Sequence record: PZ445488.1
Source of the DNA: a phage
Length of the DNA: 64,000 bases
Reading direction: 5' to 3' (one strand)
Below are positions 1 through 64,000 of this stretch, piece by piece. The notes under the pieces are model-generated. The model did no database searches. It was not told where the DNA came from and saw nothing but the letters and a program-made list of their open reading frames with translations. The translations under genes and the position numbers were made by a program. Positions within the stretch are counted from its first letter, which is position 1, and the number at the start of each line of letters is the position of its first letter.

Positions 1-1840
<1,840 letters not shown>

Positions 1841-1866
1841 AATAAAGCAAATTAAGAGGAATTAAA

Positions 1867-3849
1867 ATGTCACTTCTCTCTCCGGGCGTTGAGCTCAAAG
1901 AAACTACCGTACAGAGTACTGTAGTTAATAACTCCACTGGTACTGCTGCCCTGGCTGGAAAATTCCAATGGGGACCTGCATTCCAGATTAAACAAATCAC
2001 TGATGAAGTTGCATTGGTTGATATGTTTGGTACTCCTAATACGGATACAGCAGATTATTTCATGTCTGCTATGAACTTCCTTCAATATGGTAATGACCTT
2101 CGTGTTGTACGCGCAGTTGATCGTGATACTGCTAAGAACTCATCTCCTGTAGCAGGCAATATTGAATTCACAATCTCTGCTGCTGGTAGTAACTATGCAG
2201 TTGGTGATAAAATTATCGTTAAGTATTTGACCGAAACTGTTGAAGCAGATGGTTATGTCACTTCAGTTGATGTCGATGGTAAAATTCTTAACATTTATAT
2301 CCCAACCGGTAAAATTATTGCTCGTGCAAAAGAAATTAATGAATATCCTGCATTGGGTTCTAACTGGACCGCCGAAGTTGCCAGTTCTTCTTCTGGACTT
2401 TCTGGCGTTATTACAATTGGTTCTATCGTAACCGATTCAGGTATTCTGTTAACTGAAGTTGAAACTTCTGAAGAAGCTATTACTTCTCTAACTTTCCAAG
2501 AATCTATTAAAAAATATGGTGTCCCAGGCGTAGTTGCTCTTTATCCTGGTGAACTTGGCGACCAGCTCGAAATTGAAATCGTATCTAAAGCAGACTATGA
2601 CAAAGGTGCTTCAGCTCAGTTAAAAATTTATCCTGATGGTGGTACTCGTGCATCTACTGCTAAAGCAATCTTTGGATATGGCCCACAAACTGATGACCAA
2701 TATGCAATTATCGTTCGTCGTAACGATGCTGTAGTCCAGAGCGTAGTTCTTTCTACTAAACGCGGTGAACGCGATATTTATGGTAGTAATATCTTTATTG
2801 ATGATTTCTTTGCTAAAGGCGCAAGCAATTATATTTTCGCTACGGCACAAGGTTGGCCAAAAGGTTTCTCTGGCGTAATCAAACTGGGTGGTGGCTTATC
2901 ATCTAATGAAACGGTTGACGCCGGTGATTTAATGGAAGCTTGGGATTTGTTTGCTGACCGCGAATCTGTTAATGCGCAGTTGTTTATTGCCGGTTCTTGT
3001 GCAGGTGAATCTTTAGAAGTTGCTTCTACAGTTCAGAAACATGTTGTAGCAATTGGTGATTCTCGTCAAGATTGCTTGGTTCTTTGCTCACCGCCACGTT
3101 CAACTATAGTCGGTATTCCTGTTAATCGTGCAGTTGATAATCTGGTCGATTGGCGTACTGCATCAGGAACTTACACTGATAATAACTTTAATGTAAGTTC
3201 TACTTATGCTGCTATTGATGGTAACTATAAATATCAATATGACAAATATAATGACGTGAATCGTTGGGTTCCGTTAGCTGCTGATATTGCAGGTCTTTGT
3301 GCTCGCACAGACAATATTTCTCAGCCTTGGATGTCTCCGGCCGGTTATAACCGTGGACAAATTCTTAACGTTATTAAGCTTGCAATTGAAACTCGTCAAC
3401 CACAACGTGATCGTTTGTATCAGGAAGCTATTAACCCTGTTACTGGTACCGGCGGTGATGGATATGTTCTGTATGGTGATAAAACTGCCACTTCCGTTCC
3501 TTCACCATTTGACCGTATTAACGTTCGTCGTTTGTTCAATATGGTTAAAACGAACATTGGTTCAGCATCTAAATATCGCCTGTTTGAATTGAACAACGCA
3601 TTTACCCGTTCTTCTTTCCGTACAGAGACTTCTCAATATCTACAGGGTATTAAAGCTCTCGGTGGTGTATATAACTTTAAAGTTGTTTGTGATACTACCA
3701 ATAACACCCCAGCAGTTATCGACCGTAATGAATTTGTAGCTACTTTCTACTTACAACCTGCCCGCTCGATAAATTATATTACGTTGAACTTTGTAGCAAC
3801 AGCAACTGGTGCCGATTTCGACGAACTGATTGGTGCTGTAGGTGGTTAA
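1867..3849 (+). CDS. 18: tail sheath protein (gp18)
   Basis: 660-aa ORF; N-terminus MSLLSPGVELKETTVQST and length match T4 gp18 (659 aa) as recalled. Confidence 0.95.
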   Translation: MSLLSPGVELKETTVQSTVVNNSTGTAALAGKFQWGPAFQIKQITDEVALVDMFGTPNTDTADYFMSAMNFLQYGNDLRVVRAVDRDTAKNSSPVAGNIEFTISAAGSNYAVGDKIIVKYLTETVEADGYVTSVDVDGKILNIYIPTGKIIARAKEINEYPALGSNWTAEVASSSSGLSGVITIGSIVTDSGILLTEVETSEEAITSLTFQESIKKYGVPGVVALYPGELGDQLEIEIVSKADYDKGASAQLKIYPDGGTRASTAKAIFGYGPQTDDQYAIIVRRNDAVVQSVVLSTKRGERDIYGSNIFIDDFFAKGASNYIFATAQGWPKGFSGVIKLGGGLSSNETVDAGDLMEAWDLFADRESVNAQLFIAGSCAGESLEVASTVQKHVVAIGDSRQDCLVLCSPPRSTIVGIPVNRAVDNLVDWRTASGTYTDNNFNVSSTYAAIDGNYKYQYDKYNDVNRWVPLAADIAGLCARTDNISQPWMSPAGYNRGQILNVIKLAIETRQPQRDRLYQEAINPVTGTGGDGYVLYGDKTATSVPSPFDRINVRRLFNMVKTNIGSASKYRLFELNNAFTRSSFRTETSQYLQGIKALGGVYNFKVVCDTTNNTPAVIDRNEFVATFYLQPARSINYITLNFVATATGADFDELIGAVGG

Positions 3850-3862
3850 TAAGACGCCTGAT

Positions 3863-3880
3863 GGGCTATTTCGGTAGCCC
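3863..3880 (+). terminator. hairpin GGGCTA-TTTCG-GTAGCCC downstream of gene 18
   Basis: perfect inverted repeat directly after the gene 18 stop; it is not followed by a long T-run, so it may only attenuate. Confidence 0.4.
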
Positions 3881-3881
3881 A

Positions 3882-3889
3882 TATAAATA
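3882..3889 (+). promoter_or_regulatory. T4-type late promoter TATAAATA upstream of gene 19
   Basis: exact TATAAATA about 70 nt upstream of the gene 19 ATG. Confidence 0.6.
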
Positions 3890-3961
3890 TACTATATCGT
3901 TTAAAAATTAATTCTATGGGCATCCGGTTAATCCTAAGCCCATATTACTACAGAGGCTAAT

Positions 3962-4453
3962 ATGTTTGTAGATGACGTAACTCGTGCCTTCGAATCTGGT
4001 GATTTCGCTCGCCCTAACCTGTTCGAAGTAGAAATCTCTTATCTTGGGCAAAACTTTAGCTTCCAGTGTCGTGCTACGGCTCTTCCTGCTGCGATCGTTG
4101 AAAAGGTTCCTGTTTCTTATATGAACCGTAAAATTAACGTGGCTGGTGATCGTACATTTGATGATTGGACTATTACAATAATGAACGATGATGCTCATAG
4201 CATTCGTCAGAAATTTGTTGATTGGCAAGGTATTGCAGCAGGACAAGGTAATGAAATTACCGGTGGTAAACCTGCTGAATATAAAAAGACTGCTATCGTT
4301 CGTCAATTTGCTCGTGATGCTAAAACGGTCACTAAAGAAGTTGAAATTGTTGGCTTGTGGCCTACTAACGTTGGCGAAGTATCTCTTGACTGGGACAGTA
4401 ATAACGAGATTGAAACGTTCGAAGTAACTCTTGCTCTTGATTGGTGGGAATAA
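3962..4453 (+). CDS. 19: tail tube protein (gp19)
   Basis: 163-aa ORF; matches T4 gp19 (163 aa) as recalled. Confidence 0.95.
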   Translation: MFVDDVTRAFESGDFARPNLFEVEISYLGQNFSFQCRATALPAAIVEKVPVSYMNRKINVAGDRTFDDWTITIMNDDAHSIRQKFVDWQGIAAGQGNEITGGKPAEYKKTAIVRQFARDAKTVTKEVEIVGLWPTNVGEVSLDWDSNNEIETFEVTLALDWWE

Positions 4454-4460
4454 TTTGGTT

Positions 4461-4474
4461 GGGGAGAAATCCCC
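4461..4474 (+). terminator. hairpin GGGGA-GAAA-TCCCC after gene 19
   Basis: 5-bp GC stem with GAAA tetraloop just after the gene 19 stop. Confidence 0.35.
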
Positions 4475-4501
4475 AGCTTCCCGTGATGACGGAGAAGTCC
4501 A

Positions 4502-4509
4502 TATAAATA
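4502..4509 (+). promoter_or_regulatory. T4-type late promoter TATAAATA upstream of gene 20
   Basis: exact TATAAATA about 28 nt upstream of the gene 20 ATG. Confidence 0.6.
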
Positions 4510-4537
4510 TAACTATAATTCCCATTCGGAGAATACA

Positions 4538-6109
4538 ATGAAATTTAATATCTTAAGTTTGTTTGCTCCATGGGCAAAAATGGACGAACGTGATTACAAA
4601 GACCAAGAAAAAGAAAATTTAGAATCGATCACCTCACCAAAATTAGATGACGGCGCTAAAGAATACGAAGTATCTGAAAATGAAGCACAGCAAACATATA
4701 ATGCTATGTTTCAGAGAATGTTCGGTAGCCAAGAACCAGGGCTCAAATCAACACGTGAATTAATCGATACGTATCGAAATTTGATGACGAACTATGAAGT
4801 GGATAATGCAGTCTCTGAAATAGTTTCTGATGCTATCGTATATGAAGATGATACAGAAGTCGTTTCTATAAATTTAGACAACACAAAATTTAGTCCAAAT
4901 ATCAAATCAATGATGTTGGATGAATTTAACGAAGTGTTAAATCATTTATCTTTCCAACGTAAAGGTTCAGACCATTTTAGACGTTGGTACGTAGATTCTC
5001 GAATTTTCTTCCATAAAATTATTGACCCTAAACGCCCTAAAGAAGGTATTAAAGAGCTTCGTCGTTTAGACCCACGTCAAGTTCAATATGTCCGTGAAGT
5101 TATTACAACCACTGAAGCTGGTGTTAAAATAGTCAAGGGTTATAAAGAATATTTCATTTATGACACATCACACGAATCTTATGCTTGTGATGGTCGCATA
5201 TATGAAGCTGGCACAAAAATAAAAATCCCTAAAGCCGCGATTGTTTATGCCCATTCTGGTTTAGTTGATTGTTGTGGTAAAAATATCATTGGTTATTTGC
5301 ATCGGGCTATTAAGCCGGCGAACCAATTAAAACTTCTTGAAGATGCCGTCGTAATTTATCGTATTACTCGTGCTCCTGATCGTCGTGTATGGTACGTTGA
5401 TACAGGTAATATGCCTTCAAGAAAAGCAGCAGAACATATGCAACATGTTATGAATACTATGAAAAACCGTATTGCATATGATGCCACTACAGGCAAGATT
5501 AAAAACCAGCAGCATATTATGTCGATGACCGAAGATTATTGGTTACAACGACGTGATGGTAAAGCAGTAACAGAAGTTGATACATTACCGGGTGCAGATA
5601 ATACTGGAAATATGGAAGATGTACGTTGGTTCCGTAATGCGCTTTATATGGCTTTACGTATTCCTATTACCCGTATTCCAAGTGACCAAGGTGGTATACA
5701 GTTTGATGCTGGTACTTCTATTACACGAGATGAATTGTCATTTGGTAAATTTATTCGTGAGCTGCAACATAAATTTGAAGAGATATTCCTAGACCCGCTT
5801 AAAACTAATTTAATTCTTAAAGGAATTATTACAGAAGATGAGTGGAATGATGAAATAAATAATATTAAGATAAAATTTCATCGGGATAGTTATTTCTCGG
5901 AATTAAAGGATGCTGAGATTCTGGAGCGTCGCATTAATATGCTTCAGATGGCCGAACCATTTATTGGTAAATATATTTCTCACAGAACAGCTATGAAAGA
6001 TATTCTTCAGATGTCTGACGAGGAAATTGAACAAGAGGCTAAGCAAATTGAAGAAGAGTCGAAAGAGGCTCGTTTCCAAGACCCCGACCAAGAACAAGAG
6101 GATTTTTAA
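4538..6109 (+). CDS. 20: portal vertex protein (gp20)
   Basis: 523-aa ORF; matches T4 gp20 (524 aa) as recalled. Confidence 0.95.
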
Positions 6110-6345
6110 TGGACGATTTAATTCAAGCTATTAAATCAAACGACCTCGTTGCTACTCGAAAGTTTTTTGAAAGTGCAATGGCAGAAAAAACGGTTCGTTT
6201 GATTGAAGCACGCAAAGCAGAAATCGCTTCTCAATTTTTGATTGAAGGCGAAGAACCTGAAGAAGAAAAGAAAGCTAAAGCTTCGGAAGACGACGCTGAT
6301 GAAGGCGATGACGACGAAGACGAAGATGATGAGGACGATGAATAA
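6109..6345 (+). CDS. 67: prohead core protein (gp67)
   Basis: 78-aa ORF with poly-Asp/Glu C-terminal tail, start overlapping the gene 20 stop; position and composition as in T4 gp67. Confidence 0.8.
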
Positions 6346-6770
6346 TGTATCTTATCCCTGAATCTTATGAATTGGTACTCGAAAATGTCGAAGCACTTAT
6401 TCCTGAAGCACAGGGCCGAATCGATGCATTGTCTTCTGCTCTCGATATTGACGATATAAATACTATTATCGAGAACATGCTTGAAACTGAAACGGATTTA
6501 GCTGTTGCAATGGCTTCCATTATTAATGAAGAACAGTTAAATGAGTTTATCGTTAAACATGTTTCTTCTCGTGGTGAAGTCACCCGCACTAAAGACCGTA
6601 AAACTCGTGAACGTAACGCGTTCCAAACAACCGGTCTTTCTAAAGCAAAACGTAGACAAATCGCTCGTAAGGTCGTTAAAGCTAAAAAAGCTAACCCTTC
6701 AGGCCAAGTTAAAGGCTTGCGTAAGCGTAAAAAAGCTCTTAAACGTCGTAAAGCATTAGGATTAAGCTAA
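6345..6770 (+). CDS. 68: prohead core protein (gp68)
   Basis: 141-aa ORF with basic Lys/Arg-rich C-terminus; T4 gp68 position, translationally coupled to neighbours. Confidence 0.8.
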
Positions 6771-7411
6771 TGAATAAACCCGAGTTACTTATTGAAACTT
6801 GGGGTCAACCCGGTGAGATTATTGATGGCGTTCCAATGTTGGAATCTCATGATGGAAAAGATTCTGGCTTAAAACCAGGGCTTTATATAGAAGGTATTTT
6901 TCTTCAGGCAGAGGTTGTTAACCGAAATAAACGTTTATATCCTAAACGCGTTTTGGAAAAAGCAGTAAGTGACTATATTAAAGAACAAGTCGCAACCAAA
7001 CAAGCCCTTGGAGAATTAAACCATCCACCTCGCGCAAATGTTGACCCTATGCAAGCCGCTATCATTATTGAAGATATGTGGTGGAAAGGAAACGATGTAT
7101 ATGGACGCGCTAGAATTATTGAAGGCGACCATGGTCCCGGTGATAAATTAGCTGCTAATATACGAGCTGGTTGGATTCCAGGTGTTTCCTCTCGTGGTCT
7201 TGGTTCTTTAACCGACACCAATAAAGGGTACCGTATCGTGAACGAAGGGTTTAAATTAACCGTCGGTGTAGATGCCGTATGGGGACCTTCTGCTCCAGAT
7301 GCTTGGGTTACTCCTAAACAAATATCAGAATCAGAAAATTCGGTGGAAATCACCAAAAACAGTGCTGATGAAGCATTTAAAGCTCTCGCAGAGAGTTTAA
7401 AAGCATTATAA
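6770..7411 (+). CDS. 21: prohead core protease (gp21)
   Basis: 213-aa ORF; matches T4 gp21 (212 aa) as recalled. Confidence 0.92.
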   Translation: MNKPELLIETWGQPGEIIDGVPMLESHDGKDSGLKPGLYIEGIFLQAEVVNRNKRLYPKRVLEKAVSDYIKEQVATKQALGELNHPPRANVDPMQAAIIIEDMWWKGNDVYGRARIIEGDHGPGDKLAANIRAGWIPGVSSRGLGSLTDTNKGYRIVNEGFKLTVGVDAVWGPSAPDAWVTPKQISESENSVEITKNSADEAFKALAESLKAL

Positions 7412-7414
7412 ATA
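7407..7414 (+). promoter_or_regulatory. T4-type late promoter TATAAATA upstream of gene 22
   Basis: exact TATAAATA overlapping the gene 21 stop, about 30 nt upstream of the gene 22 ATG. Confidence 0.6.
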
Positions 7415-7444
7415 ATAATGTAATCTAAACCACAGGACACTAAA

Positions 7445-8257
7445 ATGATCAAAGAACAACTTTTGAAAGAAGCTCAGAATATCGAGACTTCAGTTGCTCT
7501 TAATAGTGTTTTCGAATCAGTAGAACTGTCTCCGGACGTTAAAGCTAATTTCAGCACTGTATTCGAAGCCACCGTTAAGCAGGAAGCAGTCAAACTAGCT
7601 GAATCTCATATCAAAGCTATCGCCGAAAAAGCCGAAGAAGAAGTTGAAAAGGCTAAAGAAGATGCTGAAGAGAAAGCTGATAAAAAATTGGCTGAACAAG
7701 CTTCTAAATTCCTGGACCATCTTGCAAAAGAATGGCTCGCAGAAAACCAAATCGCAGTTGATAAAGGCATTAAAGCTGATTTGTTCGAATCCATGCTTGG
7801 TGGTCTGAAAGAACTGTTTGTTGAACATAACGTTGTTGTTCCAGAAGAATCTGTAGATGTTGTAGCAGAAATGGAAGAAGAGCTGGCCGAACATAAAGAA
7901 GAAACCGCTCGTTTGTTCGAAGAAGTTACCAAACGTGATGCATATATCAATTACGTTCAGCGTGAAACCGCTATTAATGAAAGCGTAAAAGACCTGACTG
8001 AATCTCAGAAAGAAAAAGTTATTGGCCTGGTTGAAGGTATGGATTATTCTGACGCATTTGGTACTAAGTTAACTGCTATTGTAGAAATGGTTAAAGGTTC
8101 TACTAAAGAAGAAGCCGCTATTACCGAAAGTATAAATACAGTTGACAATGACGCTGCCGGTCTTAATTTTGTTGCCGAAGCAGTTGACACTACCACAACT
8201 CAGGTAGAACAGAATTCTAATGTAAGTTTATATGCGAAAGTCGCATCTCGTTTCTAA
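7445..8257 (+). CDS. 22: prohead scaffolding core protein (gp22)
   Basis: 270-aa acidic, helical, Glu/Lys-rich ORF; T4 gp22 (269 aa) position and composition. Confidence 0.9.
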   Translation: MIKEQLLKEAQNIETSVALNSVFESVELSPDVKANFSTVFEATVKQEAVKLAESHIKAIAEKAEEEVEKAKEDAEEKADKKLAEQASKFLDHLAKEWLAENQIAVDKGIKADLFESMLGGLKELFVEHNVVVPEESVDVVAEMEEELAEHKEETARLFEEVTKRDAYINYVQRETAINESVKDLTESQKEKVIGLVEGMDYSDAFGTKLTAIVEMVKGSTKEEAAITESINTVDNDAAGLNFVAEAVDTTTTQVEQNSNVSLYAKVASRF

Positions 8258-8274
8258 TTTAAAGGTTAACACAA

Positions 8275-9843
8275 ATGACTACTATCAAAACTAAAGCTCA
8301 GCTCGTAGACAAATGGAAAGAACTGCTGGAAGGTGAAGGCCTGCCGGAAATCGCTAATAGCAAGCAGGCTATTATCGCTAAAATCTTCGAAAACCAGGAA
8401 AAAGATTTCGAAGTATCCCCTGAATATAAAGACGAGAAAATCGCTCAGGCATTTGGTTCTTTCTTGACCGAAGCTGAAATTGGTGGTGACCATGGTTATA
8501 ATGCTCAGAACATCGCAGCAGGTCAAACCTCTGGTGCAGTAACCCAAATTGGGCCGGCAGTTATGGGTATGGTTCGTCGTGCTATTCCTAATCTGATTGC
8601 TTTTGATATTTGTGGTGTTCAGCCTATGAACAGCCCGACCGGTCAGGTATTTGCTCTCCGTGCAGTATATGGTAAAGACCCTATCGCTGCTGGCGCTAAA
8701 GAAGCTTTCCATCCGATGTATGCCCCGGACGCGATGTTCTCTGGTCAGGGTGCTGCTAAGAAATTCCCAGCTCTGGCTGCTGACACTACTACTGTTGTAG
8801 GTGATATCTATACTCACTTCTTCCAAGAAACTGGTACTGTATATCTGCAAGCTTCTGCTGTCGTAACACTTGATTCTGGTGCAACTGATGCAGCTAAATT
8901 AGATGCAGAAGTTAAGAAACAAATGGAAGCTGGTGCACTGGTAGAAATCGCTGAAGGTATGGCTACTTCTATCGCTGAACTCCAGGAAGGTTTCAACGGT
9001 TCTACCGATAACCCATGGAATGAAATGGGCTTCCGTATCGATAAACAAGTTATCGAAGCTAAATCTCGCCAGCTGAAAGCTGCTTACTCTATCGAATTAG
9101 CACAAGACCTCCGTGCAGTACACGGTATGGATGCTGATGCTGAACTGAGCGGTATTCTGGCTACAGAAATTATGCTAGAAATCAACCGTGAAGTTGTTGG
9201 TTGGATTAACTACTCAGCACAGGTTGGTAAATCCGGTATGACCCTGACTCCGGGTTCTAAAGCTGGTGTATTTGACTTCCAGGACCCGATTGATATCCGT
9301 GGTGCTCGTTGGGCCGGTGAAAGCTTTAAATCTCTGTTGTTCCAGATTGATAAAGAAGCAGTTGAAATTGCTCGTCAAACCGGTCGTGGTGAAGGTAACT
9401 TCATTATCGCTTCCCGTAACGTAGTTAACGTACTGGCTTCAGTTGATACTGGTATTTCTTACGCTGCACAGGGTCTGGCTTCTGGTTTTAATACCGACAC
9501 TACTAAGTCTGTATTTGCCGGTGTACTTGGTGGTAAATACCGCGTATACATCGACCAGTATGCTAAACAGGATTACTTCACCGTTGGTTACAAAGGCGCT
9601 AACGAAATGGATGCAGGTATCTACTATGCTCCTTACGTTGCACTTACCCCACTGCGTGGTTCCGATCCTAAGAACTTCCAGCCGGTAATGGGCTTTAAAA
9701 CTCGTTACGGTATCGGTGTTAACCCGTTTGCTGAAAGTTCCCTGCAGGCTCCAGGTGCTCGCATCCAGTCCGGTATGCCGTCTATCCTGAACAGCCTTGG
9801 TAAGAACGCTTACTTTAGACGCGTCTACGTTAAAGGAATTTAA
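8275..9843 (+). CDS. 23: major capsid protein (gp23)
   Basis: 522-aa ORF; matches T4 gp23 (521 aa) along its length as recalled. Confidence 0.97.
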   Translation: MTTIKTKAQLVDKWKELLEGEGLPEIANSKQAIIAKIFENQEKDFEVSPEYKDEKIAQAFGSFLTEAEIGGDHGYNAQNIAAGQTSGAVTQIGPAVMGMVRRAIPNLIAFDICGVQPMNSPTGQVFALRAVYGKDPIAAGAKEAFHPMYAPDAMFSGQGAAKKFPALAADTTTVVGDIYTHFFQETGTVYLQASAVVTLDSGATDAAKLDAEVKKQMEAGALVEIAEGMATSIAELQEGFNGSTDNPWNEMGFRIDKQVIEAKSRQLKAAYSIELAQDLRAVHGMDADAELSGILATEIMLEINREVVGWINYSAQVGKSGMTLTPGSKAGVFDFQDPIDIRGARWAGESFKSLLFQIDKEAVEIARQTGRGEGNFIIASRNVVNVLASVDTGISYAAQGLASGFNTDTTKSVFAGVLGGKYRVYIDQYAKQDYFTVGYKGANEMDAGIYYAPYVALTPLRGSDPKNFQPVMGFKTRYGIGVNPFAESSLQAPGARIQSGMPSILNSLGKNAYFRRVYVKGI

Positions 9844-9872
9844 TGCTTTAACGTTAAAATACATAACCTTAT

Positions 9873-9890
9873 GGGAGACTTCGGTCTCCC
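9873..9890 (+). terminator. intrinsic terminator hairpin GGGAGAC-TTCG-GTCTCCC followed by T-run (gene 23 terminator)
   Basis: 7-bp GC-rich stem, UUCG tetraloop, then ATTTTTGG; 30 nt after the gene 23 stop. Confidence 0.75.
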
Positions 9891-9900
9891 ATTTTTGGTT

Positions 9901-10170
9901 TTATTTCTGTGCAATTTCGATGTAAGTTTTCAAAATATTTTGCCAATTAGGCATACCTTCTTGGACATATGCCGGAGAACCGTCTTTGTTTTTGAATGAT
10001 GCAAGTTTATCAGTGGCCCAATAACCTTTAGCTCGAGCTTCAGAATCAACTTTCATCCATACTTTGTTGAAGGCATTACCATTAACTTTTGCACCATATT
10101 TTTCTACTAACTTAACTGCTTCAGCTTCCAGAACTTTTAAAGTATCTCTTAAGAAACGTGCTTTAGTCAT
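9901..10170 (-). CDS. hypothetical protein, antisense early ORF between genes 23 and 24
   Basis: 89-aa ORF on the opposite strand to the late genes; SD-like GGAG upstream and a near-consensus early promoter at about 10201-10230; I recognise no homolog; sits where T4 has segD. Confidence 0.5.
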   Translation of the reverse strand: MTKARFLRDTLKVLEAEAVKLVEKYGAKVNGNAFNKVWMKVDSEARAKGYWATDKLASFKNKDGSPAYVQEGMPNWQNILKTYIEIAQK

Positions 10171-10200
10171 TTTGTTTACTCCTCTGTAGTTGATAAGTCT

Positions 10201-10230
10201 ATAGTATCACATACCAAATACGTTGTAAAC
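10201..10230 (-). promoter_or_regulatory. T4 early-type (sigma70) promoter for the antisense ORF
   Basis: minus strand reads GTTTAC - 18 nt - TACTAT, then a short 5' UTR with SD before the ATG; same architecture as other early promoters in the window. Confidence 0.55.
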
Positions 10231-10236
10231 AATCTT

Positions 10237-10244
10237 TATAAATA
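10237..10244 (+). promoter_or_regulatory. T4-type late promoter TATAAATA upstream of gene 24
   Basis: exact TATAAATA about 27 nt upstream of the gene 24 ATG. Confidence 0.6.
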
Positions 10245-10270
10245 ATCTATATCACATAAGGAAAAATGCA

Positions 10271-11554
10271 ATGAGTAAAATCCAAAAATTATTGCGTGAA
10301 TCTACAACGTCTACTAGCAACTCAATTGGTCGCCCAAATCTCGTTGCTTTGACTCGCGCTACGACTAAATTAATATATTCTGACATTGTGGCAACACAAA
10401 GAACTAATCAACCTGTTGCTGCTTTTTATGGTATTAAATATCTTAACCCAGACAACGAATTAACATTTAAAACTGGTGCTACTTATGCAGGTGAAGCTGG
10501 ATATGTAGACCGAGAAAAAATTACCGAGCTCACAGAAGAATCAAAAGTCACACTAAATAAAGGCGATTTTTTCAAATATAATAATATCGTCTATAAAGTG
10601 TTAGAAGATACACCGTTTGCAGATATTCAGGAAAGTGATCTAGAATTAGCTCTTCAGATTGCGGTCGTTCATTTAAAGGTACGGTTATTTTCAGATGCAG
10701 CGGTAACAAGCAAATTTGAAAGCTCTGGTAGCGAAATTTCTGATGCAAGATTCCAGATTAATAAATGGCAAACTTCAGTCAAATCTCGTAAACTTAAAAC
10801 TGGCCTCACGGTTGAATTAGCGCAAGATTTAGAAGCGAATGGATTTGATGCCCCTAACTTCTTAGAAGATTTGCTTGCTACTGAAATGGCTGATGAAATT
10901 AATAAAGATATTCTTCAGTCTTTAATTACTGTATCGAAACGTTATAAAGTTACTGGAATTACTGACACCGGATTTATTGACTTGAGTTATGCGTCTGCTC
11001 CGGAAGCAGGTCGTTCGTTATATCGAATGGTGTGTGAAATGGTATCACACATTCAAAAAGAGTCAACTTATACTGCAACGTTTTGCGTAGCTTCAGCTCG
11101 TGCAGCTGCTATTCTTGCTGCTTCGGGTTGGTTAAAACATAAGCCGGAAGATGATAAGTACCTTTCACAAAATGCTTATGGATTCTTGGCAAATGGATTA
11201 CCTCTTTACTGCGATACCAACAGTCCGTTAGATTATGTTATTGTGGGTGTTGTAGAAAATATCGGCGAAAAAGAGATTGTAGGGTCCATCTTTTATGCTC
11301 CATACACTGAAGGAATGGATTTAGACGACCCGGAACATGTCGGTGCATTTAAAGTTGTAGTTGATCCGGAAAGCTTACAACCGTCTATAGGTTTATTGGT
11401 TAGATATGCTTTATCAGCAAATCCTTACACAGTAGCAAAAGATGAAAAAGAAGCGAGAGTAATTGATGGCGGGGACATGGATAAAATGGCAGGACGTTCA
11501 GACTTGTCTGTTTTACTCGGTGTTAAATTGCCTAAAATTATTATAGATGAATAA
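10271..11554 (+). CDS. 24: capsid vertex protein (gp24)
   Basis: 427-aa ORF; matches T4 gp24 (427 aa) as recalled; paralog of gp23. Confidence 0.95.
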   Translation: MSKIQKLLRESTTSTSNSIGRPNLVALTRATTKLIYSDIVATQRTNQPVAAFYGIKYLNPDNELTFKTGATYAGEAGYVDREKITELTEESKVTLNKGDFFKYNNIVYKVLEDTPFADIQESDLELALQIAVVHLKVRLFSDAAVTSKFESSGSEISDARFQINKWQTSVKSRKLKTGLTVELAQDLEANGFDAPNFLEDLLATEMADEINKDILQSLITVSKRYKVTGITDTGFIDLSYASAPEAGRSLYRMVCEMVSHIQKESTYTATFCVASARAAAILAASGWLKHKPEDDKYLSQNAYGFLANGLPLYCDTNSPLDYVIVGVVENIGEKEIVGSIFYAPYTEGMDLDDPEHVGAFKVVVDPESLQPSIGLLVRYALSANPYTVAKDEKEARVIDGGDMDKMAGRSDLSVLLGVKLPKIIIDE

Positions 11555-11562
11555 ACGAAAAA

Positions 11563-11586
11563 GGGACCTTACGGTCCCTTTTTTTG
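11563..11586. terminator. bidirectional terminator hairpin GGGACC-TTAC-GGTCCC flanked by A-run and T-run
   Basis: perfect 6-bp GC stem between convergent gene 24 (+) and rnlB (-), with AAAAA upstream and TTTTTTT downstream. Confidence 0.75.
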
Positions 11587-12585
11587 TTATGATACTAATT
11601 CAATCCATGCAGGACGCAGAACATCTTGCACCATTCGGACTAATTCTTTCTTAACAAGATTTGGATTATCAGATGATGTTAATACAATACCTTCACGAGA
11701 AGTTTCTTCCAGAATATCTTGGACAGTCAATCCCATCACTTTGCCAAAATCTTTTGGCGTTACAGTCCCAATCTTAGAAATCACATTGTTAACACGATTT
11801 AGTGTAACATAACAAGCTAGAACATCAAGCAAGTTTTTGTCAATTTCGGTTAATGGAACCTGAGTTTTAATAGGCTTATCAGACTTTTTCTTTTCACTGA
11901 ATTTAGAGTTCTTGCACTTAATAGCTACACGAGTACCGTTTGGCAGCCATTTAGGGAAACAAGGCTTCAGAACATAACCTTCTGCCGTATTATCACCAAT
12001 AACATTAGCATCAAATACACAATTATTTGCTTCGACAAGGTCTTCTGACGCAGTAGCATTATAAGCGGCTAAAACGGAATCAAGGTCATTTGGAATCATG
12101 ATAAGAGAATCAAATGTTCCACGGCCAAGCATTGGTGCCATTTTAAAACCGAATTCATTACAGAAATCTTGCATTTCGTAATCGGTCAAATACGTATTAT
12201 CACCACTTTCTGTATTGATAATGATATCGAACACATAAAAATCTTTTTCACCGTAGTCAACACCTTTCTGAATTCCACCACCAGCGAATTCACCGAATAC
12301 TTGATATGATACGGCTCGAGCTGTGTACATGAATTCCTGAACGGCTTTAATAGCTTTATCATACTTCTTGAGTACGATTTCATAACCATAAAAATCTTCT
12401 GCTGGAAGAATAGGGCCTGTGCGCTTGGCGCATGTGACGTTGTCACGTTCAATAATTAAACTAAAGTTGGTCCCATGGATTTTCTCACGTGCTACCCAAA
12501 CACCAGTAGTCAAACCATTAGTGTAGAGTTTTTCAATAAACTTAGAGTTGTAGTGGTTTTCAAGACTGCTGTATTTCTTAAACAT
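11587..12585 (-). CDS. rnlB: RNA ligase 2 (RnlB)
   Basis: 332-aa ORF; matches T4 Rnl2 (334 aa) as recalled, including the KIHGTN ligase motif I. Confidence 0.92.
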
Positions 12586-12679
12586 AAATCACCATTATAA
12601 ATAATAATAATATCAAAATAATTAGCAGAGACTCTATCTCCGACCCGATGTTTAATTTGAATGGATAGAACCTAGATTC

Positions 12680-12705
12680 ATTATACCATCAAAAAATGTA
12701 AAGCA
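12680..12705 (-). promoter_or_regulatory. T4 middle-type promoter (MotA box TGCTTTA + TATAAT) upstream of rnlB
   Basis: minus strand reads aTGCTTTA - 13 nt - TATAAT in the gap between the 24.2-like ORF and rnlB. Confidence 0.5.
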
Positions 12706-12707
12706 TA

Positions 12708-12959
12708 TTAGAACTTGATTTCTATCCAATGCCCGTCACGTTGGTCATGATTAATTTTATACTGAAAGCCGTTATCACGGAGCCATTGACCGACTTGCTC
12801 GGTGATAGTTAAATCATTCTTTGACGGGTAGTATGTAAATTGTGTCTGGCCTTTGTCAGCGGCTTTCTCTGCCATCACAGAGAAGTTAGTAATAAAATCA
12901 CTCAACAAATTAGCTTTAGTGGCCAGAGCCCTTTCTCTTAATTCCTGTGCAAAACTCAT
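12708..12959 (-). CDS. hypothetical protein (T4 24.2 position)
   Basis: 83-aa ORF downstream of rnlB in the minus-strand early unit; compact gene packing. Confidence 0.5.
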   Translation of the reverse strand: MSFAQELRERALATKANLLSDFITNFSVMAEKAADKGQTQFTYYPSKNDLTITEQVGQWLRDNGFQYKINHDQRDGHWIEIKF

Positions 12960-13162
12960 TTCTTCACCTTTTTGTTAATCAAACGTTTACGGTATACAAC
13001 TTTTTCTTTTGCTTTAAACTTTGACCGAGCTGTCTCGGCTTTAGTCCATAGTAATCCAACTTCTTTAGGTTGTAAACCAATTTTTTGAGCAATTTCTACG
13101 AATGAAAATCCCGCCTCGTGTAATGTATAAACTTCAACTTCAGCTCTCATAATCAATCCCAT
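12956..13162 (-). CDS. hypothetical protein (T4 24.3 position)
   Basis: 68-aa ORF with basic C-terminus; stop overlaps the start of the downstream ORF (ATGA). Confidence 0.5.
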   Translation of the reverse strand: MGLIMRAEVEVYTLHEAGFSFVEIAQKIGLQPKEVGLLWTKAETARSKFKAKEKVVYRKRLINKKVKK

Positions 13163-13230
13163 ATTATTTGGTTGGTGCCATTATATACATCAATCTCAAG
13201 TTGTGTTTTATATGCTTTAAAAACGAAGAA

Positions 13231-13246
13231 AGGGGCCGAAGCCCCT
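13231..13246 (-). terminator. hairpin GGGGC-CGAA-GCCCC downstream of hoc
   Basis: GC stem with tetraloop just after the hoc stop on the minus strand, followed by a T-rich tract. Confidence 0.5.
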
Positions 13247-13251
13247 TACGA

Positions 13252-14382
13252 TTACGGATATGTATAGATGATACCAGTTTCCAAAGCAGTTTTATGGATG
13301 ATGTATCCATTACGTGATTCTTGAACATCAACTTCTGGATAGTCTTTCATCATCTTCTGAAGAGTGTAACGATGCAGGTAGTATTTACTATCTGGATCTT
13401 CAGTTTTCCAATCTTTACCTTCTTCAGTCATTTTTTGTATTTCATCCATAACCCACCAACCGCACCAGATGTAAGCTGAAGTACGATGTGGAAGAGGATG
13501 AACATAAGGCAATTCACCTTCTGGTTCTGGAGCAACTTTATCAGTTACCTGAACTTGACCTTCTGCTGTAATAGTTTTGCTATCATAGTCATCTGCAGTA
13601 ATGACGGCAGTCACTTCAATAGTTTGACTTCCAACAGATGAAGTATCGACGGTATATACATTAGTTGACCCTTCTACAGGAGAAGAATCTTTCTTCCATG
13701 AATACGCAATTTGCGCTTCTTCTGGAGCATCCGTAACATTAGCAGTAAATGTAGCCGAAGCATCTTGCTGAACGTTAATAGAAGGAGGAGTCAAGGTAAC
13801 CTGTGGATTCATTGTCTTCTTATTAACCGTTAATGATACTTCATTCGAAGTAACTTCCTTTGCATCATAATCTGTCGCAGTTACTTGGGCTACACATTTA
13901 ATTCTTTTTACTCCACTTGTAGTTGGAGTATAGCTAAATGTAGAGTTAGTTTCTCCACCAACCTGTGAATCATCTACATACCACTGATACGTAGCAGACG
14001 CTCCAGCCGGTTGAGAAGCTAAGGCAGCAGTAAATTGAACTGAGGTTCCAATTACTCCAGCTGAAGGACTATTGGGAGTTACTGCCAACGTAGTTGACTG
14101 AGTTTTATTTTTAACCGTAATAGTCGTAGTAATTTCTGCTGTTTCAGCATCAGTATCAGGAATAGTATTTGTTGCAACAACTTTAATTGTTTTTGTTCCA
14201 GCGGGTCCTTTTAACACATAATCAAAAGTTTCTGCCAATCCTACTTGAGGAGCATCGTCTACACTCCATGCATAGGTAATAGTTCCACCTCCAGTTTCAC
14301 CACTGGGAGTAGCAGTAAACTGCTTAGTCTCATCTATAACTCCAGTAGGTGTTTTAGGAGTTATATCAACTGTAAAAGCCAT
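13252..14382 (-). CDS. hoc: highly immunogenic outer capsid protein (Hoc)
   Basis: 376-aa ORF with repeated Ig-like modules; matches T4 Hoc (376 aa) as recalled. Confidence 0.92.
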   Translation of the reverse strand: MAFTVDITPKTPTGVIDETKQFTATPSGETGGGTITYAWSVDDAPQVGLAETFDYVLKGPAGTKTIKVVATNTIPDTDAETAEITTTITVKNKTQSTTLAVTPNSPSAGVIGTSVQFTAALASQPAGASATYQWYVDDSQVGGETNSTFSYTPTTSGVKRIKCVAQVTATDYDAKEVTSNEVSLTVNKKTMNPQVTLTPPSINVQQDASATFTANVTDAPEEAQIAYSWKKDSSPVEGSTNVYTVDTSSVGSQTIEVTAVITADDYDSKTITAEGQVQVTDKVAPEPEGELPYVHPLPHRTSAYIWCGWWVMDEIQKMTEEGKDWKTEDPDSKYYLHRYTLQKMMKDYPEVDVQESRNGYIIHKTALETGIIYTYP

Positions 14383-14391
14383 AAGTTATCC

Positions 14392-15060
14392 TTATTTTAA
14401 TGTTACGAAAGAAGAATTACGAGTTTCACGAATTAGGACTGATCCATCGCGATTAATATAATAAATTAAGCTAAATAATGTTTGGTGAGCAGAAGCATGC
14501 ACAAAACTAGTTGGGCGAGATTTCCAATCTGGGGTTTCGGCTATCCATTGATAAATCCACCAAGGAACAGTAACATACCCTGGGCCTTTGCCTAATTTAA
14601 TGAGTGTAGGACTAAAATTTTCAGGCAGAACAAATTTTACTTCTTTATTTACTTCTGGCTCAGGCTCTTTTTCAGATTCAACAACCTGAGTAATTGCTTC
14701 TTCAAATTTATCATGGTCGAATTCTTTTTCTTGTTCGACAACTTCTAATACTTCAACTTGTTCTGTTGGAGAATCAAACAACAGAATAGCTTCTTCTTTA
14801 ACTTCTTCGTTGGTGAAATTAACACCGTCCACATCATCTGCGGCAGTAATTAAATCGGTGATAGATAATCCATCAGTTTCAGGTAATGGTTCATCAGCCA
14901 GTGCGTTAAGAGCTTCTTCGATATCAACAACAATATTATCGAATGATTTTGTTTTCTTAACACTAATGCCAAATTGTTCCGCATATTCAAACAGTTTAGC
15001 TTTGGCTTCCTTTTTATCGGAAAGAGCACGTAACTCTTCAATATAGTCTTTATCGATCAT
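14392..15060 (-). CDS. inh: inhibitor of prohead protease (Inh)
   Basis: 222-aa acidic ORF immediately upstream of hoc on the minus strand; T4 inh position and size (226 aa). Confidence 0.75.
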   Translation of the reverse strand: MIDKDYIEELRALSDKKEAKAKLFEYAEQFGISVKKTKSFDNIVVDIEEALNALADEPLPETDGLSITDLITAADDVDGVNFTNEEVKEEAILLFDSPTEQVEVLEVVEQEKEFDHDKFEEAITQVVESEKEPEPEVNKEVKFVLPENFSPTLIKLGKGPGYVTVPWWIYQWIAETPDWKSRPTSFVHASAHQTLFSLIYYINRDGSVLIRETRNSSFVTLK

Positions 15061-15074
15061 AGTATTTCCTCATT

Positions 15075-15082
15075 ATAAATAT
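15075..15082 (+). promoter_or_regulatory. T4-type late promoter TATAAATA upstream of uvsW
   Basis: exact TATAAATA about 30 nt upstream of the uvsW ATG. Confidence 0.55.
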
Positions 15083-15110
15083 AACTATATTTATTACATG
15101 GTAATTTGAC

Positions 15111-16625
15111 ATGACTGACATTAAAGTACATTTTTATGATTTTAGTCACGTTCGCATTGAATGCGACGAAAGTACGTTTTACGAACTTCGTGACTTTTTT
15201 AGCTTTGAAGCCGACGGGTATAAATTTAACCCAAAATATCGCTATGGGCAATGGGATGGTAGAATTCGACTTTTAGATTACAATCGTTTGTTACCATATG
15301 GACTTGTAGGTCAAATAAAAAAGTTCTGTAACAATATGAGTTATTCTGTATGGATTGACCCTAAAATCTTTGAGACTGAAGACCTTACCAGGGAAGATTT
15401 TGACGCATGGCTTTCTAAACAAGAAATTTATTCGGGCAACACCAAAATCGAACCACATTGGTATCAAAAAGATGCAGTATATGAAGGACTAGTTAATCGT
15501 CGTCGAATTTTAAACCTTCCGACATCAGCAGGTAAATCACTAATCCAAGCACTTTTAGCTCGATATTATCTAGAGAACTATGAAGGTAAAATTCTCATTA
15601 TCGTCCCTACAACAGCATTGACAACCCAAATGGCTAATGATTTTGTTGATTATCGCTTGTTTAGTCATTCGATGATTAAGAAAATTGGCGGTGGTGCTGA
15701 TAAAGCAGACAAATCTAAAAACGACGCTCCAATTATTGTTGGCACATGGCAAACGGTAGTTAAGCAGCCTAAAGAATGGTTCTCTCAGTTCGGTATGATG
15801 ATGAACGATGAATGCCACTTAGCAACAGGCAAAAGTATTTCTTCAATCATCTCAGGATTAAATAATTGCATGTTTAAATTCGGTTTATCTGGCTCATTAA
15901 GAGACGGAAAAGCCAATGTAATGCAGTACGTAGGTATGTTCGGCGAAATCTTCCGTCCTGTTAGCACGTCTAAATTAATGGAAGACGGACAGGTAACTGA
16001 GCTTAAGATTAATAGTATTTTCCTTCGTTATCCAGACGAATTCGCCACCAAATTAAAAGGTAAAACATACCAAGAAGAAGTTAAAATTATTACCGGACTA
16101 AAACGACGTACAAAGTGGATTGCTCAACTTTCGGTCAAATTGGCTAAGAAAGACGAGAACGCCTTTGTAATGTTTAAACACGTTACACACGGTAAAGAAA
16201 TATTTGAAGCTATTAAAGAGCTTGGATACGAAAAAGTTTATTACGTATCAGGTGAAGTTGATACTGAAACACGTAACGCGCTTAAAGTCATGGCAGAAAA
16301 TGGTAAAGGCATTATTATTGTCGCATCATATGGAGTATTCTCTACCGGTATTTCAGTCAAGAATCTTCATCATGTTATTTTTGCCCATGGTGTTAAATCA
16401 AAAATTATCGTACTTCAAACAGTAGGTCGTGTGCTTCGTAAGCATGGTTCTAAAGCTGTTGCTACAGTTTGGGATCTCATCGATGACGCAGGTGTAAAAC
16501 CTAAATCATTAAATACTAAAAAGAAGTATACTCATCTTAATTACTTGTTAAAACACGGTATTGATCGTATCCAACGTTACGCTGATGAGAAATTTAACTA
16601 TGTAATGAAAACAATTAATTTATAA
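15111..16625 (+). CDS. uvsW: UvsW DNA/RNA helicase
   Basis: 504-aa ORF; matches T4 UvsW as recalled; SF2 helicase motifs PTSAGKS (Walker A) and DECH. Confidence 0.93.
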   Translation: MTDIKVHFYDFSHVRIECDESTFYELRDFFSFEADGYKFNPKYRYGQWDGRIRLLDYNRLLPYGLVGQIKKFCNNMSYSVWIDPKIFETEDLTREDFDAWLSKQEIYSGNTKIEPHWYQKDAVYEGLVNRRRILNLPTSAGKSLIQALLARYYLENYEGKILIIVPTTALTTQMANDFVDYRLFSHSMIKKIGGGADKADKSKNDAPIIVGTWQTVVKQPKEWFSQFGMMMNDECHLATGKSISSIISGLNNCMFKFGLSGSLRDGKANVMQYVGMFGEIFRPVSTSKLMEDGQVTELKINSIFLRYPDEFATKLKGKTYQEEVKIITGLKRRTKWIAQLSVKLAKKDENAFVMFKHVTHGKEIFEAIKELGYEKVYYVSGEVDTETRNALKVMAENGKGIIIVASYGVFSTGISVKNLHHVIFAHGVKSKIIVLQTVGRVLRKHGSKAVATVWDLIDDAGVKPKSLNTKKKYTHLNYLLKHGIDRIQRYADEKFNYVMKTINL

Positions 16626-16650
16626 GGGCTTCGGCCCTTAGGAGATAAAA

Positions 16651-16881
16651 ATGGTACTTGAATTTAAACAATTTTTATACGAAGCATCTATTGACGAATT
16701 CATGGGTAAAATTGCTAGTTGTCATACCTTAGAAGGGCTTGAAGAATTGGAAGCTTATTATAAGAAACGTATAAAAGAAACGGAATTAAAAGATACAGAT
16801 GATATTTCTGTCAGGGATGCCTTAGCAGGTAAGCGTGCCGAACTTGAAGGCGACGATGAGGATGCGGAAGAAGACTTCTAA
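16651..16881 (+). CDS. uvsW.1: UvsW.1 protein
   Basis: 76-aa acidic ORF directly after uvsW; matches T4 UvsW.1 size (76 aa). Confidence 0.7.
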   Translation: MVLEFKQFLYEASIDEFMGKIASCHTLEGLEELEAYYKKRIKETELKDTDDISVRDALAGKRAELEGDDEDAEEDF

Positions 16882-16939
16882 TTAAAAAAAGGCCCGACCT
16901 TTTTGGAAGGGCCAAAAACCATAGGCAAAAAAGGTAACA

Positions 16940-17107
16940 CTATAGTAAAAGTTGGGTTTCGTTCAATTGCTCTTCTGAACTTTCTGAAACCGGCAATTGT
17001 TGGACATAATTATAACAAGGACCAGGATGTGCTGGACCTTTGTCTGTTTCAACAACCAATGCAGAATCGATTGGAGTTTTACAGACAACACAAATCTTAT
17101 CTGACAT
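16940..17107 (-). CDS. small Cys-containing protein (T4 uvsY.-2 position)
   Basis: 55-aa ORF found by manual translation (MSDKICVVCKTPIDSALVVETDKGPAHPGPCYNYVQQLPVSESSEEQLNETQLLL); below the 60-aa track cutoff; SD GGAGG 7 nt upstream; TATTTATA on the plus strand (minus-strand late promoter) about 30 nt upstream. Confidence 0.45.
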   Translation of the reverse strand: MSDKICVVCKTPIDSALVVETDKGPAHPGPCYNYVQQLPVSESSEEQLNETQLLL

Positions 17108-17139
17108 GATTGCCTCCTAAGTTGAAATTACATATCTAT

Positions 17140-17364
17140 TTATACCACTCGCATGCACATATCTATACCCATATCTTTTGTATAAAAATACTCGTCGATG
17201 TACCCAGCAAACTTCCCTTTAATATAAAGGACGTCTTCGCCACAAGGATGGTCTGCCAGGATACGAATATCCTGACGTCGTAGACGATACTTTTCCATTA
17301 AGAATTTAATTTCTGTTTCAAATTCTTCATCATTATTAAAGGCATCTTCAATTGAATAACGCAT
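17140..17364 (-). CDS. hypothetical protein (T4 uvsY.-1 position)
   Basis: 74-aa ORF immediately downstream of uvsY with stop/start overlap. Confidence 0.55.
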   Translation of the reverse strand: MRYSIEDAFNNDEEFETEIKFLMEKYRLRRQDIRILADHPCGEDVLYIKGKFAGYIDEYFYTKDMGIDMCMRVV

Positions 17365-17777
17365 TATTGCCCCGCTTCAAATTCTCGCATATCCTGGATA
17401 TGTTTAAGTGCAAAACTACGAGACTTAACTGCGTCAAGTGCACCACTACAGAACTCAAGTAAAATTCCCCAGTATTGTAAAGTAGTCTCTATTTTAAGCA
17501 CATCTTTATCTGCGGCCAGGACAGTTTTCATTTCAGATTTCTCATATCGGTCCATACTGAATTCATCACCATCACCTCGTCCCGAGTAGTAGTCTAATCT
17601 TGCTTTTAGAGCAGTTTTCTTCTGAGTCTCTATACGCAACATTTCTTTACGAATAAATGAGTGCTTACGTAGCCATTTGCTGTATAACTTAACATTATTC
17701 GCCGTCTCATATTGCAACTTTGTCGTATCAATAGCTAAGTCTGCGTCTAACTCTTCCTGTAAATCTTCCAGCTTCAT
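17364..17777 (-). CDS. uvsY: UvsY recombination mediator
   Basis: 137-aa product from the internal ATG of the 164-aa track ORF; matches T4 UvsY (137 aa) as recalled. Confidence 0.9.
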   Translation of the reverse strand: MKLEDLQEELDADLAIDTTKLQYETANNVKLYSKWLRKHSFIRKEMLRIETQKKTALKARLDYYSGRGDGDEFSMDRYEKSEMKTVLAADKDVLKIETTLQYWGILLEFCSGALDAVKSRSFALKHIQDMREFEAGQ

Positions 17778-17857
17778 AATGTTCTCTCTTTTAACTAATA
17801 ATCTCCCGGCTGTATCGGAAGGACCTAAAACCATTATACATAGGTTGCCTTGAAGCA

Positions 17858-18256
17858 TTACACTCTATTGCTTGATGCTAACTGAAGTTTGATTTGTTCG
17901 ATATCATCAGGGTTATCTACGACCGAAAATCTAATCTCTACTATAACTGTATAGTCATCATATACTGGCGTTACACTTACAGAAAGTTTGTCGATGCGCG
18001 GCTCATAGTTACGGACGGCTGCCTGGATATTACGCTCAATCGTATCAGCTGTAAGTGGTGTCATGTTCTCGAAAAGTTCATCAACCAAATCGCATCCAAA
18101 TTCAGGGTCGAAGGGGCGTGAGCCTTTTCTAGTTGTCACTATACCAAGAAGACTATTTTTAATAGAACGAAGTCCTACAGAACGAGCAACGTCCTTGTTC
18201 CAATCCATACGCATTTCTGGGTCGATATCTGAATAAAGTTTATTGATATTAGACAT
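17858..18256 (-). CDS. 25: baseplate wedge protein gp25
   Basis: 132-aa ORF; matches T4 gp25 (132 aa) as recalled. Confidence 0.93.
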   Translation of the reverse strand: MSNINKLYSDIDPEMRMDWNKDVARSVGLRSIKNSLLGIVTTRKGSRPFDPEFGCDLVDELFENMTPLTADTIERNIQAAVRNYEPRIDKLSVSVTPVYDDYTVIVEIRFSVVDNPDDIEQIKLQLASSNRV

Positions 18257-18882
18257 TATAGTAACTCAAAGAATTCTTTGAGGCCTCGTATTGTGTGAAC
18301 GTGTGACGCCCCACATTTGGGACATTTAATAGGCGTTGCCAGATAAATTGATGGCGATACCAAAAGATTTTTAATATTGATCATGTCATCTTCTGTTATA
18401 AGGCCGTAAAGGTCGTTTATTTCGGCTTCAGTTAAATCTTCAACAGGGATGGACTCTCCATTGACAAAAACGGCCTCAATACATGAAGCAATCATTAATG
18501 CGATATTTTTATCGTCAAATAATTTAGGTTGGCGGAACTTAATTTTAATACCACTAAACGAATACCAGGGATCGGCCTGTTCATCCAATTGAGTATGCAA
18601 TAAATTCATATAGACTTGAAATGAATGCCCACAGGAACAATTCCAGGTGTGTTCTTGATTCACTTCACCTAACGAATGTGCCCACAGATTTACCAACAAT
18701 AGCTCGGCTTCTTGTTTAGTCAAGTTTTTAGCGTTAGAGCAATTAGTGATAATATCGTTCACGGCTGATTCAATAGTACCTGTAGCCCGCGCACCTATGA
18801 GTCCTAAATATTCTTTTAAAGTAAAGGCTCTACAATTCACTTCTTTATCGCCTAAACGTACGGTAAACGTATATTTGTACAT
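18256..18882 (-). CDS. 26: baseplate hub protein gp26
   Basis: 208-aa ORF; T4 gp26 size (208 aa) and position, divergent from gene 51. Confidence 0.88.
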   Translation of the reverse strand: MYKYTFTVRLGDKEVNCRAFTLKEYLGLIGARATGTIESAVNDIITNCSNAKNLTKQEAELLLVNLWAHSLGEVNQEHTWNCSCGHSFQVYMNLLHTQLDEQADPWYSFSGIKIKFRQPKLFDDKNIALMIASCIEAVFVNGESIPVEDLTEAEINDLYGLITEDDMINIKNLLVSPSIYLATPIKCPKCGASHVHTIRGLKEFFELL

Positions 18883-18900
18883 GTTAACTCCTTTATTGTG

Positions 18901-18912
18901 TATTTATAAATA
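18901..18912. promoter_or_regulatory. palindromic divergent late promoters TATTTATAAATA (genes 26/25 leftward, gene 51 rightward)
   Basis: 12-nt palindrome holds TATAAATA on both strands in the 47-nt gap between divergent genes 26 and 51. Confidence 0.6.
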
Positions 18913-18929
18913 ATAGAAAAGGAGTAATT

Positions 18930-19682
18930 ATGGCTAATATAATTCGTTGTAAATTACCGGATGGTGTTCATCGTTTCAAGCCGTTCACCGTGGCGGATTA
19001 TAGAGACTTTTTACTAGTTAGAAATGATATCGAACATCGTTCGCCACAAGAACAAAAAGAAATAATTGCCGATCTGATTGATGATTATTTTGGCGAGTAC
19101 CCTAAAACATGGCAACCATTTATATTCCTGCAAGTTTTTGCAGGCTCTATAGGCAAAACAAAAGTTCCCGTTATTTTCACTTGCCCTAAATGCTCTAAAG
19201 AAAAAACTGCACCATTTGAGATATATCAAAAGGAACTAGTCGAACCTGAACTTGATGTTGCTGGTATAAAAATACGTTTTTCTTTCCCTGAAAAGTTTTA
19301 TGACAATAAAGCATTAATGATAAGTGAAAACATAAAAGAAATATACTATAACGATGAATGGTACCCATGGAATGATTTGACTGAAGAGAACCAAATCCAA
19401 GTAATAGAAGCAATAGACATTGACTCTCTCGAGAAGGTTATTGCTTCTATGAACCCTATTAATTTGACCCTTAGATTAGGTTGTTGTGAACGCCATGTTA
19501 AAACATATACTGATATCTTAGAGGTTTTTAAATTGTTAGTTAACCCTGATGAGATTTTTACATTCTATCAGATAAACCATTCACTAGTAAAGAGTCAATA
19601 CACATTGGATTCTATTATGCAAATGATTCCTGTTGAACGTGGTATTGCTTTAACATTAGTAGAAAAGGACCATAAAAAATGA
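18930..19682 (+). CDS. 51: baseplate hub assembly protein gp51
   Basis: 250-aa ORF; T4 gp51 size (249 aa) and position. Confidence 0.88.
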
Positions 19683-20851
19683 CAGTATTCCAACGTCCAG
19701 GATATCCTAACTTAAGCGTTAAATTATATCAAGATTATTCGGCTTGGCAAGAAAATAGATACGTTGAACTCGCAGCAACAATAACAACTTTAACCATGCG
19801 AGATTCGCTATATGGAAGAAATGAAGGGATTCTTCAATTTTATGACACTAAAAACATCCACACTAAAATGGATGGTAGACAGATAGTCCAAATCTCTGTT
19901 TCAAATTCAAACACACCTCTCCAAGTTAGAACTCGAATTTACGGATGTAGACATTATTCTGTGTCTGTGGACTCAAAAGGTGACAATATTATTGCAATTG
20001 AGCTTGGAACAATACATTCTATAGAGAACCTTAAATTTGGGCGACCATTCTTCCCAGACGCAGGAGAATCTATACGTGAAATGTTAGGTGTCATATATAA
20101 AGACCGTACATTAATTACTCCGCCAATAAACACTATTAATGCTTATGTTCCTGATATTCCTTGGACAAGCACATTTGATGATTATTTGGCATATGTCAGA
20201 GAATTAGGACTTGCTACAGCGAGTGATAAGTTCGTATTCGTATGGCAAGATATTTTAGGCGTAAACATGATTGACTACGATACTCTTATTGGTCAGGAAG
20301 GCATTAAGATGATTGTAGGTGAGCCAAATACCGTAGGTCAGTATATTCAAGAGCTTGAGTATCCATTAGTATGGGATTTTACCTGGATGACTAAAGCCAA
20401 CCAATTTACAAGAGACCCTATTAAAAACGCCACAATATTCGCCCATTCATTTTTAGATACATCTATTCCGGTTATTGTTACTGGCGACGGCGATAATGCT
20501 ATTCTTGTGTCAAGATCCGGCGGATATTCCGAAATGACCTATCGTAATGGATTTGAAGAAGCAAGTCGTCTTCAGACAATGGCTCAATACGACGGTTATG
20601 CTAAATGCACTACTACAGGTAATTTTAACATAACGCCTGCTACTAAAATTATATTTGTTGACCAAAAGAACCAATTCAAATCCGAATTTTACGTAGATGA
20701 AGTTATTCATGAGTTATCAAATAACAACTCACAAACTCATCTGTACATGTTTACCAACTCAATGGTGTTAGAACCTGTTAACCCAGTTAAGGTTAAAAAT
20801 GAACTTAAATCTGATTCTACCTCTAAAGAAAATAATTCTACCACAGTCTAA
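19679..20851 (+). CDS. 27: baseplate hub protein gp27
   Basis: 390-aa ORF; T4 gp27 size (391 aa); ATGA overlap with gene 51. Confidence 0.92.
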
Positions 20852-21332
20852 TAAAAAGGTAATGATTCCCAAATTAGGGCTCAAACATTATAATCTTTTA
20901 AAGGACGTTAAAGGTCCTGATGAAAACATGAAAATCTTAGCTGATTCTATTTGTAAAAATATGAGTCCCGCAGATTTTGATTTTGCATGTCTACATATAT
21001 TGGAATTTAATAACAAACTTAAGTCCGAAGTTGAAAAAGACGGATTCACATATAAACTAGATGACGTCTATGTATGCCAACGAACAGAATTCCAATTCCA
21101 AGGCAATACTTTTTATTTTAGACCTCCAGGCAAATTTGAACAATTCGTTACAATCAGTGAAATGTTATCAAATTGCTTAATAAAAGTTAATGACGAAGAG
21201 AAAGAAATTTCTTTCCTTGAGATGCCTGCTTTTGTAATCAAATGGGCAGAAGACCTTTCGACAACTATTGCTATTCCAGGCCCTAATGGTCCTATTAAGG
21301 GTATAGCAGAAATTATTGGATTGCTTGAATGA
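20799..21332 (+). CDS. 28: baseplate hub distal subunit gp28
   Basis: 177-aa ORF; matches T4 gp28 (177 aa) as recalled; overlaps the gene 27 3' end by about 50 nt. Confidence 0.88.
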
Positions 21333-23101
21333 AACCTGAAGAAATGAAATCCATGCGTAGAAATAAGGTCATTGCCGATAATAAACCACAAAAAGTAGCT
21401 GCAACAGCAGCTACCGATTCATTAGAAGCATTGAATGATATTTCATCAAAACTAGACGATGTCCAAGCCGCGTCTGAACTCACATCGCAAAGTGTAGAAG
21501 ATAAAGGCAATGGAATTATTGAATCAATTGGAGACTTAAAGAATTCGACAGATAATACTGCTGAAGGCACAGAGCTTATCGCAGAAGTTATTGAAAAACA
21601 AACTGAAGTCACTAAAAGTATAAACGAAGTTTCTAGTGCAATAAGCTCTAAGTTAGACCGATTAGCTACATTATTAGAGCAAAAATTACAAACATCTACC
21701 GCTATTCAAAATACAGGAGGCACCTCTCTTGAAGTAATTGAGAACGCGATACCTGTTAAAGTGGTTGAGAACGAAACTTCTGATGAGTTGTTTAAAGCAT
21801 TACCTACACCTGAAAAGATTGATAATAAGCCAGACGAAGATTTCTTCCCGGTCCCGGTTCAAGAAAGTGCTAATTCTACTTCCGATTCTAAAGGCGGAAT
21901 TAGCTTTAAATTGAGCGATAAAATTGCAATGCTCACCAAAACAGTTCAAACCGGGTTTAATAAATCAATATCAATTTCAGACAGAATTGCTGGAATGCTT
22001 TTCAAATACACTATAACGGCTGCTATTGAAGCAGCAAAAATGGCCGCACTTATTCTTGGTATTGTTATCGGTATTGATTTATTGATAGTCCATTTCAAAT
22101 ATTGGACAGACAAGTTCACTTCTGCCTGGGATTTATTTGATGAAAACTTTACTAAATTCTCCGACGAAGCTAAAGAGTGGGGTAAATTCTTAAGTGATAT
22201 ATTCACTTCTATTGACTCGATAAAACAATTGTGGGAAGCTGGAGACTGGGGTGGTTTAACCGTTGCTATTGTCAAAGGTGTAGGAACAGCATTAATGAAC
22301 TTAGGTGAACTAATTCAATTAGGAATGGCTAAACTCTCCGCGTCTATATTGCGTGCTATAGGTTTTGGTGATACAGCGGACGAAATAGAAGGACGTGCTT
22401 TAGAAGGATTCCAAGAAACTACTGGGAACAAATTAAAGAAAGAAGACCAAGAGAAAGTCGCTAAATATCAAATGAAGCGTGACGATGGGGAATTAGGAAC
22501 CGTTTCTAAAGGTCTTGATATGTTACAGCGCGGCAAAACATTCGTTACTAACTGGGTTCGTGGTAATGACAATAAAGAAGAGTTTAGTACAAGTGATGAG
22601 CGCGCTGCGGAATCAGCAAAATTAAAAGAGTTACCTGAAGAGGAACGTAAAGAGGCGTACATAAAAGCGAATGAAACTCGTGCTGCACTGGTTAGATTTG
22701 AGGATTATATCGATAAAATCGATATGACTAATCCGGAAAATGCTAAAAACGTCGAGAAGTCTTATGCTGATTTAAGTAAACTTATTAAAGACCCTGAACT
22801 TAATAAAACTCCTGTTGTTAAAAAGGAAATAGATGCTAGATTTGAAAAGCTAAATAATAAAATGGCTGAAGCCAAAAAGGCTCAGACAACAGTTAAGCCT
22901 GAATCTTCGACTAAATCTCCGGAAGCAAAACAAGTTCAGTCAATAGAGAAAGGACGTGCTTCTGAATCTAAACAACAGCAACCGGTAGCGGCGATTAGTA
23001 ACACAAATAATGTCGTCAAAAAGAATACCGTAGTCCAGAATATGACCCCTGTAACAAGTACAACGGCTCCTGGAATTTTCCATGCCACCGGTGTTAATTA
23101 A
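21329..23101 (+). CDS. 29: baseplate hub / tail length determinator gp29
   Basis: 590-aa ORF; T4 gp29 size (590 aa) and position. Confidence 0.9.
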   Translation: MKPEEMKSMRRNKVIADNKPQKVAATAATDSLEALNDISSKLDDVQAASELTSQSVEDKGNGIIESIGDLKNSTDNTAEGTELIAEVIEKQTEVTKSINEVSSAISSKLDRLATLLEQKLQTSTAIQNTGGTSLEVIENAIPVKVVENETSDELFKALPTPEKIDNKPDEDFFPVPVQESANSTSDSKGGISFKLSDKIAMLTKTVQTGFNKSISISDRIAGMLFKYTITAAIEAAKMAALILGIVIGIDLLIVHFKYWTDKFTSAWDLFDENFTKFSDEAKEWGKFLSDIFTSIDSIKQLWEAGDWGGLTVAIVKGVGTALMNLGELIQLGMAKLSASILRAIGFGDTADEIEGRALEGFQETTGNKLKKEDQEKVAKYQMKRDDGELGTVSKGLDMLQRGKTFVTNWVRGNDNKEEFSTSDERAAESAKLKELPEEERKEAYIKANETRAALVRFEDYIDKIDMTNPENAKNVEKSYADLSKLIKDPELNKTPVVKKEIDARFEKLNNKMAEAKKAQTTVKPESSTKSPEAKQVQSIEKGRASESKQQQPVAAISNTNNVVKKNTVVQNMTPVTSTTAPGIFHATGVN

Positions 23102-23109
23102 GGATTATT

Positions 23110-24219
23110 ATGATTAGTGTAAAAGAAATAGTAGTAGATGCAAAGGATTTAAATAAAGCAATCCCAGTCTCAGAAAGTGCTGGGCAAAGCACTAAAACCG
23201 AAACAACTACTAAAACTTATGTTGCTCAATTTCCTACAGGAAGAGCAGCCGGAAATGACTCCACAGGAGACTTCCAGGTAACAGACCTTTATAAGAACGG
23301 ATTATTATTTACCGCGTACAATATGTCTGCACGCGATTCAGGATCCCTAAGAAATTTACGTCCGGCGTATGCCAGGACTTCATCTAATGGTATCTTATCA
23401 GATTTAACTGATAACGTGAAAGATGCAGTGACTAAATTCTCAAGCGGATTGCTTCCTGCCGGAGCTAATAAATCTACTATAAATAAAACTCCTGTTGCTA
23501 ATATACTTTTGCCACGTTCCAAATCTGACGTTGATACAACTTCACATCGTTTTAATGATATCGGTGATAGCCTTATTACTAAAGGTGGAGGTACTGCTAC
23601 GGGTGTTTTAAGTAACATTGCTTCTACTGCAGTCTTTGGTGCATTAGATTCTATTACTCAAGGGCTTATGGCTGATAATAACGAACAGATTTATACGACT
23701 TCTCGTAGTATGTATGGCGGTGCTGAGAACCGTACTAAAGTCTTTACATGGGATTTAACTCCACGTTCGACTGAAGACCTTATGGCTATTATAAACATTT
23801 ACCAGTATTTTAACTATTTCTCTTATGGTGAGACCGGTAAATCACAATATGCCCAAGAGATTAAAAGTTATTTAGACGAATGGTATCGTTCAACGTTTAT
23901 TGAGCCTATGACACCAGACGATGCTGTAAAAAATAAGACATTATTTGAAAAGATTACTGCGTCATTAACAAATGTATTAGTTGTAAGCAACCCTACGATT
24001 TGGATGGTTAAAAACTTTGGACACACATCTAAATTTGACGGGTTAACTGATGTATTTGGCCCATGTCAAATTCAAAGCGTACGTTTTGATAAAACTCCAA
24101 ATGGACAATTTAATGGTCTCGCTGTTGCTCCTAACTTACCATCAACATTTACGTTAGAGATAACAATGCGAGAAATTATTACATTAAACCGTTCTTCACT
24201 TTATGCGGGGACTTTCTAA
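23110..24219 (+). CDS. 48: baseplate tail tube cap gp48
   Basis: 369-aa ORF; T4 gp48 position and size. Confidence 0.9.
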   Translation: MISVKEIVVDAKDLNKAIPVSESAGQSTKTETTTKTYVAQFPTGRAAGNDSTGDFQVTDLYKNGLLFTAYNMSARDSGSLRNLRPAYARTSSNGILSDLTDNVKDAVTKFSSGLLPAGANKSTINKTPVANILLPRSKSDVDTTSHRFNDIGDSLITKGGGTATGVLSNIASTAVFGALDSITQGLMADNNEQIYTTSRSMYGGAENRTKVFTWDLTPRSTEDLMAIINIYQYFNYFSYGETGKSQYAQEIKSYLDEWYRSTFIEPMTPDDAVKNKTLFEKITASLTNVLVVSNPTIWMVKNFGHTSKFDGLTDVFGPCQIQSVRFDKTPNGQFNGLAVAPNLPSTFTLEITMREIITLNRSSLYAGTF

Positions 24220-25181
24220 TGTACTCTTTAGAAGAATTTAATAACCAAGCTATAAATGCAGATTTCCAACGAAACAATATGTTTAGTTGTGTATTTGCTA
24301 CTACGCCATCGACCAAATCGTCTTCACTAATTTCGTCAATTGGTAGTTTTGCTTATAATAACTTAGGGTTGGATTCTGATTGGTTAGGATTAACTCGAGG
24401 TGATATCAATCAGGGCGTAACAACCCTGATTACAGCAGGAACACAGAAATTAATTCGAAAATCAGGTATAAGTAAATATCTGATTGGAGCAATGAGCCAA
24501 CGTACGGTACAAAGCTTGTTAGGTGAGTTCACGGTAGGAGCTTATCTGATAGATTTCTTCAATATGGCATATAATAATACAGGTTTAATGATTTATTCTG
24601 TAAAAATGCCTGAGAACCGATTATCGTATGAAACAGATTTCAACTATAACTCCCCGAACATCCGAATTACCGGCCGTGAAATGGACCCGTTAGTAATAAG
24701 CTTTAGAATGGATTCCGAAGCATCTAACTTTAGAGCAATGCAAGACTGGGTAAACTCAGTCCAAGACCCTGTAACAGGTCTTCGTGCTTTACCACAAGAC
24801 GTCGAAGCAGATATTCAGGTTAATTTACATGCACGAAATGGTTTACCACATACCGCCGTCATGTTCACTGGATGTATTCCTGTTAGTGTCTCTTCTCCTG
24901 AGTTAACGTATGATGGTGATAATCAGATAACAGTTTTTGACGTAACATTTGCTTATCGCGTTATGCAATCAGGTGCTGTAAATAGACAGGCTGCTTTAGA
25001 ATGGCTGGAATCAGGACTTATTAGTAGCGTTTCAGGAATGTTTGGGAATAATCAAAATGATTCTGGGCTAGGAAGTGCAGTATCAAGACTTTCTAGATTA
25101 GGTGGGACTGCTGGAGGTGTGTCTAATATAAACACCTTGACAGGTGTGGTGAATTCTGCGTCAAGAGTTTTAGGACTATAA
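24219..25181 (+). CDS. 54: baseplate tail tube initiator gp54
   Basis: 320-aa ORF; T4 gp54 (320 aa) position; ATGA-type overlap with gene 48. Confidence 0.9.
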   Translation: MYSLEEFNNQAINADFQRNNMFSCVFATTPSTKSSSLISSIGSFAYNNLGLDSDWLGLTRGDINQGVTTLITAGTQKLIRKSGISKYLIGAMSQRTVQSLLGEFTVGAYLIDFFNMAYNNTGLMIYSVKMPENRLSYETDFNYNSPNIRITGREMDPLVISFRMDSEASNFRAMQDWVNSVQDPVTGLRALPQDVEADIQVNLHARNGLPHTAVMFTGCIPVSVSSPELTYDGDNQITVFDVTFAYRVMQSGAVNRQAALEWLESGLISSVSGMFGNNQNDSGLGSAVSRLSRLGGTAGGVSNINTLTGVVNSASRVLGL

Positions 25182-25187
25182 GAAAAA

Positions 25188-25204
25188 GGGAGACGTTGTC
25201 TCCC
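25188..25204. terminator. bidirectional terminator hairpin GGGAGAC-GTTG-TCTCCC
   Basis: perfect 7-bp stem flanked by AAAAA and TTT between convergent gene 54 (+) and the alt-downstream ORF (-). Confidence 0.7.
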
Positions 25205-25213
25205 TTTAGGGGT

Positions 25214-25507
25214 TTATTTACGGAATGAAAGGAATGCTGGTGCTCGGAATGGAGTATCATCTTTAGAGTATTTAACTAATACGACCATTGGTACCTCTGT
25301 TTCTAAATGACCTGTCACTACACCGATAAAAATTTGATCAGTGTGCTCAGGGTCACGAAAGTTTTTAAGAGGTTCCATAGCAATATGGAATGCACCTGGG
25401 AATACTCGATTCAATTCGTCAATCACAGCTTCGTTAAAAACATCATCCGCTGGGATAACATCTTCAACTACTAGTTCTTGACCATTAAAGCGAAGCATAG
25501 ATTTCAT
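25214..25507 (-). CDS. hypothetical protein downstream of alt (T4 alt.-1 region)
   Basis: 97-aa product from the internal ATG preceded by SD AGGAAA; the 121-aa track ORF has a leader-like N-terminal extension; early promoter upstream. Confidence 0.5.
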   Translation of the reverse strand: MKSMLRFNGQELVVEDVIPADDVFNEAVIDELNRVFPGAFHIAMEPLKNFRDPEHTDQIFIGVVTGHLETEVPMVVLVKYSKDDTPFRAPAFLSFRK

Positions 25508-25529
25508 AACGTTTTCCTCATGTTGTTGA

Positions 25530-25560
25530 TGGGATGATAGTATCACACATCCATGTGATT
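25530..25560 (-). promoter_or_regulatory. T4 early-type promoter
   Basis: minus strand reads GTTTAC - 17 nt - TACTAT followed by the conserved 5' UTR caacaacATGAGGAAA. Confidence 0.55.
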
Positions 25561-25565
25561 GTAAA

Positions 25566-27653
25566 CTATCCTTGAACAAATTTAAACGGAATCGATTCTA
25601 AATCCATTAAAGATGCTAACAATTTCAAACCTTTAGGTGCACTAGTTTTTTCTACAAATGAAGAGAATGATACCGGCTCATCTGATTCGATTTCACCCGT
25701 CATAGCAACCACCTCGCCTGTTTCCATGAGAACATCACCATCGTAAATGACAGCTTCGTCCAACTGGTCCGAGGACATGACTTCAGCTTGAATAAATTTA
25801 AGGTTGGATTCTAAACCTGCACCAGTGTCAGATGACGCGTCTGTAATTTTATTTATCTGCAAGAGAATGCCTCTAGGCAAAATAATTTCTTGCTCATTAG
25901 GGTGATTACTCAACTGTCCTGGATAAATCACGTTAACTTTATGGGCGCCGTCAATAGCCCATCCAACGTTAACACGGATTTGTTCTGGTGCATGCATAGC
26001 TGTTCTTACTTGACTAGGAGAAATAGTAACACCTTCGTCATTATTGTCAATGTTAAGCTCTTTGCGAACTTCTTCAGGAGCAAGTCCAAGGGCAACGTTC
26101 TCTTTAAACCCGCCGAAAATAATAGGAGCTAGTGAAGTAGAAACATAGTTTCTGAAGTAGAATACCTTATTTTTAACCATTGCTTCGTAAATAGGCATTC
26201 TGATAGACTGAGCTCTATACAACGTTAATCCTTCAGGTAAACGGTCTCCATTTAAAAACGCCGAATCAAGACCATCAATAGCGCGTTTAACTTCATCTTC
26301 ATCTGCAACATCATAAAAATCCGGTTTATAACGTCCTAACAACATATTATTGATATCAGTATATGCAGAAGAGGCATATTCACGAATAGCTCGTTTTTCA
26401 GCAACAGAGTATTGTTTAGGGTCCCGATTCATTGTTATATTAAAGGTGCCTCTAGCCGATTCTCGTGCATAAGTATACATCACATTAGACAAGAACGCTG
26501 ATTTACGTTGTTTCCAAGTTTTTTCAGATACTTCAGCTAAAACGTCGTCAGCCAGTTGGAAATTATCTCGTCTAAAATCTTCAAACCATTCGTCTCTAAT
26601 AGAGTCTGCAATTTCGTTTGCAGCTTCAACAAAAGCAGCTAATGCTTTAACAGATGTTGTTTTTTCAGTTTTAATTTTCTTAGCAAACTTTTCTAAAGTC
26701 GGCTTAATAACACTACCATAAGAAACTTCATCAGCAAATCTAAAGGATTCATCAATACGATTATAAATCTTATTTTCGATATCAGCAACTAAAGTGCCTT
26801 TTGCTGTAGACGATGCTTGGGCTAGTACGATTTCATATGCTTCAGGAAGTAATTCAGCTGTAGCTGGGCCACTAACTTCTTTAGCAGAATTTTCGTATTT
26901 CTGGAATAACTCGCCTTCTTGGCGGTCAGCTTCTAAAGATTGACTTGCTGCAATAGCGCGACGAGAAATTTTAGTACGAGCAATAACAGGCTTATCTTTA
27001 CGTTTTTCTTCTACAGCAGCAATAGAACCGGCTATAGCTGTTTCTTTGGTGACTTTTTCGCCAGTCTTTTTACTCACATAAACTTCACCAACATCAGAAT
27101 CTACTTTCGTGTACAACTCTGTGTTAATGTTAGGGATGCCTTTAATATCTTCAATGTTGGCATTTTTACGAACCATCATCACATATGTGTGTTTACCTGT
27201 GAATTGATACATTGCAGACAATACTTTAAAACGACCACCAGTTTTAGTAGAAACTAAACGAGCAAGAAGAGTTTGAAGTTGTTGTCCACGTCCTTTCAAT
27301 TTCTTGGTAGGGAATCGGAACAAAACTGCATCCATACGAAGAGCTTTAACCTGTTCATACACTGTATTGAAAATGGTGTTGATTGCATCAATAGGAGCAG
27401 GACCAAGACCATTTTTCAATTCAGCGAGATTACCCTTTTCAGATAGACTCATAATAACAACATGAGCGTATTTGTCGCCAAGTTTAACTTGTTTTACAGC
27501 ATCACCTTCGGAAAGGTAAGAGAATAAGCGAACTACGATGTTTGTATCGATATCACCAATTTTCCAGACTTGTGGAACTTTAGCTTTAGGGTTCAAATTG
27601 ACGACAGGAAGACTGCCTTCAGATTCAAACACTTCATTTAATTGTTCAGACAT
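25566..27653 (-). CDS. alt: Alt-like ADP-ribosyltransferase
   Basis: 695-aa ORF at the T4 alt position between gene 54 and gene 30; carries an R-S-E-class ART signature (STS triad in NYVSTSL, EQE near the C-terminus). Confidence 0.85.
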   Translation of the reverse strand: MSEQLNEVFESEGSLPVVNLNPKAKVPQVWKIGDIDTNIVVRLFSYLSEGDAVKQVKLGDKYAHVVIMSLSEKGNLAELKNGLGPAPIDAINTIFNTVYEQVKALRMDAVLFRFPTKKLKGRGQQLQTLLARLVSTKTGGRFKVLSAMYQFTGKHTYVMMVRKNANIEDIKGIPNINTELYTKVDSDVGEVYVSKKTGEKVTKETAIAGSIAAVEEKRKDKPVIARTKISRRAIAASQSLEADRQEGELFQKYENSAKEVSGPATAELLPEAYEIVLAQASSTAKGTLVADIENKIYNRIDESFRFADEVSYGSVIKPTLEKFAKKIKTEKTTSVKALAAFVEAANEIADSIRDEWFEDFRRDNFQLADDVLAEVSEKTWKQRKSAFLSNVMYTYARESARGTFNITMNRDPKQYSVAEKRAIREYASSAYTDINNMLLGRYKPDFYDVADEDEVKRAIDGLDSAFLNGDRLPEGLTLYRAQSIRMPIYEAMVKNKVFYFRNYVSTSLAPIIFGGFKENVALGLAPEEVRKELNIDNNDEGVTISPSQVRTAMHAPEQIRVNVGWAIDGAHKVNVIYPGQLSNHPNEQEIILPRGILLQINKITDASSDTGAGLESNLKFIQAEVMSSDQLDEAVIYDGDVLMETGEVVAMTGEIESDEPVSFSSFVEKTSAPKGLKLLASLMDLESIPFKFVQG

Positions 27654-27708
27654 AGTGTTTTCCTTTTAGTAATAATTTATATTTATGCCAAAAAGAGCCC
27701 GAAGGCTC

Positions 27709-27897
27709 TTAATCCACAATCAGGAGCAAAGTACGATAAACTTCAAAATTAGGGCCTTTTTCGTACTTATCAAAATTGTCCATAAAAATATTATAGGAAT
27801 CGTTATTAGGAAAATCTAATACAATTTGGGAACAAGAGGTGGAAACATCACCACCATCTTTATTAGCGACAACTACTGTTTCTAAATAAGCTTTCAT
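27709..27897 (-). CDS. hypothetical protein, translationally coupled to DNA ligase
   Basis: 62-aa ORF whose ATG overlaps the ligase stop (TAATG); hairpin AGAGCC-CGAA-GGCTCT lies just downstream. Confidence 0.4.
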   Translation of the reverse strand: MKAYLETVVVANKDGGDVSTSCSQIVLDFPNNDSYNIFMDNFDKYEKGPNFEVYRTLLLIVD

Positions 27898-29390
27898 TAT
27901 AAACCTGTCTGGGACCACGGTCCAAATACGTCTTCAAATGAATCCGCTTCTGTTTTATCAAAACGGAACCCTTTAATAATTGGAAGGAAAATACCTACAG
28001 TACCTTCACGGCCTTTAGAATGAACCCAACCATTACATTCGCAATCAGCAATACGTCCAATCAATTTACCTTCACGAGCTTCAGCCATTAATCGTTCACG
28101 GTCTAAATCATGACGCTCATCTAAAGGAATAAGAACCTTTATACCATCAACTGTTTTATGAGTTGTATCTTTAAACCCTGAACCACAATCGGTTGTAATA
28201 CGACGACAACGTGATACAAGTTCGACACCACCTAATTTGTTAGGGTCTTTAGAGTGTTCATAGTATCCTACAACTTCTAAAGCGATATCAATAACTTCTT
28301 TAAATTTAATTAGGTTCTTAGAGCGTTTGTTTTCCCAATATGAATCACGGTTTTTAAGGATAATACCTTCAAGACCTTGGTCAACATATTTTTTATAAAC
28401 CACTTTAGCTTCGTCAAGATTACGAACTAACTGATTTTCAATTGGCTCAATTCGATTAAAGCCTTCAGCCATATTTTCAAGAGCAGCAAAACGAACATCG
28501 TATTTCTGACCTTTAATTTTGCCATCAGAATAGACTTCATCTAAAGGAACATAGTCCCAGGCTTGAAGAACCATACCTTCCGCTTCTTTAGGAGAAATAG
28601 TCCCTTGAAGAGATTTATTTGCTAAACCGTTTGAAGTGCTACGGTCTGCAACTTGTACTTCTTCGGATTCTTCATTATCGCCAAATAAGAACGACAGGTC
28701 ATTTCCTGAGCTCACAGCCTTTTTAATATCAAATGAATGATAAACTAATTCACCGTCGATTAAAACCCCATTAGGGTGTCTTTCACGGGCTTCTTTAGTC
28801 ATTTCCATTAGTTCATTTGCTAATAGGGTAAGACCATGGTATTCATTACCAGCACGAGAAAAGAATTGAACACCGTCATCACGAACTTCAGCGAAACAAC
28901 GAGCACCATCTGCTTTTAATTGAGCAAATGCAGGCCATTTAATATTTTTAGTAATCAATTTCTCGTCATATGCAGATGCTAACATCTGCGGTTGCAATTG
29001 AATAAGTCCAGGCCATACCTTATTCGCGATAGACACTGAAGCACCTACTTCAAGGTCTCGCATCATTACACGACGTAGTACTTCTACATCATCAGGTTTA
29101 CCGTCAGCGATATAACCCATGAGCTCTTTAATTGCTGCATTACCAGTGAGTTTACGAGTGGCCAATGTGAACTCAATAAAATCCAACATGTCATCTAATT
29201 CAAGAAGGCCGTACGCTTGAGACCTTTCACCTGGTCCCGGCCATTTCTTAATATAATACTGAATGCCACGTGCATACGTTAAACGATATACACGTTCAAG
29301 TAATTTGTTGTCCTTATTTTTCTTAAGGATTTCCTGTTTTGTTTTAGTAGAACCGATCGCAGCTATTTGGTTTAAAATATCTAAAATCAT
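27897..29390 (-). CDS. 30: ATP-dependent DNA ligase (gp30)
   Basis: 497-aa ORF; matches T4 DNA ligase as recalled; adenylation motif KADGARC present. Confidence 0.95.
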   Translation of the reverse strand: MILDILNQIAAIGSTKTKQEILKKNKDNKLLERVYRLTYARGIQYYIKKWPGPGERSQAYGLLELDDMLDFIEFTLATRKLTGNAAIKELMGYIADGKPDDVEVLRRVMMRDLEVGASVSIANKVWPGLIQLQPQMLASAYDEKLITKNIKWPAFAQLKADGARCFAEVRDDGVQFFSRAGNEYHGLTLLANELMEMTKEARERHPNGVLIDGELVYHSFDIKKAVSSGNDLSFLFGDNEESEEVQVADRSTSNGLANKSLQGTISPKEAEGMVLQAWDYVPLDEVYSDGKIKGQKYDVRFAALENMAEGFNRIEPIENQLVRNLDEAKVVYKKYVDQGLEGIILKNRDSYWENKRSKNLIKFKEVIDIALEVVGYYEHSKDPNKLGGVELVSRCRRITTDCGSGFKDTTHKTVDGIKVLIPLDERHDLDRERLMAEAREGKLIGRIADCECNGWVHSKGREGTVGIFLPIIKGFRFDKTEADSFEDVFGPWSQTGL

Positions 29391-29656
29391 TTGATATCCT
29401 CGATTTTGGTTACGGTTCTATTATAAGCCACTTCATCTAGAAGCGATTTCAGCGTTTTCTGATAAGTGGTAATCCATTTACCGAGTCCTTCAACGTAATA
29501 TTCTGAAATGTAGATGAACCCTTGTTCAACACACTCTTTAAATATTTCTGCGTCTTTTACTGAACGAAACACTGGCCAGTCTCGAAAGAACATGTTAACG
29601 TGACCGTAGTCACGCGTTGTGTTTTTGCCATCTGTAATATCATGAACTACAAACAT
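29387..29656 (-). CDS. hypothetical protein (T4 30.1 position)
   Basis: 89-aa ORF immediately upstream of the ligase gene with ATGA overlap. Confidence 0.5.
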   Translation of the reverse strand: MFVVHDITDGKNTTRDYGHVNMFFRDWPVFRSVKDAEIFKECVEQGFIYISEYYVEGLGKWITTYQKTLKSLLDEVAYNRTVTKIEDIK

Positions 29657-29665
29657 AATTAACCC

Positions 29666-30490
29666 TTAACAATTTATAGACCAAGTCCATTTAGACGAAT
29701 CTAAAGGAAAGTTTTGAATCGTCCACCATGGCTGCATATCAGTTGGTCCTGGAGTTCGCCAGGTATATGGAGTACGTGTTGTCGAGGGGCTGCCAATTTG
29801 ATTAGGCCATGCACCTGGGCTTGTTGCACCGGATTCTTTAAGCAAATCCGCCAATCGTTTTAAAAGGTCTTCACGATCTGAATCTGAATTATGCTCTGGC
29901 GGAACCAATCGAGATTCAATATCATCCCACGTGTGTACACGTTGTGCAGTGCGAGGAATATCATCACGTTCACCACGAGCCAACCAATAAATTGGTACAT
30001 TAAGAATTTCTGCCGCATGGTCGCAGTGATGAGCTAAATCGTCAACATAACAAATCACGTTATATTTTGTTTTAGCTAGTTCGAATAATTGTTCTTTTGA
30101 AGAATCATGACCACACATCATTACTTCAGAGAAAGCGCCTGGGAACAAAGCGTTCAAATTAAATTGTCTATTCAATCGAGCATCAATTGAATCACCTAGC
30201 GCCGTCACGGCTACAAAATTATAGTCTTCTTTTAGTTTATTGATAACTCGAAGAGCATCTGAATAAGGCGCTAAGTAACGAATAAAATCAGAGCTATTAT
30301 ATTTTTCTATTAATTGTTTACCAAGGTTATCGTCGGTATTGAACAGTTTACCAGGAGAAATAAATTTTTCGTCCTGAATCATTTTTAAAATATGTTCTAA
30401 TGGAAGATTATATTTTTGGGCAAAATAAGGAAGTCCAGATTGCCAACTTAAACATACACCATCAATATCAGTCAAAATAGTAGGCTTCAT
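29666..30490 (-). CDS. HAD-superfamily hydrolase-like protein (T4 30.2 position)
   Basis: 274-aa ORF; N-terminus ILTDIDGVCLSW carries the HAD motif I (DxDGV) typical of 5'(3')-nucleotidase-like phosphatases; C-terminal about 70 aa are W/P-rich low complexity. Confidence 0.6.
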   Translation of the reverse strand: MKPTILTDIDGVCLSWQSGLPYFAQKYNLPLEHILKMIQDEKFISPGKLFNTDDNLGKQLIEKYNSSDFIRYLAPYSDALRVINKLKEDYNFVAVTALGDSIDARLNRQFNLNALFPGAFSEVMMCGHDSSKEQLFELAKTKYNVICYVDDLAHHCDHAAEILNVPIYWLARGERDDIPRTAQRVHTWDDIESRLVPPEHNSDSDREDLLKRLADLLKESGATSPGAWPNQIGSPSTTRTPYTWRTPGPTDMQPWWTIQNFPLDSSKWTWSINC

Positions 30491-30954
30491 AAAGAGTCTC
30501 TTAATAGGTTTAACACATCAATAAATTCAGCTTCAGTTAGTATTGTATCATCTTTTGTTAGGTGGCTAGCCATGCTGTGCTTCAAAATTTTTCCTTTAGA
30601 GGCTTGTAAGGCATCACGAAACCCCTTATTTTGGATCGCGGCTTCAAAATATGCATTTGTGTATAATTCTTTCCACGCTTCAGAGTATCTTGAAAATGGA
30701 ACTCCTAACCAGAAGAGAGTCCCACGGTCCTGAGCTCTTGCATAAGACCTTCCAGCTTGCTGTGCAGCCAATCCAGACAACCCAAATATACGTCTTTGCT
30801 GTTCAACATTTTTCACCTTACATCCTTGGAGAAATCCTTCAAGACCTCCGAATTGAATACCATCCATAACAAAAGGCCATTGAGCAAAGTTACTTAATGC
30901 ACATGACGGCCACTTGAAATTACTTCTAATCTCTAACTCAGGCATCTTTAACAC
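30487..30954 (-). CDS. YbiA/NADAR (DUF1768)-like protein (T4 30.3 position)
   Basis: 155-aa ORF; the segment SNFAQWPFVMDGIQFGGLEGFLQGCKV matches the YbiA-family core (SNFA-WP...DG...E-Y-Q--K) as recalled. Confidence 0.6.
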   Translation of the reverse strand: MLKMPELEIRSNFKWPSCALSNFAQWPFVMDGIQFGGLEGFLQGCKVKNVEQQRRIFGLSGLAAQQAGRSYARAQDRGTLFWLGVPFSRYSEAWKELYTNAYFEAAIQNKGFRDALQASKGKILKHSMASHLTKDDTILTEAEFIDVLNLLRDSL

Positions 30955-31150
30955 TTATAATTTCAACATCAGCCCAATGACCGTAACTAGGCAGACGGTC
31001 TTCAATAGATAAACCACCGTCATTTTTAAGCATTTTAATTGTCTTGATAAACGGTTCATCCTGTGGATGAATAGGCGAGCAGTCAGTCACACGATAAGTA
31101 ACTTCGACCATTTCTGTACCAAACAATTTCTGGATTAGTTTATTCAACAT
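30938..31150 (-). CDS. hypothetical protein
   Basis: 70-aa ORF in the tightly packed minus-strand early unit, overlapping neighbours by a few nt. Confidence 0.4.
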   Translation of the reverse strand: MLNKLIQKLFGTEMVEVTYRVTDCSPIHPQDEPFIKTIKMLKNDGGLSIEDRLPSYGHWADVEIISVKDA

Positions 31151-31364
31151 GTTTCAACCCTTTAATAGGAGATAACTCTTTACCCATACGTATGTCAGAA
31201 GTCCCATCAACCCATTGAACAGCATACGCTTCATTGATAATTACGGCGGCGGTTTTAAATTCATGGAGAACTTTAAAAATCATCCCAGGGATTCCAACAC
31301 CTTTTAATTGGACTGTTTGTGCTATTAAAAATTTCATATTTTTCCACTTATCAAAAAAAAACAT
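31140..31364 (-). CDS. hypothetical protein
   Basis: 74-aa ORF, same operon-like packing. Confidence 0.4.
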   Translation of the reverse strand: MFFFDKWKNMKFLIAQTVQLKGVGIPGMIFKVLHEFKTAAVIINEAYAVQWVDGTSDIRMGKELSPIKGLKHVE

Positions 31365-31391
31365 TATACTCTATCCGTCCTTGGATATAAA

Positions 31392-32006
31392 CTACTTAAT
31401 GAAATTAATTTCTACAGGATGAACAACAGGTTGAGCAGTGATATATTGAGTAATCGCTTTCATGACCAAAGCTTCAGAACCAGGATTTTTCTCAACGAAT
31501 TCACGTGCTCGGTTATGAGCTTCGAGTTCACTCAATAAACCGGAACGCTGGCATCCACGGTCTTGAGTACCCTGTTCAGATAAAAAGACGACGATGTATT
31601 TTTCATCGTCATAAGGTTTAGACGGTTGAGCAAATGTTCCTTTACTTCCGAAAGGAGAGTTATGACGCCACATATCGCCATGAGGAGTTTCAACCTTCGT
31701 ATATTCGTGCGGGCCATTTTTCTTAATTTCTTGATGTGGAACTTCATAGACCTTAGGGTTAGGACATTCAATAAAATGCTCATCTAAATCAGTCGAGAAT
31801 ATTAAAGTAAAACAATTACTGAATTTACCAACACCTGCCTGATAAATTTTACCTTCAGAAGTTCTAATTTCACAAACCGAGCCAGCATCAGTAACTTCTA
31901 AAACTTCAAAAGGCTCGATAAGGTCATATGAGAACATGTTTTTAAGGCGTGGAGTAATATCCCCATTTTTAAAATTCATTTTATAAAAAGTATTAACTTT
32001 AAACAT
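31392..32006 (-). CDS. hypothetical protein
   Basis: 204-aa ORF with phage-like codon usage in the 30.x interval. Confidence 0.55.
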   Translation of the reverse strand: MFKVNTFYKMNFKNGDITPRLKNMFSYDLIEPFEVLEVTDAGSVCEIRTSEGKIYQAGVGKFSNCFTLIFSTDLDEHFIECPNPKVYEVPHQEIKKNGPHEYTKVETPHGDMWRHNSPFGSKGTFAQPSKPYDDEKYIVVFLSEQGTQDRGCQRSGLLSELEAHNRAREFVEKNPGSEALVMKAITQYITAQPVVHPVEINFIK

Positions 32007-32019
32007 AATTTCCTCAATA

Positions 32020-32035
32020 GGGAGCCGAAGCTCCC
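32020..32035 (-). terminator. hairpin GGGAGC-CGAA-GCTCCC
   Basis: perfect 6-bp stem with tetraloop between two minus-strand ORFs; may attenuate rather than terminate. Confidence 0.4.
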
Positions 32036-32042
32036 AATTAAT

Positions 32043-32408
32043 TTAGATATCAAATTCGTTAAGAACTACATCAAAGATTGCTTCGAGATGTTCAGGTTTA
32101 GCTCGGTTACTCAGGATATGACGAATCCAAGTTTTAACCAGAAGTTTACGATTAACACCATTCCAGCAAGGATGAGTACCTAAATCACGCTGACGGAAAT
32201 CATCATCTAATGCAATTTTAAAATTTGAACCTTCCATCGTGATTGAAACCGTGATACCATTTTCAAATCGCATATAAACGTAATTAGGAGTCATGCACTG
32301 TTCGATTTCACAAACTGTACCGTTTTCGTGTTTCCATAAGCAAATAACTTCAGAAGAACCAGCAATACCGTTAGAAACATATTTGCGTTCGAAGTTGATG
32401 TAGTTCAT
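32043..32408 (-). CDS. hypothetical protein
   Basis: 121-aa ORF preceded by an early-type promoter (GTTTAC ... TATTAT) in the 32409-32482 gap. Confidence 0.55.
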   Translation of the reverse strand: MNYINFERKYVSNGIAGSSEVICLWKHENGTVCEIEQCMTPNYVYMRFENGITVSITMEGSNFKIALDDDFRQRDLGTHPCWNGVNRKLLVKTWIRHILSNRAKPEHLEAIFDVVLNEFDI

Positions 32409-32482
32409 TTTATTCTCCAGATGTTTAAGTTGTTTATTGGTACAGGTCTATAATAACATAACCTGTACCAAAGTAAACTGTT

Positions 32483-32851
32483 TTATGCAACTTTAATCCA
32501 ATTGTCTAAATTTAAAACACCTTTGGCTTTCATTTTTTCGATCAGGTTATCTGCTGTAATGCGTCCATTTTGATACCATGTAACATCTTCAGAGTAACCA
32601 GTTTCTTCGTCAACATATGTTTCTGAACGAATTTTACCGGTAATAATAGTTTTTAATTCGTATGTGTCACCTGTGAAAAAGTTTGCTAACACAATTTTCC
32701 AAGAGAAATCATCAGAAGGACCTTCAGGGGTCATACAACCTACGAACTCAAATTGCTCTTTGTATAACATCCACTGGAATTCTTTAATTTCGATAGCTTT
32801 ATAACCATCGTGGTCTTTACATTTGATGTATGAGTTCAGATTGATTTTCAT
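32483..32851 (-). CDS. hypothetical protein (T4 30.9 position)
   Basis: 122-aa ORF preceded by an early-type promoter (GTTTAC - 17 nt - TACTAT) at about 32880-32920. Confidence 0.55.
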   Translation of the reverse strand: MKINLNSYIKCKDHDGYKAIEIKEFQWMLYKEQFEFVGCMTPEGPSDDFSWKIVLANFFTGDTYELKTIITGKIRSETYVDEETGYSEDVTWYQNGRITADNLIEKMKAKGVLNLDNWIKVA

Positions 32852-32959
32852 TTTGTTCTCCGGTTTGTTTTATTGATTAGGTGGTACAAGTCTATAGTAA
32901 CACATCCTACAGGAGAGTAAACATCTTTTTAAACTTTTTCTGCCCTAAACGCACAAAAG

Positions 32960-32977
32960 GGAGACCGAAGTCTCCCT
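32960..32977 (-). terminator. intrinsic terminator hairpin GGGAGAC-TTCG-GTCTCCC (minus-strand sense) followed by T-run
   Basis: same 7-bp stem family as the gene 23 terminator; followed on the minus strand by CTTTTGTGCG. Confidence 0.6.
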
Positions 32978-32981
32978 AAAA

Positions 32982-33161
32982 TTACGCAACAACCTTTCCA
33001 AAACGAGAAGCATCATCTCGAAGAACTGCACGTGCTCTGCGCATGATCTTCTCAACTGTTTGATTAATACGAGAGTTCGACCCACGCTTGTATCCAGCGC
33101 GTTTAGAGGTACCATCAACTTTCTTTTCAACTGCTTTCTTTGCTTTAGCTTGTTTTGCCAT
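32982..33161 (-). CDS. small basic protein (hypothetical)
   Basis: 59-aa Lys/Arg-rich ORF (MAKQAKAKKAVEKK...RDDASRFGKVVA) in the frame overlapping track ORF 32945..33130; it stops just before the terminator hairpin, whereas the track frame reads through it; coordinates +/-2 nt. Confidence 0.4.
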   Translation of the reverse strand: MAKQAKAKKAVEKKVDGTSKRAGYKRGSNSRINQTVEKIMRRARAVLRDDASRFGKVVA

Positions 33162-33424
33162 TATAAATTCTCTTTAAATGAAAATGCAGGACTTATTGAC
33201 ATTGCCTGCGCAAGCCCTCAAGGGGAACATAGGTTTTGGATATTTAACGACAGGATAACCATAAACCCGTCATCATACCAACCACGACTTAGACAGATAA
33301 CCTTTTTCTGACGCGTGATAGTACAAAATACATTCAAGAGGTACACCGTAAAACTGCCGGGGTCTTAAAACTATAATGATTCGCAAATCATTAATCAGAC
33401 AGTTCGACGGCTCCTCGATTTAAC

Positions 33425-33673
33425 TTACTTCAGGGTAATAATAAAATGACGTACTGCTTTACGAGCTGCTGAAGCCAAAGGCTTAGCATATTTCAGTTCA
33501 TCTTTTGCTTCCAGTTCAGTAGCCAGTGCGGCCTGTGCTGGGTTCAGATGTTTGAAATAACGCAGGATTTCAAGAGCTTCGGCTTCAACATCAATAGATG
33601 CGCCATAGTTTTCGTGACCGTTATTCCATGCGTTGCGTTGCAGTTCAAGAGCGTGTTGTAATTGTTTAATCAT
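33425..33673 (-). CDS. rIII: RIII lysis-inhibition accessory protein (cytoplasmic antiholin)
   Basis: 82-aa helical ORF immediately downstream of gene 31, which is where rIII lies in T4; same length as T4 RIII (82 aa). Confidence 0.65.
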   Translation of the reverse strand: MIKQLQHALELQRNAWNNGHENYGASIDVEAEALEILRYFKHLNPAQAALATELEAKDELKYAKPLASAARKAVRHFIITLK

Positions 33674-33797
33674 TTTAAATTCTCAATTCGAGATAATATT
33701 TAGTAGCCACGTTCTTCTGAATTTCACCTTCTTTCGACAAGTCTCTCAGTTGTAGGCTACCGCTTAGAAGAGTGTTCTCTTCATATAGTTATTTATA

Positions 33798-34130
33798 TCA
33801 CTTATAAAGACACGGAATAGCTTTATAGTGGCATGTTACGAATTTCTGTTTAATTTCTTTAGGTTGTTTAAGACCCAAAGCCACAAATGGGTGTGGAACA
33901 TTTCGAATTTGTCCAACTGGTAGTGGAGTCAAATCACCGACTTCAACAAAACCTTCAGGAACATCAGGACCTACAGAATGAACTACACATAGTTCAGGAA
34001 CTTCACCTTGAACACGTTTACCAATCACAAGTCCTGATTCTGTAACTTCTTCATCACCTGCTTGAGCGGGTTCAGAAACCAAAATGACATATTCACCAAC
34101 AGCACGAATTGGGAGTTGTACTTCAGACAT
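33798..34130 (-). CDS. 31: co-chaperonin gp31 (GroES analogue)
   Basis: 110-aa ORF; matches T4 gp31 (111 aa) as recalled. Confidence 0.93.
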
Positions 34131-34160
34131 CTTATTTCCTTGTTGTTTGACGATAGATTA

Positions 34161-34185
34161 ATAATACCATACTATTCGTAAAGCA
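34161..34185 (-). promoter_or_regulatory. T4 middle-type promoter upstream of gene 31 (MotA box + -10)
   Basis: minus strand reads aTGCTTTA - 12 nt - TATTAT in the 57-nt gap upstream of gene 31. Confidence 0.5.
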
Positions 34186-34187
34186 TA

Positions 34188-34496
34188 TTACATAAGAAGC
34201 AAACGTTCGACCGGAGTACCATCAACCGAAATTACTTTATCAAGACGGAAAGAACGCCACTGGCCTAACTTGGTATCAAATGCTCGAACTGATTCACGAG
34301 GTTCATAACGAACTTCTGTTGCCGGATTGTTATTTTCATATTTGACTTCAAGTTCATCGCGCGAAGCAAACATAGTGCGTACATCACCGTTAGCCTTTTC
34401 AAATACAACACAATGAACGCCTACAGACAGAATAGTTTTAATACGTTCACGAAGAACCATAGTTTCTTGTTCAGTTAAAATCATATTATTCACCAC
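34188..34496 (-). CDS. hypothetical protein (between cd and gene 31)
   Basis: 102-aa ORF overlapping the cd 3' end by about 10 nt. Confidence 0.5.
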   Translation of the reverse strand: MVNNMILTEQETMVLRERIKTILSVGVHCVVFEKANGDVRTMFASRDELEVKYENNNPATEVRYEPRESVRAFDTKLGQWRSFRLDKVISVDGTPVERLLLM

Positions 34497-35067
34497 AAAA
34501 GTTTCGGATTTGTTCCCAATTCAGAGAACGAAGATTATTACGAGAGTACTGAATTACTTCAATACCAGCTTGTTTTAGAATATCTGCCCAATTTTCAGGA
34601 GATCGGTCGTATAATTCTGCGTATACGACCTTTTTAATACCTGACTGCGTAATAGCTTTAGTACAATCAGGACATGGAGAAAGCGTCGTATATAACGTAG
34701 CACCTTCAATAGAATTACCTTTACGAGCGGCAAACAAAATTGCATTCAATTCTGCATGGATTTCATTATTAGCAGACCATGCACTATGAGCAGCTCGATG
34801 TTCTTTGGCTAAAACAAAATTATCTACCCGTCCAAATGCTGTAGTGCCTTCTTTATGTCCAGCAACGATGACTGGGATTGGTTTATTCTTCAACCAACCA
34901 TTTTCAGATGCATGTTCGCAACAGTTAACGCCACCTGCAGGTGAACCGTTATATCCAGTAGAGATAATGCGTCCATCTTTTTCAATGACGGCACCAACTT
35001 TCCATGAACAACATTTTGATTCTTGAGAAATCAGATATGCAATCTGAAGGTATGTGCTAGCTTTCAT
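34486..35067 (-). CDS. cd: dCMP deaminase (Cd)
   Basis: 193-aa ORF; matches T4 Cd (193 aa) as recalled; zinc-binding motifs HAE and PCxxC present. Confidence 0.94.
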   Translation of the reverse strand: MKASTYLQIAYLISQESKCCSWKVGAVIEKDGRIISTGYNGSPAGGVNCCEHASENGWLKNKPIPVIVAGHKEGTTAFGRVDNFVLAKEHRAAHSAWSANNEIHAELNAILFAARKGNSIEGATLYTTLSPCPDCTKAITQSGIKKVVYAELYDRSPENWADILKQAGIEVIQYSRNNLRSLNWEQIRNFCGE

Positions 35068-36059
35068 TATTGAACCTTATTAATATAAGTTAACAGCTCT
35101 TTAGTTTGTTCCCAACTGATGCACGCATCGGTAACGGAAACGCCATAGGACATATTATCAGAAATTTTTTGATTTCCTTCATGTAGGAACGATTCTATCA
35201 TAATTCCTTTGACCAAATCATTAGCTGCTAAATTTTTACCAATACCAATTTGATTGCTATAATGCCCATCAGCGTTTGCATGGCTACAGTCAACCATTAC
35301 ATAATGATTCAGACCTACTGCCCTTGCTTTGTTAGAAGCTTCTTGAATATCAGAAGAATGATAGTTCGGGCCGTTGGTCCCGCCACGCAATACGATATGC
35401 GTATTCTGATTACCTTCAGCTTCAACAATGCCTACAGTACCATCGACGTCCATACCCATATACCGATGAGGCCAGGCGGCACTATACATCGCGTCTGTAG
35501 CTACTTTAATAGAACCATTGGTTGCGTTCTTAAAGCCTACGCACATCGGTAGACCTGAAGCAATTTCACGATGTGTCTGACTTTCAGTCGTACGGGCGCC
35601 AATAGCAACCCATGAGAAAATACCAGAAAGATACTTAATCGTGAATGGGTCTAATACTTCAGTTGCTAATGGAAGTCCCATACGTAGAAGTTTACGACAC
35701 AATGTTCGTGCAACTATAAGACCGTGGTTCATATCAAAACTTCCGTCAAGATATGGATCATTTACAAGACCTTTCCAACCTACGGTAGTTCGAGGCTTTT
35801 CAAAATAAACGCGCATCACTAACAGAACATTAGGAAGACGAGTTTGAAGTTCAGCCAGACGTTTGCCGTATTCAACAGCAGCAATAGGGTCATGAATTGA
35901 ACAAGGACCTACAACAATAAGTTTGCGTGGGTCTTCACCGTTCATAATCGAATTAACTTGTTCGCGATGAGAAGCCACTTGTGATGCGTAAGCTTCCGAC
36001 AAAGGAATAATCTCAGCCAGTTCTTTTGGAGAAATAAGTTTTCCGACGACAGGTAACAT
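35067..36059 (-). CDS. 3-deoxy-D-arabino-heptulosonate 7-phosphate (DAHP) synthase, class I (AroG/AroF-like)
   Basis: 330-aa ORF with the class I-alpha DAHP synthase signature blocks LIVVGPCSIHD, VMRVYFEKPRTTVGWKGL, GARTTESQ, GFKN, VLRGG, DCSHANA, IESFLHEGNQ and TDACISW; AT-rich phage-like codon usage; ATGA overlap with cd. Confidence 0.85.
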   Translation of the reverse strand: MLPVVGKLISPKELAEIIPLSEAYASQVASHREQVNSIMNGEDPRKLIVVGPCSIHDPIAAVEYGKRLAELQTRLPNVLLVMRVYFEKPRTTVGWKGLVNDPYLDGSFDMNHGLIVARTLCRKLLRMGLPLATEVLDPFTIKYLSGIFSWVAIGARTTESQTHREIASGLPMCVGFKNATNGSIKVATDAMYSAAWPHRYMGMDVDGTVGIVEAEGNQNTHIVLRGGTNGPNYHSSDIQEASNKARAVGLNHYVMVDCSHANADGHYSNQIGIGKNLAANDLVKGIMIESFLHEGNQKISDNMSYGVSVTDACISWEQTKELLTYINKVQ

Positions 36060-36179
36060 AACAATCCTTAGGAGATATAAACAGATTCTGATTCAACAAT
36101 ACCTTTAACCGGATTAGACAGGCTAAGTTGGTAGTGCTCAGATTTATGACCATTCTCGATAGTAATGAGATAGCTCTCA

Positions 36180-36416
36180 TTATAGTGTTCCATATACTCG
36201 AGTTGCTTCAACAAGACCATCACTGCCTAATTTAAGATTAGTAATTTGGTCACCATCTTTAGGATTAACGATTATGAGAAAAGAACGTGGAGATTCTTGA
36301 ATAACTCGTAATGTTGCATCCTGGAAACGTTCAGACACTTTATTGATGAGTGCTTGAGCAAATTCTTTTACTTTAATCTGAAATTCGTGTACTGTAATTG
36401 GGTTTTCACTTAGCAT
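36180..36416 (-). CDS. hypothetical protein (cd-pseT interval)
   Basis: 78-aa ORF preceded by an early-type promoter (GTTTAC - 18 nt - TACTAT) at about 36430-36465. Confidence 0.45.
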   Translation of the reverse strand: MLSENPITVHEFQIKVKEFAQALINKVSERFQDATLRVIQESPRSFLIIVNPKDGDQITNLKLGSDGLVEATRVYGTL

Positions 36417-36476
36417 TTCTATTTCCTCATTTGTTGGTAGAGTTATAGTATCACAACTCCACCATGTTGTAAACCA

Positions 36477-36752
36477 TTAAATTGCTTTGCATTCAATTTT
36501 TTGTGTACCGAAATTGATATCACATTGGATAACTAAATCACCGTCAAGATCAAATACCACTATGACGTGTGCAGACCCAGGGAGAAGAGTAATAGCAATA
36601 GAATCTACTTGGTCTGGGAGCAAAGCATTGAGTACATGAGTTAGTTGAGCATGAACTCTGAGTTCGGCTGCATTATCAAGCACTTCAAACATATTATTAG
36701 CAATAATCTGACTGAAGACTACCTTTACAATTTCAGAATAAGTTGGGAACAT
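36477..36752 (-). CDS. hypothetical protein (cd-pseT interval)
   Basis: 91-aa ORF, compact packing. Confidence 0.45.
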   Translation of the reverse strand: MFPTYSEIVKVVFSQIIANNMFEVLDNAAELRVHAQLTHVLNALLPDQVDSIAITLLPGSAHVIVVFDLDGDLVIQCDINFGTQKIECKAI

Positions 36753-36759
36753 AATTACC

Positions 36760-36984
36760 TCAGTGTACAGTATTTACTTTAACTCGAACAACAAATCGCT
36801 CGGTCGGTTCACCTACAGGAACGAACTCTACATGATATTCGCCTTTGTAACGAGTATTCAGATCATTACGAATTCCTGCGAGTTTGTTTATTAATGTAGG
36901 ACTCATATTAAGTCCCACTAGTTTACGAAGCATTTTGTATGCTTCATCTTCGATTTCATGATGTTTATCGTACATAGTTTTCAT
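36760..36984 (-). CDS. hypothetical protein (cd-pseT interval)
   Basis: 74-aa ORF. Confidence 0.45.
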   Translation of the reverse strand: MKTMYDKHHEIEDEAYKMLRKLVGLNMSPTLINKLAGIRNDLNTRYKGEYHVEFVPVGEPTERFVVRVKVNTVH

Positions 36985-37155
36985 TTAACCATTCAATTGC
37001 CTGGTCGACGTTATCAAATATACCACCGTCCAAACGTTCTTCATGCTCATAGTCCAGCACATCAATACCGAACTGTCCATTTACTAAAGGCCAGGCAACA
37101 AACAAATATTCTTTATGCCGTTCAATGGCCTCAATCACTTCATATAATCGTTTCA

Positions 37156-37156
<1 letters not shown>
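36965..37156 (-). CDS. hypothetical protein (cd-pseT interval)
   Basis: 63-aa ORF whose start abuts the pseT stop. Confidence 0.4.
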
Positions 37157-38242
<1,086 letters not shown>

Positions 38243-38243
<1 letters not shown>

Positions 38244-38542
38244 TATTTTATTCCTAAGAAAGTTTCAAGAATACGAATGTTATGCTCGCGCCGGTCTTTA
38301 TTAATTTCAGCAACGTTTTTATTAATTGATGTACTTCTAACGTTTGAAGAAATAAATTTAATAATATGACTTTTGAGTTGTTGCAAATCCAACCCTTTTT
38401 CTTTAGCCGCTTTACGAAGAGCTTTACCTGCTTCATCTAGTGCCTTTGCTGCATCTTCGTCACAATTGTCAAGTGACATTCCACGACAGATATCAATATA
38501 CTCATCCGACCGTTTGATGTAATTCTCTAGTAATGTTTTCAT
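38243..38542 (-). CDS. hypothetical protein
   Basis: 99-aa ORF preceded by an early promoter (GTTTAC - 18 nt - TATAAT) at about 38556-38590. Confidence 0.45.
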
Positions 38543-38599
38543 TTAGATTTCCTCAATTATCCATAGGAGCATTATACTCTGCTCCCAAGAGTTTGTAAA

Positions 38600-38824
38600 C
38601 TATTTTACTAAAGATTCAATATACTCATGAAGAGCTTTAGTCGCTACTGCCCACTTGTTCTGATATTCATTTTTCAAATTAGCACGAGACTGAACTAACA
38701 AGCGGTCATTAGTCGGAGGCAAAGATTCTAATCGTTGAATCTGGCGTCCATAAATCATAGCCGCCATTTCAGAATCATAAATAAGCCCTTTAAGGTACTC
38801 GTGTTGTTCTTTAGTCATTGACAT
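38600..38824 (-). CDS. hypothetical protein
   Basis: 74-aa ORF. Confidence 0.45.
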   Translation of the reverse strand: MSMTKEQHEYLKGLIYDSEMAAMIYGRQIQRLESLPPTNDRLLVQSRANLKNEYQNKWAVATKALHEYIESLVK

Positions 38825-39105
38825 TTTTCCTCTTTTAAACCACTACGATAATAACATAACATAGTCTTCTGGTCATGTACATATCTTTTTACGTCGTTTA
38901 ACCAGATACGAAATTCTTGAGAGTCTTCAAATGGCATTCCAACCCATGGATTACCATCAATAACCTTTACTTGCCATTTCTGGTTATATTCAACAATAGA
39001 TTCAGGCCATGGCGGATGTAAAGTTTCTTTAGGGCTTAAGGGCACATCCTGGGCACATCCAGCCAAAATACCAATAGATAATACAACTGCGGCTAATTTA
39101 ATCAT
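38815..39105 (-). CDS. outer-membrane spanin lipoprotein (o-spanin, T4 pseT.2-like)
   Basis: 96-aa ORF with signal peptide and lipobox ILAGC, Cys near the C-terminus; directly downstream of the i-spanin-like ORF with a 4-nt overlap. Confidence 0.65.
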   Translation of the reverse strand: MIKLAAVVLSIGILAGCAQDVPLSPKETLHPPWPESIVEYNQKWQVKVIDGNPWVGMPFEDSQEFRIWLNDVKRYVHDQKTMLCYYRSGLKEEKCQ

Positions 39106-39458
39106 TCTGAGAGCTTCCTGAGGTCTTCTGCAAAGGAATCAAAGGACCTGTTGATTTGTTTTTCGACCAATCCTGGCTTACTTGCCACCACGTTCTTCTT
39201 CTTCGAATCCTGACGGAGCTTTTCATTTTCGGCCTTAAGTTGGTCAACTAAAACACGATTCTTATATGTCATTTCTTCTATAGACTGATACTGAACCTTG
39301 AAGTCATCTAACGCTTTAGCGTTGTTATTAGCAGTCTCTTTTACTGTAGCCAATTCGGTATTCAGCGAATCGACTTTATGGTTCAGAAATGCTATTGTTA
39401 CAGTAGCAACAACCGCAAAAGCTGCCACTACAATATATGATGCATTTACTTTAAGCAT
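39102..39458 (-). CDS. inner-membrane spanin (i-spanin, T4 pseT.3-like)
   Basis: 118-aa ORF with N-terminal transmembrane helix (VVAAFAVVATVTIAFL) followed by coiled-coil-like sequence; adjacent to alc as in T4. Confidence 0.6.
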   Translation of the reverse strand: MLKVNASYIVVAAFAVVATVTIAFLNHKVDSLNTELATVKETANNNAKALDDFKVQYQSIEEMTYKNRVLVDQLKAENEKLRQDSKKKNVVASKPGLVEKQINRSFDSFAEDLRKLSE

Positions 39459-39946
39459 GTTTGAATAATCTCAATGATTTCGTCTCGGGATAATCCATTG
39501 ATAAGAACTGTTTTAGGCCCATCAGTTTGGATTTTGTAGGTCTCAAACATTACACACAGCTCTTCTGCTGTATGATATGGACTTGAAATTCCGAGGCGGT
39601 TGAATTTGTCGGTAAGAGGGTCGCAAATAATGTAGAATTTTATACCTGCGATATGTACGTTGGGTTGACTAATATTAATGAACACATTAGCGTCATATTT
39701 AGTCAAATTGTTTTGAAGAAATTCTACCATAGCATTAACTGCTTCTGGCATCGCTTCGCGTTTCTCTTCAGCGTATCGGGTTGAATACTCTTTTTGTTTT
39801 ACTTTCTTTTTAAGATTTTTGGCCAGTGTAACACGAAGGTCAGTAAGATAACCAACTGGACGTCCTTTCTTAAAGACTCGGATTCCGTCAGTTGTGTCTC
39901 CAAAAGCGGTTACGACCATATCATTAGTGATCAATTGCATATTCAT
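39446..39946 (-). CDS. alc: Alc (inhibitor of host transcription on cytosine-containing DNA)
   Basis: 166-aa product from the internal ATG (MNMQLITN...) preceded by SD AGGAG; matches T4 Alc (167 aa) as recalled; the longer track ORF start is rejected. Confidence 0.8.
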   Translation of the reverse strand: MNMQLITNDMVVTAFGDTTDGIRVFKKGRPVGYLTDLRVTLAKNLKKKVKQKEYSTRYAEEKREAMPEAVNAMVEFLQNNLTKYDANVFINISQPNVHIAGIKFYIICDPLTDKFNRLGISSPYHTAEELCVMFETYKIQTDGPKTVLINGLSRDEIIEIIQTCLK

Positions 39947-39961
39947 AATTTTCTCCTCGTG

Positions 39962-39995
39962 TTGTTGATAAAAGCCATAGTAACACCTTCCTTGG
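39962..39995 (-). promoter_or_regulatory. T4 early-type promoter upstream of alc
   Basis: minus strand reads GTTTAC - 18 nt - TACTAT then the conserved caacaacacGAGGAGAA leader. Confidence 0.5.
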
Positions 39996-40008
39996 TGTTT
40001 GTAAACCA

Positions 40009-41175
<1,167 letters not shown>

Positions 41176-41188
41176 TGTGGTATGTAAA

Positions 41189-41599
41189 CTACTTTTTCTT
41201 ATGTTGGATATTCCAAGGCGGGTTGAACTTTTTGATAAAAAGTGGTTCTTCAAGGTCCATTGTTGCGATGGTCATTGAACCAAGTTCGTTGGTGACTGAA
41301 AGGTCAAAACATTGGCGGGCCCAGAATTCAACCTTTTTGCCTTGCATTAAGGCATCCAAAATCATAAGTGATTTTCTTGAATCTGAAGTCTGGTCTTTTC
41401 GATTTATGGCTGTTCGATAATAGTTAATGCGTTTCTTTAAATTCTTGGTTTTACCAATATACACAAGTTCGTCATCTATAGCAATAGCGTATATGACATT
41501 TTTCTTATTAGGGGCATCAATGGTTTTAATTGTTGCATCTTCTAATAGCTCCAATTCTATATATTTAATAAAGGAATATTCGGCGGCAATATCTTTCAT
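41189..41599 (-). CDS. denA: endonuclease II (DenA)
   Basis: 136-aa ORF; matches T4 EndoII (136 aa) as recalled; GIY-YIG-like core VYIGKT...RINYYR. Confidence 0.9.
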   Translation of the reverse strand: MKDIAAEYSFIKYIELELLEDATIKTIDAPNKKNVIYAIAIDDELVYIGKTKNLKKRINYYRTAINRKDQTSDSRKSLMILDALMQGKKVEFWARQCFDLSVTNELGSMTIATMDLEEPLFIKKFNPPWNIQHKKK

Positions 41600-41607
41600 A
41601 ATAAAGT

Positions 41608-41621
41608 GGGACCGAAGTCCC
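41608..41621 (-). terminator. hairpin GGGAC-CGAA-GTCCC downstream of nrdB
   Basis: GC stem with tetraloop between the nrdB stop and denA start. Confidence 0.4.
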
Positions 41622-41625
41622 GTCC

Positions 41626-42128
41626 TTAGAAATATTTTTTGTATGAATTGATTACATTTTGGTCTACATCATTATCAATTTGTGCGACAAGATAAGAACT
41701 GATTTCAACTTCCTGAGGAGCTGCTTGAACTAAATCAGAGTTCAGATATTCACGAATCCAAGGATACGGATGCTTGGTCGGAGCATCAGTGATTGGGCAT
41801 GGCAAACCACACTGTTTCATACGAGACACGGTCAAGTAATCAACAAAAGCACACATACTCTGCGTATTGATACCTGGACATGTACCATCTTTAAAGAGGT
41901 GTGCAGCCCATTCCTTCTCTTGACTATTTACTTCCATAAAAATGTCAACTGCTTCTTGTTCACATTCTTTAGCAATTTGAACCCACTCATCACCGTCAGT
42001 ACCAGATTGAAGTTGACGGATAATGTACTGAGTACCCTTGAGATGGAGTTGTTCGTCACGAGCAATGAACTTCATAATCTTTGCATTGCCTTCCATGATT
42101 TCCATGTTCTTATGGAAGTTAAAGGTAC
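41626..42128 (-). CDS. nrdB: ribonucleotide reductase small subunit NrdB, exon 2 (C-terminal part)
   Basis: encodes ...CTFNFHKNMEIMEGNAKI... to the C-terminus (...QEVEISSYLVAQIDND...), continuing the exon 1 reading frame across a group I intron; 5' boundary inferred (intron ends in G before GTACC), +/-2 nt. Confidence 0.85.
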
Positions 42129-43219
42129 CGTTATGTTCGATTGAGCTCGCTAATTCTCAACCCGTTCTCTTATGAACTGCTACATATTACTATGCAGACC
42201 AGACTATATCACAATCCCAGAGGGATTCTCCCCATTTCGAGTCGCTTGACCCTACGTCCGAAGACTAGTCGTTGAACCTTGCTTTGCAATTGTCGCCGTG
42301 CCATCGTTTATATGTTGATGGTGATAAATCTTTCTTATCACAATATGGACAATTCAATTGAATTCTATTTGGATTTAATTTACATCTGTCATTATGTTTT
42401 AGATAAAATCCAGGACCTTTACCAATGTGACCGCAGAAATCACATGTGATTTCTTTTTGTGCAGGATGGGTCCCGTTCTTAACCATTTCTAATGTTTTTG
42501 CTGATGTTCTTTTCTTATGGCCTTCTGACAAGAAATGATGTGAACCGTCATTTACCCGTTTTGATTGAGTTTCTGACTGCATTTTACCACCGCAAAATAC
42601 ATGAGTACCTTCTTTTATAGCTGCAATATTGCGTTCTTTAACTTTTGCAATATGCTCAGCTTGTTGAAAATTATGTATACCTAATGCAACTCTATTTAAA
42701 TTAGATTTACGCTGTATTTCACCGTCTAAAAGATGAAATGTACCATTTTCTATCTTAGATTTAATAGAGGCAATATTTTTAGCTCGTACTTCAGGGATAT
42801 TAAAAATCTGGATTTCTCTAGATTTTGCGGCTTTAGAAGCTAATTCAGAAATTTCTTCAGGAGAATATTTCATTCTAAGCTTTATAGCATGACAAGCCTG
42901 GTAATCTTTTTGAGCTAAATGTATATCATAATGTTCCTGTATAGAAAGGCACATCAAATTATCTAAATCATTATTTTCACGGTTACCGTCTTTATGATGG
43001 ATTTCGTATGTTCTTCCATCAGAATCTTTAGGTATAGGTCCGTTAGCATCTATCCAAATTTTTCTATAGTTCAATTGTGCATCCTCTTAAAAGTATAATC
43101 ATATTTATATTATACTAATTAAAGGTGCAAGCAAAACCTTGGCTGCTAGTTTTCCTATAAAGGACTTTCCAGCAATTAAAGGAGTTTTCTATAAACGTTA
43201 CCGTTTAAAGGCGCATTTT
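42129..43219 (-). mobile_element. group I self-splicing intron in nrdB carrying an HNH homing endonuclease ORF
   Basis: about 1.09 kb interrupts the otherwise contiguous NrdB reading frame; exon 1 ends in U, intron ends in G; a possible short P1 pairs exon GCGU with intron GCGC; carries the 269-aa endonuclease ORF. Confidence 0.75.
42265..43074 (-). CDS. I-TevIII: intron-encoded HNH homing endonuclease (I-TevIII-like, full length)
   Basis: 269-aa ORF inside the nrdB intron; N-terminal HNH core (EIHHKDGNRENNDLDNLMCLSIQEH) and C-terminal Cys/His zinc-finger-like clusters (CDFCGH, CPYCDKK); same length as the RB3 endonuclease as I recall it, whereas the T4 copy is truncated. Confidence 0.85.
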   Translation of the reverse strand: MNYRKIWIDANGPIPKDSDGRTYEIHHKDGNRENNDLDNLMCLSIQEHYDIHLAQKDYQACHAIKLRMKYSPEEISELASKAAKSREIQIFNIPEVRAKNIASIKSKIENGTFHLLDGEIQRKSNLNRVALGIHNFQQAEHIAKVKERNIAAIKEGTHVFCGGKMQSETQSKRVNDGSHHFLSEGHKKRTSAKTLEMVKNGTHPAQKEITCDFCGHIGKGPGFYLKHNDRCKLNPNRIQLNCPYCDKKDLSPSTYKRWHGDNCKARFND

Positions 43220-43895
43220 ACGCAAAAGATACATAAAAACGAATAGCTTCTAAGGCATTAATAACGTGTAAACAGAGGTAAAGAGATTTCATTAAAGCAC
43301 GTTTAGCTTCGGCTTCTTGTTTAATAGCTCGGTTTAAACGAAAATCAGCATCAGGAGATTCTTTAGCTAGTTCTACAAATTCTTTAGCATTTTCCCATTC
43401 ACGGGTTTTAATCAGAACGTCATCATAATAACGTCCAATGGATTCAGCGCGTTTCATAATAGCTTCATCTAATACAATTTCATCAAATACCTTCGATGGA
43501 TCGGTATAAAGATTTCGCATAATATGAGTATACGAACGAGAGTGAATAGTTTCACTGAATGTCCATGTTGCGACCCATGTATCTAATGAAGGGTCAGAAA
43601 TAAGTGCCATAAGTACCGCAGATGGGGCCCTGCCTTGGATAGAATCTAATAATGATTGATACTTAAGATTGTTTGTAAAGATGTCCTGTTGGAACTGAGG
43701 AAGCTTATTGAACTGCGCGGAGTCCAACATCAAGTTTACCTCTTCTGGGCGCCAGAAAAACGACAATTGCTTTTCAATAAGTTCTTCGAAAACTTTATGA
43801 CGCTGAATATCATACCGTGCGAGGCCAAGACCAGAACCAAAGAACATCGGCTCATTCAAAACATCGACTTGTTGCGTGTTAAAAACTGTACTCAT
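43220..43895 (-). CDS. nrdB: ribonucleotide reductase small subunit NrdB, exon 1 (N-terminal part)
   Basis: N-terminal 225 aa of NrdB ending ...EAIRFYVSFA; the in-frame stop seen in the track lies inside the intron; 3' boundary inferred. Confidence 0.85.
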
Positions 43896-43950
43896 TATAT
43901 TTTCTCACTTAGTTATTAACTCATCCATGAGTAAATTATAATCAAAAGTC

Positions 43951-46206
43951 TTAAAGCTTACAAGCAGAACAATCTTCAGCTTTAGGTGTTTCTAATTCAT
44001 AGTCATCTGTACCTGACCCATCACGAGTGTTATGATAGTAGAGGTTTTTTCCGCCAAAGTACCAGAAGTAAAGCAGATCGTCAAGCATTACCGACATTGG
44101 CACTTTACCTTTCTCAAATACTGCAGGGTCATAGTAAGTATTAGCAGAAGCAGATTGGCACACCCATTTCAACATGATAGCAACTTGAGTCAAATAAGGT
44201 TTATTACCTTTCTTAGCAAGTTTCCACGCGTAGTCGTAAAGACTCATGTTATGTTCGATATTAGGAACAACCTGACGGAAGTTGCCTTCTTTAGATTCTT
44301 TAATACTTACAGGTCCACGAGGTGGTTCTATACCGTTTGTGCTATTTGAGACTTGACTGCTTGATTCACATGGCATGAGAGCACTAAGTGTACTGTTACG
44401 AATTCCGTGTTCTTTGAGTTCAGCTCGAAGTTCTTCCCAGTCACAGACGTAGTTCGGGGCTGCGATTTGGTCAATCTTTTTATTGTACCAGTCGATAGGT
44501 AATTCGCCTCTAGACCATTTAGTGTCTGAATAATACTCACAAGGTCCTTTTTCTTTGGCGAGTTTGATTGAAGCTTTGATAAGGCCATATTGCAATCTCT
44601 CGAACAATTCATGAGTCAAATCGTTAGCGTCTTCATATGAAGCAAAGTTAGAAGCTAACCATGCAGCATAGTTCGTCACACCGACACCGAGATTTCGACG
44701 CTTTTTAGCTTTTAAAGCTTCTGGAACTGGATAATCTTGATAGTCTAACAGGTTATCAAGTGCACGTACTTGTACTTCAGCAAGTTCATTAATTTTATCT
44801 TGGTCTTGCCAATCAAATTTATCTAATACAAAAGCAGATAACGTGCATAAACCAATTTCAGCATCAGGACCATTCACATCATTAGTTGGAATAGCGATTT
44901 CACAACATAAGTTACTCTGTCGAATTGGAGCTTTTTCACGAATAAATGGAGTGTAGTTGTTCGTGTTATCAACAAACTGTGGATAAATTCGAGCAGTACC
45001 AGAACGTTCAGTCATGAACAATTCAAAGAGTTCTAGTGCTTTGATTCTTTTCTTTCTGATTGTTGGGTCTTTTTCAGCTTTCTCATAAAGCTCACGGAAT
45101 TTATCTTGATCTTCAAAGAATGAGTAATATAGTTCGCCTGACATTTCGTGAGGGCTAAATAAAGTAATATAATCATTTTTACCAAGGCGTTCCATCATGA
45201 GGTCATTAATCTGAATTCCATAGTCCATATGTCGAATACGGTTTTCATCCACGCCTTTGTTATTTTTCAGAACTAATAGGTTCTCTACTTCTAAGTGCCA
45301 CATCGGATAATACGCTGTAGCAGCACCACCACGAATACCACCTTGAGAACAAGATTTTACTGCAGTTTGGAAATGTTTCCAGAATGGAATAACACCCGTA
45401 TGTCGAACTTCACCCATACCGATCTTAGAACCTTCTGCACGAAGCATACCAACGTTGATACCGATACCAGCTCGTTTAGAAATATATTCAATAATTGATG
45501 CTGAAGTTTTGTTAATAGATTTTAACGAATCACCGGCTTCAATAACTACACAACTAGAGAACTGGCGAGTTGGAGTACGAGCACCTGCCATAATTGGAGT
45601 AGGCAATGAAACTTGATGAGTAGAAACGGCATCATAAAACCGAATAATATGTTTCAAACGGTCATGAGTTTCGTCTTGATGTAAGGCCATGCCAATAGCC
45701 ATGATAGCAAACTGTGGAGTTTCATAAATCTTCCCAGTTGTTTTATCTTTAACTAGATATTTTTCTTTAAGCTGCATAGCACCAGCGTAAGTCAGATCAA
45801 AATCTCGCTCATGTTTAATCCGAGAATCAAGATAAATGATTTCTTCTGCAGAATATCTAGATAACAACTCAGGACCATATTTGCCTTCATTAACACAATA
45901 CGAGATATGGTCGATAAAAGCAGGAGGTTCAAACTGACCATACACGTCTTTACGAAGCGCAAACATTAATCCTTTAGCGGCAACATATTGATAATCAGGT
46001 TCTTCAACAGAAATCGAGTTAGCTGCAACTTTAATACAAATCTTCTGAATATCTTTGGTGCTCATCCCGTCAACAAGATGGGTCTTAATTTCTTCGTACA
46101 ATTCATATGGGTCGATTTGTGTTCCTTCACATTGCCAAGTTAAGACTTGAATAATTTTCTGTGCATCAAAATTTTGTGATACACCACTGCTCTTAGTTAC
46201 TTGCAT
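43951..46206 (-). CDS. nrdA: ribonucleotide reductase large subunit NrdA
   Basis: 751-aa ORF; class Ia RNR alpha with ATP-cone N-terminus and C-terminal CxxC tail; T4 NrdA size (754 aa). Confidence 0.95.
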   Translation of the reverse strand: MQVTKSSGVSQNFDAQKIIQVLTWQCEGTQIDPYELYEEIKTHLVDGMSTKDIQKICIKVAANSISVEEPDYQYVAAKGLMFALRKDVYGQFEPPAFIDHISYCVNEGKYGPELLSRYSAEEIIYLDSRIKHERDFDLTYAGAMQLKEKYLVKDKTTGKIYETPQFAIMAIGMALHQDETHDRLKHIIRFYDAVSTHQVSLPTPIMAGARTPTRQFSSCVVIEAGDSLKSINKTSASIIEYISKRAGIGINVGMLRAEGSKIGMGEVRHTGVIPFWKHFQTAVKSCSQGGIRGGAATAYYPMWHLEVENLLVLKNNKGVDENRIRHMDYGIQINDLMMERLGKNDYITLFSPHEMSGELYYSFFEDQDKFRELYEKAEKDPTIRKKRIKALELFELFMTERSGTARIYPQFVDNTNNYTPFIREKAPIRQSNLCCEIAIPTNDVNGPDAEIGLCTLSAFVLDKFDWQDQDKINELAEVQVRALDNLLDYQDYPVPEALKAKKRRNLGVGVTNYAAWLASNFASYEDANDLTHELFERLQYGLIKASIKLAKEKGPCEYYSDTKWSRGELPIDWYNKKIDQIAAPNYVCDWEELRAELKEHGIRNSTLSALMPCESSSQVSNSTNGIEPPRGPVSIKESKEGNFRQVVPNIEHNMSLYDYAWKLAKKGNKPYLTQVAIMLKWVCQSASANTYYDPAVFEKGKVPMSVMLDDLLYFWYFGGKNLYYHNTRDGSGTDDYELETPKAEDCSACKL

Positions 46207-46294
46207 TATATTCCTCAGTATAGGTTGATAGACATTACTCCAAACGGGATAGTATTTATCCCGTTAATTTATTATACACTTTTAAACTGAAGCG

Positions 46295-46549
46295 TTAATT
46301 ATTCTTAGCAATAATTTCTTTGTATTCTTTAGGTGTCAAGACTGTGATATTGAAATAAACCAACGGTTCTTTTTCCATACCGTAACCACCACAAAATTCA
46401 CGATATTCATAAATTCGTTCGTGTGAATGACAAATGAATCGTTCACCTTTAACTGTGATTTCACTATTTGGTGAAGGGATATCCAGTTCGGTAGGATTTT
46501 TCATTTCAAAAATTGTGGTGCCATATGAATTAATAAAACGTAAAATCAT
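46295..46549 (-). CDS. hypothetical protein (between td and nrdA)
   Basis: 84-aa ORF; hairpin AACGGGAT-(7 nt)-ATCCCGTT and an early-type promoter (GTTTAA ... TATAAT) lie in the 46207-46294 gap. Confidence 0.45.
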   Translation of the reverse strand: MILRFINSYGTTIFEMKNPTELDIPSPNSEITVKGERFICHSHERIYEYREFCGGYGMEKEPLVYFNITVLTPKEYKEIIAKNN

Positions 46550-47410
46550 TTATACCGCCATTTTAGCTTTGATAGTTGGATGAGATTCGTAATTTTTAAG
46601 AATGAAATCACTCGGATTCATATGCTCTGTTACCCAATGAAGCTGTAATGTCGTGCTCCAATCAGAGAATCCTTCAGGCCAATCAATTTTAAGTTCACAC
46701 AGTTCTTTAGGCTCACGACGAAGAACTTCTTTGCACTGCTCTACATGGTTGCTGTAGATATGCGTATTGCCGCCTGAGAATACTAAATCACCCGGGATAA
46801 GATTACACATCTTAGCCACAATATGCGTCAAGGCAGCGTACGAGGCAATGTTGAACGGCAGGCCCAAGAAAACATCTACACTGCGTTGATACCATTGTAA
46901 ATCAAGATGACCATTACGCACATTAAATTGATAGAACATATGACAAGGAGGAAGAGCCATTTGGTCAATTTCGGCAGGGTTCCAGGCAGAAACAATTTGA
47001 CGACGATCAGTTGGTAATTTTTTAATACGGTCGATTGTTTCAACTAATTGGTCCACACCACCGAAATCACGCCATTGTTTACCATATATAGGACCAAGTT
47101 CACCACTATGATAACCAAGGTCTTTTGCCTGATTTTCGTAATTATCGTCCCAAATAGTTTTACCTTCAATTAGACTACCATGAGTACGAAGACGTAATTC
47201 ATTAACATTAGTAGAACCGGACATGAACCACAGTAACTCGGCAATACAAGCTTTCCATGCTAATTTCTTAGTTGTTACTGCAGGGAATCCTTTAGTCAGG
47301 TCCCAACGTAATTTAGTTCCGAACAGGGCAATTGTTCCTGTGCCTGTACGGTCGTCTGTTTCGTAGCCATTTTCTAGGATATCATTAATCAGGTATTGGT
47401 ATTGTTTCAT
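46550..47410 (-). CDS. td: thymidylate synthase (Td), uninterrupted
   Basis: 286-aa contiguous ORF; matches T4 TS (286 aa) as recalled, including the active-site PPCH motif; no intron. Confidence 0.94.
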   Translation of the reverse strand: MKQYQYLINDILENGYETDDRTGTGTIALFGTKLRWDLTKGFPAVTTKKLAWKACIAELLWFMSGSTNVNELRLRTHGSLIEGKTIWDDNYENQAKDLGYHSGELGPIYGKQWRDFGGVDQLVETIDRIKKLPTDRRQIVSAWNPAEIDQMALPPCHMFYQFNVRNGHLDLQWYQRSVDVFLGLPFNIASYAALTHIVAKMCNLIPGDLVFSGGNTHIYSNHVEQCKEVLRREPKELCELKIDWPEGFSDWSTTLQLHWVTEHMNPSDFILKNYESHPTIKAKMAV

Positions 47411-47994
47411 TTATATACGCTCTCAGTAATTTCGGTGAGTTCATCGATTCTGTAGTAATGAGATTCTACCATAGAACGTTGAAGCATAATATCTTGGATG
47501 AAATCTTTATCAAGTTGAACATCGGAATTAACACGACATTTCTTAATGATTTTAGTCATCACAATTTCATCGGCATAAGGCAGTGCTTGTTTTAATAAGG
47601 CAGGACCGCCGATAACAGATACATCAACATGTTCAGTAGAAAGTTTAAACGGTACGTCTGTTGAAGGGCCGAACAAGTTAATTTCACTACCAGTCACCAG
47701 GGTAATAAATTCTGCTTGGGTGATATAGAACCGTGCAAGTTCATCAGTTTTAGTCCTAGGCAGTTTTCTGGCCATATCAGTGACAACCACATGAGTACGA
47801 TCTGGTAGTAGACGAGGTAATGACGCAAAAGTCTTAGCACCCATAACCAATACAGTGTTTTTAGTGCGAGCAACAAAGTTACTCATATCTTGTTTGATAT
47901 GCTTCCATGGAAGTCCATCACCTAATCCAAAAGCATATTCTAGTTTATCATCAACTGTTTTAGATGGTGCGCATGCGAATACTAATTTAAGCAT
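47407..47994 (-). CDS. frd: dihydrofolate reductase (Frd)
   Basis: 195-aa ORF; matches T4 DHFR (193 aa) as recalled; ATGA overlap with td. Confidence 0.9.
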   Translation of the reverse strand: MLKLVFACAPSKTVDDKLEYAFGLGDGLPWKHIKQDMSNFVARTKNTVLVMGAKTFASLPRLLPDRTHVVVTDMARKLPRTKTDELARFYITQAEFITLVTGSEINLFGPSTDVPFKLSTEHVDVSVIGGPALLKQALPYADEIVMTKIIKKCRVNSDVQLDKDFIQDIMLQRSMVESHYYRIDELTEITESVYK

Positions 47995-47996
47995 TT

Positions 47997-48245
47997 TTAT
48001 TTCCTCAGATTTTTCTTAACAACTTTCCAATCAGCTTTAAACGATTCAACATCAGAGTGGTGAATCCAGAATCCTGCACTTTCACCATCTTCATAGAGTG
48101 GACATCCATCACATTCTTCGTTCCAACCCATTTCACGTAAAGCTTCTTCAGCTTGTTCAAGGAGTTCAGCATCTTTACCAACGATGTTGAAGTACCATTT
48201 ACCTCTAACTTCTGAATCTTTGATGCTCTGGCGTTGCAATCTCAT
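47997..48245 (-). CDS. hypothetical protein (T4 frd.1 region)
   Basis: 82-aa ORF preceded by an early promoter (GTTTAT - 17 nt - TATAGT) at about 48255-48300. Confidence 0.45.
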   Translation of the reverse strand: MRLQRQSIKDSEVRGKWYFNIVGKDAELLEQAEEALREMGWNEECDGCPLYEDGESAGFWIHHSDVESFKADWKVVKKNLRK

Positions 48246-48308
48246 TTTATTCTCCTCTTCACTTTTATTTGATAGGACTACTATAACATAGCCCTATCTT
48301 GTTATAAA

Positions 48309-48701
48309 CTACTTTTTAAAAGTTTTTTGCAAAAGTTTGATGATTTCGTCGACGTTGGTTTCATCTACGATACAATGGATTTTTGTTACACCTAAAGTTA
48401 TACCTTCGTTAGTAGGTTGAGGCTTTACTAAATCTACCTCAGTAAAGTATTTGAACTCGTCAGGATAAATCTCAAAATAAGTTTCAATTTCACCACCGGC
48501 AGAACATACCGTACCATCTTCCATAGTTACACTTACTACGTTTGACGTATCGCTATCATAATCAGGTTCCATTCCGTTTACAACAAAACTAGGCCCGTGG
48601 AGTTCAATCAATTTTAACATCTTAGCATTATTGTGTGGTGCTTCTTGAACAAAGTCATCTTTAAATAAAGGGTTAATGATATAAGATTTTCCGATTTCCA
48701 T
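48309..48701 (-). CDS. hypothetical protein (T4 frd.2/frd.3 region)
   Basis: 130-aa ORF preceded by an early promoter (GTTTAC - 17 nt - TAGTAT) and the conserved leader caacaacATGAGGAAA at about 48702-48770. Confidence 0.5.
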   Translation of the reverse strand: MEIGKSYIINPLFKDDFVQEAPHNNAKMLKLIELHGPSFVVNGMEPDYDSDTSNVVSVTMEDGTVCSAGGEIETYFEIYPDEFKYFTEVDLVKPQPTNEGITLGVTKIHCIVDETNVDEIIKLLQKTFKK

Positions 48702-48729
48702 TTTGATTTCCTCATGTTGTTGATAAGTC

Positions 48730-48762
48730 TATACTAACACATCCAGGGAAGAAGTAAACAAC
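48730..48762 (-). promoter_or_regulatory. T4 early-type promoter
   Basis: minus strand reads GTTGTTTAC - 17 nt - TAGTAT, then leader with SD. Confidence 0.5.
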
Positions 48763-48792
48763 TTTTTTTCAGCAATTTACAGATACTCAAAA

Positions 48793-48810
48793 GGGAGACC
48801 GAAGTCTCCC
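48793..48810 (-). terminator. intrinsic terminator hairpin GGGAGAC-TTCG-GTCTCCC after gene 32
   Basis: same 7-bp stem family; followed on the minus strand by CTTTTGAG; 7 nt after the gene 32 stop. Confidence 0.6.
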
Positions 48811-48816
48811 AATTTA

Positions 48817-49716
48817 TTATAGACCAGCTAACAGGTCATCGAGGTCGCCATCGTCAGAAGACGAGGAACTCATGAAGTCATCTTCAGTTTTTGCAGAACT
48901 AAAGGCTTCCATGTCTTTATCAAAATCGTCAAGGTCAGAAGCAACTTTATCTGCAACAGAAGCTGCTGCGGCTGCTGCACCACCAAGAGCGGCAGTACCA
49001 AGAACCTTAGCGAAAGATTCATTTAATTTTTCAAAGGACTTGAACTGGTCTTTAGCCGTCAAAGTAGTAAGGTCTACCATCTGGTCATATAGTTCTTTCT
49101 GGAATGCTTCGTCATTAATACGAGGAATTTCAGATTGACCCAAGAATTTAGATTCGTCATAGTTGCTAAAACCGGAAACCTGCTTAGCTTTCAGAACGAA
49201 GTTGGCACCTTCAAACGGGCAAGTAACATCAACCGGAGTTTCACCCATTTCGGTATCAACTGCAATCATTGCATTGATTTTGTCCCAAATCTTTTTACCG
49301 AAACGATATTTAAATACTTTACCTTCATTATCTGGAGCTTGAGGGTCTTTAACAACCAGAATATTAGCCCAATAAGAAGTTTTACGTTTCAGTTGAGAAT
49401 ATTCAGTTTTGTTGGTATTGTACAGGTCATTTTTACTAATGTACTGACATACAGGACAAGAGTCGTAATCACCATGTGTAGAAGAGCAATTTTCAATATA
49501 CCATTTACCATTTTTCTTGAAACCGTGGTTAACAAGAATTGCAAATGGTAGTGCGTCATCAGTTTTTGCTGGCAGGAAACGAATTACCGCTTGACCATTA
49601 CCTGATGCATCTAGCTTCAGCTTCCATTCGCCTTTATCTTCTGAAGAGAAACCTTTGTTACCGTTCAGTTTAGCCATTTGAGCAGCGAGGTCAGCAGTAG
49701 ATTTACGTTTAAACAT
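48817..49716 (-). CDS. 32: single-stranded DNA-binding protein gp32
   Basis: 299-aa ORF; matches T4 gp32 (301 aa) as recalled; acidic Ser/Asp-rich C-terminal tail. Confidence 0.94.
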
Positions 49717-49841
49717 TATATTTACCTTTATTTAGATTATTTAGATTATTTAATTTATTTACAGTTGGTTGCTACGACACTTATACCTCGTAGCTGGTAT
49801 GATTTATTTATAAAGTAATTTTAACACACAAGAAATAAAGC

Positions 49842-50495
49842 TTAATACTTACATGATTTGATTGTTTCTATGAACAATTTCTTAGCAGCATTTCCATCGA
49901 TTTGAAGTATTTTTCGATATGCCTTTAATTTGGTAGAATAATTTTGCCAGACTAAATTGTCAGTAAGTTCGTCATGCTTATCTATAATATTCAAGAATGA
50001 ATCCAACAACAAGAAGGTTTCAAATGAAATTATATTGCTTTGTAGCAATTTAAATATGTAGCTCGACTGAACTTTATTATTATAATCAAATATCTCTTGA
50101 AGCGCACTAACTTCCACTTTCTTACTGAAATAGTAGATGTTACGTACATCTTCAGCAAACGTCTCCTTGGCTTGTTTGAGACGTCCAATATATTCCCTAT
50201 AGAAAACTAATGCATCAGCGTCTGATATCTCACCAATCCATGCATCTTGGTTAGCAACTAAGTTACTGATGAATATCAAGGTGAGTTCCTTTAACTTATA
50301 TTTCTCTGCTAGTTTCTCAAAGAAATATTTATCTCGACGTTTTTGATACGCATTATCTGAAACACGCATGCACCAGTTATATTTGATTACGTCATACCGA
50401 CCATTAAAATGTTGTTTGCACATCAAGTATAGTTTGTATACCGATTTTCCGTTAATATAACGTTCTCCATCAGGAGGCATGCGTATTTTAATCAT
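49842..50495 (-). CDS. 59: helicase loader gp59
   Basis: 217-aa ORF; T4 gp59 size (217 aa) and position between 32 and 33. Confidence 0.9.
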   Translation of the reverse strand: MIKIRMPPDGERYINGKSVYKLYLMCKQHFNGRYDVIKYNWCMRVSDNAYQKRRDKYFFEKLAEKYKLKELTLIFISNLVANQDAWIGEISDADALVFYREYIGRLKQAKETFAEDVRNIYYFSKKVEVSALQEIFDYNNKVQSSYIFKLLQSNIISFETFLLLDSFLNIIDKHDELTDNLVWQNYSTKLKAYRKILQIDGNAAKKLFIETIKSCKY

Positions 50496-50830
50496 AATAA
50501 GAAATCTAACGTATTAGTTTTTTCACCACGAGCAACTGATGGGCGAAGCATGTTTTCGTCAATTGCTTCGCTTGTAATTTTTTCAACAATTCCTGTAGGA
50601 ATAAATTTAGCAAATTGCGTTTCTGGAATAGAATTTTCTTCCAAGAAAGCAGTTGTTGCTTCTAAATAAGACATACCAAATTGTTCAACCATAGATTCGA
50701 TAATGAATCCGTTTTCTTGACGGTCAAGCAATTTAGCGATATCATCTTTATCGTGTTTTACTGCTAATTCTTGTTCAGATAAACCGGCCTCATCAACCGG
50801 TTTAATATCACTTAGTGAAAACTGTGTCAT
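50492..50830 (-). CDS. 33: late transcription co-activator gp33
   Basis: 112-aa ORF; T4 gp33 size (112 aa) and position. Confidence 0.88.
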   Translation of the reverse strand: MTQFSLSDIKPVDEAGLSEQELAVKHDKDDIAKLLDRQENGFIIESMVEQFGMSYLEATTAFLEENSIPETQFAKFIPTGIVEKITSEAIDENMLRPSVARGEKTNTLDFLL

Positions 50831-51077
50831 AAAGCTCGACTACCTCTTCGTTTTCAGCTTCAAATTGGTCACGAGCATCTTTATGATAAAGAGCTAACAA
50901 ACGATTAAACATTTTTCCATCGACACCAAGCTCTTCTTTAGCACGAGTACGAATGTCTTTAATCAGTTCATTATAACCAGAAATTTTAAGTTTGTTATCG
51001 GAAGCTTCCTTGACTAGTTTAGCCAGTTCTTCACCATGCACATCTTGATTAAATTCAACTGCTTCTTTCTTAGCCAT
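50808..51077 (-). CDS. dsbA: double-stranded DNA-binding protein DsbA
   Basis: 89-aa ORF; T4 DsbA size (89 aa) and position between rnh and 33. Confidence 0.85.
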   Translation of the reverse strand: MAKKEAVEFNQDVHGEELAKLVKEASDNKLKISGYNELIKDIRTRAKEELGVDGKMFNRLLALYHKDARDQFEAENEEVVELYDTVFTK

Positions 51078-51084
51078 GTTTACC

Positions 51085-52002
51085 TCAGAATTCGTTAATT
51101 ACACTTGTTAATTTAGAAAGACCCGATTTTACAAAGTATGAATAAATCTTGCCTTTAGGTTGTTGTTTATACGAGTTATAATACTCTATAATGGTTGAAG
51201 CAATATTATCAGGGATATAATCAAAATCAATGAGAACCAAATTTTCTTGATACCGTTTATATTCTTCTGCGCTTAATAATACTTCAGCTTGAGAACGGTC
51301 ATTGGCAATTGCTTCAATAATCGATGTTTTCATACTCGGAGTTCGTTCACCATCAACTCTGGTAAACCAGAAGTCGCCACGAACTCGAACAGATGCAACA
51401 CCATCCTTACGGTCACCTTTAAGAATTTTAGTCATGCAATCAATTTCAGCAGAACCATTCTTAATTTTAACCCATTTTTTCTGAGGCGGAGACCACTGTT
51501 TAACGTTAGGATATTTGTGTAATTGTGTAAAGTCACCATCTGATGCAACAATACATACTTTATGTCCAGCTAATGACAAATATTTAGTTAATACACCGAT
51601 ATGGTCATCCGCTTCATACTTGTCAATGTCCATTACAACGTATGGCATGTATTTCTTAATCTCATCAACAACTTGATGGAGTGCAGTAAAATATCCTTCC
51701 CAATCCCACTTTGAAGCTTCACGATCGGTTTTACGATTTTTCTTGTAATAGTAAGCAAAATCACGTCGCCAATAACCTGAAGTAGCATTATCCATACACA
51801 ATACAAATTTTGTATAGCCTTGCTTACGGAACATCACTACGTTTTTACGAATTGAATTCAAGATTACATGGCGAACCATCGGAACAGTAATTTTATCGCC
51901 ATCTTCAAAGTTGTTTAACGCGGCTGCTAATGCAATGTTACTAAAGTCAGCAAGTGCAATACCTTCTTTGTAATCTTCATCCAACATCATTTCTAAATCC
52001 AT
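51085..52002 (-). CDS. rnh: RNase H (5'-3' exonuclease, FEN family)
   Basis: 305-aa ORF; matches T4 RNase H (305 aa) as recalled. Confidence 0.93.
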   Translation of the reverse strand: MDLEMMLDEDYKEGIALADFSNIALAAALNNFEDGDKITVPMVRHVILNSIRKNVVMFRKQGYTKFVLCMDNATSGYWRRDFAYYYKKNRKTDREASKWDWEGYFTALHQVVDEIKKYMPYVVMDIDKYEADDHIGVLTKYLSLAGHKVCIVASDGDFTQLHKYPNVKQWSPPQKKWVKIKNGSAEIDCMTKILKGDRKDGVASVRVRGDFWFTRVDGERTPSMKTSIIEAIANDRSQAEVLLSAEEYKRYQENLVLIDFDYIPDNIASTIIEYYNSYKQQPKGKIYSYFVKSGLSKLTSVINEF

Positions 52003-52034
52003 ATGAACCTCTTGTTCAGTTAGTCAACTTGACT

Positions 52035-52066
52035 ATAGTAACACACTCATTTGAAAGCGTAAACTG
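52035..52066 (-). promoter_or_regulatory. T4 early-type promoter upstream of rnh
   Basis: minus strand reads GTTTAC - 18 nt - TACTAT, back-to-back with the gene 34 late promoter. Confidence 0.5.
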
Positions 52067-52068
52067 GT

Positions 52069-52076
52069 ATAAATAA
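52069..52076 (+). promoter_or_regulatory. T4-type late promoter TATAAATA upstream of gene 34
   Basis: exact TATAAATA about 30 nt upstream of the gene 34 ATG. Confidence 0.6.
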
Positions 52077-52105
52077 GTATTATTGAAACAATAAAGGAAA
52101 AACGA

Positions 52106-55100
52106 ATGGCCGACATCAAACGTAAGTTCAGAGCCGAAGACGGTCTGGACGCCGGTGGCGACAAGATTGTTAACGTAGCATTAGCCGACCGTACAGTAGG
52201 TACTGATGGCGTAAACGTTGACTTCCTGGTACAAGAAAACACCGTTCAAGTATATGATTCTACGCGTGGATACAACAAAGGATTTGTTGTTCTTTATGAC
52301 AACCGTTTATATCAAGCAATAAATGATATCGTGTCTCCTTCCGGGGCATTTAACCTTTTACAATGGCGTGCAGTTCGTACCGATGCACAATGGATAACTG
52401 TCGCTTCTGGGACTTATCAACTTTCTTCAGGTGAATCGATTTCGGTTAACACTGGTGCCGGCAATGATATGGTTTTTACATTGCCAAATACTCCAGTTGA
52501 TGGTGATACTGTTGTTTTGGCTGATATTGGTGGACGAACCGGGACAGTTAAAGTACAGATTAACGCGTCTGTACAGAGTATTTTAAACTTTAGAGGTGAA
52601 CAAGTTCGTACGGTTTTAATGACGCGCCCACGTTCACAACTATTGTTTGTGTTTAGTAATCGTTTGTGGCAGATGTATATTACCGATTATGGTAAAGAAT
52701 CAATCACTGTTACACCTGCGACACCATATCAAGCACAAGCAAATGATTTTATCGTTCGTCGTTTTACTAGTGCAGCACCAATCAACATTACACTTCCACG
52801 TAATGCTAACAACGGTGATATAATCAGCCTAGTCGATTTAGATAGATTAAACCCACTGTATCATACATTTGTTAAAACATTTGATGATACAACGTCTATT
52901 GGTGAAGTCGGGACTCATATTGCCGAAGGCAGAAATGACTCTGACGCGTTTTTTGTTTTTGATGCTGCAAATAGTTTATGGCGTATATGGGAAGGCGACC
53001 AGAAATCGCGTCTTCGTATTATCCGTGCGGATTCAAATATTCGTCCAAATGAAGAAGTTCTTATTTTTGGCACAAATAACGCTACAACCGGAACTATTAA
53101 TCTTACGCTGCCTACCGGAATTTTGAGTGGTGACACTGTTAAAATTTCAATGAACTACATGCGTAAAGGTCAAACAGTAAAAATTAAAGCTGCCGAAGGT
53201 GATACAATTGCTTCCACTGTTGCATTGCTTCAGTTCCCTAAACGTTCTGAATATCCACCTGATGCTCAATGGGTCTCTGTTACTGAACTAGAATTCAATG
53301 GCACTACTTCATATGTTCCTGTATTAGAATTAGCGTATATCGAAGACACCGTTGCTGGTACACGTTATTGGGTTGTGCAACAGAATGTCCCTACAGTAGA
53401 ACGTGTTGATGCTGGAACTGATGCTACACGAGCTCGTTTAGGTGTTATTGCTCTTGCTACTCAAGCGCAAGCAAATGTTGATTTAGAGAATACTCCAGCT
53501 AAAGAAGTGGCTATTACTCCTGAAACGTTGGCAAATCGTACAGCAACTGAAGCTCGACGTGGTATCGCTAAAATTGCTACAACAGCACAAGTTAACCAGA
53601 ATTCCACAGCAACATTTGTGGATGATACTATTGTTACGCCTAAAAAACTAAATGAGCGTACAGCAACTGAAACTCGTCGTGGTCTTGCTGAAATTGCTAC
53701 TCAGGCTGAAACAGATGCTGGTCTTGACGACACAACGATTATTACACCTAAGAAATTACAGGCACGTCAGGGTTCCGAAACACTATCTGGTATAGTTAAA
53801 TATGTATCAACTACTTCTGCTACTCCTGCTGAAACTCGTGGGACCGCAGGCACTAACGTTTATAATAAAACCGTAAATAATTTAACTATTTCTCCTAAAG
53901 CCCTTGACCAATATAAAGCAACTTATGCTCAACAAGGTGCGGTAATTTTAGCTATTGATAGTGAAGTAATTGCCGGACAATCTCAGTCTGGATACTCTCA
54001 CGCTGTAGTAACTCCTGAAACACTACATAAGAAAACTTCTACTGATGGACGTATTGGTTTAATTGAAATTGCTACGCAAGCAGAAACTAACACTGGAACT
54101 GATTATACTAGAGCAGTAACGCCTAAGACGTTAAATGATAGGAAAGCTACGGAAGGATTATCCGGCATAGCCGAAATTGCTACGCAAGTTGAATTTGATA
54201 CTGGAACTGATGATACTCGTATCTCGTCTCCACTGAAAATTAAAACTCATTTTAATTCTTCTGACCGTACCAGTGTTAATTCTGATTCCGGACTTATTGA
54301 AGAAGGAACCTTGTGGAACCATTATACTCTTGATATTTCTAAAGCAAATGAAACACAACGCGGTACGCTTCGCGTAGCGACCCAAGCAGAATCTAATGCA
54401 GGAACTTTAGATGATGTTCTTATTACTCCTAAAAAGCTTTTAGGAACTAAGTCCACTGAAACGTCTGAAGGCGTGATTAAGGTTGCTACTCAGGCTGAAA
54501 CTGTAACAGGAACTTCTGCTAATACTGCTGTATCTCCTAAGAATTTAAAATGGATTGTCCAGAATGAACCAACATGGGCTGCTACTACTGCAATAAGAGG
54601 TTTTGTTAAAACTTCATCTGGTTCAATTACATTCGTTGGTAATGATACAGTTGGTTCAACACAACCTTTAGAATCATATGAAAAAAATAGCTATGCTATA
54701 TCTCCATATGAATTAAACCGTGTACTTGCTAACTATTTGCCATTGAAAGCTAAAGCCGTAGATAGTAATCTGTTAGATGGTCTAGATTCTCTTCAGTTCA
54801 TCCGTAGAGACATCGACCAGACGGTTAATGGTTCTTTAAGTCTTACTAAACAGACCAACCTGAGTGCTCCTTTAGTATCTACAAGCACTGCTTCTTTTGG
54901 GTCCGAAGCATCTGTTACTCGTAGATTAACTCTTAATGACTCTAGCGGTTCCGAAATAGTTTTCACTAAAGGAACCCAATCTCTTAGTAATAAAGAGAAT
55001 TTCGTTGTTAGAGCATGGGGTAATAGCTCTACAGATGGTGCCCGTGATACAGTATTTGAAGCTGGTGACGAAACCGGATACCATTTCTATTCTCAGCGCG

Positions 55101-55939
55101 CTTCTGATAATAAAGTATCATTTAATATTAATGGAACACTTTATTCAACAGGTATTGTTTCTACAAATGGATTAAATGTTACAGGTGTTTCTACCTTTAC
55201 CGGGCCTATTAGTGCTACAGGTGAAATTGTTTCTAGTTCTCCTATTGCATTCAGAGCTATTAACGGTAACTATGGTGTTATGCTTTATAATGCTGGTGAC
55301 AATTCTTATATTGCATTAACTAACTCAGGTGACCAGACTGGGACGTTTAATAACTTACGCCCGATCACGATTAACAATGCCACAGGACTGGTTCGTCTTG
55401 ACAACGGTGTTCAAATCACAAGTGGTGCAACAATAACTACCGGCGGGTTAACTGTAAATAACAGGATTATTTCTAACGGCGTTAAAACTGCCACGGTTTA
55501 TACCGATAAACCAACAGCTTCTACTGTAGGTTTTTGGTCTATTGACATTAACGATTCTGCCGTATATAGCCAATTCCCTGGATACTGGACGCGTGATAAC
55601 AAAGGTAACCGTGACCAAGAAATTAAATATCCTGGTACTTTGACTCAATTCGGCAATAGCTTAGATTCGCTTTATCAGGATTGGATTTGTTATCCTACAG
55701 GTGCAAATGGTGGTAGTATTCGTTATACTCGTACCTGGCAGAAAAATAAAGATGCTTGGACTTCATTTGCAATGGTATTTGATAGTGGCAACCCACCTTC
55801 ACCTAGCGATGTCGGTGCTATCCCGTCTGATAATGCTGTTATTGGAAACCTTACTATTCGAGACTTCTTACAATTAGGAAATGTGAGAATTGTTCCAGAC
55901 CCGGTTAACAAAACAGTTAAATTTATATGGGTTGAATAA
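52106..55939 (+). CDS. 34: long tail fiber proximal subunit gp34
   Basis: 1277-aa ORF; T4 gp34 size (1289 aa) and position; repeated beta-structure motifs. Confidence 0.93.
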   Translation: MADIKRKFRAEDGLDAGGDKIVNVALADRTVGTDGVNVDFLVQENTVQVYDSTRGYNKGFVVLYDNRLYQAINDIVSPSGAFNLLQWRAVRTDAQWITVASGTYQLSSGESISVNTGAGNDMVFTLPNTPVDGDTVVLADIGGRTGTVKVQINASVQSILNFRGEQVRTVLMTRPRSQLLFVFSNRLWQMYITDYGKESITVTPATPYQAQANDFIVRRFTSAAPINITLPRNANNGDIISLVDLDRLNPLYHTFVKTFDDTTSIGEVGTHIAEGRNDSDAFFVFDAANSLWRIWEGDQKSRLRIIRADSNIRPNEEVLIFGTNNATTGTINLTLPTGILSGDTVKISMNYMRKGQTVKIKAAEGDTIASTVALLQFPKRSEYPPDAQWVSVTELEFNGTTSYVPVLELAYIEDTVAGTRYWVVQQNVPTVERVDAGTDATRARLGVIALATQAQANVDLENTPAKEVAITPETLANRTATEARRGIAKIATTAQVNQNSTATFVDDTIVTPKKLNERTATETRRGLAEIATQAETDAGLDDTTIITPKKLQARQGSETLSGIVKYVSTTSATPAETRGTAGTNVYNKTVNNLTISPKALDQYKATYAQQGAVILAIDSEVIAGQSQSGYSHAVVTPETLHKKTSTDGRIGLIEIATQAETNTGTDYTRAVTPKTLNDRKATEGLSGIAEIATQVEFDTGTDDTRISSPLKIKTHFNSSDRTSVNSDSGLIEEGTLWNHYTLDISKANETQRGTLRVATQAESNAGTLDDVLITPKKLLGTKSTETSEGVIKVATQAETVTGTSANTAVSPKNLKWIVQNEPTWAATTAIRGFVKTSSGSITFVGNDTVGSTQPLESYEKNSYAISPYELNRVLANYLPLKAKAVDSNLLDGLDSLQFIRRDIDQTVNGSLSLTKQTNLSAPLVSTSTASFGSEASVTRRLTLNDSSGSEIVFTKGTQSLSNKENFVVRAWGNSSTDGARDTVFEAGDETGYHFYSQRASDNKVSFNINGTLYSTGIVSTNGLNVTGVSTFTGPISATGEIVSSSPIAFRAINGNYGVMLYNAGDNSYIALTNSGDQTGTFNNLRPITINNATGLVRLDNGVQITSGATITTGGLTVNNRIISNGVKTATVYTDKPTASTVGFWSIDINDSAVYSQFPGYWTRDNKGNRDQEIKYPGTLTQFGNSLDSLYQDWICYPTGANGGSIRYTRTWQKNKDAWTSFAMVFDSGNPPSPSDVGAIPSDNAVIGNLTIRDFLQLGNVRIVPDPVNKTVKFIWVE

Positions 55940-55947
55940 GAGGTTAT

Positions 55948-57072
55948 ATGGAAAAATTTATGGCAAGGTTTGGACAGGGATACGTCCAAACGCCGTTTTT
56001 ATCGGAAAGCAATTCAGTTAGATTTAAACTAAGTATAGCGGGTTCATGCCCGCTTTCAACAACTAATCCGTATATTTTGTTCCAAAACGAGCCTTTAGGG
56101 TTGCAGTCTTTTGGTATTGGACTAAATGTTAGGGTAATAAATCCGGAAAATGGAACTATAGTTGATAGTAAATTATACAATTTTGCGCCTACAAATAATG
56201 CAACTTCGGCCGCGTTTATTTCGTTTGTTAATACATACGCAGATAATTTCATTTTCGCATTTATTTCTAATAACAAATTTAATTTGCCGCCAGAAATAAT
56301 TGGATGGTTTAAAGCTGCTGGGAGTTCAGTTATACCGTCAATTGAAGTTGCTAGTCTTGTTGATATTTCATATTCAGCGTTTTATGTTTCAGGTAAAAAT
56401 ACTATTGCATTAGAACACATAAAATACAGTAATAAGAAAACAATTTCTGATTACGCAACTCCATTAGATATTGTATATGACTCTATTGCTGATATAGGTG
56501 CTACCGGCTATCCTAGACGTACATATGAAGCTCTAGAAACGTTTTTATCTCCTGTTGGAGGAACTAACAATGAAATAAAAAGGGTGCCTACATCATCTCT
56601 TGTTACTCCTATCGCAAACTATGGATTAAAGCCTACAGATTTTCTTTATTTGAAATTTCAATTAATGGCTGATGAAGCATTACTAGAGGAAGGAACCACA
56701 AGACTTTCAATTCGTTTCTTTAAGACTCCATCTAGCTCTCCTATATTGTCTAAAGATATAAACTTTGATGGAACTGCTGGTGAATGGAAGTTATACGAAG
56801 AATACGTTGAAATACCAGCTGAAGCCGATGGCTTTACAGTATATTGTTACCGTACGGCCCCAGTCGGTCAAGGTGGACTAAGAAATGTTATTTTCACTGA
56901 AGTATCATGTAACGGAAGTATAGCAAAACCTGCCGAGTTTGGCCTAAACGGTATTCGTGCTAATTACATCGATGAATCATTAATCGGTAATGATATAATG
57001 GACTTGCCTACTCAGTTATCTAACGACACAGGTAAGGTATTTGGGCAGGAATTTAAAGAGTACACAGAATAA
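55948..57072 (+). CDS. 35: long tail fiber hinge protein gp35
   Basis: 374-aa ORF; matches T4 gp35 as recalled. Confidence 0.9.
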   Translation: MEKFMARFGQGYVQTPFLSESNSVRFKLSIAGSCPLSTTNPYILFQNEPLGLQSFGIGLNVRVINPENGTIVDSKLYNFAPTNNATSAAFISFVNTYADNFIFAFISNNKFNLPPEIIGWFKAAGSSVIPSIEVASLVDISYSAFYVSGKNTIALEHIKYSNKKTISDYATPLDIVYDSIADIGATGYPRRTYEALETFLSPVGGTNNEIKRVPTSSLVTPIANYGLKPTDFLYLKFQLMADEALLEEGTTRLSIRFFKTPSSSPILSKDINFDGTAGEWKLYEEYVEIPAEADGFTVYCYRTAPVGQGGLRNVIFTEVSCNGSIAKPAEFGLNGIRANYIDESLIGNDIMDLPTQLSNDTGKVFGQEFKEYTE

Positions 57073-57090
57073 AGGAGACTTCGGTCTCCT
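57073..57090 (+). terminator. hairpin GGAGAC-TTCG-GTCTCC followed by TTTTCG
   Basis: member of the recurrent GAGAC/GTCTC stem family, directly after the gene 35 stop. Confidence 0.55.
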
Positions 57091-57097
57091 TTTCGCG

Positions 57098-57105
57098 TAT
57101 AAATA
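57098..57105 (+). promoter_or_regulatory. T4-type late promoter TATAAATA upstream of gene 36
   Basis: exact TATAAATA about 27 nt upstream of the gene 36 ATG. Confidence 0.6.
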
Positions 57106-57131
57106 CTTTAATATTAATAAGGAGACACGAA

Positions 57132-57788
57132 ATGGCCGATTTAAAAGCCGGAAGTACAGTTGGTGGTTCCGTCATATGGCATCAAGGCAATTTTCCTTTA
57201 ATGCCAGCTGGCGATGACATCCTATATAAAACATTTAAATTATACACCGAATATAACAAGCCAAAAGCGGCTGATAACGATTTCGTATCTAAAGCAAATG
57301 GTGGGACATATCTCAAAAAGGTAATCTTTAACGAAGGTGTTGCAGTCAAAACAGCAGATGACCAAACGAATGGTATTTTTTCTGGTGGTGGTGACGCCGC
57401 GACATTCGACCAAACAAACATGGATATTGTTTCGTGGTATGGTATTGGGTTTAAATCATCTCAAGGTACAGGTGAAAGAACTGTTGTAATTGATACTCGC
57501 ACCGGTAATATAAGTTCTAAAGGCGTTATTGAAGCATCTCAATTCAGAGCCACAACGTTAGCACCTTTAAATAATTACGACCTTACTCGCAAAGATTATG
57601 TTGATAGTCAAATAAATACAGTTAATGCTAATGCAAACAGTCGTGTACTCCGTTCAGGAGATACGATGACCGGCGCGCTAACAGCCCCAAACTTTTTCTC
57701 ACAGAATCCTGCATCTCAACCATCGCATGTTCCACGATTTGACCAAATTGTTATTAAGGATTCTGTTCAAGATTTCGGCTATTATTAA
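57132..57788 (+). CDS. 36: long tail fiber distal connector gp36
   Basis: 218-aa ORF; T4 gp36 size (221 aa) and position. Confidence 0.9.
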   Translation: MADLKAGSTVGGSVIWHQGNFPLMPAGDDILYKTFKLYTEYNKPKAADNDFVSKANGGTYLKKVIFNEGVAVKTADDQTNGIFSGGGDAATFDQTNMDIVSWYGIGFKSSQGTGERTVVIDTRTGNISSKGVIEASQFRATTLAPLNNYDLTRKDYVDSQINTVNANANSRVLRSGDTMTGALTAPNFFSQNPASQPSHVPRFDQIVIKDSVQDFGYY

Positions 57789-57796
57789 GAGGACTT

Positions 57797-60700
57797 ATGG
57801 CTACTTTAAAACAAATACAATTTAAAAGAAGCAAAACTGCAGGAGCACGTCCTGCCGCTTCAGTATTAGCCGAAGGTGAATTGGCTATAAACTTAAAAGA
57901 CCGTGTACTTTTTACTAAAGATGACCAAGGAAATATTATTGATCTGGGTTTTGCTAAAGGTGGTAGTATTGACGGGAATGTTATTCATATAGGAAACTAT
58001 AATCAAACTGGTGATTATACTTTAAATGGCGTCTTCACTCAGACTGGTAATTTTAATTTAACTGGTATTGCTCGAGTAACTCGCGATATTATTGCCGCTG
58101 GGCCGATTATGACTGAAGGCGGAGAACTTATTACAAAAAGTTCAGGTACATCACATGTTCGTTTTCATGATTCAGCTGACCGTGAACGTGGAATCATTTT
58201 TTCTCCTGCTAATGATGGATTAACTACACAAGTAATTAATATTAGAGTTCAAGACTACGCAGCTGGTAGCGAAAGCACCTATGCATTTTCAGGCAGTGGA
58301 CAATTTATTTCACCTGAAGTATCGGCATGGAAATCTATGTCAACTCCTCAGATTTTGACTGACAAAGTCATTACAGACGGGAAGAAGGCAGGTGATTATG
58401 ACATCTATTCATTAGCAAATAATAATTCTAATACAGATAAAAATAATTTACGTGTTGTACGTACCGACCCAGCGGCCGCAATGCTCCATGAAATTTGTGA
58501 AAACAACGGCATCAGTTGGTATTCTGGTTCAACCCCTACTGATTATATGTTATCTTTTGCTTATTCCGGCGGTTTTCAAGCAGGCCATTCGATTGCAGTA
58601 GGTATGGAATCAGGGCCTATGACATATTCAACCTTAGGTAAAGGTTCTATTGTTCTTGGGGATAATGATACTGGATTTAAATGGCATCAAGACGGATATT
58701 ATTTCAGCGTTAATAATGGAACAAAAACGTTTTTATTTAATCCTAGCGAAACAACTAGCCTAAGAAAATTTGTAGCTGGATATTCTACTAATGGAACCGA
58801 TTTAACTACTCCTCCAACTGAAAACTATGCTCTTGCTACTGTTGTGACATATCACGATAATAACGCGTTTGGAGATGGTCAGACTCTTTTGGGATATTAT
58901 CAAGGCGGTAACTATCATCACTATTTCCGTGGTAAGGGTACCACAAACATTAATACTCATGGCGGTTTGTTGGTTACTCCTGGTAATATTGATGTTATTG
59001 GCGGTTCTGTTAATATAGATGGTAGAAATAATTCTTCTACACTAATGTTTAGAGGCAACACAACAGGATACAGCTCGGTTGATAATATGGATATTAAAGT
59101 TTGGGGTAATACGTTTGTTGATCCAAGCGGAGGTATCCGTAAAAACATTATGGAAATTTCTGATGCAACTAGCTGGATGAGCTATATTCAAAGACTTACT
59201 ACTGGCGAAGTAGAAATGAACGTTAATGGTTCATTTGAATCATCTGGTGTTACTGCTGGAGATAGAGGAGTTCACACAACAGGTGAAATTTCATCTGGAG
59301 CAGTGAATGCTCTTCGTATTTGGAACGCAGATTATGGAGCCATTTTTAGACGTTCAGAAGGAAGTCTTCATATTATTCCAACTGCTTATGGCGAAGGCAA
59401 AGATGGCGATATTGGTCCACTTCGCCCATTTAGTATGGCTTTAGATACTGGTAAAGTTACTATTCCAGATTTACAATCAAGTTACAATACGTTCGCTGCT
59501 AACGGTTATATTAAATTTGTTGGTCATGGAGCGGGTGCCGGCGGTTATGACATTCAATATGCTCAAGCGGCTCCTATTTTCCAGGAAATTGATGATGATG
59601 CTGTAAGCAAATATTATCCTATTGTTAAACAGAAGTTTTTAAACGGTAAATCTGTTTGGTCTTTAGGTACCGAAATTGAATCAGGTACATTCGTTATTCA
59701 TCATCTGAAAGAAGATGGTTCACAAGGCCATACATCAAGATTTAATATGGATGGTACAGTTAATTTCCCTGATAATGTTCTGGTCGGTGGTGGTGAAGCT
59801 GCTATTGCTCGTAATGGTAATATTTTCTCGGATATTTGGAAAACGTTTACTTCTGCAGGCGACGTAACTAATATTCGCGATGCAATAGCTACTCGTGTTG
59901 CCAAAGAAGGTGACACGATGACAGGTCGTTTAACTCTTAAAACCAACGCAGATGCTGTTGTTATTGATTATCCGGCAGATGAAGCGGGTTATGTTAAGGG
60001 TAAAAAAGGTGGTGCTGATAACTGGTATGTCGGTAACGGTGGTGCTGATGATGGTTTAGCCTTCTGGAGCTTCCAATCCAAAGGCGGTATTAATATTAAC
60101 CCTAATGGCGAGGTTATTCTATCTCCACAGGGCACTAGTATATTCAATATAAACCGCGACCGTATTCATATGAATGGTTCCAACTGGATTGCACATAAAT
60201 CTGGTAAGTGGGGCGACCAATGGGGCTTAGAAGCACCTTATTTCCTTGATTTTGGTAACGTTGGCGAAGACAGTTATTATCCTATCATTAAAGGCCGATC
60301 TTTAATTAGTGGTCAGGGTTATACTACTTCTGTTGAATTAGGCCTGCGTCGTACTCCACAAACATGGGGACAAGCGATAATTCGAGTTGGTAATGCCGAA
60401 GGCGCTGACGGTCCTGTAGGTATTTTCGAATTCCACTCTGACGGTAGATTTTACTCCCCGACTTTAGTCCAGACTCCTGCAATTGGTGTTGGTACTGATA
60501 ATGGACTTGGTGCTCCAAGTATTGCAATCGGTGATAATGACACGGGCTTATCACATGGTGGTGACGGTCGAGTTAATATGGTTGCTAACGGGATTCATAT
60601 TGCATCTTGGTCTAACTCTTACCATACTCATGAAGGTCTTTGGGGTACCAATGGTGCTTTGTGGACTGAAACAGGAAGAGCTATTATTTCTTTTGGCCAT

Positions 60701-61090
60701 TTAGTCCAACAAAGCGACGCCTATTCTACATATGTTCGAGACGTTTATGTTCGTTCTGATATTCGTGTTAAAAAAGACCTTGTTAAATTTGAAAATGCTT
60801 CCGAGAAGCTTTCTAAAATTAACGGTTACACTTATATGCAGAAACGTGGAACTGACGAAGAAGGTAACCAGAAATGGGAACCTAACGCCGGTTTGATAGC
60901 TCAAGAAGTTCAAGCTATTTTACCAGAATTAGTTGAAGGCGACCCTGATGGTGAAGCTTTACTTCGTTTGAACTATAACGGCGTAATTGGTTTAAATACA
61001 GCTGCAATCAATGAGCATACTGCAGAAATTGCAGAACTTAAGTCAGAGATTGAAGAGCTTAAAAATTTAGTTAAATCATTGTTAAAATAA
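57797..61090 (+). CDS. 37: long tail fiber distal subunit gp37 with C-terminal intramolecular chaperone-like domain
   Basis: 1097-aa ORF with T4 gp37-like N-terminus (MATLKQIQFKRSKTAGARPAAS...); the last about 120 aa (...NGYTYMQKRGTDEEGNQKWEPNAGLIAQEVQAILPELVEG...NYNGVIGLNTAAINEHTAEIAELK) resemble autoproteolytic tail fiber chaperone domains. Confidence 0.92.
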   Translation: MATLKQIQFKRSKTAGARPAASVLAEGELAINLKDRVLFTKDDQGNIIDLGFAKGGSIDGNVIHIGNYNQTGDYTLNGVFTQTGNFNLTGIARVTRDIIAAGPIMTEGGELITKSSGTSHVRFHDSADRERGIIFSPANDGLTTQVINIRVQDYAAGSESTYAFSGSGQFISPEVSAWKSMSTPQILTDKVITDGKKAGDYDIYSLANNNSNTDKNNLRVVRTDPAAAMLHEICENNGISWYSGSTPTDYMLSFAYSGGFQAGHSIAVGMESGPMTYSTLGKGSIVLGDNDTGFKWHQDGYYFSVNNGTKTFLFNPSETTSLRKFVAGYSTNGTDLTTPPTENYALATVVTYHDNNAFGDGQTLLGYYQGGNYHHYFRGKGTTNINTHGGLLVTPGNIDVIGGSVNIDGRNNSSTLMFRGNTTGYSSVDNMDIKVWGNTFVDPSGGIRKNIMEISDATSWMSYIQRLTTGEVEMNVNGSFESSGVTAGDRGVHTTGEISSGAVNALRIWNADYGAIFRRSEGSLHIIPTAYGEGKDGDIGPLRPFSMALDTGKVTIPDLQSSYNTFAANGYIKFVGHGAGAGGYDIQYAQAAPIFQEIDDDAVSKYYPIVKQKFLNGKSVWSLGTEIESGTFVIHHLKEDGSQGHTSRFNMDGTVNFPDNVLVGGGEAAIARNGNIFSDIWKTFTSAGDVTNIRDAIATRVAKEGDTMTGRLTLKTNADAVVIDYPADEAGYVKGKKGGADNWYVGNGGADDGLAFWSFQSKGGININPNGEVILSPQGTSIFNINRDRIHMNGSNWIAHKSGKWGDQWGLEAPYFLDFGNVGEDSYYPIIKGRSLISGQGYTTSVELGLRRTPQTWGQAIIRVGNAEGADGPVGIFEFHSDGRFYSPTLVQTPAIGVGTDNGLGAPSIAIGDNDTGLSHGGDGRVNMVANGIHIASWSNSYHTHEGLWGTNGALWTETGRAIISFGHLVQQSDAYSTYVRDVYVRSDIRVKKDLVKFENASEKLSKINGYTYMQKRGTDEEGNQKWEPNAGLIAQEVQAILPELVEGDPDGEALLRLNYNGVIGLNTAAINEHTAEIAELKSEIEELKNLVKSLLK

Positions 61091-61094
61091 TAAG

Positions 61095-61110
61095 AGGGGC
61101 TGAAGCCCCT
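61095..61110 (+). terminator. hairpin AGGGGC-TGAA-GCCCCT after gene 37
   Basis: 6-bp GC stem with tetraloop 5 nt after the gene 37 stop; the SD for gene 38 follows, so it probably attenuates only. Confidence 0.4.
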
Positions 61111-61121
61111 TGGAGGTTTAT

Positions 61122-61895
61122 ATGGCAGTTGAAGGACCGTGGGTAGGATGGTCTGCGAGAGTACAAACTGGAGACCCTTGGATGGGTGGTGCCGCACAGA
61201 GATTGAGAATGGGAATTCCGTTTTGGATGAGTAATATGATAGGTCGATCTGTTGAAGTAATTCACACGCTTGGAGCAGACCATAACTTCAATGGCCAATG
61301 GTTCCGAGATAGATGTTTTGAGGCAGGTAGTGCACCTATAGTGTTTAATATCACTGGAAATTTAGTATCATATAGTAAAGATGTTCCATTATTCTTTATG
61401 TATGGCGATACGCCAAATGAATATGTTACTTTGAATATTCACGGTGGAGTTCATATGTGGGGACGAGGTGGTAACGGTACTGTAAACGGAAACCCAGGCA
61501 CAAATGGCGGCGATGTAATCCAAAATGATATCGGCGGAAGACTTCGTATTTGGAACTATGGCGTTATTGCATCAGGCGGCGGCGGTGGTGGTGCGGTGTC
61601 ATTACAGAATAGCTGGGCACCAAATGCTACAGCAGGTGGCGGTGGCGGCAGACCATTTGGCCTCGGCGGAGGCGGCGTTAATTGGCCTGGTGGTAATGCT
61701 AGTTATGACGCCCCGGGCGGCGCCGGTTACACTTCCCAATTCGGCGGTGGTAATGGCGGGGATGCTGGAGGTCGGGGCGGAGATGGATGGGGCAAACACT
61801 TATCTAGATCTGGGGGTGGTGCTCCTGGTAGAGCAGTATTCGGAAGTTCACCGACATGGGGTGCTACAGGCACAATTTACGGCTCCTGGATTTAA
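61122..61895 (+). CDS. 38: T2-type receptor-recognising adhesin gp38 (glycine-rich-motif tip protein)
   Basis: 257-aa product from the ATG after SD GGAGG; conserved N-terminus ([10 protein letters not shown]...[32 protein letters not shown]) as in T2/K3 gp38, then poly-Gly blocks (GGGGGG, GGGGG, GLGGGG, GGGNGG) separating variable segments. Confidence 0.85.
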
Positions 61896-61913
61896 ACGAT
61901 AATACCTCTCAAT

Positions 61914-61921
61914 TATAAATA
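61914..61921 (+). promoter_or_regulatory. T4-type late promoter TATAAATA upstream of gene t
   Basis: exact TATAAATA about 20 nt upstream of the holin ATG. Confidence 0.6.
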
Positions 61922-61940
61922 TTGATAAATGGGAGGTAAT

Positions 61941-62600
61941 ATGGCAGCACCTAGAATATCATTTTCGCCTAGTGATATTTTATTTGGGTTGCTAGACCGC
62001 ATTTTCAAAGATAACGCCTCTGGAAATATTCTTATTTCCAGAGTTGCTGTTGTAGTTCTTTTGTTCCTAATGGCACTAATATGGTACAAAGGGAATATTT
62101 TTATGGATTATTACGTGAGGTCGAAATATGATACTTACACAGAAGTAATTCAAAAAGAAAGAAATACACGATTTGAATCTGCGGCTTTAGAACAACTACA
62201 AATAGTCCACGTCACATCAAGGGCGGATTTTAGTTCGGTGTATTCTTTCAGACCTAAAAATCTAAATTATTTCGTCGACCTTATTGCGTATGAAGGTAAG
62301 TTACCTAGCACAGTAACTGAAAAATCTATGGGAGGATTTCCTGTTGATAAAACGACAGCAGAATATTCGGTCCATTTAAGTGGACTTCACTTTACTTCTA
62401 AAACAGATTTTGCTTTCTTACCTACCAAATCAAAAACTCCGGAACTGGCGTATATGTATAGTTGTCCTTACTTCAATTTGGATAACATATATGCGGGAAC
62501 TGTTTCTATGTATTGGTATAAGGGATCGGATGTGCTAAATGAAGAACGCTTGGCTGCAATATGCAACCAAGCAGCAAGGATATTAGGGCGGGCTAAATAA
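61941..62600 (+). CDS. t: holin T
   Basis: 219-aa product from the second ATG (after SD GGGAGG); matches T4 holin T (218 aa) as recalled; single N-terminal TM segment and large periplasmic domain. Confidence 0.92.
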   Translation: MAAPRISFSPSDILFGLLDRIFKDNASGNILISRVAVVVLLFLMALIWYKGNIFMDYYVRSKYDTYTEVIQKERNTRFESAALEQLQIVHVTSRADFSSVYSFRPKNLNYFVDLIAYEGKLPSTVTEKSMGGFPVDKTTAEYSVHLSGLHFTSKTDFAFLPTKSKTPELAYMYSCPYFNLDNIYAGTVSMYWYKGSDVLNEERLAAICNQAARILGRAK

Positions 62601-62873
62601 TTAGTTGTTAGAATACATCGTCAAATGGCGATAAATATTTTCAAAACCTTCATTGAATTCACTAATCAGTGTTTTCTTTTCTTCGGCAGTTAAATTCGTA
62701 ATTAGTTTTCTGAACGAATTCTGATTTAGCTGCCGACCATCTTTTTTAATTCCAATCTCATTCAAGAATCCGATGAAATTTGCTCGGTCTTCAACAATAT
62801 CTTCCCTCGAGAATTTAATCAAAATAGAAGCAACCGTAATAATTTCACGTACAATTTCAATATCTTTATTCAT
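62601..62873 (-). CDS. asiA: anti-sigma70 protein AsiA
   Basis: 90-aa ORF; matches T4 AsiA (90 aa) as recalled. Confidence 0.92.
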   Translation of the reverse strand: MNKDIEIVREIITVASILIKFSREDIVEDRANFIGFLNEIGIKKDGRQLNQNSFRKLITNLTAEEKKTLISEFNEGFENIYRHLTMYSNN

Positions 62874-62919
62874 AACGTTTTATTCATTCCATTTGGTTGA
62901 TATGAGTATAGTACCATTA

Positions 62920-63081
62920 TCAGTGTTGATTGTAAACAGCTTTTTCTACACTTTTAACGTAATCAGTGTAGTCTTCCTGTTCGTACGAGTGTAAGGCCAA
63001 GAACGTGGCTAATAGTTCATTATAGACTAAAGCCTCACGCTCACGTTCTGCCTCTACTACGTTCTGAAGATTATGGCTCAT
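62920..63081 (-). CDS. hypothetical protein
   Basis: 53-aa product from the internal ATG preceded by SD AAGGA; the 71-aa track ORF start is rejected. Confidence 0.35.
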   Translation of the reverse strand: MSHNLQNVVEAEREREALVYNELLATFLALHSYEQEDYTDYVKSVEKAVYNQH

Positions 63082-63082
63082 A

Positions 63083-63370
63083 TCATTCCTTATAACTATC
63101 AATGTAGTCCTGTATGTCAAAGAATGACATTTCATATTCTAGGACATTAAGAGCCCGTTCTTCAGTATAGTCAGAACCAAATACGATAGTGATTTCACCA
63201 GGCTTCATATGATTGAAATCGACACTAAAAGGAATACGAGAACATACTTCGTCTGCCATATCTGCAACAACACTACGATACACTTCTCGGTTAACCTGAT
63301 AAAGCTCTGCAAGTTCTTCACAACGAATAACAAGTTCAGTGGCAGGATTTTCTTTGATTTTAGTAAGCAT
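63083..63370 (-). CDS. hypothetical protein (asiA-motA interval)
   Basis: 95-aa product from the internal ATG of the 128-aa track ORF; the N-terminal 33 codons of the track ORF look non-coding (Arg/Asn-rich, no partner SD). Confidence 0.35.
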   Translation of the reverse strand: MLTKIKENPATELVIRCEELAELYQVNREVYRSVVADMADEVCSRIPFSVDFNHMKPGEITIVFGSDYTEERALNVLEYEMSFFDIQDYIDSYKE

Positions 63371-63444
63371 AGTCTTTACCCTTATGTTTTTGTTTGCGTT
63401 TAGATTGAAGTTCTGATTTCTTCTTGTCCTTATGGACAGAAGCC

Positions 63445-63672
63445 TTATTGAAATCGTGTTTTGCCACAAGATTGTTCATAATGCTTTATAACCTCGTTTA
63501 AACATTTATCAGTAAAAGAAAACTTTTTAGCCACAGAACATTCGATAATGTGCTCTTTCAAATCTTTAGGGTCAGTATAACCCATCTCAGTAATAAAGTG
63601 GCGAATTAAAGCTTTATTCTTATCATTAACAGAATTAAAATAATCTGCTTTAGAATCAATTATTCTCATCAT
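63445..63672 (-). CDS. hypothetical protein (asiA-motA interval)
   Basis: 75-aa ORF, overlaps the upstream ORF stop. Confidence 0.4.
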   Translation of the reverse strand: MMRIIDSKADYFNSVNDKNKALIRHFITEMGYTDPKDLKEHIIECSVAKKFSFTDKCLNEVIKHYEQSCGKTRFQ

Positions 63673-63937
63673 CTAATTTCCTTAATTGATATTGCAACGA
63701 GCTAATAATTTCTTCGTTCATTTTAATATACATGTCGCGCAAGAAAGGTTTTAACCCATCACGAATAATTGCTAACGTATCACCTTTACATAAATTAACC
63801 AAATAAGGATGGTCTAAAGCATCCCAACCAGGCTGATTAGCATACATACCATAGTTTTCTTCCATCATATGATTAAGATGTTTGATATCTTGGATACGTG
63901 ATTCAATAGCATCTTTCTGAAGTTGTTTAATATTCAT
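63656..63937 (-). CDS. hypothetical protein (asiA-motA interval)
   Basis: 93-aa ORF; its ATG overlaps the stop of an upstream ORF (TAATG), SD GAGGA upstream. Confidence 0.45.
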   Translation of the reverse strand: MNIKQLQKDAIESRIQDIKHLNHMMEENYGMYANQPGWDALDHPYLVNLCKGDTLAIIRDGLKPFLRDMYIKMNEEIISSLQYQLRKLDDENN

Positions 63938-64000
63938 TAATACAGGTCCTCTGAATAAAGTTCTTTCTCACTTCCACCACGTTCAATACGTACCTGTCCA
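63937..64000 (-). CDS. 3' end of an ORF truncated by the window edge
   Basis: open frame ...GQVRIERGGSEKELYSEDLY ending in TAA that overlaps the next ATG; the 5' part lies beyond position 64000. Confidence 0.3.
   Translation of the reverse strand, partial: GQVRIERGGSEKELYSEDLY

Follow-up and report, generated by a model that had tools for sequence, protein, structure and literature searches.

One described counterpart of the locus studied here is found in bacteriophage T4, where segD lies antisense between genes 23 and 24, in the same strand sense as the small ORF that is the subject of this report. The review of Edgell et al. (2010) also places T4 segD antisense in this interval, finds no identifiable promoter for it, and expects its transcript to be vanishingly low (PMC2988022). 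T4 omics data place segD RNA in the "early" class and show the SegD protein from early time points onward (PMC9697503 supplements). A second description comes from RB69, for which Nolan et al. (2006) presented the GTTTAC-type consensus of early promoters and predicted one such promoter, Pe:109605 (109555-109605, minus strand, HMM score 29.9), that falls between RB69ORF189c (start 109531) and gene 24 (start 109633) (PMC1524935). The RB69 version of the promoter discussed below was, in other words, already published as a prediction in 2006.

The window (by which we mean the whole 64-kb stretch of phage DNA that was analysed) belongs to an RB69-like Mosigvirus. Its 23/24 interval is 100% identical to a fragment of Escherichia phage CEV1 and shares 95-99.6% identity with over 100 genomes of Mosigvirus (RB69-like), in which the ORF carries the label "hypothetical protein". 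The features of the interval and its borders are the following:

8275-9843, plus strand: gene 23, major capsid protein, 522 aa (from the ORF list; the orthologous locus is annotated in PhAPEC2 and RB69)
9871-9902, plus strand: intrinsic terminator of gene 23, with a 9-bp stem and UUCG loop (9871-9892) followed by a T-run (9893-9902)
9901-10170, minus strand: the 89-aa ORF, with an ATG start and the stop codon included (from the ORF list)
10179-10184, minus strand: Shine-Dalgarno sequence GAGGAG, 8 nt 5' of the ATG
10201-10230, minus strand: predicted sigma-70 promoter of the T-even early type (from the scan, motif enrichment, positional conservation and RB69 Pe:109605)
10237-10244, plus strand: late promoter of gene 24, TATAAATA, 6 nt from the early -35 hexamer (from the sequence)
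10271-11554, plus strand: gene 24, capsid vertex protein, 427 aa (from the ORF list and the PhAPEC2 annotation)

The slot is thus bounded by late genes, gene 23 on the upstream side and gene 24 on the downstream side. The original prediction, made from the letters alone, had described a gap of about 430 bp holding an 89-aa ORF opposite to the capsid genes. This is correct (427 bp lie between the end of gene 23 at 9843 and the start of gene 24 at 10271, and the ORF runs on the minus strand from an ATG at 10170 to a TAA at 9903-9901), and all the sequence features that it named, from the interval and the ORF to the promoters and the hairpin, are present. A search of the interval against Rfam returned nothing near any gathering threshold. 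Two observations concern the flanks. Positions 9844-9870, between the gene 23 stop codon and the hairpin, are unlike the corresponding positions of the other Mosigviruses PhAPEC2, RB69 and mogra and are identical to the matching flank of phage F2, a carrier of a JS10-type ORF together with segD; this identity suggests a recombination boundary at the gene 23 terminator. On the other side, gene 24 is single-copy in the window and in T4, whereas it is present as a tandem duplicate (24a/24b, both of the Gp23 family) in JS98, VR20 and the metagenomic loci L010 and L011.

The ORF list also contains antisense ORFs of 141 and 194 aa inside gene 23, so the length of an ORF is, by itself, no evidence for a gene in this region. 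Neither is the ORF without relatives, as had been thought: the claim that it has no homolog is wrong, since RB69ORF188c/RB69ORF189c, JS98 orf173 (EpJS98_0173), VR7ORF190c and VR20 gp246 are the same gene, and residues 1-89 match positions 1-90 of the 90-position profile of PHROG 6003 ("unknown function") with an E value of 2.1e-45 (hmmscan). The ORF of PhAPEC2 is annotated as similar to RB69ORF188c, and the 89-aa ORF of the window is the intact form of RB69ORF188c/189c. A tblastn search matched 241 phage records, 239 of them with a coverage of at least 80%; in short, about 240 phage records already annotate the gene, calling it a hypothetical protein.

The small ORF is found in essentially all the Mosigviruses examined and, in the same place and orientation, in Dhakavirus, in Gaprivervirus, in some Tequatroviruses and in metagenomic T4-like phages. 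We verified that it lies between gp23 and gp24 and runs opposite to them in PhAPEC2, JS98, VR20, 04086, W143, RB69, L010 and L012 (the metagenomic T4-like loci L010-L012 are among those that support the synteny). The RB69, JS98 and VR20 relatives share with the window not only this position and orientation, but also the layout of promoter and Shine-Dalgarno sequence; the latter reads GAGGAG in JS98, F2 and W143 and GGAG in VR20 in the upstream sequences compared. The Dhakavirus (JS98) and Gaprivervirus (VR20) copies are 31-38% identical to the window ORF at the amino acid level, and so are those of 04086, of the Tequatrovirus-classed W143 and F2 and of two metagenomic T4-like contigs. Taking only pairs in which synonymous sites are unsaturated, we obtained dN/dS values of 0.09 (JS98/F2), 0.14 (JS98/04086) and 0.03 (F2/04086), and the window and PhAPEC2 differ by synonymous changes only (pS 0.036, pN 0). 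Values of about 0.03-0.14 show purifying selection on the small ORF. Because synteny is conserved at 31-38% identity and dN/dS is well below 1, we regard the ORF as a genuine protein-coding gene, and the proposal of a coding gene opposite the late capsid genes is borne out. It has no paralog elsewhere in the window, and the literature yielded no functional study of the small ORF or of PHROG 6003.

Loss of the reading frame in close relatives, which the original prediction held would tell against the ORF, does occur, in RB69 and mogra only; the 239 of 241 tblastn matches mentioned above look full length. The RB69 reference (NC_004928, L009 locus 9292-9532) has two fragments, ORF188c (41 aa) and ORF189c (29 aa), in place of the gene that is intact in the window; what separates them, by comparison with every other Mosigvirus examined, is one inserted nucleotide, one deleted nucleotide and clustered substitutions. 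The mogra record is short of one A within an A-run. These lesions may be real losses suffered in laboratory passage, or they may be sequencing errors, and for the latter reason the case for dispensability rests mainly on the phages in which the slot is empty. With both the empty slot of most sampled Tequatroviruses and the broken ORFs of the RB69 and mogra records in mind, the cassette can be called dispensable.

What occupies the slot varies widely among T-even phages. It is empty in most of the Tequatroviruses sampled: in RB5 the interval measures 83 bp and holds only TATAAATA and the hairpin, and 17 Tequatrovirus rows from a spread sample, with a span of about 856 bp, can be taken to lack an insert. 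It holds segD alone in T4 and T6, the small ORF alone in the Mosigviruses sampled and in JS98, VR20 and W143, and both genes in F2, 04086 and IME08. The suspicion that the 23/24 junction is a hotspot is therefore well founded (empty in RB5, segD in T4 and T6, the small ORF in the window, the small ORF plus segD in F2, 04086 and IME08). In F2, segD starts 3 nt past the stop codon of the small ORF, and 04086 has the same layout, so that the two genes form a tight operon (L007 2501-3430 in F2, L004 2501-3442 in 04086). The annotation of 04086 omits the 223-aa segD ORF and truncates gene 23, whose 519-aa ORF is in fact intact. W143, which is classed as a Tequatrovirus, has at L014 644-910 an ORF of Dhakavirus type that is nearly identical to that of JS98, together with its promoter and hairpin; W143 indicates that the cassette is exchanged laterally between genera by way of the conserved 23/24 flanks.

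The promoter of the small ORF deserves a closer description. On the minus strand, GTTTAC (10230-10225) is followed after an 18-nt spacer by TACTAT (10206-10201), and the -10 hexamer is extended by a TG at 10209-10208 (TGn; TGTGATACTAT), so that it reads TGTGA-TACTAT. The transcription start is predicted near 10194. An A/T-rich tract, TATTTATAAAG, lies upstream of the -35 hexamer, and the site thus combines all the traits of a T-even early promoter (GTTTAC as -35, a spacer of 17-18 nt, TAnnnT as -10, the TG and the A/T-rich upstream tract). It is the late promoter TATAAATA, read as its complement (10244-10237), that makes up the A/T-rich tract just 5' of the early -35, which gives a back-to-back promoter module. 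The early GTTTAC-18-TACTAT promoter was found with the spacer that had been proposed for it and back-to-back with the gene 24 late promoter, and the same back-to-back arrangement is seen in JS98, VR20, T4, F2 and W143.

The window itself provides an independent measure of this motif. GTTTAC-N17/18-TANNNT occurs 15 times in the 64 kb, as compared with 2.07 expected occurrences and a maximum of 5 in 100 shuffles, and 14 of the 15 sites lie on the minus strand, where T-even genomes have their early genes. The other minus-strand sites include 13048, 25537, 32450, 32894, 36445, 38571, 39977, 41160, 48731, 52035 and 62908; five of them (25537, 36445, 32894, 39977 and 52035) have the extended form GTG(A/T)TACTAT found at the small ORF. 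The 15 sites provide, as a by-product, a candidate map of early promoters for the whole window. Outside the window, JS98, F2 and W143 have the same hexamers at the same distance from the ATG with a spacer sequence that has diverged, and the VR20 promoter is GTTTAC-18-CATAAT. The assignment to the early class therefore agrees with the enriched GTTTAC motif of the window and with the conservation of its position across genera, and we consider the promoter of the small ORF well supported as a prediction. We found in the literature neither transcript nor protein data for the small ORF in Mosigviruses.

These observations bear directly on T4. The original prediction had implied a contrast between the antisense ORF of the window and the segD of T4. 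This contrast fails, since segD is also antisense and is preceded by a homologous promoter and 5'UTR. T4 NC_000866 (L006) 3233-3300, minus strand, is homologous to window positions 10171-10245, and the two stay in register from the late promoter across an ATTTACA-17-TATTAT that carries the TG to the end of the 5'UTR at the ATG, beyond which T4 continues with segD. In T4, segD is thus preceded by a degenerate, yet recognisably homologous, copy of the early promoter, and the early segD RNA and protein reported for T4 fit an active promoter in the slot.

At the other end of the cassette, the ORF had been said to abut the gene 23 terminator, and indeed its stop codon (9901-9903) overlaps the T-run (9893-9902). 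The hairpin has a folding energy of -18.9 kcal/mol on the plus strand and -17.8 kcal/mol on the minus strand (z about -4.4), and our terminator scan called it on the plus strand only: its minus-strand copy has no U-run, the tail being AUAAGGUUAUG, and does not make a Rho-independent terminator for the ORF transcript. When the scan was extended into the gene 23 antisense, no terminator-like site appeared on the minus strand before 8783. The gene 23 hairpin is kept in JS98, T4, RB5, F2 and W143. In VR20 its place is taken by another hairpin, flanked by T-runs on either side, and VR20 is the only one of these phages in which a hairpin plus U-run stands on the transcribed strand of the ORF.

The predicted product is small, hydrophilic and basic (pI 9.6, net charge about +5), without cysteine and without a transmembrane segment, and the pI is 9.5-9.7 in seven of eight orthologs. 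Structure prediction, one of the checks originally proposed, gave a confident AlphaFold2 model (mean pLDDT 90.3, pTM 0.78, from a 10-sequence alignment) for which we found no fold relative of known function; it consists of a helix (3-25), a second helix (31-48), a beta-hairpin (56-70) and a third helix (76-88). Residues 30-35 carry a motif, (N/H)GNxxN, that is kept family-wide, with G31, N32 and N35 invariant, and K3, F6 and Q70 are likewise invariant across the whole family. Searches of Pfam, NCBIfam and PDB, by sequence (phmmer and profile) and by fold, found no relative of known function. The sole Pfam match, DUF4859, was rejected: it reaches 17.9 bits for a cut-off of 22.6 and is shared by only two of ten family members. 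A homing endonuclease of the GIY-YIG/Seg kind was also rejected, there being no nuclease match in Pfam or NCBIfam and the protein having 89 aa and a helical fold. A late or structural role is judged unlikely, given the early-type promoter and an upstream stretch that, as far as it was read, shows no evident late promoter. In the PhAPEC2 annotation, the neighbours are marked as virion proteins and the small ORF is not.

More distant searches show that the family is tiny. When 1.84 billion representatives were scanned exhaustively with a HMMER profile, there were 10 hits, of which some few were judged spurious (P0017 and P0020, which are repeat proteins, and P0021, an apparent chimeric assembly, were discarded). 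A second profile search, word-indexed and run against 5.8 billion clusters, returned 25 clusters of stand-alone proteins of 83-93 aa or fragments of them. Across the remote-homology searches there are about 20 clusters of such stand-alone phage proteins, none of them meaningfully named; the JGI name "curcumin reductase" on one cluster is an apparent mis-annotation. Acinetobacter phage ABPH49 (Vequintavirinae; L008) and the metagenomic phage contigs L015-L019 have homologs with 29-39% identity. In ABPH49 and in L016, L017, L018 and L019, the homolog is part of a long unidirectional array of small unannotated ORFs, an arrangement typical of early accessory genes. In L015, a different phage type, it comes directly after the tail genes.

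From all this we conclude that the locus is a self-contained early accessory cassette (a promoter, a strong ribosome-binding site and an ORF of 89 codons) in the hypervariable 23/24 slot. We also think it rather probable that the product is an early-expressed, dispensable, stoichiometric binder of host nucleic acid or of an acidic host protein. Most of the weight that we give to this proposal comes from the parts documented above, namely a real gene, an early cassette and an accessory distribution. The function itself, as a binder of a host macromolecule, we purely infer, and a basic charge alone is no demonstration of nucleic-acid binding.

Several other explanations have to be considered. 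That there is no functional gene here, and that the ORF arose by chance or is a decaying remnant in a spacer, might be argued from the broken frames of RB69 and mogra and from the long chance ORFs antisense in gene 23. We give this hardly any credit: synteny over a deep divergence, dN/dS values of 0.03-0.14, full-length matches in 239 of 241 records, a conserved Shine-Dalgarno sequence and promoter and a confident fold all speak for a gene, and the dN/dS result effectively refutes the idea. A gene may nevertheless be of interest mainly for its RNA, if antisense transcription through the terminator modulated the expression of 23 and 24 or the read-through between them, the ORF being secondary. 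Since the hairpin has no U-run on the minus strand, and no terminator-like site follows on that strand before 8783, read-through into the gene 23 antisense is plausible, and early "anti-late" RNA is a classical observation in T4. However, it is the amino acid sequence that is under purifying selection, the ORF remaining intact at 31-38% identity where the DNA is synonymously saturated; the strong Shine-Dalgarno sequence is conserved; and the VR20 hairpin, with its T-runs on both sides, would halt an antisense transcript. In addition, RB5 and other phages whose slot is empty express both capsid genes in the absence of the cassette, and the early promoters of T-even phages are active before late transcription starts and are then shut off. 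For these last two reasons the modulation of read-through from 23 to 24, which had been put forward, is unlikely, and an RNA role as a whole seems to us very improbable indeed.

The remaining alternatives accept the protein and differ in what it is for. One is that the ORF is selfish, hitch-hiking cargo of the SegD homing endonuclease, spread by co-conversion of genomes that lack segD. The tight operon of ORF and segD in F2, 04086 and IME08 favours such a scenario, as do the JS98-type copies in the Tequatrovirus-classed F2 and W143, which testify to lateral transfer through the junction. It has to contend with the fact that most carriers have no segD (all the Mosigviruses sampled, JS98 and VR20), that dN/dS is far below 1, that homologs exist in phages without a nearby seg gene, and that the activity and target site of SegD itself are uncharacterised (PMC2988022). 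Hitch-hiking explains the lateral spread seen in W143 and F2, but not purifying selection in carriers without segD, and we hold it to be very improbable. Another alternative is a specific anti-defence factor, that is, an early inhibitor of an immune system that natural hosts possess and laboratory strains lack. The early promoter and the small size are in keeping with this, and so are the accessory distribution in a hypervariable slot, the spread between genera and into unrelated phages, the strong purifying selection among environmental isolates and the apparent decay in the laboratory strain RB69. The same features, however, fit any early host-takeover gene, and the protein has no likeness to solved or catalogued proteins, with the anti-defence proteins in PDB, searched by sequence and by fold, included. 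The anti-defence or anti-host role suggested in the original prediction is therefore possible but unsupported by any match of known function in Pfam, NCBIfam, PDB or the fold searches, and we regard it as unlikely. The more elaborate version, in which an early effector of new fold neutralises a defence or a nucleic-acid-associated factor of the host, is kept in wild T-evens, disappears from laboratory lineages (RB69 among them) and moves between phage genera through the 23/24 homing hotspot, is to our mind equally doubtful.

Returning to the early accessory cassette and its host-binding product, we can outline how it might work. Within minutes of infection, the sigma-70 RNA polymerase of the host would initiate near 10194 and transcribe the ORF. 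The transcript would cross the gene 23 hairpin, which is no terminator in the minus direction and probably acts as a 3' stabiliser, unless Rho ends transcription in the untranslated gene 23 antisense. Translation would yield a small, soluble, strongly basic protein of three helices and a beta-hairpin, most likely a conditionally useful host-takeover factor and neither an enzyme nor a component of the virion. As to history, the small ORF may be the older resident of the slot. The segD gene would have inserted downstream of it, borrowing its promoter, as in F2, 04086 and IME08, and T4 would then have lost the small ORF and been left with promoter and segD. We infer this order (the ORF first, segD later, then the loss in T4) by parsimony, as the simplest history.

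The gene is an ordinary, already catalogued early accessory gene of T-even phages, one among many small early T-even ORFs, and as it stands its importance is limited. It does reveal a conserved bidirectional module in the 23/24 slot, in which the complement of the late TATAAATA stands just upstream of the early -35. The degenerate T4 copy of the promoter also offers segD a candidate for the promoter that a 2010 review found missing (PMC2988022). Finally, an isolated cassette with natural nulls (RB69 and mogra), relatives with an empty slot and a confident fold without known relatives is a clean candidate for a function screen.

How does this locus compare, then, with systems that are already known? 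It has no sequence or fold similarity to the characterised early proteins of T4 in PDB. It is isolated between essential late genes, in contrast to the host-takeover ORFs of T-even phages, which sit in plastic regions or early operons. In other respects it resembles the novel ORFs of RB69 (Nolan et al. 2006, PMC1524935) and the nearby early genes rnlB, 24.2 and 24.3, which are likewise small, on the minus strand, patchy in their distribution and equipped with a GTTTAC-type promoter. The segD cassette of T4 shares with it the slot, the antisense orientation, the upstream region next to the gene 24 late promoter and the hairpin terminator, but encodes an unrelated product, SegD being a free-standing homing endonuclease of the GIY-YIG family with 223 aa, and the window product a protein of 89 aa without a nuclease signature. 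In F2-type phages, the two genes meet in a single slot, where they are probably transcribed together.

Follow-up and report, generated by a model that had tools for sequence, protein, structure and literature searches.

Phage T4 carries Alt, a head-packaged NAD+:arginine mono-ADP-ribosyltransferase. It is injected together with the DNA, and its targets are arginines in host proteins (RNA polymerase alpha, MazF). In T4, alt is expressed late (PMC9697503), whereas alt.1, 30, 30.1, 30.2 and 30.3 belong to the early RNA (T4 omics).

[quoted passage not shown] T4 gp30.3 hydrolyses guanine-ADPr in vitro (Toxins 2024, PMC11125620; PMC12945103), the activity shown for it and for other NADARs being on guanine and not on thymine (PMC11125620), and purified AdfN by itself strips DNA of ADP-ribose (PMC11825919, PMC11125620). 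Mutants E36A and K43A of T4 AdfN are inactive, and RB69 gp30.3 with a C-terminal truncation of 15 residues is non-functional (PMC11825919). T4 AdfN groups nearest to the DarG1-type NADARs (PMC11825919); a His in place of the Glu or Asp of cellular NADARs is a trait of the phage gp30.3 proteins (PMC11125620, PMC11543638). In uninfected E. coli AdfN gives no protection from DarT1, and it is of hardly any help to phages T5 or Bas25; the authors favour a preference for hydroxymethyl-cytosine and list "another phage factor" as an alternative (PMC11825919).

Here we describe the homologous region of a T4-like coliphage by means of sequence identities, motifs, predicted folds, transcription signals and synteny; the biochemistry of AdfN, the anti-DarTG1 phenotype and the late timing of alt are those of the T4 literature.

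Layout of the alt-30.3 block

The window, which is the whole stretch of 64,000 nucleotides analysed (record PZ445488.1), is 100% identical to Escherichia phage CEV1 (Tequatrovirus) and collinear with T4 in the gene order alt.-3 / alt / alt.1 / 30 / 30.1 / 30.2 / 30.3 / 30.4. Positions 25566-30954 contain, on the minus strand and in T4 order, the genes of Alt, alt.1, ATP-dependent DNA ligase, 30.1, 30.2 and 30.3. This is the ordinary T4-type arrangement of alt / ligase / 30.1 / 30.2 / 30.3 in T4-like coliphages; its features exceed chance by far. The four open reading frames that the initial annotation had placed on the minus strand (25566-27653, 27897-29390, 29666-30490 and 30487-30954) were all recovered at those positions. 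The features of the region are:

25185-25207: bidirectional terminator past alt.-3, from the terminator scan
25214..25507, minus: alt.-3 homolog, 97 aa, DUF5498, just downstream of alt (Pfam DUF5498 3.2e-25; 52.6% identity with T4 Alt.-3)
25566..27653, minus: alt, putative R-S-E mono-ADP-ribosyltransferase, 695 aa (Pfam ADPrib_exo_Tox 6e-28; PHROG 802)
27674..27681, minus: late-promoter-like box of T4 type, TATAAATT, lying 21 nt before the ATG of alt (direct sequence reading)
27690..27709, minus: intrinsic-terminator-like hairpin with T run, directly past the alt.1 stop (direct sequence reading)
27709..27897, minus: alt.1, 62 aa, starting with ATG at 27897 (Pfam Phage_blade PF24647 7.9e-30)
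27897..29390, minus: gene 30, ATP-dependent DNA ligase, 497 aa (Pfam DNA_ligase_A_M 1.5e-26; PHROG 114 5.3e-155)
29387..29656, minus: 30.1, 89 aa, DUF3045 (Pfam DUF3045 1.1e-26)
29666..30490, minus: 30.2, predicted capped HAD-superfamily phosphatase, 274 aa (motifs, predicted fold)
30487..30945, minus: 30.3 = adfN, predicted phage-type NADAR ADP-ribosylglycohydrolase, 152 aa (Pfam Phage_30_3 1.9e-69; T4 orthology)
30938..31150, minus: 30.4, 70 aa (ORF call; 46% identity with T4 30.4)

Starts and stops overlap along the block: the 30.3 stop with the 30.2 start (ATGA, in CEV1 as in T4), the 30.1 stop with the ligase start (ATGA) and the ligase stop with the alt.1 start (TAATG). The alt.1 product is 67% identical to its T4 counterpart, the Pfam match beginning at residue 8 of the GTG open reading frame. 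The ligase, 63% identical to T4 gp30 and with adenylation lysine K159 in KADG, belongs to the ATP-dependent type. In all, we consider it highly probable that this conserved T4-type segment of CEV1 holds independent functions and not one pathway, and by analogy we infer that the CEV1 proteins act like their T4 orthologs.

AdfN, a NADAR of the phage gp30.3 branch

CEV1 gp30.3 and T4 gp30.3 are identical at 146 of 152 residues (96%), without gaps and with the full C-terminus. A NADAR-like protein of 155 aa had been annotated; the reading frame does exist from a GTG, but translation more likely begins at ATG 30945, which yields a protein of 152 aa, the T4 length. This start overlaps the 30.4 stop in ATGCCTGA, by which 30.4 belongs to the tightly packed adfN unit. 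None of the six substitutions between CEV1 and T4 (S2P, R11K, P89E, V120I, I125M and G128H) falls on an invariant or near-invariant column of a 48-member family alignment, in which E36, K43 and H123 are invariant. All three residues are present in CEV1, and the C-terminus (...LLRDSL) is full-length compared to T4, with helix 138-151 intact in the AF2 model. Neighbours (30.4 upstream, 30.2 downstream), start/stop overlaps, the three residues and the C-terminal helix are shared with T4 AdfN; the overlapping T4 ORF 30.3', in contrast, is interrupted by a stop codon in CEV1.

The AF2 model of AdfN has a pLDDT of 93.9. Its top three Foldseek matches in the PDB are all NADARs, namely E. coli YbiA (2b3w; TM 0.67, probability 1.00), P. 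nicotianae NADAR (8bau; 0.99) and G. lovleyi NADAR (8bat; 0.89), every other PDB match having a probability of at most 0.06. The match to YbiA has a modest E-value (2.5e-4) and a sequence identity of 18%; the gp30.3 family profile also matches YbiA 2b3w (E 8e-4) across the SNFA...E..Q..K region. In the Pfam search proposed with the initial annotation Phage_30_3 (PF08010) was the only family matched and NADAR (PF08719) was not matched by the window protein even at E up to 10; taking the refuting condition given there strictly would have misled, since the profile and fold comparisons do find the link to NADAR. Six of the 48 family members match PF08719 themselves, the best at 1.5e-7. In the absence of a direct PF08719 match, membership thus rests on profile and fold comparison, by which AdfN is placed in the NADAR superfamily, in its phage gp30.3 branch.

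The annotated YbiA/NADAR core (SNFAQWP...DG...EGFLQGCK) is indeed present, and the proposed structure prediction with active-site comparison bore the assignment out, giving a YbiA/NADAR fold in which E36 and K43 are kept and H123 is of the phage type. The cellular NADARs compared (DarG1 8bat, P. nicotianae 8bau and YbiA 2b3w) share with AdfN the predicted YbiA/NADAR helical core and the ADP-ribose-contacting Glu and Lys. AdfN differs from them in having neither an N-terminal extension nor a paired DarT toxin, and in the last strand, where it has a His, DarG1 an Asp, and YbiA and the stand-alone NADARs a Glu.

The anti-DarT role of this type of protein is already known from the T4 ortholog. The suggestion that the NADAR-like gene is an anti-DarT factor agrees with what has been published for the 96%-identical T4 AdfN (PMC11825919, PMC11125620) and with the residue and fold comparisons, and by orthology we infer that CEV1 gp30.3 is such a factor. 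It would be a one-domain NADAR enzyme that is synthesised early in infection, hydrolyses the ADP-ribose–guanine bond in phage DNA and thereby removes the replication-blocking marks set by the DarT1 toxin of host DarTG1. Catalysis would depend on E36 and K43, with H123 in place of the Glu or Asp of cellular NADARs.

gp30.2 and its relation to AdfN

The HAD hydrolase with a DxDGV motif proposed for 30.2 holds up, as all four catalytic motifs were found (D8 and D10 in the DxDGV of motif I, T96 in II, K132 in III, D150-D151 in IV) together with a predicted HAD fold with helical cap. Among 40 homologs D8, D10 and K132 are invariant, and conservation reaches 90% or more at T96, D150 and D151. The predicted fold consists of a Rossmann-like HAD core (residues 1-195), with the helical cap inserted past motif I, and a variable C-terminal tail (196-274), partly helical and disordered further on. 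Motifs and model together point to a real HAD-fold phosphatase. The Pfam HAD profile search that had been proposed did not recover it: HAD_2 scores 16 bits, below the curated cut-off of 23.8, TIGR01428 (NCBIfam) scores 12.7 against 125.4, and no Pfam NT5C match lies above threshold. PHROG 420, the unannotated family to which the protein belongs, is labelled "unknown function".

With solved HADs gp30.2 shares 10-19% identity, and the best PDB sequence match, 2jao, is weak (E 0.18). Distant family members do reach PF06941 (26.4 bits versus a cut-off of 24.8), and the top fold matches include deoxyribonucleotidases, yet not as distinctly the best. The C1-capped type I HADs of the NT5C 5'(3')-deoxyribonucleotidase type (e.g. 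2jao, 3bwv, 4mum) share the four motifs, the core and the cap; gp30.2 differs from them by its extra variable tail of 80 residues. A distant relationship to the 5'(3')-deoxyribonucleotidases is suggested by sequence. Since these are the nearest recognisable sequence relatives, the substrate is most likely of a small phosphorylated nucleotide type. We envisage gp30.2 as a Mg-dependent capped HAD phosphomonoesterase, which would be co-expressed with the ligase and AdfN from an early polycistronic unit.

That gp30.2 is a partner of AdfN, either as the T-even-specific factor for full AdfN action in infected cells or as an enzyme acting on the released ADP-ribose or ADP-ribosyl-nucleotide, appears improbable. 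The ATGA overlap of 30.3 and 30.2 in CEV1 and T4, taken as translational coupling, and the adjacency of both genes in Acinetobacter phage AC4 would fit such a partnership. So would the failure of AdfN in uninfected E. coli and its slight effect in T5 and Bas25, for which another phage factor has been listed, though the same authors prefer the hydroxymethyl-cytosine model (PMC11825919) and AdfN de-ADP-ribosylates DNA in vitro by itself. The taxonomic spread of the two genes is near-identical, with 1511 phage records for 30.3 and 1442 for 30.2 (55 and 62, respectively, among Vibrio phages), but this co-occurrence is explained by ancestry, as both are near-core genes of the Straboviridae. Adjacency is moreover lost in several phages. 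In the Ceceduovirus-type phages of Aeromonas 30.2 keeps adjoining the ligase gene and 30.3 is located elsewhere, 30.3 was not found within 9 kb of 30.2 in Aeromonas phage phiAS4, nor likewise in Vibrio phage VS1, and 30.2 was not found in the stretch of about 14 kb around 30.3 in phiM12 and RSP15. In distant T4-like phages synteny ties 30.2 to the ligase rather than to 30.3.

Alt and the linkage of the block

The annotation of an Alt-like R-S-E ADP-ribosyltransferase is confirmed by R480, STS at 505-507 and EQE at 587-589, within a catalytic domain at about residues 413-610 (Pfam ADPrib_exo_Tox 6e-28), and by the match to PHROG 802, Alt-like RNA polymerase ADP-ribosyltransferase (1.6e-261). 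By its motifs CEV1 Alt is classified as a genuine R-S-E (ARTC-type) enzyme. T4 Alt likewise lies between baseplate genes and the ligase, has a similar length (682 versus 695 aa), the R-S-E motifs and the same upstream arrangement of terminator and late promoter. CEV1 lacks the remnants alt.-1 and alt.-2 of T4. Identity between both Alt proteins is 41% over the full length, against 63-96% for the flanking genes, and because of this low identity the targets of CEV1 Alt could differ from those of T4. The CEV1-type allele occurs at 95% identity or more in about 150 phage records, most others being below 60%. CEV1 Alt would be a late-expressed R-S-E mono-ADP-ribosyltransferase that behaves as its T4 counterpart.

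The hairpin past alt.1, (A)GAGCC-TTCG-GGCTC(T) followed by a T run, has an equivalent in T4, AAAGGCC-TTCG-GGCCTTT; the late-promoter box at the equivalent site reads TATAAATA in T4 and TATAAATT in CEV1. The automatic terminator scan omitted the hairpin at 27690..27709, perhaps as its six-pair stem leaves a tail of just 4 T. The hairpin would end the early 30.x-30-alt.1 unit. Because of the terminator hairpin and the late-type box between alt.1 and alt, and of the timing in T4, alt is probably a separate late transcription unit.

These signals bear upon the idea of one NAD/ADP-ribose module, in which the NADAR, perhaps with the HAD phosphatase, would dispose of what Alt of the same phage produces, or of the marks that it leaves off target. 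The initial annotation had seen a single cluster here and had offered the processing of Alt by-products as one role of the NADAR-like protein. The genes do lie within 5.4 kb on a single strand, in an order identical in T4, and 30.2, ligase and alt share a strand in phiAS4 too. We nevertheless regard this reading as largely refuted and very unlikely. The hairpin and the late-promoter-like box intervene between alt and the unit upstream of it, in T4 the 30.x genes are early but alt is late, the ligase depends on ATP (K159), and the HAD protein has no shown link to ADP-ribose. The substrates also differ, T4 gp30.3 acting on guanine (PMC11125620) and Alt on protein arginines (established T4 knowledge).

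The linkage itself dissolves in distant phages, synteny being broken in AC4, Kp_GWPR59, phiAS4, G2, Assk, VS1, phiM12 and RSP15. In AC4 alt lies on the opposite strand and runs in the direction of the baseplate genes; in Klebsiella phage Kp_GWPR59 30.3, 30.2 and the ligase are present, while alt was not found in a stretch of 18 kb. Both 30.3 and 30.2 occur in more phage records than Alt (1222), the gap between 30.3 and Alt being largest in Klebsiella phages (272 versus 163 records) and Vibrio phages, Vibrio being missing from the ten organism names met most often for Alt, the last of which has 16 records.

Least probable of all is a housekeeping role of the 152-aa protein, as a YbiA-type N-glycosidase for riboflavin-pathway intermediates, in place of counter-defence: E. 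coli YbiA is its best structural match and some phage homologs are annotated "ybiA-like" or "swarming motility YbiA-like", but identity to YbiA is low, the family His is invariant where YbiA-type enzymes carry Glu, and the T4 ortholog is nearest to DarG1-type NADARs with a demonstrated anti-DarTG1 role (PMC11825919).

At the far end of the block, T4 Alt.-3 is a protein of 96 aa in the wild type, and mutants extended at its C-terminus escape CmdTAC (PMC11618068). The length of CEV1 Alt.-3, 97 aa, agrees with the wild-type T4 form.

Gene content and source of the locus

Over the 6.2 kb round the four-gene block the sequence is that of Escherichia phage CEV1 (100% identity), and many Tequatroviruses infecting E. 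coli O157 match it at 97-98%. The minus-strand ORFs are collinear with T4 alt.-3, alt, alt.1, 30, 30.1, 30.2, 30.3, 30.4, 30.5, 30.7 and 30.8; baseplate genes 48/54 flank the block on the opposite strand, and rIII and gene 31 lie beyond the other end. The four ORFs reported by the initial annotation were recovered as follows.

Genes of the four-gene block
25566-27653 (-): ADP-ribosyltransferase (alt), 695 aa; ADPrib_exo_Tox domain, 6e-28; R480, S505-T-S507, E587-Q-E589
27897-29390 (-): DNA ligase (gene 30), 497 aa; ATP-dependent, PF01068; adenylation lysine K159 in KADG
29666-30490 (-): HAD-like protein (30.2), 274 aa; N-terminus MKPTILTDIDGV
30487-30954 (-): NADAR-like ORF (30.3), 155 aa as initially annotated; motifs SNFAQWP...DG...EGFLQGCK

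For 30.3 the motifs and location stand and the length does not: the ATG at 30945, which overlaps the 30.4 stop within ATGCCTGA, is a likelier start and gives 152 aa as in T4. T4 ORF 30.3', internal to 30.3 and out of frame, is broken in CEV1 (30582-30809, minus strand) by a stop after 34 codons, which speaks against conservation of 30.3' as a gene. In place of T4 30.6 lies a 204-aa ORF (31392-32006, minus strand; PHROG 17531), for which no Pfam domain and, by tblastn against the T4 30.x region, no counterpart was found.

gp30.3 as a NADAR and its published function

CEV1 gp30.3 matches Pfam PF08010 (Phage_30_3; 1.9e-69) and, at E-values up to 10, does not match PF08719 (NADAR); a single-sequence search of the PDB likewise returned nothing. 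Placement was therefore made by profile and fold comparison in lieu of a direct Pfam match. Aligning 48 family members showed E36, K43 and H123 to be invariant; the resulting profile hits E. coli YbiA (2b3w) over the motif region with an E-value of 8e-4, and six of these members match Pfam NADAR themselves. AlphaFold gives a confident model (pLDDT 93.9), whose meaningful PDB matches are three solved NADARs only, namely YbiA, a Phytophthora NADAR with bound ADP-ribose and a Geobacter DarG1-type NADAR. By these several lines of sequence and model evidence, CEV1 gp30.3 is assigned to the NADAR superfamily. The initial annotation had offered a profile search falling outside the family as grounds for rejecting membership; PF08719 is indeed unmatched, yet the superfamily placement is upheld, and a literal use of the Pfam test wrongly excludes the protein.

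The anti-DarT role that the initial annotation put forward as a possibility for the NADAR-like protein is right and had already been established by experiment for the T4 ortholog. Guanine ADP-ribosylation by DarT1 is undone by NADARs, in which the third catalytic acid is replaced by His in phage members (Schuller et al., Mol Cell 2023, PMC11543638), and T4 gp30.3 was shown as a purified protein to hydrolyse guanine-ADPr on DNA (Toxins 2024, PMC11125620). Johannesman et al. (Nat Commun 2025, PMC11825919) renamed gp30.3 AdfN and described it as both necessary and sufficient for resistance of T-even phages to the toxin-antitoxin defence DarTG1, an effect abolished by E36A and K43A; RB69 is sensitive because a frameshift costs its gp30.3 the last 15 residues. 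Uninfected E. coli gained no protection from DarT1 through AdfN, and T5 and Bas25 hardly benefited; the explanation favoured by the authors is that AdfN prefers hydroxymethyl-cytosine DNA, with an unknown phage factor listed as the alternative (PMC11825919). Reversal of DarT-type DNA ADP-ribosylation by a phage NADAR is biologically important, being an enzymatic 'orphan antitoxin' form of counter-defence. CEV1 gp30.3 aligns with T4 gp30.3 along its full 152 residues without gaps at 96% identity, and the features tied to function in T4 (E36, K43, the C-terminus and the His) are all intact. Since the function was established for T4 gp30.3 between 2023 and 2025 and the CEV1 gene is so close an ortholog, the latter adds nothing new on AdfN.

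Transcription units, synteny and gp30.2

The initial annotation had read the block as clustered NAD/ADP-ribose-handling genes flanking the ligase gene. From 30.4 to alt.1 the junctions are, in order, ATGCCTGA, ATGA, a 9-nt gap, ATGA and TAATG, all overlapping or near-touching, so that this stretch looks like one polycistronic unit. Directly past alt.1 stands a hairpin, GC-rich and trailed by a T run; TATAAATT comes next, 21 nt ahead of the alt ATG. An exact search for TATAAATA upstream of alt gave no match; TATAAATT, a one-mismatch variant of it, was seen by reading the sequence. T4 has the same hairpin in the same place, but followed by the perfect late promoter TATAAATA. Time-resolved omics of T4 place alt among the late genes, with early RNA for alt.1, 30, 30.1, 30.2 and 30.3.

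Synteny is broken in distant phages. In Acinetobacter phage AC4 alt converges on 30.3-30.2-ligase from the opposite strand, Klebsiella phage Kp_GWPR59 has 30.3, 30.2 and ligase with alt absent from the stretch fetched, and Aeromonas phiAS4 keeps 30.2-ligase-alt together and lacks a 30.3 within 9 kb. In the Aeromonas G2 and Assk type 30.2 adjoins ligase, and 30.3 has the genes for PRPP synthetase and nicotinamide phosphoribosyltransferase in its vicinity. Within the stretches fetched, Vibrio VS1 has 30.2 alone, and Sinorhizobium phiM12 and Ralstonia RSP15 have 30.3 alone. Record counts are uneven (30.3 in 1511 phage records, 30.2 in 1442, Alt in 1222), with the widest gaps in Klebsiella and Vibrio phages. 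Together with the terminator-like hairpin, the late-type box and a ligase of ATP rather than NAD type, this evidence says no to a functional cluster or pathway.

In Assk itself (7001-11911 of the stretch compared) the gp30.3-type NADAR gene is a few genes from the two just named, for PRPP synthetase and nicotinamide phosphoribosyltransferase, which are NAD salvage genes, and is not adjacent to 30.2 or ligase.

Alt of T4 modifies protein arginines. The activities tested for T4 gp30.3 are on guanine-linked ADP-ribose (PMC11125620). Given this difference in linkage, the second role once suggested for the NADAR-like protein, processing by-products of the phage's own Alt, finds no support.

The start of gp30.2 overlaps the adfN stop, making it an obvious candidate for the phage factor that Johannesman et al. 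list as their alternative, on which the full action of AdfN in infected cells would depend. We consider this very improbable, since AdfN is active alone in vitro and 30.2 tracks the ligase gene, not 30.3, in distant phages.

CEV1 gp30.2 is 69% identical to T4 gp30.2. It reaches HAD_2 below threshold (E 0.014) and deoxyribonucleotidase 2jao in the PDB with an E-value of only 0.18. The four HAD motifs are present across 40 homologs: D8, D10 and K132 never vary, and T96 and D150-D151 hardly do. Confidence in the model is high over the core (residues 1-195, pLDDT >90), after which pLDDT falls, with a helix at 203-219 and disorder from about 231; this tail varies strongly in length and sequence among homologs (176-347 aa in total) and the HAD core is conserved. 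In CEV1 residues 196-274 (29666-29905, minus strand) are rich in Trp, Pro and Thr. An exhaustive profile search against 50%-identity cluster representatives gave 1054 relatives at E-values up to 1e-3, mostly single-domain proteins of 190-220 aa and without annotation. A Pfam scan of the distant or longer ones yielded generic HAD matches in the 591-aa P0262, weak NT5C matches in two distant single-domain relatives, and no informative partner domain. From motifs and model we conclude that gp30.2 is probably a catalytically competent, capped HAD phosphomonoesterase, for which nucleotide monophosphate, and nothing narrower, is the most plausible substrate class. The gene is near-core in Straboviridae.

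The only matches of the family profile to PDB sequences, an amidase and Bud6, were judged spurious. In Aeromonas phage G2 the 'hydrolase' that separates 30.2 from ligase has no Pfam domain and so offers no Nudix or macrodomain link. Alt, 30.2 and 30.3 were also scanned against NCBIfam and PADLOC, with nothing useful returned, and no paper on gp30.2 turned up in the literature.

Alt and neighbouring genes

At 41% identity to T4 Alt, CEV1 Alt has diverged much further than the genes round it, which stand at 63-96% (gp30.3 96%, 30.7 93%, ligase 63%). Across phage records Alt identity is bimodal: about 150 records reach at least 95%, 10 fall at 60-80% and 1061 lie below 60%. The split and the excess divergence suggest discrete Alt alleles exchanged among Tequatroviruses.

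Between ligase and alt, phiAS4 has an extra 298-aa ORF (11600-12496 of the stretch compared), possibly a second Alt-like paralog, whose ADP-ribosyltransferase signature is weak (Pfam E 0.0077) and which matches the Alt catalytic part in tblastn at 5e-9. In CEV1, alt.1 (27709-27897, minus strand) matches Pfam 'Phage blade protein' (PF24647, 7.9e-30).

The alt.-3 homolog (DUF5498; 25214-25507, minus strand) is 97 aa long, in line with the wild type, and CEV1 lacks the pseudo-duplications alt.-1 and alt.-2 of T4. T4 mutants with a C-terminal extension of Alt.-3 escape CmdTAC, an mRNA-ADP-ribosylating defence (PMC11618068), so the neighbourhood touches a second ADP-ribosylation conflict.

Further along, a 330-aa 3-deoxy-7-phosphoheptulonate (DAHP) synthase (35067-36059, minus strand; NCBIfam aroFGH equivalog 427.7 bits, Pfam DAHP_synth_1 5e-75) adjoins dCMP deaminase. 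No DAHP synthase gene is annotated in the corresponding stretch of T4 beside cd. Homologs occur in 213 phage records, and the CEV1 gene may serve the shikimate pathway as an auxiliary metabolic gene.

Follow-up and report, generated by a model that had tools for sequence, protein, structure and literature searches.

Bacteria set the flux into the aromatic pathway at the DAHP synthase step, and in E. coli AroG and AroF the inhibitor is contacted by Q151/Q152 and S180/S181, respectively; the AroG substitution P150L confers full feedback resistance, and the S180F and F209A/S variants are resistant as well (PMC9529685). Phage genes for this enzyme are not new: they are annotated in more than 200 phage genomes, under the GenBank name phospho-2-dehydro-3-deoxyheptonate aldolase (e.g., ATK47 gp050, JS09, PEi20 ORF-233, KLB31), make up their own family PHROG 5045, and are named in the literature, where the Mosigvirus DAHP synthase was listed as a metabolic gene of unknown function (2020 preprint, bioRxiv 10.1101/2020.01.19.911818) and phage DAHP synthase as an auxiliary metabolic gene (PMC11845039). 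These records and papers give the name only, with no regulatory-site analysis or experiment, and the literature searched contained annotation-level mentions and no functional study or enzyme assay of a phage DAHP synthase; the 'Tyr-sensitive' tag in several GenBank phage records was transferred by homology only. The protein considered here belongs to the same family, shows no difference from it and is 100% identical to deposited GenBank proteins, so that the novelty of the gene implied in an earlier note on this DNA was mistaken. What the present analysis adds, at the level of aligned sequences, is the clade-wide loss of N-terminal residues together with changes at three inhibitor-contact positions.

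The window, i.e., the whole analyzed stretch of 64,000 nucleotides, originates from CEV1, a T4-like coliphage of the genus Mosigvirus (sequence record PZ445488.1). The 330-aa ORF pointed out in the earlier note was recovered at exactly the same coordinates, on the minus strand, and the locus comprises the following features.

35067-36059, minus strand: coding sequence of a class I-alpha DAHP synthase (3-deoxy-7-phosphoheptulonate synthase), 330 aa, assigned from the ORF, profiles, AroF structure match and AlphaFold2 model
34486-35067, minus strand: cd, encoding a dCMP deaminase of 193 aa, located downstream in the transcription unit shared with the DAHP synthase gene (Pfam dCMP_cyt_deam_1, E 1.6e-26)
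36180-36416, minus strand: the 78-aa cd.2 homologue (DUF7320), upstream of the DAHP synthase gene (Pfam PF24005, E 1.5e-35; position as in RB69/T4)
37156-38055: pseT
35065-35069, minus strand: TAATG, the DAHP synthase stop overlapping the cd start by one base (read directly from the sequence)
36065-36070, minus strand: TAAGGA, Shine-Dalgarno-like, 5 nt upstream of the DAHP synthase ATG (read directly from the sequence)
36060-36179, minus strand: spacer of 120 nt separating cd.2 from the DAHP synthase gene, found in Mosigvirus only, with two small overlapping, doubtful ORFs
36165-36183, minus strand: ATAATGAGAGCTATCTCAT, the left copy of an imperfect direct repeat of 19 nt, at the edge of a 1,113-bp segment
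35052-35070, minus strand: right copy of the repeat, ATAATGAAAGCTAGCACAT, coinciding with the start of cd
36445-36473, minus strand: early-promoter-like TTTACA-17-TACTAT with TG (scan; homology to T4 Pe133295)

The gene is thus located as the earlier note had placed it, with cd (72.5% identical to T4 cd) on one side and the homologues of cd.2, cd.3 and cd.4, followed by pseT, on the other; the nucleotide-precursor genes frd, td, nrdAB and cd surround it. The note's expectation that the cd-pseT interval of T4 contains no such gene is borne out, as T4 carries cd.1 at that slot, and its statement that further shikimate enzymes are missing agrees with ATK47, a close relative whose syntenic 68 kb include no other annotated shikimate genes. 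The overlap with cd also stands, although the junction (35069-35065) reads TAATG, with one shared base, and not ATGA. The two copies of the direct repeat are identical at 16 of 19 positions; at the cd.2/cd junction of RB69 the repeat occurs once. In other genera the distance from cd.2 to the DAHP synthase gene is 0-43 nt, and no significant structured RNA was found in the 120-nt spacer of CEV1 (fold z = -0.88). The promoter scan alone returned 13 sites vs 15.6 expected, i.e., not above chance. The T4 record annotates an early promoter between cd.3 and cd.2, Pe133295, which aligns with the CEV1 site (GGTTTAC...TGTGATA(T/C)TAT); the DAHP synthase gene is situated downstream of this homologue and would be expressed early in infection.

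Judged by its profile matches, the gene product is a class I-alpha DAHP synthase. The Pfam family PF00793 (DAHP_synth_1), which the earlier note had proposed as a check, was matched far beyond chance (E 5.2e-75, 252.3 bits at a cut-off of 25.5), and the scores were likewise above the cut-offs for the NCBIfam equivalog TIGR00034 (aroFGH; 427.7 bits, cut-off 173.2) and the subfamily profile PRK12755 (455.1, cut-off 343). PHROG 5045 was matched over its full length (E 3.2e-182, phage residues 1-330 on profile positions 8-337 of 341), and the E. coli AroF structure 6agm with E 5e-105. The AroG-specific and AroH-specific isozyme families, each having its own cut-off, were not reached (NF006723, 363.2 under 568; NF009396, 386 under 463). 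The Tyr-sensitive AroF label, which implies Q152, S181 and the N-terminal segment, does not suit the phage protein either, since Lys, Pro and a short N-terminus are found instead.

The active site is intact, and every motif quoted in the earlier note (GPCSIHD, KPRTT, GARTTESQ, GFKN, LRGG, DCSHANA, HEGNQ and TDACISW) is present in the translation. Loss of metal- or PEP-binding residues on careful alignment, named there as grounds against the assignment, was not observed: all 14 catalytic residues checked by alignment with E. coli AroG, AroF and AroH are kept, and these 14 AroG residues, which ligate the metal or contact PEP and E4P, recur unchanged in seven phage orthologues representing six named genera. 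The metal ligands C53, H260, E289 and D311, shared by all the phage orthologues, correspond to AroG C61, H268, E302 and D326, and the ten PEP/E4P residues, including the KPRT loop (AroG R92, K97, P98, R99, T100, G163, A164, R165, K186 and R234), are all identical.

35901-35903, minus strand: codon of Cys53, metal ligand, the equivalent of AroG Cys61 (alignment with E. coli AroG, AroF and AroH)

An AlphaFold2 model, built from an alignment without E. coli sequences, had a pLDDT of 91.5 and superimposed on 4hso, 1kfl and 8e0z with a TM of 0.95 and an rmsd of 1.8 Å; as modeled, the fold is that of the solved DAHP synthases. It comprises the (beta/alpha)8 barrel with the I-alpha additions, namely the beta6a/beta6b hairpin (strands at residues 198-203 and 209-214) and an N-terminal extension that is 9-10 residues shorter. 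The profiles and the catalytic residues checked support the reading of the earlier note, and the protein is most likely a catalytically active DAHP synthase.

Homologues were present in 213 phage records. The same slot between cd and cd.2 is occupied in Mosigvirus, Kanagawavirus, Kagamiyamavirus, Marfavirus, Winklervirus and Bragavirus, as well as in a metagenomic T4-like contig. The gene is absent from T4, from RB69 (nothing at the slot) and from about 11 Mosigvirus records, and is therefore dispensable for T4-like phages. The orthologues are 58-77% identical across genera, they diverge in step with the neighboring genes cd, pseT and gp31, and in comparisons between genera dS is saturated and dN/dS amounts to 0.10-0.24, a sign of purifying selection. 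Conserved, under selection and situated between cd and pseT in complete genomes of T4-like phages, the gene qualifies as a viral auxiliary metabolic gene. Its GC content is 41.3% (38.0% in the window), and its GC3 is 29.6% vs 50% in E. coli aroF, in accord with the AT-rich codon usage noticed earlier. In the neighbor-joining tree the phage clade formed one bipartition (96/100 bootstraps). The best cellular matches, 50-55% identical, are distributed over several phyla (Enterobacterales AroF, Pseudomonadales, Planctomycetota, Pontiella), and neither the tree nor these matches resolved a cellular donor or sister group. On this evidence the DAHP synthase gene is an old accessory gene of T4-like phages, resident and not recent host DNA, as the earlier note had supposed. 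A link of the gene with the arabinosyl-hmC DNA modification was considered and rejected: the modification was first described in RB69, which has no DAHP synthase gene. Mosigvirus phages are credited with this modification (bioRxiv 10.1101/2020.01.19.911818).

Where the phage enzyme departs from its cellular relatives is the site of feedback inhibition.

35634-35639, minus strand: codons ATT AAG of Ile141-Lys142, at the inhibitor-pocket Pro-Gln (AroG P150-Q151; sequence and alignment)
35547-35549, minus strand: codon CCG of Pro171, where AroG (S180) and AroF (S181) have the Ser binding the main chain of the inhibitor (sequence and alignment)

The aromatic amino-acid feedback site of AroG consists of P150, Q151, S180 and F209 with D6 and D7 of the partner subunit; the phage enzyme has I141, K142, P171 and Y200 at the first four positions, a mismatch that bears on regulation and not on catalysis. 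Its N-terminus is shorter than that of AroG, as had been claimed, and than that of AroF, by 9-10 residues that are absent throughout the phage clade, and the reading frame allows no longer ORF. Among 31 phage-clade sequences, Ile-Lys occurs at AroG 150-151 in 30 (P is found at position 150 in one sequence and R at 151 in one) and Pro at the AroG 180 position in all 31. In the 98 closest cellular relatives, Q151 is invariant and Ser is found at 180 in 97, and the combination of a short N-terminus with the I-K...P...Y signature, which the 31 phage-clade sequences share apart from the P and R just mentioned, is seen in none. Q151 and S180 are invariants of these nearest relatives but not of the family as a whole, since among diverse 50%-identity representatives Q occurs at 151 in 68/125 and S at 180 in 77/125. 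A short N-terminus (<12 residues before the first conserved helix) was found in 17 of 112 diverse family members, and 16 of these 17, vs 46 of the 95 others, have a non-canonical Q151/S180 (Fisher p = 3.5e-4). These cellular short-N-terminus I-alpha enzymes, all but one of which likewise do without Q151 and/or S180, share no more than about 45-50% identity with the phage enzyme and have other residue combinations. A general viral drift to deregulated DAHP synthases is unsupported: in IMG/VR the signature was confined to 10 T4-like loci, and the other full-length loci checked (n = 58, including 42 giant-virus MAG contigs) have Ser180 in 58/58 and Gln151 in 52/58.

Compared with AroF (PDB 6agm, 6agl), to which it is 51% identical over the whole barrel, the phage enzyme retains the metal ligands, the KPRTT loop, the PEP and E4P residues, the modeled beta6a/beta6b hairpin and the Gly characteristic of Tyr-type enzymes (AroF G212). 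Unlike AroF, it lacks the equivalents of residues 1-10, has Ile, Lys, Pro and Tyr in place of P151, Q152, S181 and F210, and carries two short deletions in the C-terminal region (330 aa vs 356 aa). Positions altered in the phage enzyme (AroG 150, 151, 180 and 209) recall the laboratory aroG-fbr alleles P150L, S180F, D146N and F209A/S (PMC9529685), and N-terminal domain engineering for feedback-resistant AroG/AroF alters the same N-terminal element. In contrast to the laboratory alleles, the phage changes are natural, multiple and clade-fixed, D146 is unchanged, and the residues introduced (P to I, Q to K, S to P) differ from the tested P150L and S180F; their effect is a predicted one. Because the N-terminal lid is missing and three inhibitor-contact residues are replaced, the phage DAHP synthase is probably insensitive to Tyr, Phe and Trp; the three substitutions thereby strengthen the earlier suggestion that a short N-terminus may allow an escape from feedback. 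Within the phage clade, 10 of 16 pocket columns are invariant, above random columns (permutation P = 0.005), which is consistent with a locked pocket and equally with the binding of another ligand.

Several other explanations were weighed against this reading. The supposition that the phage simply adds an ordinary, regulated Tyr-sensitive isozyme of AroF type to the infected cell is unlikely, for although AroF is both the closest E. coli paralogue and the best solved structure, the PRK12755 cut-off is passed, the Gly at AroF 212 is kept and the pocket is conserved and not decayed, the main-chain binders of the inhibitor (Q151/Q152 and S180/S181) have become Lys (Arg in one sequence) and Pro in the phage clade, AroG P150 has become Ile, N-terminal residues are missing, and the 'Tyr-sensitive' label itself stems from homology only. 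The fixation of the new pocket state across genera that are 58-77% identical, and the position of the gene within a nucleotide-metabolism cluster, beside the allosterically controlled cd, would also agree with re-regulation by another effector bound in the rebuilt pocket, e.g., a nucleotide or a phage-specific metabolite. We regard this as decidedly unlikely, considering that the sequence suggests no ligand, that the pocket segment, which adjoins the active site, shows strong conservation among cellular enzymes as well, and that the loss of the N-terminal lid favors a smaller or closed pocket over a new one.

Very improbable is a drain model, according to which the use of PEP and erythrose-4-phosphate pulls the non-oxidative pentose-phosphate pathway or lowers PEP, favoring nucleotide synthesis. 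Cyanophages carry genes redirecting the pentose-phosphate pathway and offer an analogy, the neighbors frd, td, nrdAB and cd are nucleotide-precursor genes, and no other shikimate gene is present; the model is nevertheless conjectural, with nothing in the sequence to support it, and constitutive host enzymes would still process DAHP, so that supply and drain are inseparable by sequence. Finally, as the gene is of a cellular metabolic type, occurs in a lytic phage and is missing in T4 and RB69, one might think of host DNA acquired recently, of contamination of the assembly or of a functionless pseudo-enzyme in decay, but this is refuted by its occurrence in 213 phage records and at the same locus in six named genera, by phage-like GC3, by cellular identity of at most about 55%, by the intact active site and by the purifying selection reported above.

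The explanation we favor, with somewhat better than even confidence, is that of an active, early, accessory DAHP synthase with a rebuilt pocket, which is no longer inhibited by end products and sustains shikimate flux. The enzyme would condense phosphoenolpyruvate and erythrose-4-phosphate to DAHP, and its gene would be transcribed early, jointly with cd, from the promoter upstream of cd.2. The pocket that switches off AroF, AroG and AroH has been rebuilt, the N-terminal residues that close it from the neighboring subunit being gone. Host aro transcription stops after infection and the host DAHP synthases remain feedback-controlled; the phage enzyme would keep carbon entering the otherwise host-encoded shikimate pathway, the resulting chorismate serving the synthesis of aromatic amino acids and possibly of p-aminobenzoate and folate. 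The chances are about even that the phage enzymes represent a clade-wide natural 'fbr' DAHP synthase, with a pocket frozen through at least six named genera and either locked in the active state or retuned to an effector other than Tyr, Phe or Trp, by means of which the phage, in place of the host, sets the flux into the shikimate pathway.

At this locus, strictly lytic coliphages maintain the enzyme that guards the entry to aromatic biosynthesis and that may have escaped host control; natural near-identical phage pairs with and without the gene exist, such as the mar005P1 records LR027383 and OZ035759. If the favored reading is true, these phages would offer metabolic engineering and biotechnology a ready-made, stable, naturally optimized feedback-resistant enzyme. 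If the pocket does confer insensitivity to end products, a single gene brought in by the phage would suffice to open the pathway despite silenced host genes, and a coliphage would, as rarely happens, have seized a control point of amino-acid or cofactor biosynthesis.

The open reading frame reported in the earlier note as a class I-alpha DAHP synthase was recovered in translation exactly at its claimed position (35067-36059, minus strand, 330 aa), and all eight motifs quoted for it were found in the product. The protein matched the Pfam profile DAHP_synth_1 (E 5.2e-75) and passed the cut-offs of the NCBIfam aroFGH equivalog TIGR00034 (427.7 bits vs 173.2) and of the subfamily PRK12755, while its scores failed both the AroG-specific and the AroH-specific models. 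The top solved structure by sequence was E. coli AroF (6agm, E 5e-105), and the AlphaFold2 model (pLDDT 91.5) superposed on solved class I-alpha enzymes with a TM of 0.95. Possible loss of catalytic residues was checked in an alignment in which seven phage orthologues were set against AroG, AroF and AroH of E. coli: the 14 AroG residues tested, which we take to be the metal ligands and the PEP and E4P contacts, were identical in each phage sequence. The gene almost certainly encodes an active DAHP synthase.

The minus-strand gene order is pseT, four small ORFs (homologues of cd.4, cd.3 and cd.2 among them), a 120-nt spacer, the DAHP synthase gene, cd, 31.1 and gene 31, with the following features:

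34188-34496, homologue of 31.1 (WYL_2, SH3-like)
34486-35067, minus strand, cd
35067-36059, minus strand, DAHP synthase, 330 aa
36013-36180, minus strand, 55-aa ORF in the spacer region, its start overlapping cd.2 as TAATG
36060-36193, minus strand, spacer region with a 41-aa ORF (ATG at 36193, stop at 36068-36070, the stop forming part of the TAAGGA ribosome site)
36473-36445, minus strand, sigma-70-like site between cd.3 and cd.2
37156-38055, minus strand, pseT

In line with the earlier note, T4 has no such gene here, its cd.2-cd gap being occupied by cd.1; in RB69 nothing lies between cd.2 and cd. The overlap with cd had been read as ATGA, whereas the actual stop/start junction is TAATG (35069-35065). 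The DAHP synthase ATG is preceded, 5 nt upstream, by TAAGGA. The sigma-70-like site aligns with the T4 sequence at which the T4 record marks the early promoter Pe133295, so the gene probably belongs to an early transcription unit comprising cd.2, DAHP synthase and cd; a promoter scan alone did not exceed chance, and the early-promoter argument thus rests on position and sequence homology. The spacer was found only in Mosigvirus, its RNA fold gave z = -0.88, and its identity in the relative ATK47 leaves no variation by which coding of the 41-aa and 55-aa ORFs could be judged. In agreement with the earlier note, no further shikimate gene is annotated in the 68 kb of ATK47 corresponding to the window; the surrounding genes there form the familiar set of frd, td, nrdAB, denA, rnlA, alc and pseT. 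The neighbouring genes are labelled inconsistently in GenBank: the 31.1 homologue appears as 'tail fibers protein', cd as 'ribD', 'tadA' or 'tRNA-specific adenosine deaminase', pseT as 'zeta toxin' or 'AAA family ATPase', and cd.2 is wholly unannotated in the RefSeq record of ATK47. The cd of RB69 (L002, 8743-9252) is about 24 residues shorter at the C-terminus (…ADILKPSWY*) than those of CEV1 and T4 (193 aa), and looks frameshifted or truncated.

The slot between cd.2 and cd holds a DAHP synthase gene in one metagenomic T4-like contig and in six named genera, i.e., Mosigvirus, Kanagawavirus (Entb_45, PEi20), Kagamiyamavirus (EcS1), Marfavirus (PWKp18), Winklervirus (X20) and Bragavirus (PM2). 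Amino acid identities to the CEV1 copy in the other genera (77, 68, 67, 68 and 58%) track those of the flanking cd (83, 76, 79, 72 and 65%) and pseT (59, 57, 68, 57 and 45%), which fits descent with the locus, not recent transfer. Between genera dN/dS was 0.10-0.24 (dS being saturated), and GC3 is 30%, compared with 50-57% for aroF, aroG and aroH of E. coli; together with the common slot, these values bear out the earlier reading of a resident gene rather than recent host DNA. In neighbour-joining, the 31 phage-clade sequences grouped as a single bipartition in 96 of 100 bootstraps. Among 5.8 billion proteins searched, no cellular one exceeded about 55% identity to the phage enzyme, and the best cellular matches were spread over several phyla.

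Most Mosigvirus records carry the gene (about 140), and the junction is empty in about 11 Mosigvirus-level records, including RB69, JK36, JK42, moha and several mar005P1 assemblies. The gene is resident, old and dispensable. A 19-nt direct repeat (16/19 identical; 36183-36165 and 35070-35052, minus strand) bounds the 1,113-bp segment formed by the spacer and the gene; it corresponds to the cd.2-stop/cd-start sequence, of which the RB69 empty junction has exactly one copy. Such a pattern would be the expected trace of either a deletion between repeats or an insertion duplicating the cd start.

The N-terminus is indeed shorter than that of AroG: the phage proteins begin at AroG I10 (AroF I11) and consequently lack AroG D6 and D7 (AroF N7 and N8), with which, in the AroG-Phe structure, the partner subunit presumably completes the inhibitor pocket. 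In the pocket itself, AroG P150, Q151, S180 and F209 are replaced by Ile141, Lys142, Pro171 and Tyr200, respectively. According to a review (PMC9529685), P150L confers complete feedback resistance on AroG, S180F and F209A/S are also resistant alleles, and the main-chain contacts to Phe or Tyr are made by Q151 (AroF Q152) and S180 (AroF S181). The signature of short N-terminus, Ile-Lys, Pro and Tyr runs through the 31 phage-clade sequences, with one Pro at 150 and one Arg at 151 as exceptions, and is absent from all 98 closest cellular relatives, which have Q151 (98/98) and S180 (97/98). Within the phage clade, 10 of the 16 positions of the pocket show no variation, a higher count than random column sets give (P = 0.005). 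The rebuilt pocket is not in decay; its conservation fits a pocket locked shut and equally fits one binding another ligand. Tyr, Phe and Trp probably do not inhibit the phage enzyme. Two variants come from divergent T4-like metagenomic contigs: P0022 (L015, L016) has an intermediate pocket (Pro at 150, Lys at 151, Pro at 180) and its gene is not directly followed by cd, and P0020 (L017) has Ile-Arg for Ile-Lys in the usual order pseT, DAHP synthase, cd.

In a sample of 125 diverse family members, chosen as 50%-identity representatives, neither Q151 (68/125) nor S180 (77/125) was universal and Pro occupied position 180 in 21, so that the phage pocket state is unusual for its sequence-space neighbourhood, not unique in the family. 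Among these 50%-identity representatives (P0121-P0270), a short N-terminus was associated with non-canonical Q151 and/or S180 (16/17 vs 46/95, Fisher p = 3.5e-4), which supports joint loss of lid and pocket and suggests that short-N-terminus class I-alpha enzymes are a recurrent, probably unregulated subclass. One representative, P0121 (799 aa), carries two tandem DAHP synthase domains. There was no general viral trend: among 68 full-length IMG/VR loci checked, the signature occurred only in the 10 T4-like ones, the other 58 having Ser at 180 (58/58) and mostly Gln at 151 (52/58). Of these, 42 are putative giant-virus MAG contigs (L035-L089), whose enzymes are 40-47% identical to the phage one and have intact active sites and cellular-type pockets, with Ser at 180 in all and Gln at 151 except for four His. 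Aeromonas phage HJ05 (79 kb, not T4-like) encodes a 387-aa homologue annotated as 'hypothetical' (L009, 4899-6062); it is 38% identical, with an intact active site, a long N-terminus and a differently non-canonical pocket (Ala-His at 150/151, Pro at 180), and probably represents an independent acquisition.

The gene as such is already known. The region 33000-39000 matches Escherichia phage CEV1 at 100% identity and many Mosigvirus genomes at about 98%. GenBank includes the protein at 100% identity, in some records under the names 'phospho-2-dehydro-3-deoxyheptonate aldolase', 'aroF', 'AroG' or '3-deoxy-7-phosphoheptulonate synthase' and in others as a hypothetical protein. Homologues occur in 213 phage records, 140 of them with an identity of at least 95%; the PHROGs family is phrog_5045 (E 3e-182). 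Three papers touch on it briefly: a 2020 preprint (bioRxiv 10.1101/2020.01.19.911818) lists the DAHP synthase of Mosigvirus among metabolic genes of unknown function, the domain was remarked in ORF 64 of phage phiC120 (PMC8022965), and a Klebsiella phage study listed the gene as auxiliary metabolic in Kanagawavirus KLB31, guessing at aromatic amino-acid supply (PMC11845039). Full-text literature searches turned up no work on the enzymology, genetics or expression of the phage enzyme. The earlier finding is correct in substance and concerns an annotated, literature-mentioned phage gene of predicted function. Added here are the clade-wide rebuilding of the allosteric site, evidence pointing to old residency and early expression, and a presence/absence polymorphism with repeat-bounded breakpoints, which together open the way to a clean and inexpensive experimental test.

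T4-like phages shut off host transcription, and an alc homologue is encoded nearby in the window. Carbon entry into the bacterial pathway is set at DAHP synthase, chiefly through feedback inhibition, with repression as a second means (PMC9529685). An early, unregulated phage enzyme would therefore open the pathway at any aromatic amino-acid level and any amount of host enzyme, the later steps being left to host enzymes. By default, the useful product would be aromatic amino acids to feed the burst of phage protein; it could instead be p-aminobenzoate and folate made from chorismate, serving the thymidylate and hydroxymethyl-dCMP enzymes encoded nearby, or the effect could be a mere drain on PEP and E4P. 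Since the gene is dispensable, its benefit is probably conditional, e.g., in nutrient-poor or stationary hosts.

Follow-up and report, generated by a model that had tools for sequence, protein, structure and literature searches.

In phage T4, nrdB is interrupted by a group I intron, the self-splicing of which is experimentally established. T4 carries group I introns with homing endonucleases as well in other nucleotide-metabolism genes, i.e., in td, where the endonuclease is I-TevI, and in nrdD, where it is I-TevII. These latter two are GIY-YIG enzymes, I-TevI being a monomer, whereas I-TevIII, the endonuclease of the nrdB intron, is an HNH dimer. The control of their expression nevertheless is the same, that is, a late promoter in combination with a hairpin that sequesters the ribosome-binding site has been described for I-TevI and for I-TevII as well as for I-TevIII (PMC2988022).

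The nrdB intron exists in a full-length form, in phage RB3, and in a deleted form, in T4, a situation for which PMC2988022 cites Eddy and Gold (1991) and which is taken up also by Robbins et al. (2007, PMC1865063). Robbins et al. (2007, PMC1865063) have shown that RB3 I-TevIII is an active enzyme and that the RB3 intron is mobile, with homing per recipient of 4.3% where the T4 version reaches <0.1%. The T4 intron is not self-mobile but depends instead on MobE, supplied in trans (PMC2790892). With RB3 I-TevIII, alanine at H26, H27, N39, or H48 abolishes cleavage, and the binding of zinc and DNA requires C211, C214, C242, and C245 (PMC1865063).

The DNA considered here, ‘the window’, is a stretch of 64,000 nucleotides from a phage (sequence record PZ445488.1). 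The locus of interest is read from the minus strand and is flanked by nrdA (43951-46206) and denA (41189-41599) of what is a T4-like phage (Tequatrovirus), the surrounding 24-kb stretch showing about 96% identity with several genomes of Tequatrovirus. At roughly 95% probability, the element found at this locus is the group I intron of T-even nrdB, in the full-length form known from RB3 and complete with I-TevIII. Such an element is already known, i.e., as the characterised RB3-type intron of Eddy and Gold (1991) and of Robbins et al. (2007). An original prediction, made from the letters alone, had proposed an nrdB interrupted by a group I intron at 42129-43219, its sole omission being the strand, which is minus for all features. 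The gene and its insert are arranged as follows.

43220-43895, minus strand: nrdB exon 1, with its ATG at 43895-43893 and a match to positions 9-141 of the Pfam Ribonuc_red_sm profile.
42129-43219, minus strand: group I intron, 1091 nt, which begins AAAAUGCGCC... and ends ...AACAUAACG, the terminal G being 42129.
41626-42128, minus strand: nrdB exon 2, with its stop codon at 41626-41628 and a match to Ribonuc_red_sm profile positions 174-271.

As read from the sequence and from a list of its open reading frames, the NrdB frame runs from 43895 to 43221, ending ...RFYVSFA, and then encounters a TAA at 43220-43218. A second NrdB-like frame extends from 42128, where (U)GU-ACC... gives C-TFNFHKNMEIMEGNAK, to the stop at 41626. 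The predicted break after ...RFYVSFA, with resumption about 1.09 kb further on, can be read, that is, at exactly 43220 and 42128. Position U43220 is the last base of exon 1 and also the first base of a Cys codon that is split by the intron; splicing in silico, which joins it to G42128, yields UGU for that codon along with a 392-aa NrdB that is free of stops. Exons 1 and 2 are two halves of one protein, as their Ribonuc_red_sm matches take up first the earlier and then the later portion of that profile.

Many T4-like phages align a 300-nt query representing the spliced junction as a single piece, i.e., they possess intronless alleles. In the intronless phages a48 and HY01 this junction alignment is ungapped (86/90 and 82/88 identities, respectively), the NrdB of both is also 392 aa, and a shift of the boundary by one base, in either direction, fails to reproduce the intronless ...GCNTGTACC... 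sequence. Because these intronless alleles align without gaps and because one-base shifts fail, the intron is exactly 42129-43219, just as had been proposed. The expected ligated junction, at 43220/42128, reads ...UUUGCGU/GUACCUUU... Within the handful of alleles compared, the last Ala codon of exon 1 (43221-43223, minus strand) is GCG in the intron-bearing window, RB3, and T4 versus GCA in the intronless a48 and HY01. Within P1, the partner of the exon G at -2, which is part of that GCG codon, is C7 in the guide sequence.

The helices of the intron can be grouped into three stretches.

43211-43223, minus strand: P1, in which exon GCGU (43223-43220) pairs with guide GCGC (43214-43211) about a loop of AAAAU, with agreement by the Rfam 5'-half alignment.
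43141-43207, minus strand: 5' core, consisting of P2 (GUAA loop), the P3 5' strand, P4, P5, and the P6 5' strand, all pairs standard.
42140-42278, minus strand: 3' core, consisting of the P6 3' strand, P7, P7.1, P7.2, the P3 3' strand, P8, the P7 3' strand, P9, P9.1, and P9.2, all pairs standard.

An exon ending in U (43220), an intron ending in G (42129), and a GCGU/GCGC pairing as P1 had been pointed to as group I traits, and all three are present. P1 is 4 bp in length, with a U43220.G43214 wobble at the 5' splice site, and a 2-bp P10 also is drawable. P1, P2, P3, P4, P5, P6, P7, P7.1, P7.2, P8, P9, P9.1, and P9.2 were drawn by hand using standard pairs throughout, and most of these helices are recovered by local minimum-energy folds. 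P7.1 (GUC-UUCG-GAC) and P7.2 (GGGUC-AAGC-GACUC) are located between P7 and P3', and on the basis of this pair of helices the intron belongs to the phage-typical IA subgroup.

Scanning the interval with group I covariance models had been put forward as a check on the intron, with a failure to find the core to be held against it. At curated gathering thresholds, which for RF00028 means 50 bits, Rfam yields no match of any family across the whole 64-kb window. When reported instead by E-value, RF00028 is the sole Rfam family found in the window, scoring at best 33.9 bits over this region (E 1.6e-6; E 6.5e-5 for the whole window), and this whole-window scan contains no second group I match. Taken alone, the 5' end (43124-43235) matches RF00028 model positions 1-115 at 19.4 bits (E 0.0027); for the 3' end (42115-42290), also taken alone, the match is to model positions 122-253, at 30.5 bits (E 1.9e-6). 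The nrdB intron of T4, used as a positive control, reaches 35.7 bits, which likewise is under the 50-bit cut-off. Since that control fails too, and since each half matches separately, the sub-threshold score is a matter of an ORF splitting the core rather than of a missing core. The proposed check therefore comes out negative at threshold but positive for both core halves taken alone, and failure by the covariance model is not a valid refutation here, given that an intron of proven splicing fails in the same way; the sub-threshold result accordingly was dropped as an argument against the intron. The full-length RF00028 alignment, in addition, puts its 5' half into I-TevIII coding sequence (42300-42420), which is wrong, the true 5' core being at 43141-43223. 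As the model is unable to bridge a 0.8-kb ORF, that alignment is right for its 3' half only.

Comparative support for the fold is seen upon alignment of the 3' core of the window intron with that of T4 and those of six introns from phages of Staphylococcus, Bacillus, and Klebsiella, i.e., eight sequences altogether. Pairing is found in 97.2% of the cells for P7, P7.1, P7.2, P8, and P9, and compensatory (both-side) changes are seen in 15 of the 27 pairs, versus 27-40% of cells paired and 1-3 pairs with compensatory changes in slid controls. P7.1 and P7.2 both covary across the phage introns. P7 is invariant in this alignment other than at its outer pair, and that outermost pair as drawn, C949-G1020, is unsupported, being unpaired in four of the eight sequences. 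The P9 pair A1029-U1034 changes to G-C between the T4 and window introns. For P3, P4, P5, and P6, support consists of pairing within the window sequence along with the Rfam alignment. Distant relatives of the 3' core are found in 738 phage records. What the Staphylococcus (Twort-like), Bacillus, and Klebsiella phage introns have in common with the window intron is this 3' core (P7, P7.1, P7.2, P8, P9), at 68-76% identity and with helices kept by compensatory changes, but they interrupt genes other than nrdB, e.g., those for recombinase, DNA polymerase, and lysin, and they vary in whether an ORF is present and in which ORF it is.

The ORF within the window intron, its parts, and the segment which T4 lacks are as follows.

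42265-43074, minus strand: I-TevIII ORF, 269 aa, TTG start, with CDS limits as in RB3 records KM606994 and X59078.
42931-43065, minus strand: catalytic HNH portion, matched over residues 4-48 by Pfam HNH_3 (48.6 bits, E 6e-13).
42286-42444, minus strand: pair of zinc fingers of the form CX2CX12-13HX3C (residues 211-231 and 242-263), the region of DNA binding and dimerisation.
42520-43010, minus strand: segment absent from the T4 intron (intron positions 210-700, 491 nt), as seen upon pairwise alignment with T4 (NC_000866).

The intact 269-aa ORF, with HNH core and zinc-finger-like Cys/His clusters, that the original prediction had described is present, and it is interrupted by neither frameshift nor stop. 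It is found in the P6-closed loop and ends with a UAG inside of the P7 5' strand, for an overlap with the core of about 25 nt. All eight of the residues that have been defined by mutagenesis (H26, H27, N39, H48, C211, C214, C242, and C245) are present. A Pfam match to FlgM (anti-sigma-28) over residues 74-114 (42733-42855, minus strand), at 26.2 bits versus a cut-off of 25, was treated as spurious, this portion being a Lys/Glu-rich linker of the nuclease; it probably is a compositional artefact of that charged linker.

The closest described relative is the RB3 nrdB intron. It occupies the same insertion site in the same gene, is the same 1091 nt in length, and is identical at 1088 of those positions (99.7%). 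Its I-TevIII, too, has 269 aa and begins at a TTG, with the same stop, the same HNH residues, and two zinc fingers, consistent with the suggestion that the full-length endonuclease is the one known from RB3, and the late promoter and the hairpin over the ribosome-binding site are as in the window. The two proteins are identical at 267 of 269 residues, differing by D23Y and D185G. Y23, which is three residues before catalytic H26, is found also in phage JK45. G185 was seen in none of the 129 matching phage records, among which the best protein match is 99.6%; residue 185 falls in the stretch that separates the catalytic domain from the zinc fingers, and the T4 residue there is E.

Those 129 phage records were found by megablast of the 1091-nt intron; 80% or more of its length is covered in 85 of them, and in 51 the identity is 99% or higher. 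Included are RB3, RB5-RB10, and X59078, which is the original entry for RB3. RB3 entries annotate both a joined nrdB CDS and I-TevIII, and several of the matching records carry I-TevIII or an nrdB join. In terms of protein, 88 of the 129 cover at least 80% of I-TevIII. The intact, RB3-type intron thus would appear to be the common form among sequenced T4-like phages, with the deleted T4 copy the exception.

The T4 intron, at this same insertion site, aligns end to end with that of the window with but a single gap, i.e., the 491 nt missing from T4. Outside of this deletion 11 positions differ, a comparison which takes in the whole of the ribozyme core as well as the zinc-finger region, and just two of these differences, one substitution and one 1-nt indel, are in the 5' part. 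What T4 retains is a 97-aa remnant with zinc fingers but without the HNH module, described in the T4 record as a defective endonuclease, in keeping with the truncated, inactive form that the original prediction had ascribed to that phage. Given this near-identity to the T4 intron outside of the deletion, guanosine-dependent self-splicing may be inferred for the window intron.

There are two ways in which this locus might differ from a spliced and mobile intron, both of which can be weighed against the above evidence. The insert might not be spliced, that is, nrdB could instead be a split gene or pseudogene into which a free-standing HNH cassette has been placed, with the product being either two NrdB polypeptides or no NrdB. 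The absence of an Rfam match at the gathering threshold is in line with this idea, as are the two separate nrdB CDSs, with no join, found in some public records, e.g., those of JK45 (locus 825-3094) and G8 (locus 675-2445). Such two-CDS annotations look like pipeline artefacts, however, with nrdB given as a join in the records of RB3 and T4, and a second NrdB fragment would have to start at an internal Met, there being no sign of an independent gene start. Beyond this, RF00028 detects both halves of the group I core, covariation backs the fold, the number of differences from a self-splicing intron (that of T4, outside of its deletion) is very small, and the junction restores a conserved Cys codon exactly. 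The split gene with free-standing endonuclease was rejected on these grounds and would seem to be highly improbable.

Alternatively, the intron could splice while its I-TevIII is inactive, i.e., as due to D23Y, D185G, or both, leaving an element which, as in T4, is immobile when on its own. Residue 23 is indeed close upstream of a catalytic histidine, G185 is, within the set of phage records searched, found in the window alone, and decay of homing endonucleases is common, with the T4 deletion an example. The ORF is nonetheless full length and unbroken, and all eight mutationally defined residues are intact. Y23 is seen in JK45 as well, and presumably also in the many records with 99.6% identity, as can be deduced from those identity figures, i.e., one residue differs and G185 is the private one. 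Residue 185, for its part, is found outside of both catalytic domain and zinc fingers and is not conserved in T4. An inactive enzyme is therefore unlikely, if less so than an unspliced insert. To return to the full-length RB3-type intron as the preferred reading, the window intron probably is still mobile, going by the conservation of every one of the mutationally defined residues, and the Y23/G185 variant of I-TevIII would be expected to retain cleavage activity.

Three elements near the start of the I-TevIII ORF bear on its expression.

43102-43109, minus strand: motif TATAAATA, of the T4 late-promoter type, 27 nt ahead of the I-TevIII start.
43079-43128, minus strand: RNA hairpin pairing the Shine-Dalgarno (-14.3 kcal/mol, z -4.4, 0/200 shuffles equally stable).
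43110-43134, minus strand: candidate I-TevIII operator (intron positions 86-110), homing-site-like, 19/25 identical to -6..+19 of the spliced junction.

The late-promoter motif is enriched in the window, with 20 occurrences versus 7.4 expected. The Shine-Dalgarno is AAGAGG, at 43084-43089 (AAGAGGA), and the TTG start is 8 nt past GAGG. Right after this Shine-Dalgarno there is also a mini-ORF of three codons, ATG CAC AAT TGA (43071-43082, minus strand), which overlaps the I-TevIII TTG in another frame. The intron stretch that resembles the homing site, TTGCTTGCACCTTTAATTAGTATAA as compared with TTGCGTGTACCTTTAACTTCCATAA, adjoins the late promoter. An operator by which I-TevIII would repress itself is a matter of proposal rather than demonstration (PMC2988022), and 43110-43134 may be that putative operator.

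The following sequence of events would then apply to the window phage. The nrdB pre-mRNA would fold into a group I ribozyme, with external guanosine attacking after U43220 as held in P1 by guide GCGC. The freed exon would attack in turn after the terminal G, 42129, and ligation of exons would restore both the UGU Cys codon and the 392-aa NrdB. From the gene in the P6 loop would come I-TevIII, made up of an N-terminal HNH nuclease and a C-terminal, two-zinc-finger domain for DNA binding and dimerisation. Following cleavage, repair off of an intron-bearing genome would copy the intron along with some flanking exon sequence, i.e., homing. Expression of the ORF probably is late only, from the intron-internal late promoter, with the hairpin masking the ribosome-binding site in longer transcripts. 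That is, transcripts from the late promoter would start without the 5' arm of the hairpin, while long precursors would bury the Shine-Dalgarno.

As to surroundings, the gap between nrdA and nrdB is 55 nt (43896-43950) and contains neither mobE nor another homing endonuclease gene. A homing endonuclease gene is present between nrdA and nrdB in RB3, where it is mobE, as well as in T4, a48, and G8, but is absent at this position from both the window and JK45. The td gene, which encodes thymidylate synthase, reads through as a single 286-aa ORF (46550-47410, minus strand), and because it is uninterrupted the window phage has no T4-style td intron, nor I-TevI. Downstream of nrdB, denA (endonuclease II) is a 136-aa ORF (41189-41599, minus strand) with a GIY-YIG domain (Pfam E 2.6e-6), and this is followed by rnlA, at 40009-41133, for a gene order that is as in RB3.

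The intron and the gene which it interrupts have not diverged together. The former shows just 2-3 differences from its RB3 and JK45 counterparts (99.7-99.8% identity), the JK45 comparison having been made on the nrdB span only, while the nrdB exons reach 15-30 differences per 100 nt. With RB3 alone the exons show 195 differences, up to 28 per 100 nt, and thus are far more diverged than the intron. A near-identical intron within diverged exons fits with spread by homing following divergence of the host gene. Exon divergence declines toward the insertion site, with low-divergence tracts of about 50-170 nt upstream and 17-40 nt downstream. The intronless a48 and HY01, though, also are little diverged over the last approximately 250 nt of exon 1, such that conservation and co-conversion are inseparable there, and the good conservation of intronless alleles near the site likewise prevents limits from being set to a co-converted tract. 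More specifically, this phage could have gained the intron by recent homing from an RB3-like donor, with the flanking low-divergence tracts perhaps a record of co-conversion and with I-TevIII, given no mobE, then the only drive element of the nrd region, a scenario to which even odds may be assigned. Were this correct, it still would add nothing beyond existing descriptions of T-even introns.

What is found here, then, is a further natural instance of a mobile intron of textbook status, which by itself makes no open question testable. Its main value instead is for annotation, as several genomes of the same phage group list at this locus either two ‘NrdB’ fragments or a ‘hypothetical protein’, the latter being the label given to I-TevIII in several other public phage records. 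That the exons have to be joined for nrdB to be annotated properly had been part of the original prediction, and the join does result in an uninterrupted NrdB. On the minus strand, nrdB is correctly annotated as join(43895..43220, 42128..41626), and I-TevIII as a gene nested within it.

Follow-up and report, generated by a model that had tools for sequence, protein, structure and literature searches.

The T-even phages with fibre tips of the T2 type carry gp38 as a structural component of the tail fibre tip, as established for S16 (PMC6851490) and for T2-type phages (PMC3157838), and the literature gives a gp37:gp38 stoichiometry of 3:1. Three conserved tryptophans of S16 gp38 plug into the base pockets of gp37 (PMC6851490). 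Autocleavage of S16 gp37 frees its last 113 residues (PMC7917993), and in T2 and T6 the gp37 C-terminus is removed proteolytically (PMC3157838). Among related phages, exchange of the hypervariable segments (HVSs) of gp38 switches the receptor (bioRxiv 10.64898/2026.04.02.716166). Dependence on OmpF has been reported for RB69 and RB51 (PMC3157838), Bas47 (PMC8594841), fPS-2 and fPS-90 (PMC7917993), and FL31 and FL33 (PMC12032242), with a drop for FL31 of only about one log, under the threshold of that study. PP01 gp38 binds OmpC of O157 (PMC12892980), and recent screens identify FadL as the receptor of T2 (PMC8594841; bioRxiv 10.64898/2026.07.23.740414).

The DNA analyzed here (the window) is a stretch of 64,000 nucleotides from a phage record (PZ445488.1). 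Positions 56019-64000 were compared with the contig of Escherichia phage CEV1, a Mosigvirus (KM389393.1, a record without annotation and flagged 'UNVERIFIED'), and 7981 of 7982 positions match. The sole mismatch falls in the holin gene, and the DNA is identical to CEV1 in the region highlighted by the first-pass annotation, in all of gp38 and in the covered part of gp37 (from 56019). The gene order is g34-g35-g36-g37-g38-t, where gene 38 sits directly 3' of g37 and 5' of the holin gene t, as in RB69, T2, RB51 and others. In fPS-2 a late promoter is annotated in the intergenic position equivalent to that of the promoter-like sequence listed in Table 1. We consider that the locus very probably encodes the T2/T6/S16-type module with which the long tail fibre of CEV1, an RB69-like Mosigvirus, binds its receptor at the distal end; no sequence evidence against this model was found in the window. 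All the features described by the first-pass annotation are confirmed to be present where it had placed them. The module is real but ordinary, already well characterised and with nothing new in it, and since the earlier reading repeats textbook knowledge and published work on CEV1, it is correct but not novel.

Table 1. Features of the gene 37-gene 38 region, in window coordinates.
Feature	Position	Strand	Basis or remark
Gene 37, long tail fibre distal subunit precursor, 1097 aa + stop	57797..61090	+	ORF; Pfam Gp34_trimer, gp37_trimer, Peptidase_S74
Predicted autoproteolytic site Arg986/Ser987, DVYVR^SDIRVKK	60752..60757	+	Motif conservation, S16 alignment
Intramolecular chaperone (IMC; Peptidase_S74), 111 aa, S987-K1097	60755..61087	+	Pfam PF13884; C-terminal helix ~60995-61087
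Stem-loop GAGGGGC-UGAA-GCCCCUU	61094..61111	+	Between g37 and g38
Shine-Dalgarno GGAGG for gene 38	61112..61116	+	5 nt before ATG 61122
Gene 38, tail-fibre tip adhesin (supported by homology and model), 257 aa + stop	61122..61895	+	Pfam Gp38_N, GP38; PDB 9v85, 6f45_D; AF2 model
gp38 N-terminal attachment domain, aa 1-44, Trp7/Trp20/Trp35	61122..61253	+	Trp conservation
HVS1, aa 120-128, TVNGNPGTN	61479..61505	+	High entropy; same in all OmpF-dependent relatives
HVS2, aa 158-171, between the G6 and G5 motifs	61593..61634	+	Top entropy of the segments, 2.58 bits
HVS3 region, aa 181-211, including Gln206 (CAA, 61737-61739)	61662..61754	+	Entropy
HVS4, aa 217-234	61770..61823	+	Entropy; contains Lys225
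T4-type late-promoter-like sequence TATAAATA	61914..61921	+	Upstream of holin gene t

The peptide NGYTYMQKRGTDEEGNQKWEPNAGLIAQEVQAILPELVEG is present in the product of gene 37, whose C-terminal tail (...AINEHTAEIAELKSEIEELKNLVKSLLK) is helical and heptad-like, in agreement with the first-pass annotation, which had quoted this peptide followed by a coiled-coil. Pfam Peptidase_S74 (PF13884) matches gp37 aa 987-1046 with an E-value of 9.4e-13 and 48.7 bits (family threshold 22) and covers profile positions 1-57 of 58. Using HMMER, the S16 gp37 construct 6f45_A aligns to gp37 up to the last residue (E 2.3e-46), and the MYRF autoprocessing domain 7dc3 gives a weak match to the IMC (E 0.072). Endosialidase employs a Ser-Lys dyad, with the nucleophilic Ser at the scissile bond and the Lys five residues downstream. 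In gp37, Ser987 and Lys992 of the sequence SDIRVK show the S-x4-K spacing, and the site aligns with the experimentally cleaved S16 site DLNVS^SDRRIKK. The motif VY[VI]R^SD.R.K is kept in the gp37 proteins of RB69, RB51, FL31, Bas47, fPS-2, FL33 and T2, and in all eight T-even gp37 compared. Our analysis predicts that gp37 is cut before Ser987 (nt 60755), freeing 111 residues. The Peptidase_S74 match and the alignment with the S16 site bear out the earlier proposal of a removable chaperone-like domain at the end of gp37, its removal being predicted, but the length of about 120 aa given to it has to be corrected to 111 aa (nt 60755-61087).

The Peptidase_S74 match spans just 60 residues, as might be expected if the C-terminus of gp37 were a degenerate, uncleaved remnant, with gp38 attached elsewhere or to the uncleaved end. 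We regard this as extremely improbable, considering that T-even gp37 proteins that are divergent and differ in their upstream sequence still share the VY(V/I)R strand and the Ser-x4-Lys that follows it, which argues for selection on the site, and that the gp37 of T2 and T6 undergoes processing, as cited above.

The intergenic stem-loop between g37 and g38 has a calculated energy of -12.9 kcal/mol, which taken alone is no better than chance (z -1.8; 9 of 200 shuffles equal it). The stem is preserved through compensatory changes in RB69, RB51, FL31, Bas47, fPS-2, FL33 and T2, and the loop is UGAA in the window versus UUCG in RB69. The mechanical list of open reading frames begins gene 38 four codons upstream of the ATG, at TTG 61110; the equivalent ATG is the annotated gp38 start in RB69, RB51, FL31 and others.

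Translated from ATG 61122, gp38 has the 257 residues and the conserved N-terminal gp37-attachment domain that had been ascribed to it. Gp38_N (PF21721) matches aa 1-40 (E 6.5e-20, 71.3 bits) and GP38 (PF05268) matches aa 45-257 over its full-length profile, 1-218 (E 1.8e-83, 280.1 bits), the cut-off being 25 bits for both families. W7, W20 and W35 are invariant in one alignment (A2) and reach a conservation of at least 90% in another (A1). The attachment domain varies independently of the specificity domain, with 52-100% identity among OmpF binders. As a whole, gp38 is 100% identical in amino acids to that of CEV1 and 98.8% to that of RB69. Sequence matches in the PDB include 9v85 (E 5e-75) and 6f45_D (E 1.5e-47), and matches of this strength are not due to chance. 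An AlphaFold (AF2) model was obtained with a pLDDT of 89.7 and a pTM of 0.80, and Foldseek matched it to 9v85_C (E 1.7e-26, TM 0.80/0.92) and 6f45_D (E 5e-23, TM 0.82/0.85); besides gp38 structures, no fold in the PDB was found at E < 1. The predicted architecture comprises three domains: a helical attachment domain, a beta-helix and a polyglycine-II sandwich.

These matches, in sequence and in predicted structure, support the membership of gp38 in the T2/T6/S16 adhesin family, and gp38 would then be carried in the CEV1 virion. The GenBank label 'distal long tail fiber assembly catalyst', found in RB69, JS10 and others, would instead make gp38 a T4-type assembly chaperone only, absent from the virion, with the tip of gp37 binding the receptor. 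The label is transferred annotation text only, and the RB69 record itself notes that the T2-subfamily 'gp38' is an adhesin unrelated to the T4 protein. BLASTP found no similarity between gp38 and T4 gp38 (best E 1.0), and between the gp37 C-terminus and the receptor-binding tip of T4 gp37 it returned a spurious 58-aa stretch (E 0.028). With no similarity to either T4 protein in these searches, T4-type membership was rejected; since gp38 strongly matches both the Pfam families of these adhesins and the adhesin structures from S16 and PP01, the chaperone reading has a negligible probability, and the assignment to the T2 type rather than the T4 type, made in the first-pass annotation, holds.

Glycine accounts for 25% of the entire gp38 and for 34% of aa 110-257, with runs of six (aa 152-157), five (172-176), four (182-185) and three residues (208-210 and 231-233). 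The motifs G114-G117, G152-G157 and G172-G176 with RPFG show little or no variation. Using column entropy in a 72-sequence alignment, we defined four variable segments, all of them between Gly motifs. Variability is concentrated between the conserved motifs, just as had been read from the single sequence; the limits proposed there, about 61560-61800, proved too narrow, considering that the segments extend over 61479-61823, starting around 80 nt earlier and ending around 20 nt later. HVS2 is the same throughout the OmpF group, whereas the Tsx, OmpA and PP01-like groups have unrelated sequences there.

The first-pass annotation had left the receptor class open among OmpA, OmpC, OmpF, FadL and Tsx. 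HVS identity is 93-99% to RB69, RB51, FL31, Bas47, fPS-2 and FL33, all reported as OmpF-dependent, and 22-44% to T2, T6, M1, FL08, AV119, KIT03 and Ac3, which are FadL, Tsx, OmpA and PP01-like comparators; T2, T6 and M1 are among the phages that the annotation had named for an alignment of the segments between the Gly motifs. The window gp38 also has Gln206, and the change Q206L moves an RB51-type gp38 from OmpF to OmpW (bioRxiv 10.64898/2026.04.02.716166). For CEV1 itself, Mutalik et al. (2020, PMC7553319) describe a need for OmpF in K-12 and BL21, based on RB-TnSeq, CRISPRi, efficiency of plating on an ompF-deleted host and its complemented form, and overexpression of micF, together with a need for the LPS core. 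The top genes of the screen were ompF, its regulators and LPS-core genes, and the passages on these hits do not name fhuA. The ompF dependence holds in O157:H7 strains (bioRxiv 10.64898/2026.07.23.740414). HVS identity, Gln206 and the CEV1 genetics support narrowing the receptor class of gp38 to OmpF, where the link to CEV1 is made by host knock-out genetics and homology. An additional requirement for FhuA was described for RB69 and RB51 (Trojet 2011, PMC3157838), and a small effect of TolC for FL31, FL33 and FL34 (Lutz 2025, PMC12032242); both may act indirectly, through the level of porins.

Residue 225 is Lys in the window and Asn in RB69, RB51, FL31, Bas47, fPS-2 and FL33, which makes K225 unique among the aligned OmpF-group sequences. 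This residue, together with L181 and T245, could be taken to direct the tip adhesin to OmpW, to OmpC or to a glycan, for instance the group 4 capsule of O157, either in place of OmpF or in addition to it, considering that a single HVS3 change suffices for the OmpF to OmpW shift mentioned above and that CEV1 requires the group 4 capsule in O157:H7 (bioRxiv 10.64898/2026.07.23.740414). However, Gln206 is kept in the window gp38, and CEV1, whose gp38 is identical, depends on ompF in the three host backgrounds cited above, K-12 and BL21 (PMC7553319) and O157:H7 (bioRxiv 10.64898/2026.07.23.740414). The capsule requirement is common to at least one OmpA-binding phage (bioRxiv 10.64898/2026.07.23.740414) and is thus not tied to the OmpF cassette. 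A change or extension of target of this kind is therefore very unlikely. Of the seven T-even phages that depend on the capsule, six do carry the OmpF cassette (bioRxiv 10.64898/2026.07.23.740414), and it is conceivable, though still unlikely, that the module has a second role, in which this cassette or the mosaic distal shaft of CEV1 gp37 (aa ~700-950) is the factor with which CEV1 and related OmpF-binding T-even phages recognise the O157:H7 group 4 capsule before OmpF. K225, L181 and T245 could tune such a capsule step or adapt binding to variants of the OmpF loops.

Under the preferred reading of an OmpF-directed T2/T6/S16-type module, gp37 would be first synthesised as a 1097-aa precursor, in which the 111-aa Peptidase_S74 IMC would drive trimerisation of the beta-helical fibre and, once this is completed, cleave itself off before Ser987. 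One gp38 would cap the exposed trimeric tip, docking through W7, W20 and W35 of its N-terminal helical domain. The invariant Gly-rich motifs of its C-terminal half would form the polyglycine-II sandwich, and the distal hypervariable loops would bind the porin OmpF reversibly. Irreversible binding and the need for the LPS core would be due to virion components outside this module, namely the short tail fibres (gp12).

Among the known systems, RB69 (AY303349, the Mosigvirus type species) resembles the window in gene order, the 111-aa IMC, the cleavage motif and an identical gp38 N-terminal attachment domain. Its gp38 differs from that of CEV1 by three substitutions, L181I, K225N and T245S, two of them within hypervariable segments, whereas its gp37 is a mosaic only 82% identical in amino acids, with diverged shaft blocks at aa ~151-300 and ~701-950; identity over aa ~700-950 is only 44-70%. 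The S16 tip (PDB 6F45; Dunne et al., 2018) shares the architecture, namely a trimeric gp37 beta-helix, an autocleaved IMC, three-Trp docking of gp38, a beta-helix and a polyglycine-II sandwich, which in CEV1 are indicated by sequence and prediction. S16 gp38 is 44% identical in the Foldseek alignment and differs in its hypervariable loops, and the scissile bond follows a Ser in S16 but an Arg in the window. The closest solved structure is PP01 gp38 (PDB 9V85, PMC12892980), with 65% identity, an rmsd of 1.8 Å and the TM scores given above (0.80 query-normalised, 0.92 target-normalised). The PP01-like phages KIT03 and wV7 have an N-terminal attachment type 98% identical to that of the window, whereas their HVSs are only ~36% identical. 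T2 has the same module type, g37-g38-t order and cleavage motif (NVYIR^SDIRLK), with an IMC of 99 aa versus 111 here and a gp38 with only 48% identity over the whole protein and 44% within the HVSs.

The flagged 1196 nt form the last part of a canonical T-even long-tail-fibre operon encoded on the + strand. In GenBank they have a 100% identical match in KM389393.1, a contig of Escherichia phage CEV1 (Mosigvirus) that carries no annotation. Over 56019-64000 the window and the contig agree at 7981 of 7982 positions, the sole mismatch being G in the window versus T in the contig at 62456, which makes codon 172 of the holin gene (counted from ATG 61941) ATG (Met) in the window and ATT (Ile) in KM389393.1. 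After CEV1, the nearest relatives are RB69 (95.3% identical in DNA, 98.8% in gp38 protein), the LF82-n phages, RB51/RB68 and FL31. For the hinge protein gp35, Pfam yields a match to interleukin-like EMT inducer (ILEI) that is borderline, at 27.9 bits for a cut-off of 27 (E 3.4e-6).

Coordinates of the long-tail-fibre operon, the g37-g38 junction element, the hypervariable segments (HVS) of gp38 and the holin gene
Feature	Position	Strand	Extent or location	Basis
g34	52106-55939	+		Pfam Gp34 domains
g35	55948-57072	+		
g36	57132-57788	+		Pfam Phage_T4_gp36
g37	57797-61090	+	1097 aa	
Stem-loop GAGGGGC-UGAA-GCCCCUU, G+C-rich	61094-61111	+	between g37 stop and g38 Shine-Dalgarno	
g38	61122-61895	+	257 aa	
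HVS1	61479-61505	+	aa 120-128	72-sequence alignment
HVS2	61593-61634	+	aa 158-171	72-sequence alignment
HVS3	61662-61754	+	aa 181-211	72-sequence alignment
HVS4	61770-61823	+	aa 217-234	72-sequence alignment
Holin t	61929/61941-62600	+		Pfam Phage_holin_T, E 2e-89

The first-pass annotation recognized a T2-type rather than a T4-type gp37/gp38 module here; both what was observed and how it was interpreted are borne out. Both Pfam families of this gp38 type are matched over their full length (Gp38_N, aa 1-40, E 6.5e-20; GP38, aa 45-257, E 1.8e-83), and the only two sequence relatives in the PDB are the receptor-binding domain of PP01 gp38 (9V85, E 5e-75; PMC12892980) and S16 gp38 (6F45_D, E 1.5e-47). 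An AlphaFold2 model of gp38, built from an alignment of the window protein with 71 homologues chosen from 110 in a 5.8-billion-protein collection, was confident (pLDDT 89.7, pTM 0.80), and its significant Foldseek matches in the PDB were gp38 structures only: 9V85 (rmsd 1.8 Å, TM 0.80/0.92) and 6F45_D (TM 0.82/0.85). The T4-type reading was assessed by BLASTP against the T4 g37 and g38 products; the window shows no similarity to T4 gp38 or to the T4 gp37 tip, and this reading is therefore excluded.

In the 72-sequence alignment, W7, W20 and W35 are invariant or nearly so, as are the glycine motifs G114-G117, G152-G157 and G172-G176, the last with RPFG; the equivalent tryptophans of S16 gp38 plug into gp37 (PMC6851490). 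Glycine makes up 25% of gp38 and 34% of aa 110-257, with runs of G6, G5, G4 and two of G3. The G+C content climbs to about 0.5 at 61250-62000, overlapping the glycine-rich half of gene 38, a rise that GGN codons would explain. Variability gathers in four segments, HVS1-4, in the arrangement of glycine-rich motifs and hypervariable segments described by Trojet et al. (2011; PMC3157838). Variable segments between the glycine motifs had been rightly noticed, the interval first proposed for them (61560-61800) being slightly too narrow against 61479-61823.

Alignment of the window gp38 with those of phages of known receptor, scored by identity per module, revealed that the attachment and specificity modules assort independently. 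AV119 (OmpA) and Ac3 share the attachment domain of the window, with full identity, and have unrelated HVSs; in Bas47, fPS-2 and FL33 the HVSs are almost the same as in the window and the attachment domains only 52-55% identical. HVS identity is 93-99% with RB69, RB51, FL31, Bas47 (AlbertHofmann), fPS-2 and FL33, and 22-44% with T2 (FadL), T6 (Tsx), M1/FL08/AV119 (OmpA), the PP01-like KIT03/wV7 and Ac3; the comparison with T2, T6 and M1 had been proposed as a check in the first-pass annotation. OmpF dependence has been published for RB69 and RB51 (PMC3157838), for Bas47 with complementation (PMC8594841) and for fPS-2 and fPS-90 (PMC7917993), and has been reported for FL31 and FL33, the ompF effect for FL31 being a drop of only about one log, under that study's threshold (PMC12032242). 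For CEV1 itself, RB-TnSeq, CRISPRi, micF overexpression and EOP measurements on deletion strains, with complementation, showed a requirement for OmpF in BL21 and for both OmpF and LPS core in K-12 (PMC7553319). Moreover, Q206L in HVS3 of an RB51-type gp38 moves specificity from OmpF to OmpW (2026 preprint, bioRxiv 10.64898/2026.04.02.716166), and the window gp38 carries Gln206 (CAA, 61737-61739). Given the near-identity of the HVSs to those of OmpF phages, the published CEV1 data and Gln206, the receptor class is OmpF, which narrows the earlier list of OmpA, OmpC, OmpF, FadL or Tsx.

Phages of two genera, Mosigvirus (CEV1, RB69, FL31, Bas47) and Tequatrovirus (RB51, fPS-2, FL33), carry the OmpF-type HVS set, or cassette, an exchange pattern that fits the published picture and is not new (including PMC3157838). 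CEV1 gp38 differs from that of RB69 by L181I, K225N and T245S, K225 (HVS4) being found in the window alone among the aligned OmpF-group sequences. In the same alignment, Bp7 gp38 (P0006) is OmpF-type up to HVS4, beyond which its sequence is no longer related, the pattern expected of a frameshift or a sequencing error.

The peptide quoted in the first reading does occur in gp37, whose C-terminus contains a Peptidase_S74 ("chaperone of endosialidase") domain at aa 987-1046 (Pfam, E 9.4e-13). The final 196 residues align end to end with the S16 gp37 construct of 6F45 (E 2.3e-46). In S16 gp37 the final 113 residues constitute an intramolecular chaperone, and autocleavage at DLNVS^SDRRIKK bares the gp38 docking face (PMC7917993). 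The window counterpart is DVYVR^SDIRVKK, which predicts Ser987 (nt 60755) as the new N-terminus of a released 111-aa fragment, with Lys992 five residues further on. Conservation of the motif VY(V/I)R^SD.R.K extends to gp37 of RB69, RB51, FL31, Bas47, fPS-2, FL33 and T2, and the sequences directly upstream diverge widely in this set. Since T2 and T6 gp37 also lose their C-terminus by proteolysis (Trojet et al., 2011; PMC3157838), this homology, together with the S74 match, the S16 counterpart and the conserved motif, strongly suggests that CEV1 gp37 undergoes cleavage.

Relative to RB69, gp37 (82% identity) is a mosaic: shaft blocks at aa ~151-300 (58247-58696) and ~701-950 (59897-60646) are only 44-78% identical, and the flanks, tip and chaperone domain 90-100%. 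The best match of the distal shaft besides CEV1 in the phage collection is AV111 (91%), a phage with another type of gp38. In O157:H7, CEV1 again uses OmpF and additionally requires group 4 capsule via an unidentified factor (2026 preprint, bioRxiv 10.64898/2026.07.23.740414). A contribution of some part of the gp37/gp38 module to this dependence is conceivable but unlikely, nothing in the present analysis pointing to it specifically; a search of the distal shaft (aa 701-986) for sharing with O157-specific phages, considering a possible glycan-binding role, gave no signal, the matches spanning phages of many host backgrounds.

The 257-aa length first stated for gp38 holds from ATG 61122, the start annotated in relatives, with GGAGG (61112-61116) ending 5 nt before it; the longest mechanical ORF begins at a TTG four codons earlier. 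The stem at the g37-g38 junction is preserved through compensatory changes (GGGGC/GCCCC in RB69/RB51/FL31, GGGCC/GGCCC in Bas47, and also in fPS-2, FL33 and T2), with a UUCG loop in five of the seven relatives compared and UGAA in the window. Similar stable intercistronic hairpins, of the C(UUCG)G type, are known from T4. A terminator was considered and rejected, as no T-run follows and the folding energy is not significantly better than for shuffled sequences (z -1.8); the element is classed only as a conserved stem-loop. One gp38 homologue entry (P0088), a 303-aa call fusing a Peptidase_S74 piece to gp38, is probably a gene-calling artefact spanning this junction.

Downstream, holin gene t has TATAAATA ahead of it at 61914-61921, a sequence resembling a T4 late promoter. 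ATG 61929 overlaps a GGAGG able to serve a second ATG at 61941, from which the product begins MAAPRISF..., like the T4 T holin, and in the longer ORF the Pfam holin match begins at residue 9. For these reasons the true start is probably 61941 (219 aa); the RB69 annotation uses the earlier ATG.

The gp38 adhesin family was reportedly established by Riede, Drexler and Henning in the 1980s, and many records still wrongly call this gp38 an "assembly catalyst". The practical gain is a precise annotation of the window, with the predicted cleavage site, coordinates for the HVSs and OmpF as the receptor assignment. The module itself is a textbook T2/S16-type tip with nothing new, since its structure and mechanism are already published, as is the receptor of this very phage: the family (Trojet et al., 2011; PMC3157838), the structure (S16, 2018; PP01, 2026, PMC12892980), the receptor-specific allele (Lutz et al., 2025, PMC12032242; 2026 receptor-prediction preprint, bioRxiv 10.64898/2026.04.02.716166) and the receptor of CEV1 itself (Mutalik et al., 2020; PMC7553319).
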